Source: Malacoraja senta
Lineage: Eukaryota
Assembly: GCA_038087875.1 (NCBI GenBank)
Contig: CM075988.1
Span: forward strand, 10,108,001-10,172,000
Length of the DNA stretch: 64,000 nt
Direction of reading: 5' to 3'
Shown here: positions 1 through 64,000 of the stretch, piece after piece
Layout: every line of letters begins with the position of its first letter
How positions within the stretch are numbered: position 1 is the first letter of the stretch
The notes under the pieces: model-generated
The model's input: only the letters and a program-made list of their open reading frames with translations
Told to the model about the DNA's origin: nothing
Databases searched by the model: none
Made by a program: the position numbers and the translations under genes

Positions 1-450
1 TGATGTCATTCAGCGCCGGAAGCTCTCCCAAACCGCAACTCCACGATGTTGGAGCTCTCCCAAACGCTGGAAGCTCTCCAAAACCGCAGCTCCACGAGCT
101 CCAAACGGCGATCCAGGTCGGCATCGCCCGCTCCGCCCACTCCGCGGTGAATCCAGCGCCGCGCCGCCGCTGTTGCAGCTCTGGTCCAGTTCCCAGTCAC
201 CGGCAGGAAAGGCCGCTCCGATCCAGGTGGTAGGCCGCGAGGAGGGGGGCGAGGACGCGACTTGGAGAAATAGTCGCGTCCCCGCCAGGAAGCGACTGGG
301 AAACAGTTTCCCCCTTACCCTACCCCCCTCCCCCACATAGAAAAGTTAAAGTTTCCCCCCAAAACAAACATTAAGCTAACTAAAAATTAAAAAAAGTTGG
401 AAAAAACGAACAGGCTGCAGGCAGAGGCTGCCCTCAGTGTAGCGCCCCCT
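1..450 (-). mobile_element. 5' part of a GC-rich non-autonomous retroposon, same family as 13142-13985; cut by the window start
   Basis: The reverse complement starts AGGGGCGCT, then a T-rich TTTTTAGTTAG tract, a G-rich AAGGGGGAAACT block and CCTCGCGGCCTACCA...GGAGCGG...TTTCCTG, in the same order as in 13142-13400. GGAAGCTCTCCCAAAC-like tandem units lie at 18-105. Confidence 0.6.
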
Positions 451-1425
451 GTTGCTGACTTTGATGTTTGTTGGGTGAAAACTAGAAGTTGGTGTGACTT
501 GGGTGGGGGAGGGATAGAGAGAGAAGGAATGCCGGGATTACTTGAAGTTAGAGAAATCAAAATCATACCACTGGGCTGTAAGCTGCCCAAGCAAAATATG
601 AGATGCTGCTCCTCCAATTTGCATTTAGCCTCACTCTGACAATGGAGGAGACAGGACAAAAAGGTCAATGTGTGAATGGGAAAGAGATTTGAAGTATTTA
701 GCAACCTGGAAATCAGGAAGGTTCAGGCGGAATGAGCAGAGGTGTTCAGTGAAACTATCGCCCAGTAGTCTCGCCGGTGTATAAGAGTCCACATCTTGAA
801 GATGATGCAACTAAACTTCTGCCATAACCTGAAAGGACAGTCGGGGCCCTGGACAGTCGAGCTAGGAGATATAGGGGCACATGTTGCATCTTCTGCGGTT
901 GCAAGGGAAGGTTCCTGGGGAGGGAGGGGTTGCGTGAGAAGGAATGAGTTAACCAGGGAGTTGCAGAGGGAACGGTCCCTGTGGAAGGAGGAAAGGAGTG
1001 GTGATGGGAAGATGTGACTAGTGTTGGGATCCTGTTGGAGGTGGCAAAAATGTTGGAGGATTATGTGGTGTAAGCAATGGCTGATGGGGTGAAAGGTAAG
1101 GACTAGGAGGGACTTGCCTCTGTTGAGAATAGGGAGAGGGGGAGCAAGGGGTGAGCAAGGGGGGAGCTGCGGGGTACCGAGGAGACATGAGTGAGGGGTT
1201 CATCTATGATGGGAGAAGGGAACCCCCAGTTCCCTAAAGACTTAGGACTTCTCGGATGTCCTAGTGTGGAACACATCATCTTGGGCGTAGATGCGGCGCC
1301 GACAGAAACATTTGGAGAAGGGGATAAAGTCTTTTCAGGAAGCAGGTTGGGAAGAAGTGTAGTCGAGATGGTTGTGGGAGTCAGTGGGTTTGTAAAAGAC
1401 GTCTAACTTGACATCTACAGAAACA
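451..1425 (-). mobile_element. Penelope-like element fragment (RT C-terminus, GIY-YIG endonuclease end, 3' UTR), degenerate
   Basis: Minus-strand peptides DVFYKPTDSHNHLDYTSS and SEAKCKLEEQHLIFCLGSLQPSGM match the PLE RT thumb and GIY-YIG C-terminal patterns. Several frameshifts and stops. Boundaries approximate. Confidence 0.8.
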
Positions 1426-1479
1426 TAGATTGCCGTGCATAATATTGTGATAAATGGATGAGATTCTATAAAGTACAAA

Positions 1480-1790
1480 GTTAGGCCATTTGGCCCATCA
1501 AGTCCACCGCCATTCAATCATGGCTCATCTATCTCTCCATCCTAACCCCATTCTCCTTACTTCTCCCCGTAACCCCTGACACCCGTAGTAATCAAGAATC
1601 TATCTATGTCTGCCTTAAAAATATACATTGACATGGTCTGCACAGCCTTATGTAGCAATGAGTTCCACAGATTCACCGCCCTCTGACTAAAGAAATTCCT
1701 CCTCATCTCCTTCCTAAAGGAAAGTCCTTTAATTCTGAGTTCATGACCTCTGGTCCTAGACTCTCCCACTAGTGGAAACATCCTCTCCAC
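1480..1790 (-). mobile_element. CR1 LINE 3' fragment
   Basis: Peptide FPLVGESRTRGHELRIKGLSFRKEMRRNFFSQRAVNLWNSL (CR1 ORF2 C-terminus), followed by the GATGGGCCAAATGGCCT 3' UTR motif. Confidence 0.85.
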
Positions 1791-2969
1791 CTGTATTGGT
1801 ACACGGTTGCATTCAGTTCAAGTCTGCTGAAAGGTAAAGACACAAAGGAATTTCTAAGTATCAGAAGATTGAGGTCAGTCCACTTCCCCTCCATCGTCCT
1901 TGTGACCACATGATAAAAGTATCAGTCACAAATATCAGTCACTGGCCATTTGTTCTCAGAAATGGTTCGCGAAAGTGTACTGCGATGGAAATCTGACATT
2001 CACAACTTTTATATATTATTAACCTTTAGATATATCGGTAAATTAAAAAAAAAACACAAAAGATTGATTCTCCAGAGCTGCTGCCTGACCCGTTGAGTTA
2101 CTCTTGCACTTTGTGTACATTTTGTAAACCATTATCTGCAGTTCCTGGTTTCTACAAAAGATTGGATTATGCTTCTAAAATTATAGGCTGCTCCCCTGGG
2201 TATGAAGCATTCATAAGACAATTTTGCATATGTTCAGAAAATATATACTGCTGTTAATCTCTGTGGAGATGAATGGATTTGCTGAGCCTCCATTAGATTG
2301 TCCTGCACAAGTCAAATAGACAGACTTCTCCAATAAGCGGCTGGTAAACCGCACAGGTTCAAACCTCATTGCAAGACTCTACGCATATACCAGTGTTGGA
2401 ACACAGCTAACTTGACAGCATCTACCGTATGTGAACGGGCTTGCAGTTTCTAAACCTCATCACAGATGCAGGCATATATATCGTACCAGTCTGCTTTGCT
2501 GAAATCTCGAGACGTAGATTTTTCCCTGAGTTACATGAGGGAGCATGCCAAAAATCATTAAAGGAGCTGAGAAGAATTCTGAGTGGAATACTAAGCAGCA
2601 GATGGCGGCAATAAGGAAAAGAGAGTATTTCAGGACAGAAATGTTCCTTCACAAGAACAAGCAGCCGGCAGACAAGGTTCCCTCTGGAACGGTTGTCTGT
2701 CAGGCAACTTGATGTTTTTTTCTTTAATTAACTGCTCAAGGCATAACTAATCAATAACAATAACATATAGTTCTAATCAAGCTTCAAGGACTGTTGGGGG
2801 AAAAAAAACCTTTCACTTATTGTCATGTGTCTCTGATAGGACATTGAAATTCTTGCTTTGCTTCAGCACAACTGAACATAGTAGTCATTGACTACAAATC
2901 TATAAATATATACACACATGAATCAATATACTGATAAAGTGCAAATAACAGTTGATTGGCTAATAAAGT

Positions 2970-4841
2970 TCAGTGTTTTGTCCGAGCCAGGTTTAATATG
3001 GCTGTGGGGAAGTAGCTATTCCTGGAGCTGGTCGTTGCAGTCTTCAGGCTCCTGTACCTTCTACCTGAAGGTAGTAGGGAGATGAGTGTGTGGCCAGGAT
3101 GGTGTGGGTCCTTGATGATGCTGCCAGCCTTTTTGAGGCAGCGACTGTGGTAGATCCCCTCGATGGAAGGGAGGTCAGAGCCGATGATGGACTGGGCATT
3201 GATTACTACTTTTTGTAGTCTTTTCCTCTCCAGGGCGCTCAAGTTGCCGAACCAAGCCACGATGCAACCGGTCAGCATGCTCTTTACTGTGCACCTGTAG
3301 AAGTTAGAGAGAGTCCTCCTTGACAAACCGACTCTCCGTAGTCTTCTCAGGAAGTAGAGGCGCTGATGTGCTTTCTTAATAATGGCATCAGTGTTCTCGG
3401 ACCAGGAAAGATCTTCAGAGATGTGCACGCCCAGGAATTTGAAGCTCTTGACCCTTTCAACCATCGACCTGTTGATATAAACGGGACTGTGGGTCCCCAT
3501 CCTACTCCTTCCAAAGTCCACAATCAGTTCCTTGGTTTTGCTGGTGTTGAGGGCCAGGTTATTGTGCTGGCACCATAAGGACAGTTGCTCGATCTCTCTT
3601 CTATACTCTGACTCATCCCCATCAGTGATACGTCCCACAACAGTGGTGTCGTCAGCGAACTTGATGATGGAGTTTGCACTATGTCCGGCTACGCAGTCAT
3701 GAGTATAGAGTGAGTACAGCAGGGGGCTGAGCATGCAGCCTTGAGGTGCTCCCGTGCTGATTGTTATCGAGTCTGACACATTTCCACCAATACGAAAAGA
3801 CTGTGGTCTGAGAGTGAGGAAGTCGAGGATCCAATTGCAGAGGGATGCGCAGAGACCCAGTTCTGCGAGTTTGGTAACCAGCTTGGAGGGGATGATTGTA
3901 TTAAATGCCGAGCTGTAATCGATGAATAACAGCCTGACATATGAGTTTTTGTTGTCCAAGTGGTCCAGAGCGGAGTGGAGGGCCAGCGAGATCGCATCCA
4001 CCGTTGATCTGTTGTGGCGGTAAACGAACTGCAGTGGGTCCAGGTTTTTGTCGAGGTAGGAGTTGATCTGTGCCATGATCAACCTCTCAAAGCACTTCAT
4101 CACCACAGGCGTTAGTGCCACAGGTCGATAGTCATTGAGGCACGTCACCTTACTCTTCTTGGGCACTGGTATAATTGATGCCCTTTTGAAGCAGGTGGGA
4201 ACCTCAGGCCTCAGAAGTGAGAGGTTGAATATGTCCATAAAAACTCCAGCCAGTTGGTCCGCACAGGTTTTTAGAACGCGACCAGGTATACCATCAGGTC
4301 CAGGTGCTTTTCGAGGGTTCACCCCTCTGAAGGATTTCCTGACGTCGGACTCTGTGACTGAGACTGAAATACCATCACAGCGAATGGGGGCTCGGAAAGG
4401 CACATCAGTGTTCTCCCTATCAAAGCGTGCGTGAAACGCATTGAGCTCATCAGGGAGTGATGTTTCGCCGACATTCGAGCTGCCTCCTGATTTCGACTTG
4501 TAAGAGGTGATTGCATTCAGGCCCTGCCACAGCTGCCGAACATCTGTCTCTTCCTGCAGTTTGGAGCAAAAGTCCCTTTTGGCCTTTTTGATGGCCTTAC
4601 CAAGGTCGTATCTGGACTTCTTGTGGACCACTGTATCATTAGACATGAATGCCTGGTGTCTGTACTTCAGAAGAGTGCGGATCTCAAAGTTCATCCAAGG
4701 TTTCTGATTGGGAAATGCTTGGAAGGTTTTGGTGGGGATGCAGTCCTCCACACACTTCTTAATGAAGTCTGTAACGGCTGTGGCGTATTCGTTCAGGTCT
4801 GTTGCCGAGTCCTTGAACATTGCCCAGTCTACAGACACCAA
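2970..4841 (-). CDS. Rex1/Babar reverse transcriptase, 623-aa uninterrupted portion of ORF2
   Basis: Motifs KAPGPDG, NDYRPVALT, FIDYSSAFNTI, GAPQGCMLSPLLY, KFADDTT, FKFLGV, KAHQRLYFLRRL. The annotated start codon is not the true start; the ORF is the 3' part of a disrupted frame. Confidence 0.9.
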   Translation of the reverse strand: MVSVDWAMFKDSATDLNEYATAVTDFIKKCVEDCIPTKTFQAFPNQKPWMNFEIRTLLKYRHQAFMSNDTVVHKKSRYDLGKAIKKAKRDFCSKLQEETDVRQLWQGLNAITSYKSKSGGSSNVGETSLPDELNAFHARFDRENTDVPFRAPIRCDGISVSVTESDVRKSFRGVNPRKAPGPDGIPGRVLKTCADQLAGVFMDIFNLSLLRPEVPTCFKRASIIPVPKKSKVTCLNDYRPVALTPVVMKCFERLIMAQINSYLDKNLDPLQFVYRHNRSTVDAISLALHSALDHLDNKNSYVRLLFIDYSSAFNTIIPSKLVTKLAELGLCASLCNWILDFLTLRPQSFRIGGNVSDSITISTGAPQGCMLSPLLYSLYTHDCVAGHSANSIIKFADDTTVVGRITDGDESEYRREIEQLSLWCQHNNLALNTSKTKELIVDFGRSRMGTHSPVYINRSMVERVKSFKFLGVHISEDLSWSENTDAIIKKAHQRLYFLRRLRRVGLSRRTLSNFYRCTVKSMLTGCIVAWFGNLSALERKRLQKVVINAQSIIGSDLPSIEGIYHSRCLKKAGSIIKDPHHPGHTLISLLPSGRRYRSLKTATTSSRNSYFPTAILNLARTKH

Positions 4842-4925
4842 ACAGTCCTGGAGTTGTTCCTCTGCCCCCCCGCCCCCCCCCCCCCGACCAGCTCTGTACT
4901 GTCCTCACCTCTGGGGGTGCGCTCT

Positions 4926-5600
4926 TTAATTGCGAGGGATAGAATGATAGGCATTCTTGATGGTGGTGTAGCAGTGGTCGAGGGTGTTTGGTCCTCTGGT
5001 GCAGCAGGAGACATGTTGGTGGAAGTTAGGGAGTGATTTCTTTAGGTTTGCCTTATTGAAGTCCCCGGCTATGGTGGTGAACGCATCGGGGTAAGAGATC
5101 TGGTGTTTGTTGACCACGGCGTGCAGCTCCCCCAGTGCCAGACGGACGTCTGCCTGGGGTGGGATGTAGACCGCGGTCATGATGATGGAGGTGAATTCCC
5201 TCGGAAGTTAGAAGGGACGACACTTCACCGCCAGATGTTCGAGGTGTGGAGAGCAGGAGTTGGACAGGACTGCCACGTCTGAGCACCACGCAGAGTTGAC
5301 CATGAGGCAGACGCCCCCTCCTCTCCCTTTCCCAGATGCCAGTGTACGGTCCATACGGTGGATGGAGAAACCTTCAAGCTGGACCGCTGAGTCTGGGGAG
5401 CTGGGGGTGAGCCATGTCTCTGTGAAACAGAACACAGAGCATTCCCTCAGCTCCCTTTGATAAAGCAGCCTTGCCCTTAAGTCTTCCACTTTATTTTCAA
5501 GGGACTGTACGTTGGCCAGTAGGATAGTAGGGAGAGGGGGCCGAAGTCCCCTGCGCTTCAGTCTGACCTGATGTCCAGCACATTGGCCACGTTTCCAGAC
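4926..5600 (-). pseudogene. Apurinic-type endonuclease domain of the Rex1 element, broken
   Basis: One frame reads KRGQCAGHQVRLKRRGLRPPLPTILLANVQSLENKVEDL...KCRPF*LPREFTSIIMTAVYIPP, with one premature stop. Confidence 0.85.
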
Positions 5601-6219
5601 ACAATGGAGGCTCCCCCTTTGTTTCCAGGTGCTGAGTCTACTGTACCTGCTGTTTCTGCGGACCTGCGCTGGAACGGGGATTCCTTCACAGACGGCAGCT
5701 CCAGCTCCGTAACGAACGGGGGTTCATTCAAAGTCGGCAGCTCCAGCTTCATTGTTCCTGGGAGATCCGGCCCGTCGGCTCTGGAGGTCATCTCGGGGTT
5801 TCCAGGTACCGTACCTGGGATCCTCAGTCGGGTCGGGAGTTCCACAGCCAGCGTGGGAACATTTAAAGTCCGGGGCTCCTGCAGCTGCGGGAGATCGCAA
5901 AATTGCCAGCGCTTTCAGCTGCCCAAGCAGCTTGTCTGAAACGGCACCGATTACTGCATTTTCCCTGATGCAGGTAAGTTGATAGAAGTTGTAGGTGAAC
6001 CTTTTCTGTTCTGGTGCTCCGCAAAAGTTGCCGCTGGCAGGCGCCATCTTGGAAACATAGCATTGGTCTTGGGATTCCTGCCATGTTGGATTTGGCAGTG
6101 TTACATATGACATGTGCTGACGAGGCAGCCTGTGACATTGGTCAGTATGAAAGGCTGATATGATATCAGTGGTACCAAATAGACATCCATGCTGTATTTA
6201 ACACTATTTGTGCTGAAAT

Positions 6220-6840
6220 AGAGTCATAGAGTTATACAGCGTGGAAACAGACCCTTTGGCCCAACTTGCACACACCGGCCAATATGCGCCAGCTACACTA
6301 GTCCCACCTGCCTGTGTTTGGTCCCTATCCCTCCAAACCTATCCTATCCATGTACCTGTCTAACTGTTTCTTAAACATTGGCATAATCCCTGCCTCAACT
6401 ACCTCCTCTGGCAGCTCATTCCATACACCCACCACCCTATGTGTGAAAAAGTTACCCCTCAGATTCCTATTAAATCTTTTCCCCTTCACCTTAAACTTAT
6501 GCCCTTCTGTTCTTGATTCACCTACTCTAGGCAAGAGACTCTGTGCATCCACACAATCTATTCCTCCCATGATTTTATATACCTCTACAAGATTACCCCT
6601 CATCCTTCTGCACTCCGAGGAAGAGAATCCCAGCCTAAACAACCTCTCCCTATTAGCTCAGAGCCTCTACTCCTACGCAACATCCTCGTAAATCTAACCT
6701 GTAGCCTTTCCAGATTGACAACATGCTTCCTATAGCACGGTGCCCAGAACCGAATACAATACTCTAAATGCAGCCTCACCAATGTCTTATACAACTTCAA
6801 CATGACCTCCCAACATCTATACTCATTACTCTAACTGATG
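6220..6840 (-). mobile_element. CR1 LINE 3' fragment
   Basis: Peptides LYKTLVRLHLEYCIRFWAP and RTEGHKFKVKGKRFNRNLRGNFFTHRVVGVWNELP, plus the CR1 3' UTR. Confidence 0.85.
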
Positions 6841-6939
6841 ACTTACTTTTTCCTGAAGCTGATTCTCCTGTTGGTGATTAATTTAGGGGCTGCAGGTTGG
6901 AGTCATTTTTGAGTTAGAAAAAAGCAGAAAATGGTTAGC

Positions 6940-7241
6940 GTAGTTTAGTTTTAGTCTAGTTTAGAGATAGAGTGAGAAACAGGCCCTTCGGCCCATCGAC
7001 TCCACGCTGACCAGCGATCCCCGTACACTACCACTATCCTATACACTAGTGACAATTTACAGTGTTGACCAAAGCCAATTAACCTACAAACCTGTATGTC
7101 TTTGGAGTGTGGGAGGAAACCGGACCACCACACAGTCACAGGGAGAACATACAAACTCCATTGACAGCGCCCGTAGTCAGGATCGAAGCAGAGTCTCTGG
7201 CGCTGTAAGGCAGCATCTCAACCATTACACCACCGTGCCAC
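6940..7241 (-). mobile_element. tRNA-derived V-SINE-type SINE
   Basis: Reverse complement of the family seen at 62111-62419, with the central TTTCCTCCCACAC motif and a (CTAAA)n tail. Confidence 0.8.
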
Positions 7242-7419
7242 CCAAAACATTGGAACCATTTAGCAGTTCAGGCAGATCTGTGGAAAGGGAAACAAAGTTA
7301 TCAACCCAGCTTGGATTTTCATTGGAATGTAGGTGGCTGAGGGATGACCTTGCAGAGATTTACAAAATTATGGGAAACAGAAATACGATAGATAGTCAGA
7401 ATCTTTTCTCCCCCTTTTT

Positions 7420-7990
7420 ATGTATCAAAAATAATTAATTTTATTACAATCACGATACAAGGCCAAACCGTGGTAACACACCCACCACCATAGTGCAAAA
7501 TCGCCAAATTATCTAGACACTAAATTTTCAAACAACTGTGTTACAATCCTTACAAATACACTAAATTTTTAATACAACTATGTTACAATCCCTGTCCAGG
7601 ACCCCCGCGATGCCCAGCGGTCCTGGAAATACCCCAGGGAGCCCGTGGACACCGCGTAGTCCCGATCCAACACCACAGGTGCGGAAGTAACTCCGGAAAA
7701 GGGGCAGCCATCTGGCTCGGGCAAAGCCCTCTTCCGCAAGGCGCCGTGACTGGCGCCAGCCTGGCCAGGCTCTTTTCTCCCCTTTTTAAAATAATTTATT
7801 TAATTTCAACACGATACAAAAACCAAAACAAACCAAAACCATAGTGACATACCCATCACCATGTTACAAAATCACCAAATTATTCAGAGTCTGAATTCCA
7901 AGCAATTCCAAGTAACTACTATACAACCCCGATAAAGGGGCAAGCATCTGGCTCGGGCAAAGCCCTCTTCTGCCTGGCGTCGTGACTCCA
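7420..7990 (-). mobile_element. Two tandem 3'-end fragments of an L1/Tx1-like LINE
   Basis: The minus strand gives a degenerate LPLFRSY...VVLDRDYAVSTGSLG...QDRW peptide, an L1/Tx1 ORF2 C-terminus pattern. Both copies share TCTGGCTCGGGCAAAGCCCTCTTC and an AT-rich tail. TCTTTTCTCCCC occurs on both sides of the first copy. Confidence 0.6.
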
Positions 7991-8059
7991 TAGAACTAGT
8001 GTATGGGGATCGCTGGTTGGTGTGGACTTGGTGGGACGTGCATCTCTAAACTAAACTAA

Positions 8060-8275
8060 ATGTATCCCACACACTAGGGACAATTTACAGAGACCAATTA
8101 ACCTACAAATCGACACGTCTTTGGGATGTGGGAGGAAACGGGAGCCCCCGGAGAAAACCCACACAGTCACAAAGGAATGGGAAAACTCCATATAGTTAGC
8201 ACCCACAGTCAGGATCGAACCCAGATCCATGGCGCTGTCGGGCAGCAACTCTATCACTGTGCCACTGTGCTGCCC
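8060..8275 (-). mobile_element. V-SINE-type SINE copy
   Basis: Matches the 62111-62419 family in reverse, including the B-box complement GGATCGAACC. Confidence 0.75.
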
Positions 8276-9857
8276 CAGCAGCATCTTGCTTCCCCTGTGA
8301 GCTGACAGCAGCTGCACACAGCTCCCCAGCCAAGGGTCCAAGGTTGAACATGGTGCAATTTAGACTAAAGCAGTCAGGTGTTGGAATAGATTGCGCATCA
8401 CTGAGTGCCCAAAAATGCCAGCCTGAGGAAGGGTCCCGTCCCTCTGTGTTCCCCAGAGATGCTGCCTAACCTGCTGAGTTACTCCAGCACTTTGTGTCCT
8501 TTAAACATCAAGGTTCAATGATGTATCAGGAGTGATTGTCAAAGTTGCAGATACAAATTAATGCACAGAATTAAACATAGAAAAAATCTGGTATTAAGTT
8601 TTTTGAGGCAGTAAAAGGGACAAAGAAGATGCCTGTGTCAAATACAGTGATACAGTGTAGGCTGCACAATGTAAAATGATCATAAAATCCAATCACTATG
8701 TACAGTCATTGCTACACCTTGTGTTCAGCATTACCAGTCTGAGGATCAACTTTGTAAGCACCACCTTTCCACAAGGTGGAAGTAAATATCCTATTATCCC
8801 CAGGACGTTTTCATCTTTTCCATCATTTTTCATGGGATTGAAGTCTGGCCGTTGGGTCTGGGGGCTCCCTGGTTCTTTGTGGTCATTTGCTTCAGGTTAT
8901 GAAGCTGAATGTAATTTAATGAGGCTTCAACAGCAGCAGTGCATCCCTTAATGTATGTACAAAGGCAGAGTCTGGGAATTCTCAGCGCACTCTCATTTCC
9001 GGGTCCATCTGTTAAAGCATCATTGCCAACGAGACACGAATAGTCAGTTTCTCCTTCAACTTTAAAAGGTTTAGAAGCCACAACACTTGTTTCCGTTAGC
9101 TGATCACTCATTGAGCAGTTTGTCAAATTCCTTTCACCCACGTTGACATTGGGCGATGGGAGTTTTTTTTCCAGAAACTGCAGAAGTGTGTGTGTTTAAA
9201 ATTTATGTCATGCCCTTCATCTCAAAGGAACCGAGCAAATGTTTACATCATTTGCATGAAGTATGAACAAAATCAGGAGCTGGCCCAGATGATAAATTAT
9301 TCATTGTTTTCTTGTTTATTAGGCTGGGAACTGTATAAACGGTAATCAGCTCTGCATGAAAATCCGTAATCATTTCATTTTCATAAAACAGCCTAAAGAT
9401 GACAACATCGCAAAGATAATTGCCGCTGATCGCCATTCCTTAATAATGAATGTCTGGACATGAGCAGCTCGCTTCTAACGAGTTATATTTACCTAAATAT
9501 CCACATCACAGCCACATGGATTTTTTGCATATGGAAATTAACTTCATTGGCCAAGGGGAAATAGGGAATCAATTTATTTTGTTAATTTTGGCTTGAAGAA
9601 TAACACCGATTGTTTTCATCACTTTATTAATTTGGTTTCTTTACTCCCTTTACTATAGTTATAGAGTCATAGAATCATACAATGTGGAAACAGTCTCTTC
9701 GGCCCAACTTGCCCACATCTACACCAGTCCCACCTGCCTGCTTTGGGACAAGTGTAGATGGGACATGTTGGTCGATGTGGGCAAGCTGGGCCGAAGGGCC
9801 TGTTTCCACTATGACTCCCATGAGTGAGTTACCTCTCTTTGTTTTACCTTGGTACTT

Positions 9858-11867
9858 CATCCCAACAGCCCCAATCAGCTTTCCATGAGATAAATGAATC
9901 TGTTGTGTACCAACACCCATTCTGGGAAGATGTAATGTCTTCTGTAATATCTTGTTGTGACTAGCACAATGAATACATGTCCGACATATTGTAGGAAAGG
10001 TTTTATCTGCAATTACTGAAACTTCTAGAAGATCACTTGACCTCAGTCACGAGGCACAGGTACATTTGCCAGCTTCTGCTTTTTGCGTCAAGGGGCACTG
10101 GCATTTACATTACTTATTACATTACATTACATATACATCACATCTCCCCCTTCACTTTAATTACATCACATCCCAACAGCCCCAATCAGCTTTCCATGAG
10201 ATAAATGAACCTGTTGTGTACCAACACCCATTCTGGGAAGATGTAATGTCTTCTGTAATTATAATTCAACGTTGGGGTCAATACAAACTATTTTCAATAC
10301 TAAACAATTTAACCTTTAATCAATTTAACATGGATAACAAACTTTTTACAATACTAATATTGATGACAAAAATACAAACTTTACATCTCCACCTTCATCA
10401 TTGGGATTTCATTAACATGTACGTCGACAACATATAAATGAACATACAGTAGATTTTCCTTCATTTAATTACATCACATCTCCCCCTTCACTTTAATTAC
10501 ATCACATCTCCCCCTAATATCCACATAAGGATTTACACTAGACGCAATTAAGAGTGCTGCTGTTTTTCACTTTAACCTGAAACTCTTGAAACTCTAACAA
10601 AGGGCCTGTCGCGTTGCCTTTTTGCTGCGACTGGGAGACTGGGCCCTGCCTCTCGCTGCATCCTGACGCATCGTGTCTACTGGGGACTTGCCCCTCTGGG
10701 AGACTATTTCTGGCTTCTGGGAGACTGGCTCCTCTGTCCAGGTTTCTCACATCTGGGCATCTGGCAACAGGTCGCCTATCTACGGCTACACAGGGGTCTA
10801 TCCCCGGCTACACAGGGGTCTATCCAGGACTGGACGTCTCTATCCTGAACTTACTCTCTGCCTGGTCTCGTAGACTTGCTCCATCTAGGAGGTGGACTCC
10901 CCCTTCAAAAAAAAAACTTAGACAGTCAATACTAAACAGTCAATACAAACTATTTTTGTTCTTTCAATTTCTTGCATAATAACTCTAGGCTTCTTAACTT
11001 TTACTTCTTCACTTCTTAACTTTTCCTTCTCTGCATTTGTCCATTAGTGTCTATAAACTGTTGCTCGGGTCGTGCTGCACGCTCCGTAGCGCTCCTTGAC
11101 TCTCTCTAACATGGCGGCGGCGGTTATTGCCGCGCGGACGCGGGCTCCGATCTTTGGGCGTTGATAATTGTCCGGGGCAGCGCAGTGGCGGCCATTACTC
11201 CCTCTGGGAGAGGCCGTCGATTCCTCTGGCCATCATGGAAGGCAACCTTCTCTCCGTCTCCCGGTGCACTGCCCAGAGCTTGCGGCTGGCCGCCGGCCCT
11301 CTGTACCCGTCGTCTTTCGGCTGCGCTTCGGAGTCGGCGGCGGCGCCTGCGCTGTGGCGGTAAGTGTAGGCCTTGTCTGTCACTTCTCTGCAGCTGGCTG
11401 GCCATTCCTCTCCCTCGGGGTGGGTGTAGCCCGGCCCTCCAAACAGAGCTTCTGGACCTGCAGGGTGAGTGTGAGAAGCTGTCGAACTTCAATATTTTCT
11501 TTGCCCATTTCCTCCTGAATTCTGAAACAACATCAGGATCGTGAGGCTGATCGGCTCTGGGCCCTCCGCTGCTTTCAAGGTGAGGCAAGGCTGCGTGCTT
11601 ACTCTTCGGGCTGCCACACCTGTGTTTCTTGCTCATGTTATGTCTTCCTTAAGACCTTTTTTGTGACTAGCAGAATGAATACACGTTTGACATCTTGTTG
11701 GAAAGGTTTTATCTGCAATTACTGAAAATTCTAGAAGGTCACTTGACCTCAGTCATGAGGCACAGGTACGTTTGCCAGCTTCTGCTTTTGGCGTCAAGGG
11801 GCACTGGCATTTACATTACATATTACATTACATATTACATTACATATTACATTACATAAACATCACA
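9858..11867 (-). mobile_element. Non-autonomous element with split direct repeats (Ngaro/PAT-like A1...B1-A2-B2 layout)
   Basis: Repeat A at 11661-11867 and 9955-10142. Repeat B at 10169-10259 and 9858-9948. No RT or tyrosine recombinase is recognisable inside. Confidence 0.55.
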
Positions 11868-13141
11868 GAAGAGATCCATCTCTGAAACTTCTCACATGAC
11901 GCCTGACCTGCTGTGTATTTCCAGCATTTTCCGCCTTTATTATCAAAGTAGATGATGATTAGGATGGTGTAAACTGGATGGTGGAATGTGTGAAGGCAGA
12001 TTCAATAGTGAAACCGGTGAAATCATGGCTAATGGAATTCTGTAAGGTGGACTTTTCAAGATCCATTATGCAAATTCCATATGCTTTAAAGGGACCTATT
12101 TTGGAAATTGGAAATTAATAGGGGACCACATATACCAATAATATTGATGGCAAAACAGTTAATAAAATGGCATTTGTCCATGCATCTGCCAATCCAAATC
12201 CCCCTCAACAGTATCTACCTATCACTTCCCAGTTTATGTCCCACTCCCACCTCTTTTGTAGCTTTCTCCCCCTTACTACAATCAGTCTGTAGATGGGTCC
12301 CAACCCAAAATGTCACCTAACCATGTCCTCCTGAGATGCTGGCTGCACCATTGAGTTACTCTGGTACTTGGACATTTACCCCAAAATCCTGCATCTCTGC
12401 AATAAAAGTAGGGGTTACCTTGGTTTTGGATAAACTTATAGAATGTTAACATGTAGTAATCATAGTAAAAATATAGTAAAGATATATAATATCTTTATGC
12501 ATTGCCAGCAAGATCTCAGCTAGAGTATTTTATACAATTCTGGGCACCACAAATGGAAAAGATAGAAAGGGTTTCAGAAAGCAGTTGCCACAGATGTTGT
12601 ATTTTAAATTTGAACTTTTCTCTTGGAAACAGAGAAGATCACGATGTTTAAAATGATGAGTTTATGTTGAAGAGAGACCAAAACAACTGTGGAATTGGTC
12701 AATTTCTTGCTCCGACCTAACACTGCAAGCAATTGCAGAAAGTTGTAGACACAGCCCAGCCCATCACACAAAGCAGCCTCTCATCCTTCAACCCCATCTA
12801 CACTCCATGCTGCCTCGGATAGGCAGCCAACACAATAAAGTACCACTCACACCATGGTCACTTCTCCCCTCTCCTGTTGGGCAGAAAACACAAACGCTTG
12901 AAAGCACATACCACAAGGTTCAAGTGTAGGAAGGAACTGAAGATGCTGGTTTAAACCGAAGATAGACACAAAAAGCTGGAGTAACTCAGCGGGACAGGCA
13001 GCATCTCTGGAAACTCTTCCACTGTGTCACCCAAAGTGGTAATTAAAGCACTATCTGTTGTGCATGCCAATGAGATTTCACATGAACTTGACTGAGCAGG
13101 ACATGGAGGGATAAGGAATTAATGCAAGCAGGTGCTATTAC

Positions 13142-13985
13142 AGGGGGGGCGCTGTCCTGTGTGCGGCTGCCCAGCCAGCAGCTGTCTGTCCTTTCATCTT
13201 TATTTTTTATTTTAGTTAGTTAAGTGGTTTGTTTTGGAGGTCTAGACTTTTTTGTGTGGGGGGTGGGGGGTGGGGAAGGGGGAAACTACCTTTCAGGGTC
13301 CCTACCTGGCCGGAGAGGCAGCTTTTCTCCGGGCTGCAGCTTCGACCCGTCCTCGCGGCCTACCAGCGGGCCTGGAGCGGCGTTTCCTGTTGGGGACCGC
13401 CCAGAACCTCGGCTTCGGCGGCGGCACAGCGCTGGAGCGCTATCGCGGAGCGGGCGATGCCTTGCCCGGGTCGCCGCGCTGGAGCTCCGGTGAGCTGAGG
13501 ATCGCTGGAGAAAACATCGCGGAGCTGCGGGACTGTGGAGCGACCAGCTGCGGGCGGCGGCGCTGAACTTTACACCGGGAGCCTGGGATCTCTAGATGAG
13601 ATCGCCAGTTGTGGAGCTCCAACCGGCGCAGCCTTGTTGGCTTCGGAAGCCGCGGCCTCCAGTATGGAAGCGGCCGTTCCAGGGTTCCCAGGCCGCTGGG
13701 AGGACTCTCCCGACGCCGGAGCAATATCACCCGGCGAGAACGGCCTGGAACATCGGGCCTCCGTAGAGGCGACTGTGGAGGCCTCAATGGGCCCAACTAT
13801 GGGTGAACTGGGGTTGGGGACTGGACTTTGTGCCTTCCCTCATGGTGGGAGCCATTGTGGGGGGATGTTCTTTGTGTTAAGACTATCTTGGTGTTATGTT
13901 TGTATTCTCTTCTTTTGTGTGCTGCATAATGGCAAGAAGCATTTCACTTCACTACACCTGGGTGAATGTGACTAATAAAAAAGAA
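13142..13985 (+). mobile_element. GC-rich non-autonomous retroposon with a Rex1-like 3' tail
   Basis: Starts GGGGGGGCGCTG, has a CpG-rich core, and ends AAGCATTTCAC...ATGTGACTAATAAAAAA, which resembles the 3' tail of the Rex1 copy at ~2811-2870. Related copy at 1-450. Confidence 0.6.
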
Positions 13986-14719
13986 TACTTATACTTATTA
14001 ATATAGGGAGGTTTGATAGTTGACATAGAATGGTGGGTTAAAGGGGAAGCTTCCGTTCTGTACAAATCTGATTCCAAGATGGTGCCAGAGCAGGGTGATT
14101 TTTGCATATTCTTCCAAGAGAAAGATCTGTTACCATCCAATACAATCACACCTTACACATTTTCACACCTTACACTTCCTTATCTCTGTGTCTCCATCTC
14201 CTCTGAATCTCAGTCTGATGAAGTGTCTCGACCCCAAACGGCACCCATTCCTTCTCTCCAGAGATGCTGCCTGTCACGTTGAGTTACACCTGCTTTTTGC
14301 GTCTATCCACAAGATCAGACTCTTGAATGAACCTGTTAAAGATGAATTCCCAATCTTCCAACCTATCTTGTGGTGATCCTTGCACTTTTTTTTTATCTGC
14401 ACTCTCTCTGTGCTGTAACACTATATTTTGCTTTCTGATTATTTTCTCTTTTGCACTATCTGTTGTACTCATGTATGTTTTGATTGCACTCAGGTATGCC
14501 ATGATTTGTCTGAAAGGAATTCAACATTAAGTTTTCAGACTACATGCGACTATAATAGGCCAGATCTGGTACCAATACCATTAACCAGAGAACCAAATTC
14601 ATTGGCAAAAGATCCAGGGAGGATATGAAAAGCTATTTTCTTTATCAGATCATTGTGGGAACTAGATTCGTTTACCTGATTCCAAATGGAAGTTGCAGGT
14701 TCATGGAGGAAAATGGCAA

Positions 14720-15894
14720 TCCTTGCCTAGTAACTACAGACCTATTTCCAAACTGCCTTTCCTCTCAAAAGTCCTTCAAAATGTAATTCTAGACCAACTA
14801 ATGCCTTATGTACACCAAAATTCCATCTTGGAAAGTTTCCAATCAGCTTTCAGGGCCCACCACTGCACAGAATCTGCCTTGTTGAAGGTACACAACGACT
14901 TCCTTATCGCCATCGACTCCAGCGACTGTGCAATCCTGCTCCTTCTCGACCTCAGCGCAGCATTTGATACAGTGGACCATACCATCCTAATTGGTACGGG
15001 GTTGGTGTTGATGGCATTGCCATGAGCTGGTTCGTTTCCTACCTAAAAAACAGGAGTTTCTCTACCAACATAGGCAATTCTTTCTCTTCCCCAGCTAGCC
15101 TTTTCTGCGGGGTTCCACAAGGCTCCATCCTAGGCCCCATTCTCTTCTCTCTCAACATTCTCCCCCTCGGCCAAGTCATTCAAAGGCACGGCATTACTTT
15201 CCACTGCTATGCAGACGATACACAGCTCTACCTCCCCCTGAAACCCAACAACCGGTCTAATTTAAACAGCCTCATGCACTGCCTCGATGATTTAAAATGC
15301 TGGATGGCTCAGAACTTCCTCCAACATAACGAGAGCAAGTCTGAGGTCATCCTACTCGGCCCCTCCTACCCCATCAAAAGGATAACAGGCAGCCTTGGAA
15401 GCCTAACCTTCTTAGTCAAACCACTCGTCAAAAACCTTGGCATGATATTTGACTCTGCATTAAAGTTTGACAAGCAAGTCAACTCTGTGGTAAAAGCTCG
15501 TTTCTTCCAGCTTCGTACAATAGCTAAAATCAAATCATTCCTCAAAGTCGATGACCTTGAACAAATCATCCACACATTCACCTTTTCCCGCCTTGACTAC
15601 TGCAAATCCCTATACACTGGCATCAGCCAATCATCACTGTCCAGTCTGCAATTGGTCCAAAACACCGCAGCAAGACTTCTGATGGGTACCCGTAAAAGGG
15701 AACACATCACCCCGATCCTGGTCTCTCTCCACTGGCTCCCAGTACGGTATAGAGCCCCTCTGAGAAGGCGCTGTAAACAGTTTATGTATGTATTGTTAGG
15801 TCTGTCTACTGTTGTATGTATCAAATTAGTACCTGCACTGATGTGAAGCACTTTGGTCAACGTGAATTGTTTTTAAACGTGCTATACAAATACA

Positions 15895-15966
<72 letters not shown>
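14720..15966 (+). mobile_element. L2-clade LINE 3' fragment (RT pseudogene)
   Basis: NYRPISKLPFLSKVL, LLDLSAAFDTVDH, GVPQGSILGP, CYADDTQLY, SRLDYC and LHWLPV across two frames. 3' end GTGAAGCACTTTG...GTGCTATACAAATA followed by an (ATT)n tail. Confidence 0.9.
15899..15966. repeat. (ATT)n microsatellite forming the L2 tail
   Basis: About 22 uninterrupted ATT units directly after the L2 3' end. Confidence 0.95.
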
Positions 15967-15972
<6 letters not shown>

Positions 15973-15997
15973 AGGTAAACACAGAGCCAGAGATAAT

Positions 15998-16505
15998 ATT
16001 GAAAATAGGTGCAGGAGGAGGCCATTCGGCTCTTTGAGCCAGCACCGCCATTCTTTGTGATCGTGGCTGATCATCCACAATCAGTACCCCGTTCCTGCCT
16101 TCTCCCCATACCCCTTGATTCAGCTAGCCCCAAGAGTTCTGTCTAACTCCTTTTTAAATTCATCCAGTGAATTGGCCTCCACTGCCTTCTGTGGCAGGGA
16201 ATTCCACAAATACACAAAAGTTTTTTTATCATCTCAGTTTTAAATGGCCTCCCCTTTATTCTTAGACTGTGTCCCTGGTTCTGGACTCCCCCAACATTGG
16301 GATATTTTTTTCCTGCAGCTAACTTGTCCAGTCCTTTTATAATTTTATATGTTTCTCTAAGATCACCTCTCATCCTTCAAAATTCCAGTGAATACAAGCC
16401 CAGTCATTCCAATCTTTCCTCATATGACAGTCCCGCCATCCGGGGATTAACCCCGTGAACCTACGCTGCACTCCCTCAATAGCAAGGATGTCCTTCTTCA
16501 AATTA
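15998..16505 (-). mobile_element. CR1 LINE 3' fragment
   Basis: Peptides KDILAIEGVQRRFT, RGDLRETYKIIKGLD and GHSLRIKGRPFKTEM, plus the CR1 3' UTR. Confidence 0.85.
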
Positions 16506-17581
16506 AATGCTGCAGATGCTGGTTTACAAAAAAGACACAAAGTGCTGGAGTGATTCAATGAGTCTGGCAGCATCGCTGGAGAACATGGATAGGTGACGTT
16601 TCAGATCAGGTAACCCTGTCTGAAGAAGACTCCCGACCTGAAACATGACCTAAACACGAAGCTAAATGGCCTGTGTTTATATTTCTGCCAAGTCGTGAGA
16701 GAGATAAACTTCAAAGCCGAATCAAAATACTGCAGATGTAAGAAATCTGAAATGAAACATGGCACAGTGGACGTATTCAATGGTTGGTGCAGTGTCTATG
16801 AAGAAACAAAGGGAGCTAATTCTGCCTGACCTGCTGAATTATTCCAGCAGTTTGTGTCTTTTTTTTGTAAACCAGCATTTGTGCTTCCTTGTTTCTATGA
16901 GCCAATGGTTCTTGTTGATGCCCTCTCTGAGACAGGTTCTGGAGAACATTCTGCACTGGTGAAGGGCCATCAAGCTGAACAATAAGAGAAAATATCGGGT
17001 GAAAAACTCAGCAGGCCAGGCAGCATCTGGTGAAAGAGAAATAGATTAGAATAGTCAGGTTAAAGAGGCTTCAGCGGACGTGACTTTTAACTGTTTCATT
17101 ATCCACAGATGCTGCCTTACCTGCTGAGGATGTCGAACATGTTGTTTAAATTCACAAATGAGCCTTTCTCCCTTCAGATTAATGTCGATCATGCATCTAC
17201 TGTGAAAAAATGACCAACTCCGGAACAACCATTGCAAATCTCAGTCTCCAATAACATATAGAGCTGGAAAGAATGTAAAGAAGATTACAAAGATGTTGCC
17301 AGGACATGTAGGGCAGGCTAGGACTTTATTCCATGGAACAGAGGAAGATCGGGGTTGATCTTACAGAGGTTTATGGGATAATGAGGGGTATAGATAGGAT
17401 AAATGCCCAGTCTTTTACCCAGAGTAAGGGAGTCAAGGACGAGAGGGCAAAGGTTTAAGGTGAGGGGGAAAGATGTAATTGGAATCAGAGGGACAACGTT
17501 CTCACACAGAGGATGATGTGTATGGAACAAGCTGCCAGAGGAGGAAGTTAAGGCAAGTACTATAACAGGATTTAAAAGACA

Positions 17582-18765
17582 CTAGACCAAGTGGGACGCG
17601 TTGGGTCCCAGGTTCACACGGGAGGGCTGGTCCCCCAATGCAATATTCCACTTCTCCACAATTCAAATATTGGTGGCCAATGGGGGGGGGGTCTGGAGCA
17701 ATGGGTTTTGTGGGTCAAGTCAAGTCAAGCACAGTGAGTGCAGGGCCAACAATCCATTTCAATCCATTTCATGCCAAGTCAATCCATTTCTTGTCAAGTC
17801 AAGTCAAGTCATGCACAGGGCAGGCGGGGCCAGCCAACAATACAATCCATTTGCTTTCATTTCAGGTGAGACAAGGCAAAGTACAAGCCAAAGCCAAAGC
17901 AAAAGCAAAAGCACAGGGCAGACCAAATAACTCATTTCATTTCATTTCCATTTCCATTTCATTTTCAAGCACAAGGCAGGCCAAACAATTCATTTCATTT
18001 CATTAAGGGCTAACAAATCATTTATTGCAAGCACATTCAGGGTTAACAAATCACCATTCATTGCAAGCAAATTGCTGGCTAGCAAATCATTTATTGCAAG
18101 CACATTAAGGGTTAACAAATCATCATTCATTGCAAGCACATTGCTGGCTTACAAAACATTTATTGCAAGCACATTAAGGGTTAACAAATCACCATTCATT
18201 GCAAGCACATTGCTGGCTAACAAATCATTTATTGCAAGCACAATGCTGGCTAACAAATCATTTATTGCAAGCACATTAAGGGTTAACAAATCATCATTCA
18301 TTGCAAGCACATTTCTGGCTAACAAATCATTTATTGCAAGCACATAAAGGGTTAACCACATAAAGCACATAACCACATAAAGTACATAACCACATAAAGT
18401 ACATAAAACACAGTTCAGAAGACTCACAGCAGAATCAGAGTTGTGGCCTCTCCCTCATGATCTTTCAGTGTGACTGACTCACGTCCAGGCATCCGGGGTT
18501 TTATAGAACTGCCCAACCTGGAAGGGGCATTACCTTCATCACGGTGATTGACAGGTGAGAGGACCAATCAGCTGATCTCAAGGTTATTTAAACACTCATA
18601 ACATTTTTTATTTTTCATCGATGGGAAAAATCCTCAGGGCTGGCTCAGCGAAGGACTGTGAGTAACATGGCCAAAAATCACAGCGATACAGGGTAGCGTT
18701 TTTTTCTAAAATCAATATACAACGTAGACAGGACGTGGTCAAGATGAGACTTTTAATTATATAGA
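17582..18765 (-). mobile_element. Non-autonomous Helitron, copy 1
   Basis: The minus strand begins TCTATATAATTAAAAG and ends CTAG, with a subterminal hairpin TGGGAC-N7-GTCCCA. It sits between A and T with no TSD inside a CR1 fragment; removal restores TTTAAAAGACA|TTTTGGCAGGTACATGG. Confidence 0.85.
18010..18355. repeat. 30-33-bp minisatellite inside Helitron copy 1
   Basis: About 11 units of AACAAATCATTTATTGCAAGCACATT(GCTGGCT/AAGGGTT). Confidence 0.9.
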
Positions 18766-19299
18766 TTTTGGCAGGTACATGGACTGGAAAGGTTTGGAGG
18801 GATATTGGACAAATGTGGGCTGGTAGAGCAAGTGTAGGTGGAGTATATTGGTCAGCATTGGCAATTTGGGATAAAGGACCTGTTTCCACGATGTATAACT
18901 ATGGCTCTACCAGTCGTGATCTGAATACAATAGAATGCTGCTGCCATTGCAAACTGGTAGTGAGGAAACAGGTAGGATGGAACTGCAGATGCTGATTTAC
19001 ACCGAAGATAGACACAAAAAATGTTGGAGTAATAGGCAGGACAGGCGGGACAAGCAGCATTTCTGGATCGAAGGAATGGGTGATGTTTCAGTTCAAGACC
19101 CTTCTTCGGTATATGACACACTACTGGTGGCACCATGCATTAAATACCTTATTTCGCTATTTTGATAACATTAGGAATGTTTCTCCTCATATCTTGTCCA
19201 ATATGTAAGCCTCAGTCAGGTCACTGCACAATTACACTATATTTTCTTATTCAACATATCTGAAATATTAGTGTGCTCCACCATTCTTCTGTATTTCTT

Positions 19300-19562
19300 G
19301 TGTGTAGGAAGGAACTGCAGATGCTGGTTTAAAGCTGAACCATAGCTGGCACAATGAGGACATTATTTTAGTTGATATAGATTCAAAATGCTGGAGTAAC
19401 TCAGCGGGCCAGGCAGCATCTCTGGAGAGAAGGAATGAATGACGTTTCAACTCTGACTTCAACCTCTGAAGAAAGGTCTCAACCCGAAACATCACCCTTT
19501 CCTTCTTTCCTGAGATGCTGCCTGTCCCGCTGAGTTACTCCAGCAATTTGTGTCGATCTTTG
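19300..19562. mobile_element. Palindromic Penelope-derived element with an 11-bp TSD
   Basis: Inverted arms GCTGGAGTAACTCAGCGGG / CCCGCTGAGTTACTCCAGC. TSD CTGTATTTCTT at 19289-19299 and 19563-19573. Confidence 0.75.
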
Positions 19563-20732
19563 CTGTATTTCTTACTTTCGCAACAGTTATTAAATTTTCA
19601 AGTTACTTTATTGATGTCAACCACTTTGAGATGTTCTGACATTTTGAAAAAGGTGTCATACAGAGGAAAATCTTTCTTTCCTTTCCATGTGTGAACTTTT
19701 AACGTTTTTTTTCTGCCGCATGCACTATTGACCGACGGTTAAATAAATAAATAAATAGTTTTGGGAGGGGATTTGACATCTTGAATCCTGAATGTCATGA
19801 CCAGCACCTCAGAGGTGTTGCTCCACCAGCAGGCCCAATTGCTGCCCCTAAAACAATTCCCATCTCCCTGCGAGTTCAGTCCGTGAATGATGAACCCAGC
19901 CAAATCAATGTCAGCTGCTGCTTGCTGTGAGACTTGGCTCCGTGAGACACAGCCAGACTCATTTCAGCCCTGGATTCAAAGCGGCTTCAAAAGAGAAAGG
20001 GTTGTGGCCTCATCTGTCGGAATTGCATTCCCACTCCAATCCCAGAAGAGGTGGAACAGCGTTTGAATTCAGTAATCCAGAACTGATCTTGGTCATAAAA
20101 TTGATTGCACCTCAGATGTCCAACAGCCACAGCTACAGTAGCTGCGCTAACTTAAATTGAATTTCCAAGGCATGCCATGTATATTTGATAACGTTATTGT
20201 GCACTGCTTGTGTGTGCAGCTTCAGAGGTTAGAGTAAGCATTCATTGCATCCCATCTGTTTACATGTGCTGTGTGCAGTGTGAATGTAAGGAAGTTACTT
20301 GTTGTTGGTCCCCTGGAAACAGGGGGTTTGGTTTACCAGAGAATCTGTGGGTTGCATCGATCATTTCTGCCTGTTGCTTAAATAACCAGCAGTTCCTTTA
20401 AAATTTCCCATCTCCCCTTAAAATTATGCCCTTGAGTCTTTGACCTTTCCAACCTGCGGAAAAGTACATCTGACTGTCTACCCTATCCATGCTTCTCATC
20501 ATTTTATATACTTCCATCTAGTCGCCGCTCAGCCTCTTGTGTTCCATGAAATAGATATGATTATTTCATATATTGTTCTGGCTGGTCATAGGTCATCCAT
20601 CTGCATGAGAGTGAATAGAGGGCAATAAACAAGGGCAGGAGAGAGAGAAAGCCCTCAGTGTTGCACATGTGAGATGCAGTACACAGTAGTTGCAGAGAAC
20701 TCCTGTGTTTCCAAGGGAGCAAGAACAAGTAG

Positions 20733-20962
20733 ACAAAAATGCTGGAGAAACTCAGCGGATGAAGCAGCATCTATGGAGCGAATCTCTCGTTCTATCTTTC
20801 CTTCTATCTATCTTTCTATCTATCCTCTTCTAATAAATAAAAATTAAAAAAAAAAAAAAATCTTTCTATCTATCCTTCGCTCCATAGATGCTGCCTCACC
20901 CACTGAGTTTCTCCAGCATTTTTGTCTACCTTCGATTTTCCACCATCTGCAGTTCTTTCTTA
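20733..20962. mobile_element. Palindromic Penelope-derived element with a 15-bp TSD
   Basis: Inverted arms. TSD AGCAAGAACAAGTAG at 20718-20732 and 20963-20977. Confidence 0.75.
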
Positions 20963-22788
20963 AGCAAGAACAAGTAGTTGCATTAACGTCACACTACACT
21001 CCTTACTCTGCATGATAGAAAGCAACATGCGGGAAGCTCTAACTTTTTAAGTTGCACATACAGAATACTCAGAGAAACCCATGCAGTCACAGGGAGAACA
21101 TGCAGACTCCATACAGACAGCACCCATAGTCAGGGTCGAACCCAGGTTTCTGTCGCTGTAAGGCAGCAACTCTACCGCTGCACCACTGTACCGCCCTAAT
21201 CCCATCAAGCCCTTTCCCCTACTTAATTCTCTGTAGACTATTTTTTCTCACGTGCCCATTAACTTCTAATTTTTCCACCACCCACCTACATCAAAGGTAA
21301 TTTGAAGTGATCAATTAGCATATTGACCTGAATGTCGTTGAAGATAGACACAAAAAGATGGAGTCACTCAGCGGGTCAGGCAGCATCTCTGGAGAAAAAG
21401 AATAGGTGACATTTCGGGTCGAGACTCTTCCTCAGATCCCAAAACGTCACGTATTCCTTTTCTCCAGAGATGCTACCTGACTTGCTTAGTTACTCCAGCT
21501 TTTCATGGCTATCTTCGGTGTAAAACAGCATCTGCCATTCCTTCCTGCACTGAATGTCATTGAGATGTGGGAAGAAACCAAAACATTTGGAGAAGAACCA
21601 CGTGGTCACTAGGAGAACATGTCAACTCCACTCAGATAGCACCCAGGTCATGATCTTCCTGGACACTGGAGGCATGAGGCAGCACTTCTGCCTGTGGCAC
21701 CACTCTCTATACACCATTTTAAAGATTGCAGCATATGACTAATTATGTCTTGCAACACCATGTAAAGAAAAGCTTTTGAGAATGCTTTAATCTGTAGAAT
21801 GGCTTCCTGTTGTTATCTCTCTATGAAATAAAGAGCAGAGAGAGGATAACTGTCTCCCTCTAAGTTATTTTGTCTATTATAGCATTTTGTTACTTTAACT
21901 TACTGGTTATCCTCCAGTACTTTAGGCATCTGGCATTATCTGAAAATAAGAGGAAAGTGCTTTCCGTATTTGTGCAACACTTCTTCCTCAACCAATTCTA
22001 CTTTGATCACTTAATTGCTTTTCAATTCATTTGCAGGAGGTGGAAATTGCTGGACTGGCCCACACAATTTTTCATCACCAAATGCCCCATAACTGAAAGT
22101 TGTGTTGGACTATTTGAGAGGACAGTTCAGAACTAAGCACATTAGATGATCTAAAGTGAAATCAGCCCATGGCAGGTTTCCTTCACTGAAAGACATGATT
22201 TTACTCTTTACATAATATTGTTGCCAAATCTATCTACTTAGCAGTAATTGCTCTGTGAAAAAAATCAATATCTTGGCATGTTCTAAGAGTTGTCCAAAAG
22301 AAATGCTGAGTTATTTGGATACAGTTAGTTGCACTTGCCAGCAGAGCTGGACAGACCACACTATTGATGATAGACTGGAGAATGCTGTGAAATGTTAAGG
22401 TCAAAGAATATTAGTCTACTTGATGACCAACTACAGTACTTTTCATTGCTGACAATGAGATATATAGTAGAACCATACAATAACAAGTATTCAAGTGTGG
22501 AATAACTTGGGGTAGACTTTGTAAAATGTTCAACAAATAATCTACAGGAGGAACACAATGGATCGTGCAGAATCTGTGGAGGGAAATAGACAGTCGGCGT
22601 TTCAGGCTCGGACCCTTCATTCAAGCCCAGATAAAGGTCCCAACCTGAAACGTTCACTGTCCACTTCCATTCTCAGATGTTATTCAACTGCGTTTCACGC
22701 ACAGATTGTTTGTGGCTGTAGATTCCAGCATTGGCCGTCTTTTGTATCTCTCTTTTGTGTTAGGTGGAGTGCACTCCAGCAAGGTTTA

Positions 22789-23245
22789 TGAATGAATGAA
22801 TGAATACTTTATTGTCACGTGACAAATCACATTGAAATTCTTTGCATGCATACCCAAAATATGCAAATAGTACCAAACAAAGGATGCTGACAAAGTTAGC
22901 AGGTCCCCCTTTGTTCTTCCCCCCCTTCCATCTCCCCCTCCCCCTCCCTCGCGGTGGTCCCTCCGATGACGTCTCATCCAATGTTCTTCTTCCTCCCTCA
23001 CGGCTGTTCCCCCATGCCGGGTCCTCCTTTGTTCCTTCCCCTGGCAGCGGCGTCCTCATTCCCACGTGGTCCATCCTCATCTGTCGGTCGCCGCCGTCAT
23101 CGACCGCCGCACCTCTGGCCACCGGGTCCTCTCCCGACACTTCCGTGGCACTGACCCAGGCCCCAGCCACGGGCTACGTTGACCCAGACCCCAGCCACGG
23201 GCTCCGTTGACCCAGGGGCCGACCGTGGGCTCTGACCCGCGAGGG
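22789..23245 (-). mobile_element. Non-autonomous retroposon fragment with a Rex1-like tail and (TTCA)n end
   Basis: Minus-strand 3' end AAAGAATTTCAATGTG...GTGACAATAAAG followed by (TTCA)n. GC-rich body with GACCCAG...CCCCAGCCACGGGCT tandem units. Confidence 0.5.
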
Positions 23246-24194
23246 ATCAAAGCTAAGACACTAAGTGTTGGAGTAACTCAGTGGGTCAGGCAGCATCCCT
23301 AGAGATTAATCTTCCATGTTGGTCGGCGTGGGTAAGTTGTGCTGACGGGACTGTTTTCATGCTATATTACTATGATTCTCTAGCCTGTTCATGCCTTTTA
23401 AAGGTCTTTTGAACATTGTAATTGTACCTGACTCTGGCAGGTACTCTGACTATCACTTCCTCTGGCAGCTCGTTCCATATACTTGCTCTTAGTCCATTTT
23501 AAATATTTTCCTGTCTCACCTTATAACTTACTTCAGCCCCTAACCAGTCTAAAGAAGGGTCTCGACCCAAAACATTACCCATTCCTTCTCTCCAGAGATG
23601 CTGCCTGTTCCGCTGAGTTACTCCAGCTTTTTATGTCTATCTTTTTATGTCTTTTTATGTCTATCCTTCTTGCACATTCCCAAACAACAACTGGATGTAT
23701 CTACAAGATTCTCCCTGTCAACAGATATAGTGAGACATTCAATTTATTTCTAAAAGGTTATTGACCCCACTGGTTGAGTGTTTCAATGTTCTTCAATTGC
23801 TTAGAATATTTGTATTCTAATATCAGCTGCCAGTCATTTCTTGGCTGCGACATTGGTGTTATCGTTAAAGCAGCTACAATAATATGTCTGACCACTTTGC
23901 TGCACAACATGTGGTTAAAGTGCACTACACTGCAAGAGCAATTGACATCAGAACTCGATAGACCTGCTCAGAACATTTCCATTTTTTAAGCTCCAAAGCA
24001 GAAGAACGTTTAAGCAGTTTTCACGCTGCAATTTATTGTGCTTCAGGACAATTGTTGTGTCACATCAAAGAAAATCATTTCTTCACATCAACCAGGGGGG
24101 AAAAAGTGGCGTGTCAAGGAAACCCAGGCTGGAACTAATGGCGAGTAAGTGCTTTCAAAGATAACTACAGGCCAGGTGTTATGTTTGAGCCTGT

Positions 24195-24585
24195 TTGTTT
24201 CAGATTGCCATGTGTGTGCCAAAACATCATGTATGTTCCAGGATGCCATGTGTGTTCCAGACTACCATGTGGGTTCTATACTGACATGTATGTCCCAGAT
24301 TGTCATGTATGTTCCAGATTGTCATGTGTCTTCCAAACAACCATGTGTGTCCCTGACTAACATATGTCTTCTACACCATCAGGTCTTTTCCAAATTTAAC
24401 ATGTGTATTCTAGATGGACATGCATGACCCAGACTGCCATGTATGTTCCTAGACTTGCATGTGCATTCCAGACTAACAGGCATGTTCCAGTTTTCTTTGT
24501 GTATCCCGGACTGACATACGTGTTTCAAACAGTCACGCGTGCTCCAGATTGCCATGTGTGCCACGGACAGACATGCCTGTGCACC
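24195..24585. repeat. Degenerate ~20-bp minisatellite
   Basis: Recurring TTCCAGA(C/T)TG(C/T)CATGTGTG units at about 20-bp spacing. Confidence 0.75.
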
Positions 24586-25019
24586 GCAGTGTGGATGTAG
24601 AGAATCTGCTGGAAGTCACATACAGATACACCTAGACTCCCTATTATGTTGCCCCATAGTTCACTGAGTCAAGGAGGTAGTCATATTCCAAATCCAACCG
24701 CTTGGCTTTACTCACGGCTCAACTGTCACATGGAGCCAGACCCATCCACCTGAATGGATCAAACTTTTATTCCTAATGCTGTTGAGCTCAATTTTCATTC
24801 AATGTTTGTAAATTATTTTTTATTCAAATATATACTTTTTTAATCCATCTTAAACTACTAAAGTTGATTTTAACTATTCTGTGAACTCTAGTTGTCAAAG
24901 ATATTTGAAGTGAATGGAACGGGCCTTTGAAAACAAGTTCCTATGGCAGAGGAATTTGGGGATACATTGCCTTCAGGCCTAGTGTTCACTCCTAGCCCAC
25001 TATGGTTGGCTGTAGAACC

Positions 25020-25455
25020 AAGACCTACAAGACCTGTAAGACCATGAGATATCGGAGCAGAATTAGGCCATTCAGCCCATCCAATCAGCTCTGCCATTCG
25101 ATCATCGCTGATCTATCTTTCCCTCCCAACCCCATTCTCCTCTGACACCCTTACTAATCAAGAACCCATCTGCTTTAAAAAAATACCCAATAACTTAGCC
25201 CCCACTGCTGTCTGTGGCTACGAATTCCACAGATTCAACTCCCTCTGGCTACAGAAATTCCTCCTCATCTCCATTCTAAGGGTATGTCCTTTTATTCTAA
25301 GGCTGTGCCCTACAGTCCCAGACACTCCCACTACTGGAAACCTCCTCTCCACATCCACTCTATCTAGGCCTGTCATTATTCAGTAAGTTTCACTTAGGTC
25401 CCTCCCCATCCGTCTAAACTCCAGTGAGTAGAAGCCCAGAGCCATCAAACGCTCC
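25020..25455 (-). mobile_element. CR1 LINE 3' fragment
   Basis: Colinear with the CR1 3' end at 1480-1790 (GAATTCCACAGATTCA, GAAATTCCTCCTCATCTCC, CTCCCACTACTGGAAAC). Confidence 0.8.
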
Positions 25456-27199
25456 TAATTATAATAGATTGATACGGTGGTGAGGCCATTGCAACGGCTG
25501 AGAGTGTGCATCAGGCTGGATCAAGGAGTGCTCTCCAGCAGATAAGCTGTGACTCAGTGTGCAGGCATCAAGCAAAAGCAGTTATTTTACTATCTGCTCT
25601 GCAGTATTGACTGATCTCTAACCGCTGAAGAATTAGCTGTTCATAGTTTATTTTATTGCTAGGATTGCAGAGGATGCTGTGTTGTAAGTACCTCTGCTGT
25701 CAGTTCCATTTACAATCCCAGCCAGTGACTGTGGAGATTCTCCAATGCATTGTGAAAGGTACCAAATATGCCAATGACCCCCGACACACTTCTCCTCCCC
25801 ACTCTCTACTTCAGCCCAATAGTTACTAGACCACAGCAAAAGACTCCAACCAGTTGTAGAGGTCAGCAGTAATGTTGCCAAAATCAATATCATTACCCAA
25901 AGGTCCCATAAACCCTGATTGAGTTTGCCATTAATAAAATGAAGGTCACGCTCAATTTCACTAACTTAAGATCATTCCTTGAAAGCAAGAAGACATGACG
26001 ATCACTTAGAACATTGCCCGCTTACGTTAGTGAGGAACAATGCACAAAGAAGTGAAACCTCAGGAATGCAAATAAATGGGCAGAGCGTTCCAATGAGTTA
26101 GCATTGCATAAAGCAATGGCCTTCCTTCATGAAGTAAATTTCTATACACATTGGTATCGACTAAGGTTAGTTGAAGAGTATAAATGGCTATTGTAGAGAT
26201 AAGATGGCAAAGGATGAAGAGAATTCAGCAAATCTCTCCACGGAGTTACACAGTAGAAATATCATAAAAATGAGCTATAATCAGCCATAAGGTCATAAGG
26301 AATAGGAGTCAATTAGGTCATTCGGCCCATCAAGTCTACTCTGCCATGGCTGATCTATCTCTCCCTTATAACCCCATTGTCCTGACTTCTTCCCATAACC
26401 TCTGACACCCATATTAATCAAGAATCAAACTATTTCTGCCTTAAAAATATCCACTGACTATGCCTCCACAGCCTTCTGTGGCAAGTGTTTCAGCAAAAGC
26501 TGACAAGCTTGGCCAAAGATGTGGGCTTCATTCAAGTCACAGTGGCCATGAAGCTACTGTATTTTTCTAAAAACACATCCAATTCATGAATGATCTTCAG
26601 GCAAGCTAATCTCTTTCCTGAACCTTCCTGTCTTATATATGGTTCCAGATTAGCTTGTATGGTTGATTGCTAACTTCTTTCTCAGTTCTGAAGCAGTTAA
26701 AGATGAAGAATACAGGCACAGTCAACAGTATCAATATGGAGGTAAAGCTGCAACCAGAGACTGGGTTTGATACTGACCTCGGGTGCTATGTGTGTGGAGT
26801 TTGCACTTTCTTCCTTTGACTACGTGGGTTTCCTCCAGGTGCTCCAGTTTCTTCCCACATCCTAAAGATGTGTAGGTTTGTAGGTTAATTGTCCTCTGTA
26901 ATTTGCCACTCGTGAGTAGGATATGTTTGGGAAAGTGTAATAACATAGAACTAGTGTGAATGTTGGATCAACGGTAGGCGTGGACTCTGTGTGCCGAAGG
27001 GCATGTTTTCCACGCTGCATCTCTAAACATCATATGAACAAGTAAATTAAAAATAAAAGTACATAGAAGAAGGCTTGTGAATAGAAATTAATGCTGTTAT
27101 ATAATGACTATTATTCATAATAGTCTTCAAATAATCTGCTAATTGATTTCACAAAATCTTTTCTCCTAGGAATATTGAAAGCCATTTAAATGCTCATAG

Positions 27200-27421
27200 G
27201 TACACAAAAATGCTGGAGAAACTCAGCGGGTGCAGCAGCATCTATGGAGCGAAGGAAATAGGTAACGTTTCGGGCCGAAACCCTTCTTCAGACCCGAAAC
27301 GTTTTGGCCCGAAACGTTACCTATTTCCTTCGCTCCATAGATGCTGCTGCACCCGCTGAGTTTCTCCAGCATTTTTGTGTACCTTCGATTTTCCAGCATC
27401 TGCAGTTCCTTCTTTAACACA
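27200..27421. mobile_element. Palindromic Penelope-derived element with a 13-bp TSD and a hammerhead-like core
   Basis: Near-perfect ~80-bp inverted arms. TSD TAAATGCTCATAG at 27187-27199 and 27422-27434. The minus strand carries CTGAAGAA-GGGT-TTCG-GCCC-GAAAC-GTTA. Confidence 0.8.
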
Positions 27422-30400
27422 TAAATGCTCATAGTGTTTATTATGCACGTAATTTCTGAAATATCGCAGAAGGTTAAGTTGCAACATTTCAGTTGCTGGC
27501 AATGGAGGTAATTGAATCAGTACCTCAACACCATTTAAAAGGCACTAGGATAGATACACGGACAGAAAAGGTTTAGAGGGATATGGGAAAATCACAGGCA
27601 AATGGGACTAGATTAGATTGGGCATCTTGGCCAGCATGATCGAGTTTGGCCAAAGGGCCTGTTTCAGTGCTCGATTGAAAACTCGGCCCATCGAGTCCAT
27701 GCTGACCATTGATCACCCGTTCACACCAGTTCTATGTCAGCCCATTTCGTTTCCACTCCCGTCACTCGAGCTTCTATTATAGAGGCCAATTAACCAACAA
27801 ACCTATATGCCTTTAGGAGGTAGAGAAAAAAGCTGGAGAAACTCAGCAGGTGAGACAGCATCTATGGAGTGAAGGAATAGGTGATGTTTGAGGAAACCGG
27901 TGCACCTGGAGAAAACCCACAAGGTCACTGGGAGAACGTGCAAACTGCTCACAGAGAGCACCAGAGGTCAGGATTCAACCAGGGTCTCTGGGGCTGTGAG
28001 ACAGCAGCACTACCAGCTGCACCACTGTGCCACCCAAATGCCTCTACAACTCTCTTACTTATTTTTCTGAGGTGCATCAGTTTAGCTGTTCACAATTGAA
28101 AGTCTTTCTCCAATGATTTCGTTTAGCAAGAGCAGTAAATGGTGAGAGCATTTGTATTCAATAAACCTGAACAAATATATTATAAAGTTTAATAAAATGG
28201 ATGGTACGTTGTGCAATGTTTTTGCAGGTAACTGTGAATACTGTTTGCAAAAGGACCATGCCATCAATTACACAATTCTGAACAGGGTTTTGAGACCAGG
28301 CAATAATCAGTTCAATTAGCTCAATTGAAGTCAATAGACTGATGATAAATTGATACTAATCCATGTGCTTCAATATCAGACAGTGATTATCACAAATTGT
28401 CCTATGCTGGTGGCATACTGTCAGAGTAAAATAGATGGTATCATCTTTGTCATCAGAGTATTTTCTTGCTTACTATCTTGGTCACCAGTAGAAACTGATG
28501 AGAGGAATTAAATGGTGGGGTCAATTAGTCAAATCCAAAGGTGTGTCATGGTGACAATTATTTGCAAGATTGAAAATTCATTAGAGTCATAGAGTGTGGC
28601 AACAGGCCCTTCGGCCCGACTTGCCCACGCCGGCCAACATGTGCCAGCTACACTAGTCCTATCTCCCTGCGCTTGGTCCATATTCCTCCAAACTTGTTCT
28701 AGGTATGTACCTGTCTAACTGTTTCTTAAACGTTGGGATAGTCCCATCCTCAACTACTTCCTCTGACAGCTTGTTCCATACACCCACCTGTGTGAATTAA
28801 GTAAAATGATGCATCTAAGTATAGGAAAGCTAACAAAGCTGGTTCCATTGGCACCCCTAATGAATGCAAAATCATAGAAATGAAAAGTGTGTGTCTGAAT
28901 TTACACACATTTTAAAACATGGCCTCCCTGATCTGGTGCATAGTAATCCATACAAATTGTAGTTATGTTGTAAATGTAGTGTGTTTAAAAGTAAATATAT
29001 CTTTAAGAAATGAATATCCTATGTATAGTGAATTGAGGTATTACTCTAATAAATAAAAATGTTTTGTTGATAAACTTTAATTTGGTTATTTTCCTTTATA
29101 ATTGGTAATGCTAATACATCATGTAAATGTGTCTCATTCTCCTCTGGTGCAGCCTGAGTAAACTTGCATTCCTTAATTGTCCTTTCTCTCCAAGAGATAT
29201 GAATGAATTCCCATAGCGACTCCTTTATGATACATTTGTGAAAATAGACAAGAGGTATAAAACTGCTTAAAACAAATGATCTGGCAACTAAGGAAAAAAA
29301 ATCTGACAGCAAAATAATAGAATAGGTGAAACCGTTAAGAAATATGAACAAACACACCATTACAACTTGAAATGGACTCTTATCATCTCAAGTCTTAAAA
29401 CCAAGGACATATTTTGCCCTTTCGCTATTCTCTTCCTGGGAGAGATTTAAAAACATTTTAGAATTCCTGTAATTGAGAATTGTTTACAAAGAGATACTTG
29501 TAATAGGTATAGCAGATGACAGAAATACCCAGCAGTAAGGCAGCACCTGAAGAGAGAAACAGAGTTAACATCTCAGGTGAAAGAATTCGTTACCCACTTT
29601 CAGGATCAATTTGGTAAACCCATTGATAGACACAAAATGCTGGAGTAACTCAGCGGGACAGACAGCAACTCTGGAGAGAAGGAATGGGTGATGTTTTGGG
29701 CCGAGAATCTTCTTTCGACAAGCAGACCCATTGTTTCAGTCTGTTCTTGAGCTTTGAGATACTAAATGCATCAGTGTGCAATCAAGATAGCCCTTTTATT
29801 AACAACTCCCCACAGTATTTATTTCTTCCTACTTGACCCTATCCTTTCTTCCCTTGTCCGATTCCTTTCCCACATACTTCTGTTACTCTTCTGATACCCT
29901 GTGCCACTTCAACGGTTTCCAGTTTTCAGGTCCCAATCTGCTCACCTTCATGTGTGGGAAGGAACTGCAGATGCTGGTTTAAAATGAAGAAGAAAGTTCT
30001 CGATCCGAAACGTCACCTATTACTTTTCTCTGGAGATCAAGTCAAGTCAAGAGAGTTTATTGTCATGTGTCCCAGATAGGACAATTAAATTCTTGCATTG
30101 CTGCAGCACTTAAGAAGCATAAGAAGATAAAGAAGATGGCATTAAATATTTTGAAAACTTTAACGTTTTCCTGCAATGAGAAGATGAACAAACAGCAGTC
30201 TATTTTGAAAATAGTCATGAAATGATATGTTTAAGCAATGTAAAATTACAATATTATTAATCTTGGACAATAGACAAGACTGGCCTTTGATCCATATAAT
30301 AAAAGCCTTAGGGAAGCTGGTTTTATATACAAATCTAATAATTAAGAGTTTATTTAATGCCTTTCCATGCATATGTCATAAATGTTTTCTTCAACACTTA

Positions 30401-31333
30401 ATTACATAAATACTCAGTGTTGATTTCAAAATGTTGAAATATCAGGTAGCTTCCACACACTAATGAGTCCCAGAGGCACACTGCGTGTATCAGATGTCTA
30501 AATCACAGACTTTGCTGGTTCAATATTCCTTTGCCGCAGTGGTGATTAGTTTATTTGGCTATATTTCACAACTTTCAAGCCACATCTACCCAACTTCACA
30601 GCACACAAATCTGCATGTTCCCAATAATAGGGGTTATTGGTCTCGACTATATTTTAAGACTAAATTCTAAATTCAAATTACAGATTCTGATTCAATGTCT
30701 ACACTGTCCCATCCGACCTAAGTTCGTGGAATTGCCAAAAGAACCATTACTCAGCTCATGATGTGAATGAAGAAGGATGGGAGACATTTGAAATAAATAT
30801 ACAGCATGGAAACAGGCTCATCGGCCCACTGAGTCCAACATGTCCTGTGATCACTTGTTCACACTCGTTCTATATTATCCTACTTTCACAACTACTCCCT
30901 ACACACCAGGGGCAACTTGGAAAGGCCAATGAACCTACAAACCCACACATGTTTGGGATGTGGGAGGAAAACCGGAACACCTGGAGAAAATCCATGCAGT
31001 CACAGGGAGAACAAACAAATGCCACATTGACAACACTTGAGGTCAGGATTGAACCTGCGGCTCTGGCGCCTTGAGTGACTTTGAGCCTGGTGCCTTCTTT
31101 TGGGTTCAGAGCCTGATGTTACCCTTTTCAGAGTTGGTATATAAGATCTGAGATGGATTCTTGAGCCACTAGGATTGCAAGCATAATATCTGGAAGGTGG
31201 GAAGTGGGAGAATTATTGGATATGATCAACAAATATGTGCACTAAAGATTCAGTCAAATGACGATCATTGCTGAGGGAATAGCAATCAGCCACATGTTCC
31301 ATGAACTTGAAGTGCCAGCATATCAACTAAAAT

Positions 31334-31580
31334 GTGTAAGAAGGAACTGCAGATGCTGGTTTAAACTGAAGATAGATACAAAAAGCTGGAGTAACTCAGC
31401 GGGACAGGCAGCATCTCCGGAGAGAAGAAATGGGTGACGTTTCGGTTCAAGATCCTTCTTCAGACTAGTTCAGAATCATCCCTAACTAGTCTGAAGAAGG
31501 GTCTCAACCCTAAATGTCACCCATTCCTTCACTCCAGAGATGCTGCCTGTCCCGCTGAGTTACTCCAGCTTTTTGTGTCT
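31334..31580. mobile_element. Palindromic Penelope-derived element; an LTR element inserted at its right junction
   Basis: Inverted arms. TSD TATCAACTAAAAT at 31321-31333 and again at 32909-32921, beyond the LTR element. Confidence 0.7.
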
Positions 31581-31584
31581 GTAT

Positions 31585-32906
31585 TGTAGATTGGTTACTT
31601 TACTGACTAACCAATGTAGTGCTTTATTATTAGAAGCTCCACCTACTACTACACTGTTCATATTATCGCAACCCGACGTGTGCAATCAGTCCATGCTGCT
31701 TTACAGTAGGAGCAAAACATGCTGTAGTGTGATATGTGCCTTTCAATAAATGCTGTTGTACCATGCTTGTGAGTATGTTTGATTCACTCAACATGGTGTC
31801 AGAAGTGGGATCCGCCAGAACGAACTTTTGGCATCCAGAACAGAAAACACGGACGCACTGCCCAGCTGGGCAGCAACTTCCTCTACTGTGCACATCGGGT
31901 CGTGTGGGTGTTTGATCGCTGTGTTCAGGTCTCTGGGGTTGATGCAGATTCGGATTTCATCCTTGTTTTGCTTTGTTGCAACCACCATGGTTGAAACCCA
32001 GTCGGAAGGGTGGGTGACTGCGGCAATGACACCCAGGGACACCATCCGCTGGAGCTCATTGTGTACTCTGTCGTGCATAGCATGTGGAATATGGCTCGAA
32101 CCACAGGTAAGACATTTGTATCAGTGGCGATGGTGTATTTGATGGATAGCTTCCCAAGCTTGTGGTGAAATACACCATCACCACTGAAACAAATGTCTTA
32201 CCTGTGGTTCAAGCACCACACAACATTCCACATGCTATGCACGTGCTACAGACGCAACCGTCAACATCTCATTCCTGTGAAGGAACCATGTCCTGCTGTT
32301 TTGTATACCAATGCAACGCGTCCGATCTACCCTTCAGCTGTCGGACAGTCTCTTCCCTCGCGCCCTGTTGCTGCAGACGTACCCTTGGTTGCGCCCTCTA
32401 CTCCCTCACCATCACGTTAGTTGCCCCACTTACCAGCCTCGCCGTGTTCCTCTCCCGGGTCACCAGCACTCTCGCCGCATGGCTCCCCAGTTATTTCGCC
32501 GGTGAAGAGACGCGATTTGTACCGTACGCGCACGGGACGGGGTTTGTAGGCAGCCCCTGAAATACGGGGATTTTGTTTGAACAATCTGTACTTCCCTGTA
32601 TGCGCTATTAGCGTTTTGGTTACTGTATTATTCAGTCATCACATATTAACGTGTTTATTTATATATGTCACTTTAATTTAGATGTGTTTCATTTTTATTC
32701 CTACAAGGAAAGATGCAGATTGGTTACTTTACTTACTAACCAAATGTGGTGCTTTATTATTAGAAGCTCTGCCTGGCACTAGATTGTTCATATTATCGCA
32801 ACCCGACGTGTTACTGTACAGTAGAAGCAACATGCTGTAGTGTGATATGTGCCTTTCAATATATACTGTTGTACCATGCTTGTGAGTATGTTTGATTCGC
32901 TCAACG
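31585..32906 (+). mobile_element. Internally deleted and rearranged Gypsy LTR element (TRIM-like)
   Basis: LTRs at 31585-31793 (TG...CA) and 32714-32906 (TG...CG). TSD TGTAT at 31580-31584 and 32907-32911. PBS at 31794-31811, polypurine tract (PPT) AAGGAAAGA at 32705-32713. The interior holds pol fragments in both orientations. Confidence 0.9.
31794..31811 (+). promoter_or_regulatory. Primer-binding site complementary to a tRNA-Leu 3' end
   Basis: TGGTGTCAGAAGTGGGAT directly follows the 5' LTR. It is the complement of ...ATCCCACTTCTGACACCA, which I recognise as a vertebrate tRNA-Leu 3' end. Confidence 0.8.
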
Positions 32907-33694
32907 TGTATCAACTAAAATAATATCCTCATTGTGTCAGCTATGGTTCAGCTTGAAGCACTCTCACTGAGTTAAAAGGTTAAGTAATTCTCAGTGGCCA
33001 ATTAAGCTATCGACCAGTACATCTTTGGTAGGAGTACAGTAGGAGGATACCTGAATATCCAAAGGAACCAAGAAGAAACTGCAGATGCTGGTTTGCAAAA
33101 GAAGACACAAAGTGCTGGAGCAATTCAGCGGGTCAGGTAGCATCTCTGGAGAGAGTGGACAGGCGACGTTTCAGGGATCAGTCTGAAGAAGGGTCCCAAG
33201 CTGAAATGTCGCCTGCCTATGTTGTCCCGAGATGCTGCCTGACTCGTTTAGTTACTCCAGCACTTTGTGTCTTCTCACCTAAATGGAACAATGCAGTCAC
33301 AGGGAGACGTGCAAACTCTACACAGACAGCACGAGAGGATAGAATTGAACCCTTGTCACTCGAGCTGTGAGGTTACAGCTTGACTAAATGCATCAGTGTA
33401 TAACCTAGATAGCCACTTCCATTGAAAACTTCCCACCCAAACGTTATTCCATCACCTGAAGATATTCCAACACCTCATTTGAAAGCAATACCCAGCAACA
33501 TATTGACATGATTAATTTTGCCAGCAGCAGGGATTAAAAATTAATGATAGTTTCCTGAAATTCACAAACACGAGAAGTCTGTTAGCATTTTATTCATGTA
33601 ATTGAAGATAAAATTTAGAAACTAGGGACTCATGTCACACTGAGCTGGTTGATAGATGATAGATCTTAAAGTAAATAACTGGGTGAGGCCTTTC

Positions 33695-35125
33695 ATAGAT
33701 AGATACATAGAAAATAGGTGCAGGAGTAGGCCATTCGGCCCTTCGAGCCTGCACCGCCATTCAATATGATCATGGCTGATCATCCAACTCAGTATCCCAT
33801 ACCTGCCTTCTCTACATACCCCCTGATCCCTTTAGCCACAAGGGCCACATCTAACTCCCTCTTAAATATAGCCAATGAACTGGCCTCAACTACCCTCTGT
33901 GGCAGAGAGTTCCAGAGATTCACCACTCTCTGTGTGAAAAAGTTTTTCCTCATCTCGGTCTTAAAGGATTTCCCCCTTATCCTTAAGCTGTGACCCCTTG
34001 TCCTGGACTTCCCCAACATCGGGAACAATCTTCCTGCATCTAGCCTGTCCAACCCCATAAGAATTTTGTACGTTTCTATAAGATCCCCTCTCAATCTCCT
34101 AAATTCTAGTGAGTATAAGCCAAGTCTATCCAGTCTTTCTTCATATGAAAGTCCTGACATTCCAGGAATCAGTCTGGTGAACCTTCTCTGCACTCCCTCT
34201 ATGGCTATAATGTCCTTCCCAGACTTGGAGACCAAAACTGTACGCAATACTCCAGGTGTGGTCTCACCAAGACCCTGTACAACTGCAGTAGAACCTCCCT
34301 GCTCCTATACTCAAATCCTCTTGCTATGAAGGACAACATACCATTCGCTTTCTTCACTGCCTGCTGCACCTGCATGCCTACTTTCAGTGACTGGTGTACC
34401 ATGACACCCAGGTCTCGCTGCATCTCCCCATTTCCTAATCGGCCACCATTTAGATAATAGTCTGCCTTCCCGTTTTTGCCACCAAAGTGGATAACCTCAC
34501 ATTTATCCACATTATACTGCATCTGCCAAATATTTGCCCACTCACCCAGCCTATCCAAGTCACCTTGCAGTCTCCTAGCATCCTCCTCACAGCTAACACT
34601 GCCCCCCAGCTTAGTGTCATCCGCAAACTTGGAGATGTTGCTTTCAATTCCCTCGTCCAGATCATTAATATAAATTGTAAATAGCTGGGGTCCCAGCACT
34701 GAGCCTTGCGGTACCCCACTAGTCACTGCCTGCCATTGTGAAAAGGACCCGTTTACTCCTACTCTTTGCTTCCTGTTTGCCAGCCAGTTCTCTATCCACA
34801 TCAATACTGAACCCCCAATACCATGTGATTTAAGTTTGTATCCTAATCTCTTATGTGGTACCTTGTCGAAAGCCTTCTGAAAGTCCAGATACAACACATC
34901 CACTGGTTCTCCCATATCCACTCTACTAGTTACATCCTCGAAAAATTCTATAAGATTCGTCAGACACGATTTACCTTTCGTAAATCCATGCTGACTTTGT
35001 CCAATGATTTCACCACTTTCCAAATGTGCTGCTATCCCATCTTTGATAACTGACTCTAGCAGTTTCCCCACTACCGATGTTAGACTAACTGGTCTGTAAT
35101 TCCCCGTTTTCTCTTTCCCTCCCTT
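33695..35125 (-). mobile_element. CR1 LINE, 5'-truncated, with RT domain and one frameshift
   Basis: ORF 34205-35071 has QHGFTKGKSCLTNL, YLDFQKAFDKVPH, GVPQGSVLGP and SKFADDTKL. It continues in another frame (33789-34247) to the normal C-terminus. 3' UTR and TTCTATG-type tail present. Confidence 0.92.
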
Positions 35126-35867
35126 TCCCTGTAATTAAAGCAGGTTGACAATCAAATTAATTGCAAGCTAGTTGTAGTTTCTGCTTAGTATTTTGAATAA
35201 AGATTTTTTTTTAATTAGCCCCAACGTTATTTTTAATCTTTTAGAAAAATGGTCATCTTAGTTTAGTTTAGAGATACAACGTGGAAACGGACCCTTCAGA
35301 CCACTGAGTGAGCGCCGACCAGCGATCCCCGCATACTAAAACCCCTGTCTCACTGTGCGAGCTGACCCACGAGGTACCCCGAGCTTAAAACAAATTTAAC
35401 TCGTGGTAATCACGTACGATTAACGTAGCGGGAACGTCGGAACTCGTAGACGCAACTTAGCGACTCTTGGCGCTAACAGTAGGTACCCGTGACACTTGTT
35501 CACTCTTGGAAAAATTCAAACATGTTTAAACTTTTCCAGGAGTAAAATGTACACTTGAGGTTAAAAATGGAAACATTTAAACACGTTGTAAGAACGTAGT
35601 GGCCCGTGCGTTTACCTTAGTGACTCGTGAGTCTACCGTGGGAACTCTTTAACTCAGCGGGCAGGCAGCATCTCTGGAGAGAAGGAATGGGTGATGGGAT
35701 GACATTTCCAAATTGGGGGGGGAGTGGGGGGTTGGAGGAGGGAGGGGGGGGTGGAGGAGAGAGGGTGGAGAGTGGAGGGAGAGGAGGGGGAGACAGATGG
35801 GGGTGTCTTCATTCACTAGCGGCGGGTGCCGGTCACTGAAACAGGCAGGTGAGATTTCACATCCACC

Positions 35868-36470
35868 TTGTGTGTGTGTGTGTGTCTCTCTCCCTCCCTG
35901 CCTCTCACACAGGCTGAGAGACTCTGCCTCTATGAGTGTACTTCTCTTTCTCCCCCTCTCCCACACACAGTAAGACCGAGGTAAGTCCATCTGTGTAAGT
36001 CCATCTGTGTCTCCCACATACACAGTAAAACTCTGCTTTGTGTGTATATACGTCTCCCCCCATTTCTCTCTCCCCCCCCACCTCTCTCTTTCTCCCCCAC
36101 ACACAATAAGACCGATGTATTCTGCTTAGTCTCTCTTCCCTCCCACACACACAGATAGACCGTGGTCCTGTGCGCTCTTTCTCTCCCCCCCACAGTCACG
36201 CCGAAGTACACCACACTGCCTCTGTGCCTCTCTCTCTCTGTCTCTCTCCCCATCTCCTTCATACACAGTCAGAGGTCCACACTGTCTCTGTGTCTCTCTC
36301 TCCCCTACACACACACACAGTTAAAGGTACTCCACGCTGCCTGTGTGTGTGTGTGTCTCTCTCTCTCACTGTCCCACCCCCCACACCCACACACAGTCAG
36401 TCAGTCAGAGGAACTCCATACTGTGTGTTTGTTTGTGTGTGTGCGCCTCTGTCTCTCCCTATCACAGTCA
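35868..36470. repeat. Compound (CT)n/(CA)n/(GT)n low-complexity array
   Basis: Recurring TCTCTCTCCC...CACACACAG units and (GT)n runs. Confidence 0.85.
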
Positions 36471-36661
36471 GAGTGAGGTACTCCCCCCGCAGTCTCTCCG
36501 CGGCCTCTCCCCGGGCAGGGTGCATCTGTCTCCCTCAGGATGCCCAGGCAGTCAGACACGACTCCGGTGGCGGGCTCCATGCACAGCTCCTGCCGGCCGG
36601 CTGGGAGCGGCGACGGAGGACAGGGGGAAGTTGGCCACCAGCGGGGCAGTCTCGGCTCTCC

Positions 36662-36713
36662 ATGCAGTCCGAGTCTCGCTGGATCCTCGTAATCCTCTGC
36701 CTCTGTCAAATGG
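36662..36713 (+). CDS. Candidate signal-peptide exon MQSESRWILVILCLCQM(G), gene unidentified
   Basis: ATG plus 52 coding nt ending at a consensus phase-1 donor G|GTGAGT. Hydrophobic core WILVILCLC after a basic residue; CpG-rich upstream sequence. Kozak context is weak and I found no downstream exon. Confidence 0.45.
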
Positions 36714-37554
36714 GTGAGTTTAACCTGACCCCCCACCCCCAACCTCCCTCCACCTCAACTCACGCCTGGGCACCAAAGCAGCTCAGGAGGCGAACCCTGA
36801 GCTCCGTCTCCCAACAATCTGATGTGCGCATCCGTCCACATTCAAAGATTTCACCTCCAGTCTCCCCGCAGTGTGTAGACCTGGCAGTAAATTCAATGAA
36901 AATATAGCAAACCTCCGCCTGCTGGTCTTCTAACTACGTGATGTGTGTTTCAAACAAATCATCAGTATAACTGCTCTGGCACGGGACGGTGCGCATTTTC
37001 CCTTTGTAGGTCACATCAATAGATGCGACGGCGCTGAATTCTATCTTTAACTCAAAGCCGCAGGATGGAGATGTTGCTTATTAAAACAGACCTTCATTGA
37101 AGGTTGGCTCAAGAGTAACTCGGGAAAGGAACTTGTTAACTCGGGAGACGAACTTGGAACATCGCAGAAATGACACTTAACGGCAAACTTGAGTCATACC
37201 CGTGGGAACTCGGTTAAACTCTTGATCATAAACTTGGAATCTCGTACGCAACCACGAGTCTTTCACTCTGGTTCACTCGTGGGTCAACTCGCACAGTGAG
37301 ACAGGGCTTTTACACTACCCTATACACACTAGAGACGATTTACAATTTTACCAAGCCAATTATCCTACAAACCTGTATGTCTTTGGAGTGTGGGAGGAAA
37401 CCAGAGGCCCCGGAGAAAACGCACGCAGGTCAAGGAGAGAAGTACAAATTCCATACAGACAGCACCCGTAGTCAGGTTCAAACCCAGGTCTCTGACGCTG
37501 TGAGACAGCAACTCTCCTGCTCTCTAATTTATCAATGGCAAAAGTAACTGCATA

Positions 37555-37832
37555 ACCGTGGCACAGCAGTAGAGTTACTGCCTTAAAGCGCTTCCTGACC
37601 ATGAGTGCTGTCTGTACAGAGTTTGTACATTCTCCCCATGACCTGTGTGGATTTTCTCCGAGGTCTTCGGTTTCCTCCCACATTCCAAAGACGTACAGGA
37701 TTGTAGGTTAATTGGCTTGGTAAATGTAAAAATTGTGTCACTGGTGTGTGTAGGTTAGAGTTAACGTGCATGGATTGCTTGATGGCATGGACCCGGTGGG
37801 CCGAAGGGCCTGTTTCCGCATTGTATCTCTAA
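37555..37832 (+). mobile_element. V-SINE-type SINE copy with partly deleted head
   Basis: GTGGCACAGCAGTAGAG head, TTTCCTCCCACA core and GGGCCGAAGGGCCTGTTTCC tail. Confidence 0.8.
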
Positions 37833-39361
37833 AAAAAAGCATTATAAACATATTAATGTGTACAATTAAAGAATTACTTATTTACAGTATCATTAGGATA
37901 AGGAATGTGAAGGTTCAGTATTGTTATTCAAGAATTGATTATTTGTCTTTAGAATATAGATAATACCTACAGATTAGTATCAGTTTTGTCTTTAGATAAT
38001 ACCTACAGTAATCGATGTTGTGACAGAGGGTTATAATGGTCACGTCAAATTTCAAAGCCTCTTGTTCTCCTGGTTTGAACCCCTGCACCCAGTGAAACAC
38101 GAACCTGCCAACAACATGTTCAACTCTTGTCAGGTCTCAACTGCTAGTAAAAGCTCTTTCATCACACCAGAACATGACTGTTCAATGGGGAGCTGATGTC
38201 GGCATCTCAACTTACAACAGCAGGGATTCTTCGAAGCTCAGCAACAAGAGGTATTAAAATTAGTTGCCAGACAAGAGCATCAGTTTCTATTTCCATTTTT
38301 CTTCATGGAATAAGTACAGACAATATTTTTTTAAGAAGTAATTTTAAAATAAACAATACATGTTAGTTTATAGACCACAGTCTGAAGAAGTGTCGCATCC
38401 CGAAACATCACCCATTCCTTCTCTCCAGAGATGCTGCCTGTCCCGCAGAGTTACTCCAGCATTTAGTGTCTATCTTCGGTGTAAACCAGCATCGGCAGTT
38501 CCTTCCCACACATTTTACTTTATCTTTTGCAATACATTAATAAAGCTTTATTATTGTTATTTTTACCAATAAACACAAATCTTACCTGGAAAATTATTCA
38601 ACCACAAAATCCCATGTTGACTATGATATCAACTATGCAGAATTCACTTTCTCATTCATTTGAAATTCTGGTCAAGGCTTTCAACTGCCTAACATCTGTG
38701 GTCTTGAGCCTAACATATGTGGTCGGAAAGTTACTAGAGGCTATTCTGAGGGATAAAGTATACATGCATTTGACTTGTTCCATATACCCACTGCCCCTCT
38801 GTGTGATGCAAGATGCAAGACCAGATGCAAGAAAATATGTGTAGGAAAGAACTGCAGATTCTGGTTTAAATTGAAGGTAGACACAAAATGCTGAAGTAAC
38901 TCAATGGGCCAGGCAGCATTTCTGGAGAGAAAGGATGGGTGACGTTTCAGGTTGAGACCCTTCTTCAGACCGATATTTAGCAAATGTGGTTGGCATAGGT
39001 CGGCATCACAGGTGGCATGATTGAGATGGACCAAAAGTAACCTTTTGTGTGATGTACGATTCTCTGATTCCTGAAAATTCTAATAGTAAATGTATACAAT
39101 AAGTATTGTGGTTCAATGAAATCAGAACTTTCTGAAACAATTGATTTGTTTTAAACATCTCATTTAACATCTACACAGAACCCACAAACAAAGCAGCTTG
39201 TTAGCTTACCTTTTTTGCATCTGATTTTAAGTCTGGTGGATTTAATTTAAAAGGAAGAAAGTTGCATAGAACATAGAACATAGCAGCACAGCACAGGAAC
39301 AGGCCATTCGGCCCTATATGTCTGTGCTGAGCATGATGCCAAGATAAACAAATCTCATCTG

Positions 39362-39742
39362 CCGAAGACAGACACAAAAAGCTGGAGTAACTCAGCGGGG
39401 CAGCAGCATTTCTGGAGAGAAAGAATAGGTGATGTTTTGGGTTGAGACCCTTCTTCAGACTAAAGAAGGGTCTCGACACTTAACATCACCCATTCCTTCT
39501 CTCCATAGATGCTGCCTGTCCTACTGAGTTACTCCAGCATTTAGAAACATAGACAATAGGTGCAGGAGTAGGCCAATCGGCCCTTCGAGGCAGCACCGCC
39601 ATTCAATATGATCATGGCTGATCATCCAAAATCAGTGCCCTGTTCTGGCTTTTCCCCACATCCCTTGATTCCCTTAGCCCTTACAGCAAAATCTAACTGT
39701 GTCTATCTTTGGTTTAAACCAGCATCTGCAGTTCCTTCTTAC
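39362..39742. mobile_element. Palindromic Penelope-derived element containing a nested CR1 3' end
   Basis: TSD ACAAATCTCATCTG at 39348-39361 and 39743-39756. A CR1 tail (~39543-39697, minus) interrupts the right arm. Confidence 0.75.
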
Positions 39743-40090
39743 ACAAATCTCATCTGACTGCACATAATCTATGTCTATCATTTTCTGCATATGCATGTGC
39801 CCATTTAAAAACCTCTTGCGGTACATGCCACTATAGTATCTGCCTGCTCCCTTGGCAGTGCGTTCCAGGCCCCCATATTCTCTGTCCAAGAACCTTGCCC
39901 CGTGCATCACCTTTCAACTTTACACCTCTCAACCCTTCACAATTGAGGATTCAACTAATTTAGTAATAGCTCACCACACAATATTACATAAGAAAAGAAA
40001 GACAGACCATCAAAAACACAAGTCAGAATGTTACAAAGATATTTTAAGAAACTACTTTGTTGTTTTAGAAATTGCACATGGTAAAACTAA

Positions 40091-41081
40091 TGTCCCACTA
40101 AAGGGGCTGTCCCACTTGGGCAACCTAATCCGCGAGTTCTGGCGAGTTTGCCCTCGACTCATACTCGCAGCATGGTCAACACGAGGTTGTAGGAGGTCTT
40201 TGTAACTCTCCTTCATGCTCGAGAGTAGTCCCCGTGTACTCGAGGCCTCAGCTAGGTCGCTGCGTATTTTTCAACATGTTGAAAAATGCCCACGAGTAGA
40301 AAAAGGTTGCCATGGAAAAAATCTATACTTTTTTACTCGTAGGTTTAGTCGTAGTAGGTCGTAGTAGGTGGGCACGTTAGTCGAAGGTAGTCGAAGGTAG
40401 TTGTAGATAGTCTTCATCATAGTCGAAGGGAGGTTGAAGGAGATCGAAGGAGGTCGTCTTCACTCTCCACTATTCGGTGTCCAATTTTCCCTAAGTTAGT
40501 CGTAGCTAGTCATAGCTAGTCGCAGCTAGTCTTCAACATAGTCGAAGGAGGTCGAAGGAGGTCTTCTACATACTCGAAAGAGGTCTTCAACATGACATTT
40601 TTTCAAACTCTCCTAAACCCTTCTAAACTCTCCAATTAGGTCGCCCAAGTGGGACAGCCCCTTTAGACGACTTTTTAGGCGACTACAGGAGACTATCGGG
40701 GTCGCCATATGGTCACAACATGGTCGAAGATGGTCGCTGGGTTGTTGCCTGTATGGTCGTGAGGAGTCTCCTCAGTCGCCCAAAGAGTCGTAGCGTATTT
40801 CTGGTCACCATAAAATTTTCAACATGTTGAAATTTTTTTGGCGACAGTGGCGACCTTGGATTTGACACCAAATGAGCATAGCTTGACGTAGCTGCTGTCA
40901 TAGGTTGTCGCCAGGTTAATGTAGGCAGTCGCCAGGATGTCGTAGGGTGTCGCCAGGATGTCGGCGGTTGTCAACAGGATGTTGCCAGGTGACTTAGGTT
41001 GTCGCCGTTGCTGACATCGGTGAATTTCAATGTCGTATTCACCGGCAGACGACTAAAAATTGCTTAAGTGGGACAGGCCCA
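40091..41081. mobile_element. MITE of the CCTGTCCCACTTA TIR group, interrupted by a second MITE
   Basis: Left remnant TGTCCCAC resumes at TTAGACGACTTTTTAGGCGAC. Right TIR is TAAGTGGGACAGGCCCA. GTCGCC subrepeats throughout. Confidence 0.75.
40102..40662. mobile_element. Nested MITE
   Basis: TIRs AGGGGCTGTCCCACTTGGGCAACCTAAT / ATTAGGTCGCCCAAGTGGGACAGCCCCT. GTCGAAGG and GTAG subrepeats. Confidence 0.85.
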
Positions 41082-42814
41082 TTAATCCAGTCGCTGGTTT
41101 TTCGGCGACCTGCTACGTCTATGACAGTCGCCGGCAGTCACCGTAAAAATTGCCTTAGTGGTTGAAATTGTTTTCGAACTTGTCATTTATTTTAGTTTTG
41201 GTTTATCACACTATATCATTTTTTGTTTATAAAATAACAAACTTCAAGAGTATGGGAAGTAGTTCAACTTTTTCAAAAATATGATGATATTAAATGGAGC
41301 TCACAGGAAGTGAAGTTACATGTCATCTCTAAATCACTTTGACAGGTGAAATGCCACAATTAAATGCTGTGCAATAGCAGTCTCCAGTAGAGCATTGTTG
41401 ATGTACAATAAAAGTTAATCACTTGAAATACAAGGATTTGTTTTAAGAGAACATGGCCATTTTCCCTTCCAAGCCATTTTCCATTCAGTGCATGTTGCTG
41501 GAATTTGACCACACTCCATTTATCTGCCTCTCTACTCTATTCCTGAATGTCTTTGGTTAATAGTCTATCAATCCAGACTAAACTTAACCATTGACTCAGC
41601 TTCACCTAAATTTCTATTATTTTGCCGTCAAAAGATTTTCTTTCCTCACTCCTGAAAGGTTACACCCCCAGACTACATGCCCTTACTATTTTAAATTCCT
41701 GCTGGGGGTCCACAAGGAATCAAGGAATATGGGGAAAAAGCGGGAATGGGATACTGATGTTGGATGATCAAACATGATCATATTGAATGACGGTGCTGGC
41801 TCAAAGCTCCGAATGGCCTACTCTTGCACCTATTTTCTATGTTTCTATGTCTATGCATAGACATAGTGGGCCAACAGGCCTGCCCCTGTGCTGTACTGTT
41901 CTGTGATCTTTTTGACAAAAGAGTCAGTTATCTTTCTTTTTATCACTTTATCACTTTCTTTTTTATCACTTTGTGGCTCAATAAGTTATTTTACATCGTA
42001 AAATTTACTCTATAAATGCAAATTACAGTTGTAGCAAATCTCAGCATTTGCTCATCTCATTCTTATCCTGCAACACATCAGCAAGATTTGAACAATTATG
42101 GTGGAAATCAGTGAGGGTCACAATTAAGGAAATGCACAAAAGGTTTGGTACAGACATTGTGGGCTGAAGGGCCTGATTCGGGGCTGTACTTTTCTATGTA
42201 CTTTCATCTCTTTGATACATATTGTAGAATTGCTCAAGATACAGATATGATTATTCATGACTGTACAAGTACAAGCTTAACATCTGCATACTTTTATTCT
42301 GGTACAAAGTTTAGTTCTAATGATTACCTTAATTGGTACACTTGACAATAAAAAAAAAACAACCTTTGAACATTCTCCATCTGTCCGAGATATTCTAATG
42401 ATTTATGAAATTGGTTCTTGTTTCATGGGCCTCCGCTGTTTCTAGACTATTTAGAAAGCAGCTTTTACATCCATTTTCAGGTCCATCATTGAAATCTATT
42501 TTCAGTAGATTTGCCCATTTGATTAATGTGTTATTTTTTTATAGTTTTATTCTGCTTGTAAAGTTACTGATCTTTGCATCATCAATGAAATACCTCATCG
42601 CCTCAGATGATGAGAAGTATAGTGAATATTTGTGGGTCAATCACACATGCCTGCAGGTCACCATTAAATGCATCCTTTGAATTTAAACCCCATCCTATAT
42701 TATCTCCAACTGAATAGTCAATTTAGTGGTGTTCAATTCCATGAGCTGAGATTTAATTAGAAGTTTCCTGTGAGAGGTTTCATCATATATACTGTAGAAG
42801 TTGATAAATAATAT

Positions 42815-42984
42815 GGAGGAAAGAACTGCAGATGCTGGTTTAAATCGAAGGGAGACACAAAATGCTGGAGTAACTCGGCGGGACAGGCAGCATCTCTGGA
42901 ACGCAGGAATGGGTGACGTTTTGGGTCGAGACTGGCAGTCTGAAGAAGGGTCTTGACCCGAAACGTCAACCATTCCTTCTCTCC
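42815..42984. mobile_element. Penelope-derived element with a 16-bp TSD
   Basis: TSD AGTTGATAAA(T/C)AATAT at 42799-42814 and 42985-43000, with one mismatch. Confidence 0.75.
42935..42972 (+). ncRNA. Candidate minimal type-I hammerhead ribozyme core
   Basis: CTGAAGA(42940-46)-A-GGGTC-TT-GACCC-GAAAC-GTC fits CUGANGA / helix II / GAAA / UH. Helix III is minimal and helix I pairing is weak in this copy. Confidence 0.5.
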
Positions 42985-44803
42985 AGTTGATAAACAATAT
43001 CCATTAAATCCCATAAAAATGGGATATATAAAGTAGTGCAAATGGCATTTGATGGTCAGTACAGACTTGGTGGGTCGAAAGGCCTCTTTCTTTACTCTAT
43101 GTCTTTATGACTCTCTTTCAATCCTTCTTCCACTACCTAGGTTGGCTTTAAAAAGGCAGTGTTCATCAAACATTTCAAAGTGTTTATCAATTTGTGCTAA
43201 TTCTCTTGTGAGACGGGCCCATTTCTCTCTTTCTCTCTATCTGAACATGTTTAAGTCGTTCAGTCATTCTGTGCTTAATGAGAAATTCCAATAATTTCCC
43301 ATTAACAGACAATAGAATCGCACCTCCGATAATTTCCAAATTTTGGTCTCTCTTTTCTTAATTAGCATGGATAATTTTCCACTCCAAAGGGACTTTCACA
43401 GTATGTGTGTTGACATTGTAGCAGGCTTCAGCTTCTTAGAATCTTAGAGGAAAAAGACCTGTACTGCTCAGAAACAGGCCCTTCAACCCAAATCGTCCAT
43501 GCCCAAGAAAGTAGCCTACGTGAACTACTCCATTTGCCTACGTTTGCTCCATATTTCTCTGAACCTTTCCTATCTGTGTTCCTGTCTAAATACCTTTCAC
43601 CCCAATCATCGAGTTATACAGGACCGAAAAGAGTTATAGAGTTATACAAGGTAGACAAAAATGTTATGTTTATACATTTAAAACCCCCAAAAGATATTAT
43701 CTGACCCTGATGATCTGTCACTCTTCAGCTGCATTATTTTCTTCTTTAGTCATAATTTACTTAATCCACTTATGTTGAAAATCAACTGCAACTCTGAGAC
43801 AAAGAGGGACGCGGTGGACAATCTGCAGCCACATGCATTGGCAGGCCTGGTTCGCCACTACGAGAAGGTAAGACTGTACTAAGAAATTTCTGAAACTTTG
43901 ACGGTGTCAGAAACATGGCGACTCCTTGTGTACTGCCTAAGTGAGATCGTCCATATGATTTTACCTGATTGTTTGCAAAAACAAAGATTTCCACTGTACC
44001 TAGGTACATGTGACAATAAAGTATATATAGGAAGGAACTGGTGATGCTGGTTTACACCGAAGTTGGACACAAAGTCCTGAAGAAGGATCTCGACCCAAAA
44101 TATCACCCATTCTTTCTCTCCAGAAATGCTGCCTGTCCCGCTGAGTTACTCCAGCATTTTATATCTATCTTCGGTGACAATGAAGTATAATTGAATCATT
44201 GATTCTATTTTCTTGAGTTGACTCTCAAATCATTTGCTTTGCTGTTCCATGCTTACTGTCATAAGTATATTGATGGAATGTTTTATTGTAAGTGTGATTG
44301 TGTGAGTTTGGGTGGATAACCAAAGACACTTTGTGATGTGTGCTACCATTGGATTCTTCCAAGCCTTCCCCTTCCCACAAAGAACAAATCAGGAGTGGAA
44401 TAAAGTATTTTTCTTCTGGCTGGAGATACTCAATTAATGCAACACACAAGCATGAAAATAATCACAGGCACAGAAATATAATTTATCACAGCCTGTCTAC
44501 CAAATTGTGAATTCATATGCTTCACTGTCACATTGTTCATCGTCTAATAACTAAAAGATACACTGCACAAACGTCTTTTTATTGTATTGTTTATTTTGTT
44601 CCTTTCAGAATGTATGCTTCAGAATGTATCAGAAATTCCAGAATATATTGTCCAGAACTAATGATTATTGAGAAGCAGATGTGGCTTTTTGATTCACTGA
44701 ATATCCAGACAGTGTAGACAGTCAGAACATTTTTCCCTAGGGTGAAAAAGTCACAGAACAGAGGACATAGCTGTAAGGTGAAGGGATCAAATTTTAAAGG
44801 AGA

Positions 44804-45917
44804 CTAGACTAAGTGGGGCCCGTTGGGTTCCATGTTCACACCGGAGGGGTGGTCCTCCAATGCAATATTCCACCTCTCTACCAATTCCAATATTGGTGGC
44901 CAGTGGGGGGGGGGGGGACACTTTCTGGAGCACTAGTATGGGTGTTGTGGCCCGAAGGGACTGGTTTCCAGAGGGCTAGTATGGACATTGTGGACCGAAT
45001 GAATTCTTGGGCTGGCAGCTCAGTCACTCAGGCCTGGTGCGCTGGCAGCTCAGACACTCAGGCCTGCTGGCTGGTAGCTGAGACACTCAGGCATGGTGGG
45101 CTGGCAGCTCAGACACTCAGGCCTGGTGGGGTGGCAGCTCAGTCACTCAGGCATGGTGGGCTGGCAGCTCATTCACTCAGGCGTGGTGGGCTGGCAGCTC
45201 AGTCACTCAGGGCTGGTGGGCTGGCAGTTCACTCACGGCTATTCCTTGAAATTCCATTTCAAGCAGAGTGGAAGCCACCAAATGCAATTTCATAGCACTT
45301 CTAGCAGAGTTCAGGCCACCACATTCAACTTCACAGCATTTCAAGCAGAGTGCAGGCCACCACATTCAACTTCACAGCATTTCAAGCAGAGTGCAGGCCA
45401 CCACATTCTATTTCACAGCATTTCAAGCAGAGTGCGGGCCACCACATTCAATTTCACAGCATTTCAAGCAGAGTGCAAGCCACCAAATTGCCAAACAACT
45501 TATTGCATTTTCATTAAGATCTAACAAATTGTTTATTGCAAGTACATTGCAGACTCAAATTCAGTTGATTCACAGCTTAGAATCACAGTTGTGGACTCTC
45601 CCTCATGATCTTCCAGAGAGACTGACTCACGTCCAGTCATTCGAGGTTTTATAGTCCTGCCCCCCTCCCCGGAAGGCGCATTACCTTCATCGTGGTGATT
45701 GACAGGCGAGAGGACCAATCAGCTGATCTCAAGATTTTTTAAACACTCATAACTTTTTTCCTTTTTATCGATCGGAAAAATCCTCGGGGCTGCCTCAGCG
45801 GAGGAGGATTGTGAGTAAGATGGCTAAAAATCATCACGATTTAGGGTAGCGTTTTTTCGAAAATCAATATACAGCGCATACAGTGGTCAAGATGAGACTT
45901 TTAGTTATATAGATAGA
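44804..45917 (-). mobile_element. Non-autonomous Helitron, copy 2
   Basis: Same termini as 17582-18765: 5' TCTATCTATATAACTAAAAG, 3' hairpin then CTAG. Inserted at A|T with no TSD inside a CR1 fragment; removal restores TTTAAAGGAGA|TGTGCGGGGCAA. Confidence 0.85.
45008..45485. repeat. Two adjacent minisatellites inside Helitron copy 2 (30-bp and 41-bp units)
   Basis: About 7.5 copies of GGCTGGCAGCTCAGTCACTCAGGCNTGGTG (45008-45235), then about 5 copies of TTCAAGCAGAGTGCAGGCCACCACATTCAACTTCACAGCAT. Confidence 0.9.
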
Positions 45918-46479
45918 TGTGCGGGGCAACTTATTTTTACACAGAGAGTGGTAGATGCATGGAACGTGCTGTCAGGGGTGGTGGTGGAGGCACATACGAT
46001 AGTAACATTTAAGAGGCTTTTAGACAGGCACATGGATATTCAGGAAGTGGAAGGATATGGAGCAAGTACAAGCAGAGGAGATTAGTGTAGCCTGGCATCG
46101 TGTTCAGCACAGGCATTGTGGGCCGAATGGCCTGTAGCAGTGCTGTACTGTACCATGTTCTATGTACACAGCCCTTATGTAGCAGTTTGAATACTATTGA
46201 CCCCAACTGTGTCAGAGGACAGCTGAGAGTCAGGCAGATTCCTGTAGGTTTGGAATCATATTTTATCTTTTTCCACCAGAGATGCTGCCTGACCCGCTGA
46301 GTTACTCCAGCTTTTTGTGTCGATCTTTCAAGTAAACTATAATGGGCAAGGACAGCAGATTTTCTTGACTGCAGGACATTCATGGTCTAACGCATTTTTT
46401 TAAATGATAATTCAATCTTTTTGTATGGGGTTATCACCACAGATGCTAGTATTTACAATGTTTAGAGTTTAGAGCTTAG

Positions 46480-46677
46480 CATGTCGCTGGGTGACGCCTG
46501 TGTGGTCGTGAGTAGTGGCCCAAAAAGTCATACCTTTTTCTGGTTGTCGCTGTTTTTTCAACAAGTTGAAAATGTTCGTCGACCTGCTGCAGCTGATCTC
46601 AAGATTTTTTAAACACTCATAACTATGATGGGTGCCGGCAAGTCGCCGAAAAAAATCGGGTAAGTGGGACAGGCCCT
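46480..46677. mobile_element. Right-hand fragment of a CCTGTCCCACTTA-group MITE
   Basis: Ends TAAGTGGGACAGGCCCT and resembles 40720-40850 and 41085-41160. Confidence 0.7.
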
Positions 46678-47099
46678 TTAGAGAGGCCAATTAAACTACA
46701 CACCTGCATGTCTTTGGGATGTGGGAGGAAACTGGAGCATCCGATGGAAACTCACATGATCAAAGGGAGAGTGTGCAAACTCCACACAAACAGCACCCTG
46801 GGTCAGGTAAAACCCTGGAACTGGTGCTGTGAGGCAACAGCTCTACCAGCTGTGCCATTGTGCTGCCCATTGCATTTAACAAACTAAATTTAATTTCCAC
46901 ATCTGACATTGATGCAATTTGAATTATCTTCCCGGGATGATAAGCACAGGCTTCAGGATTGCTCTTCCAGTAATTAGCTACTATACATAGACACAAAGTA
47001 CTGGAGTAACTCAGCGGGTCAGGCAGCATCTCTGGAGAAAAAAGTTGGGTGACTTTTGGGTCATAACCCTTTTTCAGACTCCTGTGTTAGTTGCATGTT

Positions 47100-47440
47100 C
47101 GACACAAAAAGCTGGAGTTACTCTGTGGGACAGGCAGCATCTCTGGAGAGAAGGAATGGGTGAAGTTTCAGATCGAGACTGGTCAGGGGAAAGGGAAACG
47201 AGAGATATAGATGATGATGTAGAGAGATAAAGAGCAATGAATGAAAGATATGCAAAAAAGTAACAATAATAAAGGAATGCCATTGTTAGCTGTTTGCTGG
47301 GAGAAAACGAGAAGCTGGTGTGATTGGGTGGGGGAGGGATGGAGGGAGAGGGAATGCCAGGGTTACTTGAAGTTAGAGAAATCAATATTCATACCACTAG
47401 GCTGTAAGCTGCCCCAAGTGAAATACGAGATGCTGTTCAT
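47100..47440 (-). mobile_element. Penelope 3'-end fragment
   Basis: Colinear with 460-610 (GGGCAGCTTACAGCC...GATTTCTCTAACTTCAAGTAA on minus) and continues into the repeat that forms the palindromic elements. Confidence 0.75.
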
Positions 47441-47504
47441 GCGACTGCATGGGCTTCCTGTTAGTGCACCACATTCCTCCCACATCAGAAAGCCATGTGG
47501 GTCG

Positions 47505-47706
47505 TGTAGATCAGTGCATGTTCCTTTAACATAGTGACCTCACCACTACTAATCACTCCCCATTGTCTCTCGTATAATTGTAAGGTCCCCACCTCCAGCC
47601 CGCTCTCTAGCTCCAGTGATGACCATGGACAGCTATTGCATAGTGTGTTAGTGATTATAATAAACCATCAGTAAAAGACTCTGTGTAGGAATCAAGTCAT
47701 TTTACA
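47505..47706 (+). repeat. 5' LTR (202 bp)
   Basis: Direct repeat of 52022-52225; contains TATAA and AATAAA motifs. Confidence 0.95.
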
Positions 47707-47803
47707 TGGTGTCACAGTGGTAGACTCATGTCTCCTGTTTATTGGTTTTCTTTTTTATTCTTTGCTTTCTCCCAGTTGTTCACGTCTCCCCCCCGTTTTC
47801 ATT

Positions 47804-48631
47804 ATGTCCAACTCCTGTCGTCGACCCGACACTTTGGTCTTTGACACGGACATTGTCGACCGCTGGACTGTGTTCCAGCGCGACTTTGAACATTACACAG
47901 CCATCGCTCATCCTGTTGCCACCACTGCTGTGCAGGCTCACCTGCTGCTCAACCTCGCTGGCCCGGAGGCCATGGATCACTATGCTTCATTCGACTTCGC
48001 CCCCGGAGAAGACTGTCGGGACCCGGTATGTCTCATGGCTAAATTCACTGCCCTCTGTGATATCCCTACCAATAACATTATTGAGCGCTTTAAATTCTTC
48101 CAGAGGCGGCAGATTCCCGGCGAGCATATTGACGCTTTCATTGCCTCTTTGCGTCATATGGCTCGGCGCTGTCGCTTTGAAACAATCTCCACGGACGAAT
48201 TGATCAGGGATGTCCTGGTCAATGGTCTCCTGAACGCTAAGCTGCATGACGAGCTCCTCATGAAACCTGATTTGACACTAAGGGAGGCCATGCATTCCGC
48301 TCGTATGGCTTCTGCTGTTAGCTCCGTCTCTCAACCGGTGTCCCAGGACATTAACTTTACCGGTGCAGCTGGCCGCCGGCGGAACACTGGTCCGCCACGA
48401 CGAAACCCCGCTGCAATGCCCGCTAAGGTCACCCCACGCCGTTGCCCCAATTGTAATTTTTCTTTCCACCAGTTCAACGTTTGCCCCGCGCAGGGTAAGA
48501 CTTGTAATTCCTGTGGCAAACTGAACCACTTTTCGGCGGCTTGTCGGTCCCGTGATAAGCCGGTCCCTGCTCCAAGGAGGAATTTAAACAACCTTGCAGA
48601 CCCTGATAGGTTATCAGTACCAGTCGGATGA
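47804..48631 (+). CDS. gag: Gypsy Gag
   Basis: First in-frame ATG at 47804 (MSNSCRRPD...). Motifs ERFKFFQRRQIPGEHID and IRDVLVNGL, and a CCHC knuckle CNSCGKLNHFSAAC. Confidence 0.9.
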   Translation: MSNSCRRPDTLVFDTDIVDRWTVFQRDFEHYTAIAHPVATTAVQAHLLLNLAGPEAMDHYASFDFAPGEDCRDPVCLMAKFTALCDIPTNNIIERFKFFQRRQIPGEHIDAFIASLRHMARRCRFETISTDELIRDVLVNGLLNAKLHDELLMKPDLTLREAMHSARMASAVSSVSQPVSQDINFTGAAGRRRNTGPPRRNPAAMPAKVTPRRCPNCNFSFHQFNVCPAQGKTCNSCGKLNHFSAACRSRDKPVPAPRRNLNNLADPDRLSVPVG

Positions 48632-51600
48632 ACTCCCAGACTCTGATAGGAGCTCCTCCCTTGGTGATTCAACGGTGTTTTTGCTTTTGGGTGCACCTGC
48701 TACGATAACAGATCCCTCTGTGCATGTTACTGTGAATGGCCATTCATTCTCTGCCAAGGTCGATACTGGTGCCTTTGCAAATGTTATGTCTGTCAGCCTC
48801 TTCAAGCGGATAAGATCTGGTGAGAGAGTTACTCCCGGCGACACCCGCCTTCATGCCTATGGGGGAGGAGTTCTAGTTCCAGTGGGGAAGGTCACGCTTA
48901 TCTGCACAGTCCTTGAGACCTCTCGGCCCCTCACCTTCCACCTGCTGGATTCTGACAACGTCACCCTGTTGGGCGCCCGTGCGTGCCAGGACCTTGGCTT
49001 GGTTTCTTTCCACCGCGGAATTCACCTGGTGCAGGCCCCCATGGACCCACTGGGCGAATACCCCGACCGTTTTGATGACATTTTGGGCAAATTGCCCTGT
49101 GACTATAAAATTGTTGTCGACCCGAGTGTCGACCCGGTGGTTCGACCGGCCCACCGCGTCTCCTTTGCTATGAAGGGCCGCGTGGAATCTACTCTGCGTG
49201 ATATGGTGACCATGGGCATCCTCAAGGAGGTGAGCGCTCCCACCAGGTGGGTCTCAAACATGGTCGTCGCTGCCAAGAAGGACAAGAGCGAGATCCGGAT
49301 CTGCATTAACCCAAAGGACCTGAACCTGGCCATCAAGCGCCCGCACTACCCCATGCGGACGGTGGAGGACGTCGCTGCACAGGTCGGTCCTGCCACTGTC
49401 TTCTCTGTCTTAGACGCCAAAAGCTCATTCTGGCAGATCCCTTTAGATGAACGTTCCTCATTCCTGACCACCTTCATCACACCTTTCGGCAGGTTCCGTT
49501 TCCTCCGTATGCCGTTTGGGATCAACTCGGCTAGTGAGGTTTTCCAGCGCACCATGGAACAGCTGTTCGCTGGGTTGCCGTGCGCTATCATCGTGGATGA
49601 CATCCTGGTGTACGGGAGGGACGTCGCTGAGCATGACCTGCACCTCCGCAAAGTCCTGGACAGGGCTCGTAAAATCAATCTCAAGCTCAACCCCAAGAAG
49701 TGTCGGTTCCGGGTCCCGGAAGTCACTTACGTTGGTCACGTTTTCACGGCGGGGGGTTTAAAGCCTGACCCCCAGAAAACATCAGCAGTCACCGAGATGC
49801 CCGCTCCTACCGACGTTCCCGGCCTGCAGCGCTTCCTGGGCATGGTCAATTACCTGGGGAAGTTCATACCTGACCTCAGCGAACTGAGTGCTCCCCTGAG
49901 GGAGCTGATCAAGAAGGACTCCGCATGGGTCTTGCTCCCGCATCACCAGTCGGCGTTCGTGGCTCTGAAGTCCAAGCTCACACACACACCTACTCTCAAG
50001 TTCTTCGATCTGCACAGACCAATTGTCCTCACTTGTGATGCCTCTAAGTTCGGTCTCGGTGCCGCATGTCTGCAGCTTTATGACGGCCTGCAGCTACCTG
50101 TCTCCTACGCTTCTCGCACCATGACCCCTGCCGAGCAACGTTATGCCCAGATCGAGAAGGAGCTCCTTGCCATGGTGTTCGCCTGCTCCAAGTTTAAGGA
50201 CTACATTCTGGGCAACACCTTCACCATTGAGACTGACCACCAGCCGCTGGTCACTATTCTGAACAAGCCTATCCATGTCGCCTCTTCCCGGTTGCAGCGG
50301 ATGATGCTGAGGCTCCAGCGTTTCACGTTCCGGATTGTGTACCGCAAGGGCAAAGATATGTTTGTGGCCGACACATTGTCCCGTGCGCCGCTCCCTTCAG
50401 TTGCCCGTCACCCGTATGAATCGTCTGACCTGATGGTACTGAACGTTAACATTGTTCCATCCCAGCAGATGCAGTCCCTGGTCAAACACACTGCTGATGA
50501 TCCTGCCCTGCAACAACATGCGGACGTTATCCGCCGTGGTTGGCCTGACCGACGCTCTTCCCTGCCGGCTGGTGCCGTGCCCTACTTCCTGGTTCGTGAT
50601 GAACTGGTGCTACACGACGGCGTGGTGGTGAAGGGTCACAAGGTCGTGGTGCCGGCCGCTCTGCGGGATCACTATTTTCAATCTGCACACAACGGCCACC
50701 CCGGGGTGGAGGCCACTTTGTCCCAGGCCCAGAGCCAATTCTACTGGCCAGGTATGGCTCAGGACATCCGTGACAGGGTCTCCGCTTGCGCTGCCTGTAA
50801 CAGTCTCCTGCCTCATCAGCAGCGTCAGCCCCTCCTGCAGCAGCCGGCCCCCGAGCTACCGTGGATGTCTGTTGCCACGGACCTTTTCGAATGGCGTGGC
50901 AAGCACTTCCTGGTCCTGGTGGACTCATACTCCAGTTGGTTTGAGGTGGATCAGCTGCCTTCCATCACCTCTGCCGCCGTCATCGGGAAGCTTCGCCGCC
51001 ACTTTTGCACCTTCGGATCTCCGGTGACCCTCCAATCGGACAACGGCAGCCAGTTCTCCAGCGCCGAGTTCCGTGCCTTCGCTGCCCGTTGGAACTTTTG
51101 TCACATCACCAGCAGCCCTGAGTATCCGCAGAGCAACGGCCTTGCGGAACGCGCCGTCCGCAGTGCCAAGGAGCTGCTGGAACACTGCCGCCTTTCACAT
51201 TCCGACTTCTACCTTGCCCTCCTCAACCTCCGCAACATTTCCCGCAACCCCGCGCTCGGTTCACCTGCCCATCGCCTCATGTCCCGCACCACTAGACCAC
51301 CTCTCCCTGTCTCGCAACAGTCCCTCAAACCCTCAGTCCAGAACCCTGTCACTGTGACAGAGCGCATCATCGAGAAGAAAGCCATCCAGAAGCGCTCCTT
51401 TGACAAGTCGGCCCGGCCGCTTCCTTGCCTGTTCCCGGGCCAGGTGGTTCGGATGCAGTCCCCCTCCGGGCACTACAGGCTGGCCGTAGTGGTTGGCAAT
51501 GCCGGCTCTCCCCAGTCATACCTCGTCGACTATGAGGGCGCTTTCTACCGTCAGTCACGCCAGCACCTCCTGCTCGTCAACGAGCCTCCTCCGCCTCCCG

Positions 51601-51917
51601 CGGACCCGTTTCAGCCACCTATCCCTTCCATTCTGCCCGAGGCTCCGCCAGCCCCTGTCACTCCTCGCATATCGCGGAAACTGCCCTCCCAGCTCTCTAT
51701 GCCCCGCGCTCACAAGCCTCTTTCCCCTGCCTCGCCTGCCAGCGTGCCCGTTTCGCCTCGCTGTTCTGCTCCGTCTCCGGTTCGTTCCCCGCGCGGCTCT
51801 CCCACCTCTGTCCCTGACTCTGTCCCTTCTGCTCCTGCGGTTGAGGGGGAATGCGGGTTGCACACCCGCTCTGGCCGGTTGGTCAAGCCGCCTGTCCATT
51901 ACGGGGAGCTCGCTTAG
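48588..51917 (+). CDS. pol: Gypsy Pol (protease, RT, RNase H, integrase), +1 relative to gag
   Basis: VDTGA protease; LDAKSSFWQI, RMPFG and VDDILV in RT; CDASKFGLGA and ETDHQPL in RNase H; HNGH...CAAC and TDLF/SDNG/AERAV in integrase. No internal stops over ~1109 codons. Confidence 0.95.
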   Translation, partial: TTLQTLIGYQYQSDELPDSDRSSSLGDSTVFLLLGAPATITDPSVHVTVNGHSFSAKVDTGAFANVMSVSLFKRIRSGERVTPGDTRLHAYGGGVLVPVGKVTLICTVLETSRPLTFHLLDSDNVTLLGARACQDLGLVSFHRGIHLVQAPMDPLGEYPDRFDDILGKLPCDYKIVVDPSVDPVVRPAHRVSFAMKGRVESTLRDMVTMGILKEVSAPTRWVSNMVVAAKKDKSEIRICINPKDLNLAIKRPHYPMRTVEDVAAQVGPATVFSVLDAKSSFWQIPLDERSSFLTTFITPFGRFRFLRMPFGINSASEVFQRTMEQLFAGLPCAIIVDDILVYGRDVAEHDLHLRKVLDRARKINLKLNPKKCRFRVPEVTYVGHVFTAGGLKPDPQKTSAVTEMPAPTDVPGLQRFLGMVNYLGKFIPDLSELSAPLRELIKKDSAWVLLPHHQSAFVALKSKLTHTPTLKFFDLHRPIVLTCDASKFGLGAACLQLYDGLQLPVSYASRTMTPAEQRYAQIEKELLAMVFACSKFKDYILGNTFTIETDHQPLVTILNKPIHVASSRLQRMMLRLQRFTFRIVYRKGKDMFVADTLSRAPLPSVARHPYESSDLMVLNVNIVPSQQMQSLVKHTADDPALQQHADVIRRGWPDRRSSLPAGAVPYFLVRDELVLHDGVVVKGHKVVVPAALRDHYFQSAHNGHPGVEATLSQAQSQFYWPGMAQDIRDRVSACAACNSLLPHQQRQPLLQQPAPELPWMSVATDLFEWRGKHFLVLVDSYSSWFEVDQLPSITSAAVIGKLRRHFCTFGSPVTLQSDNGSQFSSAEFRAFAARWNFCHITSSPEYPQSNGLAERAVRSAKELLEHCRLSHSDFYLALLNLRNISRNPALGSPAHRLMSRTTRPPLPVSQQSLKPSVQNPVTVTERIIEKKAIQKRSFDKSARPLPCLFPGQVVRMQSPSGHYRLAVVVGNAGSPQSYLVDYEGAFYRQSRQHLLLVNEPPPPPADPFQPPIPSILPEAPPAPVTPRISRKLPSQLSMPRAHKPLSPASPASVPVSPRCSAPSPVRSPRGSPTSVPDSVPSAPAVEGECGLHTRSGRLVKPPVHYGELA

Positions 51918-52021
51918 CTGTGTTATGACACGATTAACTGTTCCCGGCGCGGTTTGTAATCCTAGCGTATGAGCCGTGGTCGCTCTGTGTATTGCCATGC
52001 TTTTGTTTCCAAGAGGAGGGA

Positions 52022-52225
52022 TGTAGATCAGTGCATGTTCCTTTAACATAGTGACCTCACCACTACTAACCACTCCTCATTGTCTCTCGTATAATTGTAA
52101 GGTCCCCACCTCCAGCCCGCTCTCTAGCTCCAGTGATGACCACGGACAGCTATTGCATAGTGTGTGTTAGTGATTATAATAAACCATCAGTAAAAGACTC
52201 TGTGTAGGAATCAAGTCATTTTACA
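52022..52225 (+). repeat. 3' LTR (204 bp)
   Basis: Direct repeat of 47505-47706. Confidence 0.95.
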
Positions 52226-53524
52226 GGTCGGTCCGTTAACTGGCCGTTGTAAATTGACCCAAAGATATAGATTAGTGCTAGAATCTGGGGAGAATTTACG
52301 TGGATCTCGGAAGAATAAAATAAGATGGGATTAGCGTAGAGGAGTACTCGATAACCAGCACAGAATTGTAGTCCAAAAGACCTATTCTGACTTTATAAAT
52401 CGCATTGATTCAAAAGGGTTACTCAGTGCTAACTTGTCAAGGATGAGTAGGAGCAGACAATAAATACAGGCTTGTGAGCAACATCCCATAAAAATTAAAC
52501 TTACAAGTAAAAATTAGAAGATTTACATAAAGTCTAATTTAATTGCTTCAGATTTTGTCTGAAGTAGGGTCTCAACCTGAAATGTCACCCATTCCTTCTC
52601 TCAAGAGCTGCTGCCTGTCCCGCCGAGTTTCTCCAACTTTTTGTGTCTATCTTCAGATTTGGACTTGTCAATTTTACCTTCCAGGTTCAGCTAACATGAT
52701 TTTAAAGCAAATCATTTTGTTTTACTCTGGGATTGAGGCCGAGCATTGCAGCCATCTCCTCCACAGCACTGAAGAAATACTTCATGTCGGATAATGGGAT
52801 TCTCCCATGAGGTGGTGGAATCAAGATTTCATCTCACAAGCTAAGTGATTGCTTTGCACGATAGGCTCACAATATTATTCTCAAAGATGCTTGGATAAGC
52901 AATGAGTATGAACAAGGCACTGAATCTTTTAAATGAGGAATTGGTCCATAAATAATTCACAAATAGTTAATTAATCAAACCAACTGGTTTTGCCAATTGA
53001 TTTAACATCAGATTTGATAGTAAATAATTCTCAGGAATTGTGCAAGGAACCCAAACCCTCAACAGAAATAAAAAGTAGAAAACGGTTGTTGTAAAAATAA
53101 CGTGTTGGCTTAGGGGGGCTTAATTTACTGCTGTATGAACTGAAAGACAATGAAATTGCTGACATACAAAGTGAAGCTCTTTAGATATTCATGTAATCCC
53201 TTTGAAGCGGATTTGAAACATGCCTGAACAATGCACACCCCTGCTCACAAGGTGCAGATACTGTGACATGCACATTAACAGGAGGGCCACACAAGCAAAG
53301 TGCAACCAAATCCTTGCAATTTTGTCACAGTTTCAACCTTCAGAAAAAATGTTCCATTCACACCTTATTGTAGATAACTTCAACTCAATAAATGTATTCT
53401 TTATCAACAGCAAGTTAAGTTCTTCCTGCAAGGTCTGAACTGTAGGGAGAGGCTGGGAAGGCTAGCACTTTACTCTTCAGAGCGCAGGAAGCTGAGGGAT
53501 GATCCAATAGAGGTGCATAAAATC

Positions 53525-53712
53525 ATAGGGTGAATGCACAGATCCTTTACCAAGAATAAGGAAAACAAGAACGAGAGGGCACAGCAAGATGAGAGGGGAA
53601 ATGGTTGACGTTTCCACTTCTTGAAACGTCACCCATTTCCCCTCTCATCTTGCTGTGCCCTCTCGTTCTTGTTGTCCTTATTCTTGGTAAAGGATCTGTG
53701 CATTCACCCTAT
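53525..53712. repeat. 90-bp inverted repeat with an 8-nt loop
   Basis: Arms 53525-53614 and 53623-53712, with two mismatches by eye. Confidence 0.9.
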
Positions 53713-56604
53713 TCCTTGTATCCAGAGATGCTGCCTGTCCTGTTGAGTTACTCCAGCATTTTGTGTCTATCTTCAGTGTAAACCAGCATCTGCAGTTCCT
53801 TCCTACACATATGCAATTCCTTGAACATTGAATTCACCGGTTTTAGGTGACTAACCCACAAACAGACCTGTTCCCCCTCCCCTTTCTCCCCAAGACCTCT
53901 CCATACTCTTTCTTGTCTCCCCCACTCCCCTCCAATGAACCCTGGCTGACCTTGCTCCGGTTTCTCTCCTCTCTCTTTATCCATTCCAATGGCTTCACAA
54001 TTCACAGTTTATCTATCCCCAAGCTTAACAATTTGCAATTTGTTATCCTTTACAAGCTCACATCTGTCTTTTCATCCTTGTATTTTAAAAAAAAACCTTG
54101 CCTATGTTCACCTATTACATTTTTTGGGACATGCTCTGTCCTGCCCCTGCCCCTGGTCTTTTCTAGCTTGCTTTACCACTACCCCACAATCAGTCTGAAG
54201 TAGGGTCCCAACACGAAACATCACCTGTCCATGTTACTCCAGACGTTCTGCCTGACCCGCTGAGTTGCTCCAGCATTCTGTGACTTTCTTCCATAAGGTT
54301 GAACTGACTTACACAATCTTAATCCTACAACAGCCACATAACCCTTGCGTTATAATGCGTTACATCGTTCAAAAGAAAACCTTTCAAACGATTTTCATAT
54401 TCCGGAGGAAAATGTCTACAATAAACTTGATTTTTGAATGAACTTTTAAAATTGGCAGTTTAGAAGACTAATCTTCTTAACACATTAGCTGGAGGGTTTA
54501 TAATCAATCCTTAAATGATGGGATGTGACATTTATGAATTTTGCACTTGTTAAAACATTGGACTGGAAAATCTGGTTTCATAGCATTGATTTAGGGGCTG
54601 AATTAGTTCCAAAAATGGTGTCCAATAAATTTACATCTGTCTGTGATGCAAGTCACGTGCGATACCAAGTAAGTGAGGGTATTGGAGTGCGCACCTGTGA
54701 TACCATGCAGAAAACTACATCAGTGTCAAATTATGATATTTCTTACTGGGTAATGCTGATTTGATGCCTGTGGTGGAATTCAGTCCTCTGACTAATGCCT
54801 TCTTTTAACCTGACACTGTTAAATAAACATTCAACAGTCAGAAAGGCTCACCCCTCCCTATTAGTTTAATTGAAAAGGTTCAGCAACAATATTCAGTTTT
54901 AGTTTAGTTCTTTATTGTCACGCGTACCGAGGTACAGTGAAAAGCTTTTGAATGTGCTTTCCAGTTAATGAAAAGACTATTATACATGATTACAATCAAG
55001 CCGTCCAAAGTGCACAGATAAAGGATAAAGGGTACAACATTTAGTGCGAGATAAAGTCACATTACAGAGGGTTCAAAGGTTTCCAATGAGGTAGATGGGA
55101 GATCAAGACCGCACTCTAGCTGAAGAGTTGACCGTTCATTTGCCTGGTTGCCTAGAAATTGAGCTTAGATCCCAACAGGTTTCTATTACCTGGTACTACA
55201 GGTTTCTATTACCTGGTACACTGTATGTTCTTTTACTTTTATGTGTTTTTTAAAGTTACTCAATATGCAGGGAGTGATGTGGCAAGTGATGAGGTCGTCA
55301 TAGGTATGGTTCTTCTGAGGCATTCCTTCTTGGAGTACAGTATCATTGGGAAGGTGTTGGAGCAGGTAGAATGGAGGGGGATGCAAGAAGTGCTTTAAGC
55401 CAGTGGTAATATCAATGGACTACATCCATCAACATCCAGAATTAGTCTTCAGAGTGCTGAAATGTTTTCTTTGTGTCTTCTTAAATGCTGCCCGACCTGC
55501 TGAGTGTTCCCAGCATTTTTCATTTTAACTCAAGCGGAAGCAGATTCTACTCCATCAGTCTGTAATCAATATTGATGTATTTTTGTTTTGATGGTGCCAG
55601 TGGGAAAAATAAAACTTTGCACTTACAAAATGTGCAAGCTCAGTTCCATCATACACATCCAGCCTGGATAGCAAATGGAAATAGAAAGAGCAGATGGTAA
55701 TACAGGAATGTCTTTTGCCAGTGGTAATGTCATCCTTGAGGATTCAAAGTATCTTATATGACTCTATGAGACAGAACCAGCGGAGGAAGGGGGATGCGCT
55801 GTGGTGGAACCAAATTTGGATCATTCTATCAAGTCATGGAAGCTACCATATACACTTATGTACACATATACATATACAATTATACATATATACATACACA
55901 AGATAGACACAAAGTGCTGGAGTTACTCAGCGGGTCAGGCAGCATCTCTGGAGAGAAAGGATGGATGATGTTTCGGGTCGGGACCCTTCTTCAAACTGAA
56001 AGTAGGGGGTGAGGTGGGAGGTGAAGAACTGGAAGTGAGAGAAGACCAGGACCATAAGCACATACACAATTTGGACCATTATATGCAGAAAACAAAATTG
56101 GAGCTCATGTGAGAGAATTGAAATATTTCTTTAAATTCTGAACTAAGCAGAATCCTTAATAAGTTATGATATAATTTTACAAAAGCAAATTGGATGATTT
56201 TGCTTTGATTACTGGTGTCATATTTACAAGACTGAAATGACTTTAGTGGGAGGGGAAATCTTGCTTCCATATTTCATTTGTTTGTACACAGTGTTCGAGC
56301 CTTTGATTCTTTGTCGATTTGACAATAGCGATAGTGAGCTGCAGACACTTACTCACTGGGGCTTTTGTAGCCTACATGGCTTCCATCTGACTGTGTAACA
56401 ATCACCTTTCAGCTTTCCAGAGATTAATTCATTCATTCATCATTGTTGAAAACATTAGCACCGAATGCCCCAAAATAATATAAAATATTATAATATTTGA
56501 AAATAACGTAAATTTGTCCTCTATCGCATGCATTAAAAGTTTAATGTATTCATTCAATGCGATGTGGTTGTTGTTGGCCCATGTTATGCCCATCCTTTAC
56601 TGAG

Positions 56605-57195
56605 TCGAGGAGTTATACAGCATGAAAACAGACCATTTGTCCCAACACACCCATGCCAACCAAAATGTCCATCTAAGCTAAGCATTTGACCAATATCCTA
56701 TCCATGTACTTGCCCAAATATCTTTTAAATGTTGTTATTGCAGCTGCATCAACAACTTCCTTTTGGCAGCTCGTTCACTCTCATTCACACACCCCTCTCT
56801 GTGTGAAAAGGTTGTCCCACAGATTTCTATTGATCTTTTCCCTCACCTCAAACTAATTCCTTTAGTTCTTAATACTTGATTCTCCAATCCTGAGAATAAG
56901 ACTGTGCACTTTCCTATCAATGCCACTCAAGATTGTGAATACATCAATAGCCTTCAACGCTCAAGGAATAAATTCCTAGCCTACCCACCTCTCCCAATAA
57001 TCCAATCCCTCGAGTCCTGGCAACATCCTTGCAAATGGTTTCTGCAATTTTCTAGCTTAATGGCACCTTTAAGAATGTCCAAAACTGAACAAAATACTCC
57101 AAGTGCAGCCTCATCAATGTCTCATACAACTGCAACTTAACATCCCAACTTCTATATCCAATGCGCTGACTGATGAAGGCCAGCATGCCAAAAGT
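56605..57195 (-). mobile_element. Old CR1 3' fragment
   Basis: Peptide FGMLAFISQRIGYRSWDVKLQLYETLMRLHLEYFVQFW plus a degenerate 3' UTR. Confidence 0.75.
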
Positions 57196-57339
57196 CTTTC
57201 TCTCAACCCAGTCTACCTGTACCCCTTTTAAATGTGGTAGCAAGTCATTTCCCATTTTCTGCAGTCCATAGCTCCCTGAATGTAGTAACACAAGAAGAAC
57301 AAGAAGGTGTGCAGCATACTTGCCTTCAGCAGTTGGGGC

Positions 57340-57865
57340 ATTGTATTGTTGAAACTGCATAAAACCATGGTTTGGCCACACTTGGGATACTGTGTGCATT
57401 ACTGGTTGTCACACCGTGGGAAAGATGTGGAATGAGTACAAAACTGAATGTTGCCTGGATTGGAGTCTATTAGCAAAAAGGAGAGGTTGGACAAACTTGG
57501 ATCCCATTCTCTGGAGCATCAGAGGCAGAGGTGGCAACCTGAAAGGAGTGTATAAAGTTATGAGAGCCATAGATAGTGTTGATAGTCAGTCTTTTTCCCA
57601 GGGTTGATAGGCGAATTTCTAGTGGTAATAGATGAGGGAAAATGTTTAAAGGAGATGTGTGAAGCAAGTATGTTTTCACACAAAGTGGTTGGTGCCTAGA
57701 ACACATTGCCAAGGGTGATGATAGAAGCAGATATGGTAGCAATGTTTAAGGGGCATTAAGAAAGACATGTGAACTGATAGGGAATAGAGGGATACAGGTG
57801 TGATTGGTTAGATTGGCATCATAGTTAGTGCAAACACGATGAGACAAACAGCCTGTTCTGTTGTT
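57340..57865 (+). mobile_element. Old CR1 3' fragment
   Basis: Degenerate match to the CR1 3' end (GTATAAAGTTATGAGAG, TTTAAAGGAGATGTG, TTTTCACACA). Confidence 0.65.
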
Positions 57866-60087
57866 GAACAATTATCCATTGTTATTCTTTAGGGGTGAGG
57901 ATCATTCTATAGCCTGAATTAGACAACATTAATAACCTGAACTAGAATGGGTTGGTCAAGGTAGTAAATTTGCTGACATCTGTCACCTGCTGTACTATCT
58001 CTATGCCCATGACTATGTATCCAGATCCATTTCCAACTCAATCTTCACATTCACCATGATTCCATCATGGTTGTTTGAATGAATCAGATAGACACAGATA
58101 AGTTTGAAGAAGGATCTCGACTCAAAATCTCACCTATTCCTTTTCTCCTGAGATGCTGCCAGGACTTTGTGTCTACTAGCATCCGCAGTTCCTTCCTACA
58201 CATTGTTGTACGAATAATGGGTAACAATGAGTCAAGGTACAGAAGGGAGCTCAAGACTAGGCTTGAACCATGAATTAAATACAACCATCTGTGCCATGTG
58301 GGAGAGGAGATGTGTAGGAAAATCCAATTGGAAAATTTACAGCACAGAAAGTGCATATAGCCCCAGAGTACGTCAACTCTTACAACCTCTTCATAGCATT
58401 AATGAGAGCTCTGGGAGGATGTTCCCTTTCTGTTTCACCAGCTGTCGAGTGTGTGTGTGGGACTAGAGACAAAAGTAACGGGGAAGAAAACAAAAATAAT
58501 TAAAATGAAGAGCTTCTTCATACTCAGAAACATATGTTGAACAGCTTGGACTGGCCTCAGCTCCCTTCTCCTTTGGGTCGAGTTGTTCTGCTTGGAAATG
58601 TCGCTGCATCTCATGAAGAAGCGTTGTGACAGCAGGTTTTAATTACGCTAGATAATGGAGTGCCTGAGCTTTTTGCTTTGGTGTGGCCTTGAACTTATAT
58701 TTCTTTAAATTTCCCCATGTTCAAGTATGCATCTTGGTGCATTTACACAATAGACGAATGCTGCTCAAGAGATGCTTGAAGGGAGAGGTGTTCACTGTAT
58801 CAACAATAAGAGAATTGAATGGCTGTACAATAAAGGAGACCTGGTGCCCATAATTCTGGAAAATCATGCAAAATTGGTGCATCTTTGAGAGAAGCCAGAG
58901 TCTATGAATACACAAACTGTGAGAACAGTCATACAGTGATTGAGATACAGTGCGGCACAATTAGCGCATTAGGTAGAGACGTTTCCTTGCTGCTCCAGTG
59001 ACTGCAATCAACCCTAACCTCTGGTACCATCTCTGTAGAGTTTGCACATTCTCCCTGTGACCACACGGATTTCCTTCAGACACATCCAGTTCTTCCTACA
59101 TCCCAAAGGCGTGTGGATCGAGAGGTGATTTGGCAACAGTAGAATTGGCACTTGTGTACATGTTAGTGATAGGGCAGTCAATTTGAACACGGGAGACGAG
59201 GTGCCTTGAAAACTTGTGGGGAATGGAATTGGGGTGCCAGCCAAAGTGCTGAATGAACTTCCTTTCATTTCATATGGAAATCTGCAAAGGCACAGGGAAA
59301 GACAATTGCCTCACCTGCACTTTTGATTATCTATGGAGCTATAACCTTCACAATAATGTCATGAAATGGAGGTTTCAATCAGCTGTAGAAATGCTGACGT
59401 GCAGGAATCGAAGAGGTTTTGTTAACATGTGGCATGAGTTAGGTTTGAATTAACAGCCACTCAGTTCCATTAATATTGATAAAGTGAAGAGCACATATAC
59501 TGAAAAGACAAATGTTATATTTCCTCAGCTCAATGCACTCCAATGTGAATGTTTAACCTCACTATATGGTCTTCACACCTAAAATATAGTTGAAGTGAAT
59601 TTACTCATTGTAGTGACCAGAATTATGTTTAAACATCAGGCACGTAATTAATAATTATGGATCTGTAACATTAAAAATCACATCAAATAATTAACAGGAA
59701 ATGGGAGGGAGCTAAAGTGCTGTTTGTACAGATGAGGAGAGGCATGGGTGCAATATCTTTTAGTTTATTTTCGACTTTAGAAATACAGTGCGGAAACAAG
59801 CCCTTTGGCCCTTTGTCTGCATCGACCAGCTATCAAGATCTCGGAGAAAACCCACGCAGGTCACGGGGAGAACGTACAAAGTCCGTACAGACAGCACCCA
59901 TAGTCAGGATCAAACCCGGGTCTCCGGCGCTGCATTCGCTGTAAGGCAGCAACTCTACCGCTGTGCCACCGTACCACTGTGGCACTAATGGCTGTCAAGG
60001 AAAGGAAATCAGGCAATTCAACCTGGGTTGGTTTGTATGTGAATGCAGATCCATTAACAAGTGCCTACTCAGTTCAGGAGCAACTAA

Positions 60088-60665
60088 TGCCCCTGTCCCA
60101 CTTAGGAAACCTGAATGGGAACCTCTGGAAACTTTGCGCCCCACCCAAGGTTTCCGTAGGTTTTTGTCAGTCTCCCTAATGGTCGAAAGTGGTTTCCGCT
60201 TCGTCTATGTTCTGCCGATTATTTCAAAAAATTAAAAACCGGCCACGACTAAAAATAGGTTGCCGTTTTTTAAATCAGTAATTTTTTAGTTGAAGCCGGT
60301 TGCGATGCTAGTTGAAGGTGGTTGCCGGAGGTTGCAGGTAGTGGAAGGTAAGAACTCCTTGGTGGAATAAAACTGGGTGAAAAAAAGGTCTTACCTTCCA
60401 CTACCTGCAACCTCCGGCAACCACCTTCAACTAGCATTGCAAACGGCTTCAACTAAAAAATTACCGATTTTAAAAACGGCAACCTATTTTTAGTTGCGGC
60501 CGGTTTTGAATTTTTTGAAATACTCGCCGGAACATAGAAGAAGCGGAAACCACTTTCGACCATTAGGGAGACTGACAAAAACCTCCGGGGAACGCACGGA
60601 AACCTTGGGTGGGGCTCAAAATCTCCAGAGGTTTCCGTTCAGGTTTCCTAAGTGGGACAGGGGCA
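60088..60665. mobile_element. Almost fully palindromic MITE
   Basis: TIRs TGCCCCTGTCCCACTTAGGAAACCTGAA / TTCAGGTTTCCTAAGTGGGACAGGGGCA. Complementarity extends ~260 bp toward a centre near 60372. Confidence 0.9.
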
Positions 60666-60937
60666 TTAGGATGAATGTTAGGTTGTAACCTTGTCAATGT
60701 TGTCCACAGTCTATGAACAAATCAACAGGAAAATATATTTTAGTTCTCGTTGTTATATTTAGGCCCATGTGCAATGTCATTCCCCCATCCACTGTAAATT
60801 TCCCTCATCCAACCCATCTTTCCCATCGCAATTCTCTACTTACTTTTCCAACTACCCAGATGTGTAATTCCCTGAATTCTCTGCCTACACTCATTTACTT
60901 CTCCCGCATCTATATATTTTTGTAATACAACATCTCT

Positions 60938-61260
60938 TCAGTTCAGTTCAGTTCAGTTTAGTTTGTGACTTGTACTGAGGCACAGTGAAAAGCTTTTGTT
61001 GCACCCTAACCAGTCAGCGGGAAGACAAGACATGATTACAATTGAGCCAGTTACAGTGTATGGATACATGTTACGTGAATAATGTTTGGTGCAAGGTAAA
61101 GCAAATAAAGTCTGATCAAAGATAGTCTGAGGGTCTCCAATCAGGTAGATAGCAGCTCAGGACTGCTCTCTACTTGTGGTAGGATGGTTCAGTTGCCTGA
61201 TAACAGCTGGGAAAAACTCTCATGTATCCGGAGGTGTGTGTTTTCACACTTCTATACCGT
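60938..61260 (-). mobile_element. 3' fragment of a Rex1-like LINE with an (ACTGA)n tail
   Basis: Similar to 54895-55140 and to the end of the Rex1 ORF (GTGAAAAGCTTTTG, CATGATTACAAT, CAGCTGGGAA). Confidence 0.55.
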
Positions 61261-62110
61261 TTTGTCTGTTTCCTTGATGACTTTAGCTTATGCCTCTTTA
61301 CAGTGGCATATGGTAAATAGACATTGTGTGTAGGAAGGAACTGGTCTACACCAAAGATAGACACAAAATGTTGGAGGAATTCAGCGGGACAGGTAGCATC
61401 TCTGGATAGAAGGAATGGGTGGTGTTTCGAGTTGAGACCCTTCTTTAGACTCAGTCATGGGAGAGGGAGACACAGAGATAAGGGAGTGTAAGGTGTGAAA
61501 ACGAGACATCAAACGAGAAATAGACATAGACCTGATTGTCCATCTTGAGGACAATATGTGCTGTGAGCTTTCCCAAACATTTTACTATGTGAACAGTTCT
61601 GATCTTTGAAACTGTAACAGTTTCAAACTTAAGTACAAGAGATCTGACCTACATGAAGCAGCGGAGGAAAGAAAGATAATGGTCATTAATTTCACATTTG
61701 GTGCTTTCTAGTTAAAGCTCTTGCTACTGATTAAACTGAATGACTCTCTAACCCCCTGCTGAGGGAGAGGAAATGAACAAAGCTAATTCAAAGTGAGAGC
61801 GCTCCTAATTTCATATATATTAAACAGCAGCAGGTGGGTATCTGACTTCATCATCAACCAATTAAGGATAGTTAAAAATCTCATCACAGAAGTCAATGGA
61901 TGAAATCAAGAGTGGAAAGATTCCACAGTGAAAATCAAATGATACAAACAATCCAATGGACAAAATATTAAACAATGCCCGAGTTACCTGCTATACTCTG
62001 TGTTTGAGTCAATTTCTACTTTCTTGGGGTTTGAAATATTTGTGAAAATTTAAATTTACACCTACCCTTTATGAAATACAGCATGAAGTCTAAAGCTATC
62101 ACAGCATTAA

Positions 62111-62419
62111 GGCGCCACGGTGGCGCAGCGGTAGAGTTGCTGACTTGCAGCGCCAGAGACCCGGGTTCGATCCTGACTACAGGTGCTGTTTGTACGGAGT
62201 TTGTATATTCTCCCCATGACCTGCGTGGGTTTTCCCCGAGGTCTCCGGTTTCCTCCCACATGCCAAACACGTACAGGTTTGGAGGTTAATTGGCTTAATA
62301 TAATTGTAAAATTGTCCCGAGTGTGTGTAAGATAGTGTTAATGCTCGGGATCGCTGGTTGGCACGGATTTGGTGGACCGAAGGGCCTGTTTCCATGCTGT
62401 ATCTCTAAACTAAACTAAA
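62111..62419 (+). mobile_element. Best-preserved tRNA-derived V-SINE-type SINE
   Basis: Pol III A box TGGCGCAGCGG and B box GGTTCGATCC, central GGTTTCCTCCCACA domain, CR1-derived tail CCGAAGGGCCTGTTTCC and (CTAAA)n. At least a dozen other copies occur in the window. Confidence 0.88.
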
Positions 62420-64000
62420 TGAAACATTCCCCAAACACGTGATTTCATTTATCAACTTCCTTTGTATATGATATTAATGGAGACAAGAGCTTCAGAATTA
62501 TGACAAACATGCTCCTATTTCCATTGAAGTAGTGAAAAGTAATTTGATAACAGTGTGTTAAGTGGTTGTACAATGATATTACACAGAATAATTTCCTGGC
62601 TAATCTATCTGCCCCAGTCTAGCAGCTACCAGGAGCAAATCTTCATCTCCAAGCCTTTGGATTCAGTAAAAGTAATAACGTTCTAATTATATTAATTCAA
62701 AATATTTAATGCCATTGCCTAACATTTGATAATAGTTCCATGATTAATAATGCATTACAAATTAATCTTCACAGCTAAAAAATCGTTTGTCTTGTTTGCA
62801 TCACGTGTCACAGCTTGAAGAGGCTTTGGACTTGGAATTTTAACATTCGGAGTATTCTACCCGAGTAACAGAGTCATGTAGAGGTACAGCATGGAAACAC
62901 ACACCTTGGCCCATTGAGTTCACACTGACCATCAACCACCATTTGCATTGACCCTGCATGAATAAATGTTTTAATAATCTCCTTATGGTCTCAGCAATCT
63001 CCTCCCAGATTCTACCACACGGAAGACAGTGGGAACATAGAACTAGTGTGAAGGGGTGATTGATGGGGCTGAAGGGCCTGTTTTTGTGCTGTATTTTTAA
63101 TTTAATTTAACAACTTATAGTGTCCACTTAATATGCAAAGCCACACACACACGCGGGATGTGGAAGGAAACTGGAGCAGCTGAGGGAAACCCAGGCAGTC
63201 ACAGGAAGAACATACAAATTCCACACAGACAGAACCATGATTAGTATTGAACCAGGGTCTCTGATGCTGTCCCACTGTGCTGCCCTGATGTTTTTGTATT
63301 CACAGTTTTTGCATTAGAAATAAAAAAATCAGTTTCCTATTAAATTATCAACTGATCAATGAAATAAAAAGTTAAAACACATGAAGATTGTCAAATCATT
63401 TGCCATTTGGTCAAGGAATGCCAACCCGTGGACAATTGATTGCGATGACATCCAGTCTATTCCTCACTGAAAAGGGAAGTGATTATCTCGCTACTGTTAA
63501 AATATTATTCAATGTGCGATAGTGCTTCAAGTAGATGTTGCTGGAAGCAGTGGGGTAAATGGTGAAGTACCTCAAAGACGTTTATTTGCATTCCTTGTAA
63601 ATTATTCTGGAAATCAGCATGTACAATACTGAATTTTGGTCTTGAATCGCCTGAGCTGTGGAACTAATGTTGTAAGCTGAGACGAATGCAGATGGATGCC
63701 TGATGTTTTGTGCGGACGTGATGGGCTGAATGGCCTGTTTCCATGGTATATGACTCTGTGGCTCTACATGGTTCTGTATCCTCAACACCAGTCATATATT
63801 TACTTGTATTCATCATGTGACATGTAGCTTAAGTTTGTGTTAAATTTAAAATGTGAAAGATAAAGTGCTGGAAGAGCTCAATGGGTCAGGCAGCATCTGT
63901 GGAGGGGCCCAGCCCAAAAGCGCCATCTGTCCATTCCCTCCACTGATGATAAGATGATAAGTGATAGTAGAATTAGGCCATTCGGCCCATCAAGTCTACT

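What the first reader, a model, noticed from the sequence alone, without database searches (positions are those of the whole stretch)
35340..37309. Candidate Pack-type DNA transposon carrying a CpG-rich gene start with a signal-peptide exon
Seen: 34-bp TIRs bound a 1970-bp block that sits inside a SINE whose halves rejoin cleanly, so the block is younger than the SINE. Between the MITE arms lie ~1.45 kb that resemble a gene 5' region. It has CT/CA microsatellites, donor-like sites (CAG|GTGAGA at 35849, GAG|GTAAGT at 35981), acceptor-like sites (AG at 36491-92 and 36537-38), a CpG-rich stretch, and ATG...MQSESRWILVILCLCQM-G|GTGAGT, followed by intron-like DNA. The left junction runs through a shared TAACTC between the MITE arm and a Penelope repeat. 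Known: a short exon ending in a phase-1 intron is typical of secreted and Ig-superfamily genes, and TIR elements that capture host fragments (Pack-MULEs and relatives) are best described in plants. Inference: this element moved a promoter and leader exon, and could add a secretion signal to downstream exons.
Basis: partly seen in the sequence, partly recalled or inferred. Interest (0 to 1): 0.8.

Follow-up and report, generated by a model that had tools for sequence, protein, structure and literature searches.

The report
Harbinger transposon carrying PTPRZ1 leader exon
This 1,970-bp block is one of at least 387 copies of a non-autonomous Harbinger-type DNA transposon in a skate-like genome, and it carries the 5' untranslated region, start codon, signal-peptide exon and splice donor of the host PTPRZ1 gene; it is a rare vertebrate case of a cut-and-paste transposon that likely captured a gene start and spread it, and whether neighbouring genes use these copies is untested.

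Summary
Window 35340-37309 is a TIR-bounded element with a TAA/TTA target duplication, inserted in a SINE. It is not a one-off. The exon-end plus donor 34-mer occurs at 387 places in the genome, and the TIR 32-mer at 1,862.

The 3-bp TWA duplications, termini 13/14 identical to Harbinger elements with open transposase frames, and sibling subfamilies that keep a transposase remnant between the same arms place it in PIF/Harbinger.

The core 35715-36730 (1,016 bp) comes from the 5' end of PTPRZ1:
- The 17-residue leader is 15/17 identical to the N-terminus of skate PTPRZ, and the leader is conserved in sharks and mammals.
- mRNA-like contigs from two other organisms match 36470-36713 and leave the element exactly at G|GTGAGT.
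- Those contigs continue into a 30-mer that is unique in this genome. It sits behind a consensus acceptor, 58 kb upstream of PTPRZ carbonic-anhydrase exons.
- A sibling subfamily shares both flanks but lacks exactly this core.

The gene's own exon 1 is not assembled; the matching upstream flank ends at an assembly gap. Promoter activity, splicing of transposon copies and the mobilising transposase are inferred, not shown.

The parts
35257..35339 (+). 5' half of the host SINE, ending in the target TAA (35337-35339, left copy of the target-site duplication)
   Evidence: The SINE paralogs on contig C3 are continuous across this point.
35340..35650 (+). Left arm of the Harbinger-type element. It includes the left TIR (35340-35383) and three ACTCG subterminal motifs.
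   Evidence: TIR. The arm is shared at 91-96% with sibling subfamilies A, B and C, and subfamilies A and C diverge after 35650. Motifs.
35651..35714 (+). Fragment of a very abundant dispersed repeat (35651-35696) plus an 18-nt spacer. Both are shared with subfamily B.
   Evidence: There are 21 further copies in the window. Subfamily B is identical up to 35714.
35715..36477 (+). Upstream part of the PTPRZ1-derived core: a G-rich tract (35715-35860) followed by CT/CA microsatellite-like tandem units.
   Evidence: 35718-35814 matches C3:83700392-83700292 (-) at 78%, and the match ends on an exact 16-mer directly at an assembly gap, 38 kb upstream of PTPRZ1 exon 2. The segment is absent from subfamily B. 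Origin from PTPRZ1 is inferred for 35815-36469.
36478..36661 (+). CpG-rich 5' untranslated region of PTPRZ1
   Evidence: It matches mRNA-like contigs of organisms A and B (17 differences plus 3 gaps over 36470-36662 in X1; 4 differences in 92 nt in X2). Composition.
36662..36713 (+). PTPRZ1 coding exon 1: ATG, 17 codons of signal peptide (MQSESRWILVILCLCQM) and the first base of a phase-1 split codon
   Evidence: 15/17 identical to residues 1-17 of Amblyraja radiata PTPRZ, E 3e-10. Ortholog N-termini. Contigs of 4 runs leave the element exactly at 36713.
36714..36730 (+). First 17 nt of PTPRZ1 intron 1, with the donor GTGAGT. Its end is the right junction of the captured core.
   Evidence: Subfamily B matching resumes at 36731 or 36743. 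The presence of intron sequence shows the capture came from genomic DNA, not from cDNA.
36731..37102 (+). Interior segment shared with subfamily B; origin unknown
   Evidence: Contigs of organism B carry this segment behind a different upstream sequence, the subfamily-B form. It has no match to Harbinger loci or to other interiors.
37103..37309 (+). Right arm, with five ACTCG motifs and the right TIR (37266-37309)
37310..37448 (+). Right copy of the target duplication (TTA, one change from TAA) and the 3' half of the host SINE

Best explanation
Window 35340-37309 is one copy of a young, high-copy, non-autonomous PIF/Harbinger transposon whose core (35715-36730) is a 1,016-bp copy of the 5' end of the host PTPRZ1 gene, likely acquired from genomic DNA by template switching during repair of a progenitor element and then likely spread in trans by a Harbinger transposase.

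Shown:
- The TIRs, the 3-bp TWA duplication and the empty-site logic.
- At least 387 exon-bearing copies, 93-99% identical to this one.
- Sibling subfamilies with the same arms. One keeps a Harbinger transposase remnant. Another shares both flanks of the core but not the core.
- The core holds the PTPRZ1 5' UTR, the ATG, the signal-peptide exon, the donor and 17 nt of intron 1.
- The same exon and donor are spliced to PTPRZ1 exon 2 in mRNA-like contigs of two other organisms.

Inferred:
- The capture mechanism. The junctions offer only short shared letters (TT on the left, TGAC.CC on the right).
- Which transposase moves the element.
- That the stretch upstream of the 5' UTR includes the promoter.
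- Any effect on neighbouring genes.

The most likely present state of this particular copy is a neutral passenger inside a SINE in a repeat-rich region.
For: Family status:
- The interior 36480-37107 has 953 candidates; 40 of 40 scored are 96-100% identical over the full length.
- The left arm has 2,809 candidates, and 29 of 29 other loci fetched run on into the same interior.
- Homology in the 6 other full-length copies stops at the TIR ends.
- Exact counts: the exon-end plus donor 34-mer at 387 places and the TIR 32-mer at 1,862 places, with controls at 0.

Superfamily:
- Both flanks are TAA or TTA in 6 of 7 complete copies, and the two flanks are identical in 4 of 7.
- SINE paralogs show a single TAA at the empty site.
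- Six autonomous Harbinger copies end ...GTGAGACAGGCCTT + TWA, against ...GTGAGACAGGGCTT + TTA here.
- Subfamily A has the same arms and encodes about 100 residues that are 51-55% identical to the transposase C-terminus, E about 1e-33.

Parent gene:
- Contigs of 1,830, 6,277, 2,293 and 189 nt from 4 runs, 2 organisms and 3 studies match 36470/36571-36713. All four leave the element at 36713 into the same 30 letters.
- That 30-mer occurs once in this genome, with 0 mismatches, directly behind ...ctcctccctgcag.
- Carbonic-anhydrase exons lie 58-66 kb downstream on the same strand.
- Exon 3 matches PDB PTPRZ at 4e-24, against 1.5e-6 for PTPRG.
- The top database hits are skate PTPRZ.

Direction of transfer (gene to transposon):
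- The leader is conserved in skates (MQSQSRWILVILCLCQL), sawfish, sharks and mammals (LLCVCRLD...).
- Transposon copies are 93-99% alike.
- Subfamily B lacks exactly 35715-36730.

Locus without TIRs: C3:83700292-83700392 matches 35718-35814 on the gene's strand with no arm nearby, and it ends at a 200-N gap.
Against: - PTPRZ1 exon 1 itself is not assembled in this genome. Across 189.8 kb upstream of exon 2 the only core match is 97 nt of G-rich sequence at 78% identity, and no alternative contig spans the gap. The full extent and the junctions of the parental segment were therefore not seen directly.
- The RNA nature of the contigs is the tool's guess, and X3 is flagged 'probably DNA'. A processed copy would give the same join.
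- No autonomous element with these arms was found. All 150 scored hits of the subfamily-A remnant have open frames of only 113-121 aa. The nearest transposases are about 54% identical.
- No RNA data exist for the source organism, so no transposon copy is shown to be transcribed or spliced.
- Substitutions in the leader look unconstrained: 19 of 36 copies are intact, and the rest carry missense changes, stops or indels.
- The contigs carry about 48 nt just upstream of the ATG that the element lacks.
Confidence: 0.88

Rival explanations
1. The transfer ran the other way. A transposon copy inserted upstream of PTPRZ1 in skates and donated its promoter and first exon, so the leader originated in the transposon.
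For: The exon is seen only inside transposon copies in this assembly; the gene's own exon 1 is missing. The mRNA-like contigs are 95-96% identical to the transposon copy.
Against: The leader is conserved in PTPRZ of skates, sawfish, electric ray, sharks, mammals and birds, whereas transposon copies differ by only 1-7%. Subfamilies A and B have the same arms but lack the exon. The upstream flank on C3 has no arm.
Confidence: 0.03
2. This was a one-off capture at this locus: a MITE picked up a local or nearby gene start, and the exon belongs to a gene in the window.
For: The element occurs only once in the 64-kb window.
Against: There are 387 genomic places with the exon-donor 34-mer. The parent gene lies on another contig, C3 rather than C12. 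The window shows only retroelement ORFs among the 26 largest frames.
Confidence: 0.01
3. The interior is the ordinary interior of an autonomous transposon, and the 'leader' is a chance open frame.
For: Sibling subfamily A does carry transposase remnants between the same arms. Low-complexity sequence gives many spurious frames.
Against: No Pfam family hits any of 9 frames of the element. There is no nucleotide or translated match of 35715-37102 to 42 Harbinger loci. The leader matches PTPRZ 15/17 with E 3e-10, and the contigs splice exactly at its donor.
Confidence: 0.01
4. The capture is real, and the module is also functionally used. Some copies act as alternative promoters or first exons that give a signal peptide to downstream exons, or their silencing feeds back on PTPRZ1.
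For: The consensus copy keeps the ATG, an open leader and a consensus donor (TGG|GTGAGT). About half of the sampled copies (19 of 36) keep all three. The 5' UTR is CpG-rich. Bat Helitron copies carrying the NUBPL 5' end contribute splice sites to other transcripts (PMC4224331, passages read).
Against: No RNA holder is listed for the source organism. There is no sign of constraint on the leader among copies. This copy sits among repeats with no host exon detected.
Confidence: 0.2

Closest known systems
HelibatN3 Helitron carrying the NUBPL 5' end (Myotis lucifugus)
   Same: [quoted passage not shown] The gene part, the outcome and the order of copy number are all the same.
   Different: Helitrons are rolling-circle elements without TIRs or target duplications, and they capture by read-through or template switching at their 3' end. 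The element here has 34-47-nt TIRs and a 3-bp TWA duplication, so it is cut-and-paste PIF/Harbinger. The host is a cartilaginous fish.
Pack-MULE / Pack-TYPE elements of plants
   Same: Non-autonomous TIR elements whose interior is replaced by host gene fragments and which are mobilised in trans. Pack-TYPE forms were sought in the hAT, Harbinger-PIF and Mariner superfamilies in rice and maize (PMC8903248, passages read).
   Different: Those are plant elements, usually at low copy number per capture and often carrying internal exons. Here one capture of a gene 5' end reached at least 387 copies in a vertebrate.
Turmoil-1 of Caenorhabditis elegans
   Same: A Harbinger-superfamily transposon in an animal that incorporated fragments of host protein-coding genes (transduplication). 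That paper's abstract called the process 'unknown of in animals' before it (PMC2572040, abstract and passages read).
   Different: Turmoil-1 is autonomous (5,024 bp, with a transposase), carries the fragments inside 760-bp ITRs, and has one complete copy plus eight fragments. The element here is non-autonomous, carries a 5' gene end in its core and is high-copy.
Tourist-like MITEs such as mPing
   Same: Non-autonomous PIF/Harbinger derivatives with TIRs and TWA duplications, amplified to high copy number and moved by a transposase plus ORF1 protein supplied in trans (PMC2836001, abstract in the search listing only).
   Different: MITEs are short, a few hundred bp, and carry no host gene fragment. 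A related 327-332-bp MITE family does exist in this genome and is about 75% like the left arm, but the element here is 1,970 bp with a captured core.

Membership tests
PIF/Harbinger superfamily (non-autonomous member) | 3-bp target-site duplication, TAA or TTA | tested here: met
   Both flanks are TWA in 6 of 7 complete copies, and the two flanks are identical in 4 of 7. SINE paralogs show a single TAA at the empty site.
PIF/Harbinger superfamily (non-autonomous member) | Terminal inverted repeats related to those of elements encoding a DDE_Tnp_4 (PF13359) transposase | tested here: met
   13 of 14 terminal nt match six autonomous copies that have open frames of 439-478 aa. Only the termini are alike; the subterminal regions are not.
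PIF/Harbinger superfamily (non-autonomous member) | Descent from an autonomous Harbinger (transposase remnant between the same ends) | tested here: met
   Subfamily A (4 of 5 copies examined) has the same arms and encodes about 100 aa that are 51-55% identical to transposase residues 381-478, E about 1e-33.
PIF/Harbinger superfamily (non-autonomous member) | A cognate autonomous partner present in the genome | tested here: inconclusive
   All 150 scored hits of the remnant have open frames of 113-121 aa. Transposases in 42 loci are at most about 57% identical. There were 1,186 candidates and only 150 were scored.
Pack-type (transduplicating) TIR transposon | Interior homologous to a host gene that resides elsewhere without TIRs | tested here: met
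   The core holds the PTPRZ1 leader, 5' UTR and donor. The gene's exons 2 onward lie on C3. The parental exon 1 itself is in an assembly gap, and only its upstream flank, which has no arm, was seen.
Pack-type (transduplicating) TIR transposon | No transposase of its own; mobilised copies at many sites | tested here: met
   No Pfam hit in 9 frames of the element. 387 places on many contigs. Flanks differ between copies.
Pack-type (transduplicating) TIR transposon | A related element with the same ends but without the captured fragment | tested here: met
   Subfamily B (L120, L124, L125) shares 35339-35714 and 36731/36743-37312 but has another ~1.4 kb in place of 35715-36730.
MITE | Short length (a few hundred bp) and no coding or gene-derived interior | tested here: not met
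   The element is 1,970 bp with a 1,016-bp gene-derived core.
Helitron with captured gene fragment | No TIRs, no target duplication, insertion between A and T, 3' hairpin | tested here: not met
   TIRs and a 3-bp duplication are present. The defining Helitron features are recalled, not taken from a call.
Tc1/mariner MITE | TA target duplication | tested here: not met
   The duplication is 3 bp: copies read TAA or TTA before AACCCC and after GGGCTT. The TA rule is recalled.
PTPRZ1 (receptor-type tyrosine-protein phosphatase zeta) exon 1 | Encodes the N-terminal signal peptide and splices in phase 1 to the exon encoding ...GFYRQ...WSYAG | tested here: met
   Signal-peptide function itself was not predicted with a dedicated tool.

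The most novel reading that the evidence does not exclude
A recently active vertebrate Pack-type Harbinger family has scattered several hundred ready-made modules, each a CpG-rich 5' UTR plus ATG plus signal peptide plus consensus donor from PTPRZ1, through a skate genome. Some copies act as alternative first exons that put a secretion signal on downstream exons, or silencing of the copies cross-talks with the PTPRZ1 promoter.
Probability: 0.2. Interest if true: 0.8.

Novelty: new member of a known kind. Interest (0 to 1): 0.62.

Why it matters
Capture and amplification of host gene fragments by cut-and-paste transposons is well documented in plants. In the papers I searched it is scarcely documented in vertebrates, where the reference case is a rolling-circle Helitron in bats.

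This case is cleanly delimited. The parent gene is named, both junctions are placed to the base, and a sibling element lacks the insert. At least 387 copies carry a start codon, a signal peptide and a strong splice donor.

That makes two things testable in a cartilaginous fish. One is exon shuffling of secretion signals by transposons. The other is conflict between transposon silencing and the promoter of a neural gene.

It also explains a practical problem: the real PTPRZ1 promoter and exon 1 fall in an assembly gap, possibly because the region is repeated hundreds of times.

My searches found no report of this element. They cover open-access papers only.

Tried and rejected
- RNA evidence from the source organism: no RNA holder was listed. 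The eleven runs marked 'RNA?' hold only 5-8% of the sampled words and come from other organisms.
- Parental exon 1: BLAST of the element against 189.8 kb upstream of exon 2 found no match to 36478-36730. CpG-rich spots at C3:83690750-83692250 read as other repeats. A search with the unique upstream flank found no second contig.
- Downstream exons: a Pfam scan of 107 frames in the 20 kb after exon 2 found nothing. They were then found with PF00194.
- Arms near transposase genes: none within ±1.5 kb of 30 DDE loci, and none in 12 stretches of 10 kb, apart from an unrelated neighbouring MITE.
- The inverted end of the autonomous family was not pinned down. One side carries a 288-bp tandem array with TIR-like starts in direct orientation.
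- Subfamily B's 1.4-kb core matches only 125 nt of a Harbinger locus at 75% and has no Pfam hit. Its origin was left open.
- 36731-37102 has no match to Harbinger loci or to the other interiors.
- Host gene context of the window: only retroelement domains among the 26 largest frames.
- The search of earlier findings by place and by sequence returned nothing.
- Candidate counts of the first look (514, 872, 953, 2,809) depend on the query and were not used as copy numbers.
Full report
**What is at the coordinates.**
AACCCCTGTCTCAC... starts at 35340 and ...GTGAGACAGGGCTT ends at 37309.
- The inverted repeat is 47 nt at 87% by the repeat finder and 37 nt at 94.6% by BLAST.
- The flanks are TAA (35337-35339) and TTA (37310-37312).
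- In 4 of 6 uninterrupted paralogs of the surrounding SINE on another contig, the two halves overlap on a single ...cacTAAcac....
- The element therefore inserted into a TAA of an older SINE and duplicated it. One base has changed since.

**It is a family, not a single event.**
- The interior 36480-37107 gives 953 first-look candidates in the window's own 1.94-Gb genome. All 40 scored are 96-100% identical over the full 628 bp.
- The left arm gives 2,809 candidates, and all 40 scored are 96-100% identical.
- In 29 of 29 further loci fetched with the arm, the match runs on into the same interior, at least to 36275.
- In the 11 further loci fetched with the interior, the 6 full-length copies lose homology within a few bases of 35337 and 37313.
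- Exact pattern counts with up to 2 mismatches: the last 27 nt of the exon plus GTGAGT occur at 387 places (198 forward, 189 reverse). The TIR 32-mer occurs at 1,862 places. The reversed-pattern controls give 0.
- Over 36560-36800, 35 of the 36 sampled copies that hold the exon region are 93-99% identical to the window copy; the 36th, L015, is a partial copy at 76%. The family is therefore young.

**Superfamily.**
- Of 7 copies with both ends in hand, 6 have TAA or TTA on both sides, and in 4 the two sides are identical. One (L009) is unclear.
- The genome holds many Harbinger transposase genes. PF13359 gives 534 candidates, 150 scored, with open frames up to 542 aa.
- Six copies of the main autonomous family end ...CAGACTCGTGAGACAGGCCTT followed by TTA or TAA. 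That is 13 of 14 terminal bases in common with the right end here. The subterminal regions are unrelated.
- Sampling 16 TIR sites that had no perfect exon match nearby revealed sibling subfamilies with the same arms:
  - Subfamily A (5 loci) has arms 35337-35650 and 37103-37312 around another ~1.28 kb. In 4 of the 5 this encodes about 100 residues 51-55% identical to residues 381-478 of the Harbinger transposase frame, E about 1e-33.
  - Subfamily C (3 loci) is a mosaic that retains 35638-35962.
  - Three loci are the exon-bearing form.
  - Two loci show only a left arm.
- The arms are therefore the ends of a genuine Harbinger lineage.
- Its own autonomous copy was not found. All 150 scored hits of the remnant have open frames of 113-121 aa, and the nearest transposases are about 54% identical. 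Mobilisation in trans is an inference.

**The core is the 5' end of PTPRZ1.**
- Laying Logan contigs of four small runs on 36470-37110 gave contigs of 1,830, 6,277, 2,293 and 189 nt. The runs come from two coded organisms and three studies. Their RNA status is the tool's guess.
- The contigs match 36470 or 36571 to 36662, and 36660 to 36713 with 2-3 differences in 54. They carry about 48 extra nt just before the ATG.
All four continue with the same 30 letters.
- That 30-mer occurs once in the window's own genome with no mismatch, at C3:83662199-83662228 on the minus strand. It sits directly behind ...ctctcctccctgcag and is followed 34 nt later by a GTAAGC donor.
- Read in the phase set by the leader, it encodes DMIHGFYRQDNNIFDNTDWSYA.
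- Carbonic-anhydrase-domain exons lie 58-66 kb further on, on the same strand.
- The first of these exons matches the solved CA-like domain of receptor-type tyrosine-protein phosphatase zeta at E 4e-24. PTPRG scores 1.5e-6.
- Its best database relatives are skate PTPRZ at 93%.
- The N-termini of those proteins settle the matter:

| Source | N-terminal sequence |
|---|---|
| Amblyraja radiata | MQSQSRWILVILCLCQLDMIHGFYRQDNN |
| Rhinoraja longicauda | MQSDSLWILFILCLCQMDMMHGFYRQENN |
| Pristis | MQPDSRWVLALLCICQVGMIHGFYRQQNN |
| Sharks | MLPESFWIPAILCICQVDGTYGFYRQ |
| Bats | [29 protein letters not shown] |
| This element | MQSESRWILVILCLCQM |

- BLASTP of the 17 residues against the Amblyraja protein gives 15/17, E 3e-10, at residues 1-17.
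- The exon is old and the copies are young, so the gene gave the exon to the transposon.

**Limits of the captured piece.**
- Subfamily B (L120, L124, L125) is identical to the element through ...gatgacatttccaaatt (35714) and again from 36731 or 36743 to the right end. It has an extra ~146 bp at 36827/36829. In between it carries an unrelated ~1.4 kb.
- The contigs of organism B show this same form: 165 letters between 36827 and 36829, and the same upstream letters as subfamily B.
- The PTPRZ1-derived core is thus 35715-36730, 1,016 bp. It comprises:
  - a G-rich tract;
  - microsatellite-like tandem units;
  - a 184-nt CpG-rich 5' UTR (G+C 0.67, CpG o/e 0.64 over 36478-36713, which also includes the leader exon);
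  - the 52-nt coding part of exon 1;
  - 17 nt of intron 1.
- The intron bases show that the source was genomic DNA, not cDNA.
- The junctions share only a few letters (TT on the left, TGAC.CC on the right). This fits template switching during repair but does not prove it.

**The parental locus.**
- In 189.8 kb upstream of exon 2 nothing matches 36478-36730.
- The only core match is 35718-35814 against C3:83700392-83700292, on the gene's strand, at 78%. It ends in an exact gggggtgtcttcattc directly at a 200-N gap (83700092-83700291), 38 kb upstream of exon 2.
- There is no arm and no abundant-repeat fragment beside it.
- No other contig carries the unique upstream flank.
- I read this as the TIR-less parental locus, with exon 1 lost in the gap. 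That is the weakest link of the argument.

**State of the copies, and what is not shown.**
- Of 40 other copies, 36 hold the exon region.
- 19 of the 36 encode the identical leader with a GT donor. The rest carry missense changes, two stop codons, a lost ATG or small indels, and synonymous and non-synonymous changes are mixed. There is no sign of constraint.
- The mRNA-like contig of organism A extends at least 49-57 nt upstream of 36470/36478. A separate 365-nt contig of similar depth covers 35770-36045. Much of the core may therefore be a long 5' UTR, and whether a promoter came along is open.
- No frame of the element hits Pfam.
- The window around it shows only LINE and LTR-retroelement domains among its 26 largest frames.
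- No RNA run of the source organism was listed.

**Comparison with what is in print.**
- The closest vertebrate parallel is HelibatN3. It amplified the promoter, 5' UTR, first exon and part of the first intron of NUBPL to about a thousand copies in Myotis, and it contributes splice sites to other transcripts (PMC4224331, passages read). That is a Helitron, not a TIR element.
- Transduplication by a Harbinger element in an animal is reported for Turmoil-1 of C. elegans, which is autonomous and low-copy (PMC2572040, abstract and passages).
- Pack-TYPE elements across TIR superfamilies are described in plants (PMC8903248, passages).
- Searches for Harbinger + transduplication, gene capture + DNA transposon + skate, transduplication + vertebrates, and Harbinger + skate + MITE listed no report of this element. 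These searches cover open-access papers only.

**Verdict.** This is a new, well-delimited member of the Pack-type or transduplicating kind, found in an unusual host and at high copy number.

Noticed in passing
G000 C3:83700092-83700291 (L091/L107): The promoter and exon-1 region of PTPRZ1 falls in a 200-N assembly gap. The sequence on the far side starts in another dispersed repeat. The several hundred transposon copies of this region may be why it did not assemble.
   Followed up: partly
L115, L117, L123, L127, L129 (G000 C1): Subfamily A has the same arms as the finding, is about 1.8 kb long, and has 1,186 first-look candidates. It keeps a 113-121-aa open frame from the C-terminus of a Harbinger transposase, at 97-100% identity in 150 of 150 scored copies.
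   Followed up: partly
L120, L124, L125 (G000 C1): Subfamily B carries an unrelated ~1.4-kb core of unknown origin where the finding has the PTPRZ1 piece. It could be another captured sequence. The only match is 125 nt at 75% to a Harbinger locus.
   Followed up: partly
L079:8641-8967; C3 at about 83652651, 83736630, 83767661, 83818608 and 83830509: A 327-332-bp MITE family with 44-53-nt TIRs. Its first ~155 bp are about 75% identical to the left arm. Five copies lie inside or upstream of PTPRZ1.
   Followed up: partly
L082:2706-3570 and L083:6415, L084:9095: The other side of the autonomous Harbinger family carries a 288-bp tandem array. Each unit starts with the TIR-like AAGGCCTGTCTCACGAGTCTG in direct orientation, not inverted, relative to the defined end.
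   Followed up: no
window 48588-51914 (+): A 1,109-aa open frame with protease, reverse transcriptase, RNase H and integrase domains, of the LTR-retroelement pol type. It was observed only.
   Followed up: no
window 2973-4904 (-), 14968-15843 (+), 34208-35134 (-): LINE-type reverse transcriptase frames. The first also matches ALKBH8_N (PF09004, E 1.6e-11). The third lies about 120 bp upstream of the host SINE.
   Followed up: no
window 37332-37441 and 37630-37739: The 3' half of the host SINE forms a 110-nt, 83% inverted repeat with a second SINE copy 188 nt downstream.
   Followed up: no
window 35340-35650 and 37103-37309: Six of the 22 AACTCG/CGAGTT sites in the 64-kb window lie in the 518 bp of the two arms. 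All six are on the + strand in both arms. They are possible binding sites for the transposase or the ORF1 protein.
   Followed up: partly
window 36660-36662: The mRNA-like contigs of two other organisms carry about 48 nt just upstream of the ATG that the element lacks. This is an indel in the 5' UTR of unknown polarity.
   Followed up: no
L118 (G000 C1:30944110-30949109): A left arm followed by frames with reverse transcriptase and tyrosine-recombinase (Phage_integrase) matches. This suggests a retroelement of the DIRS type nested in, or next to, a truncated element.
   Followed up: no
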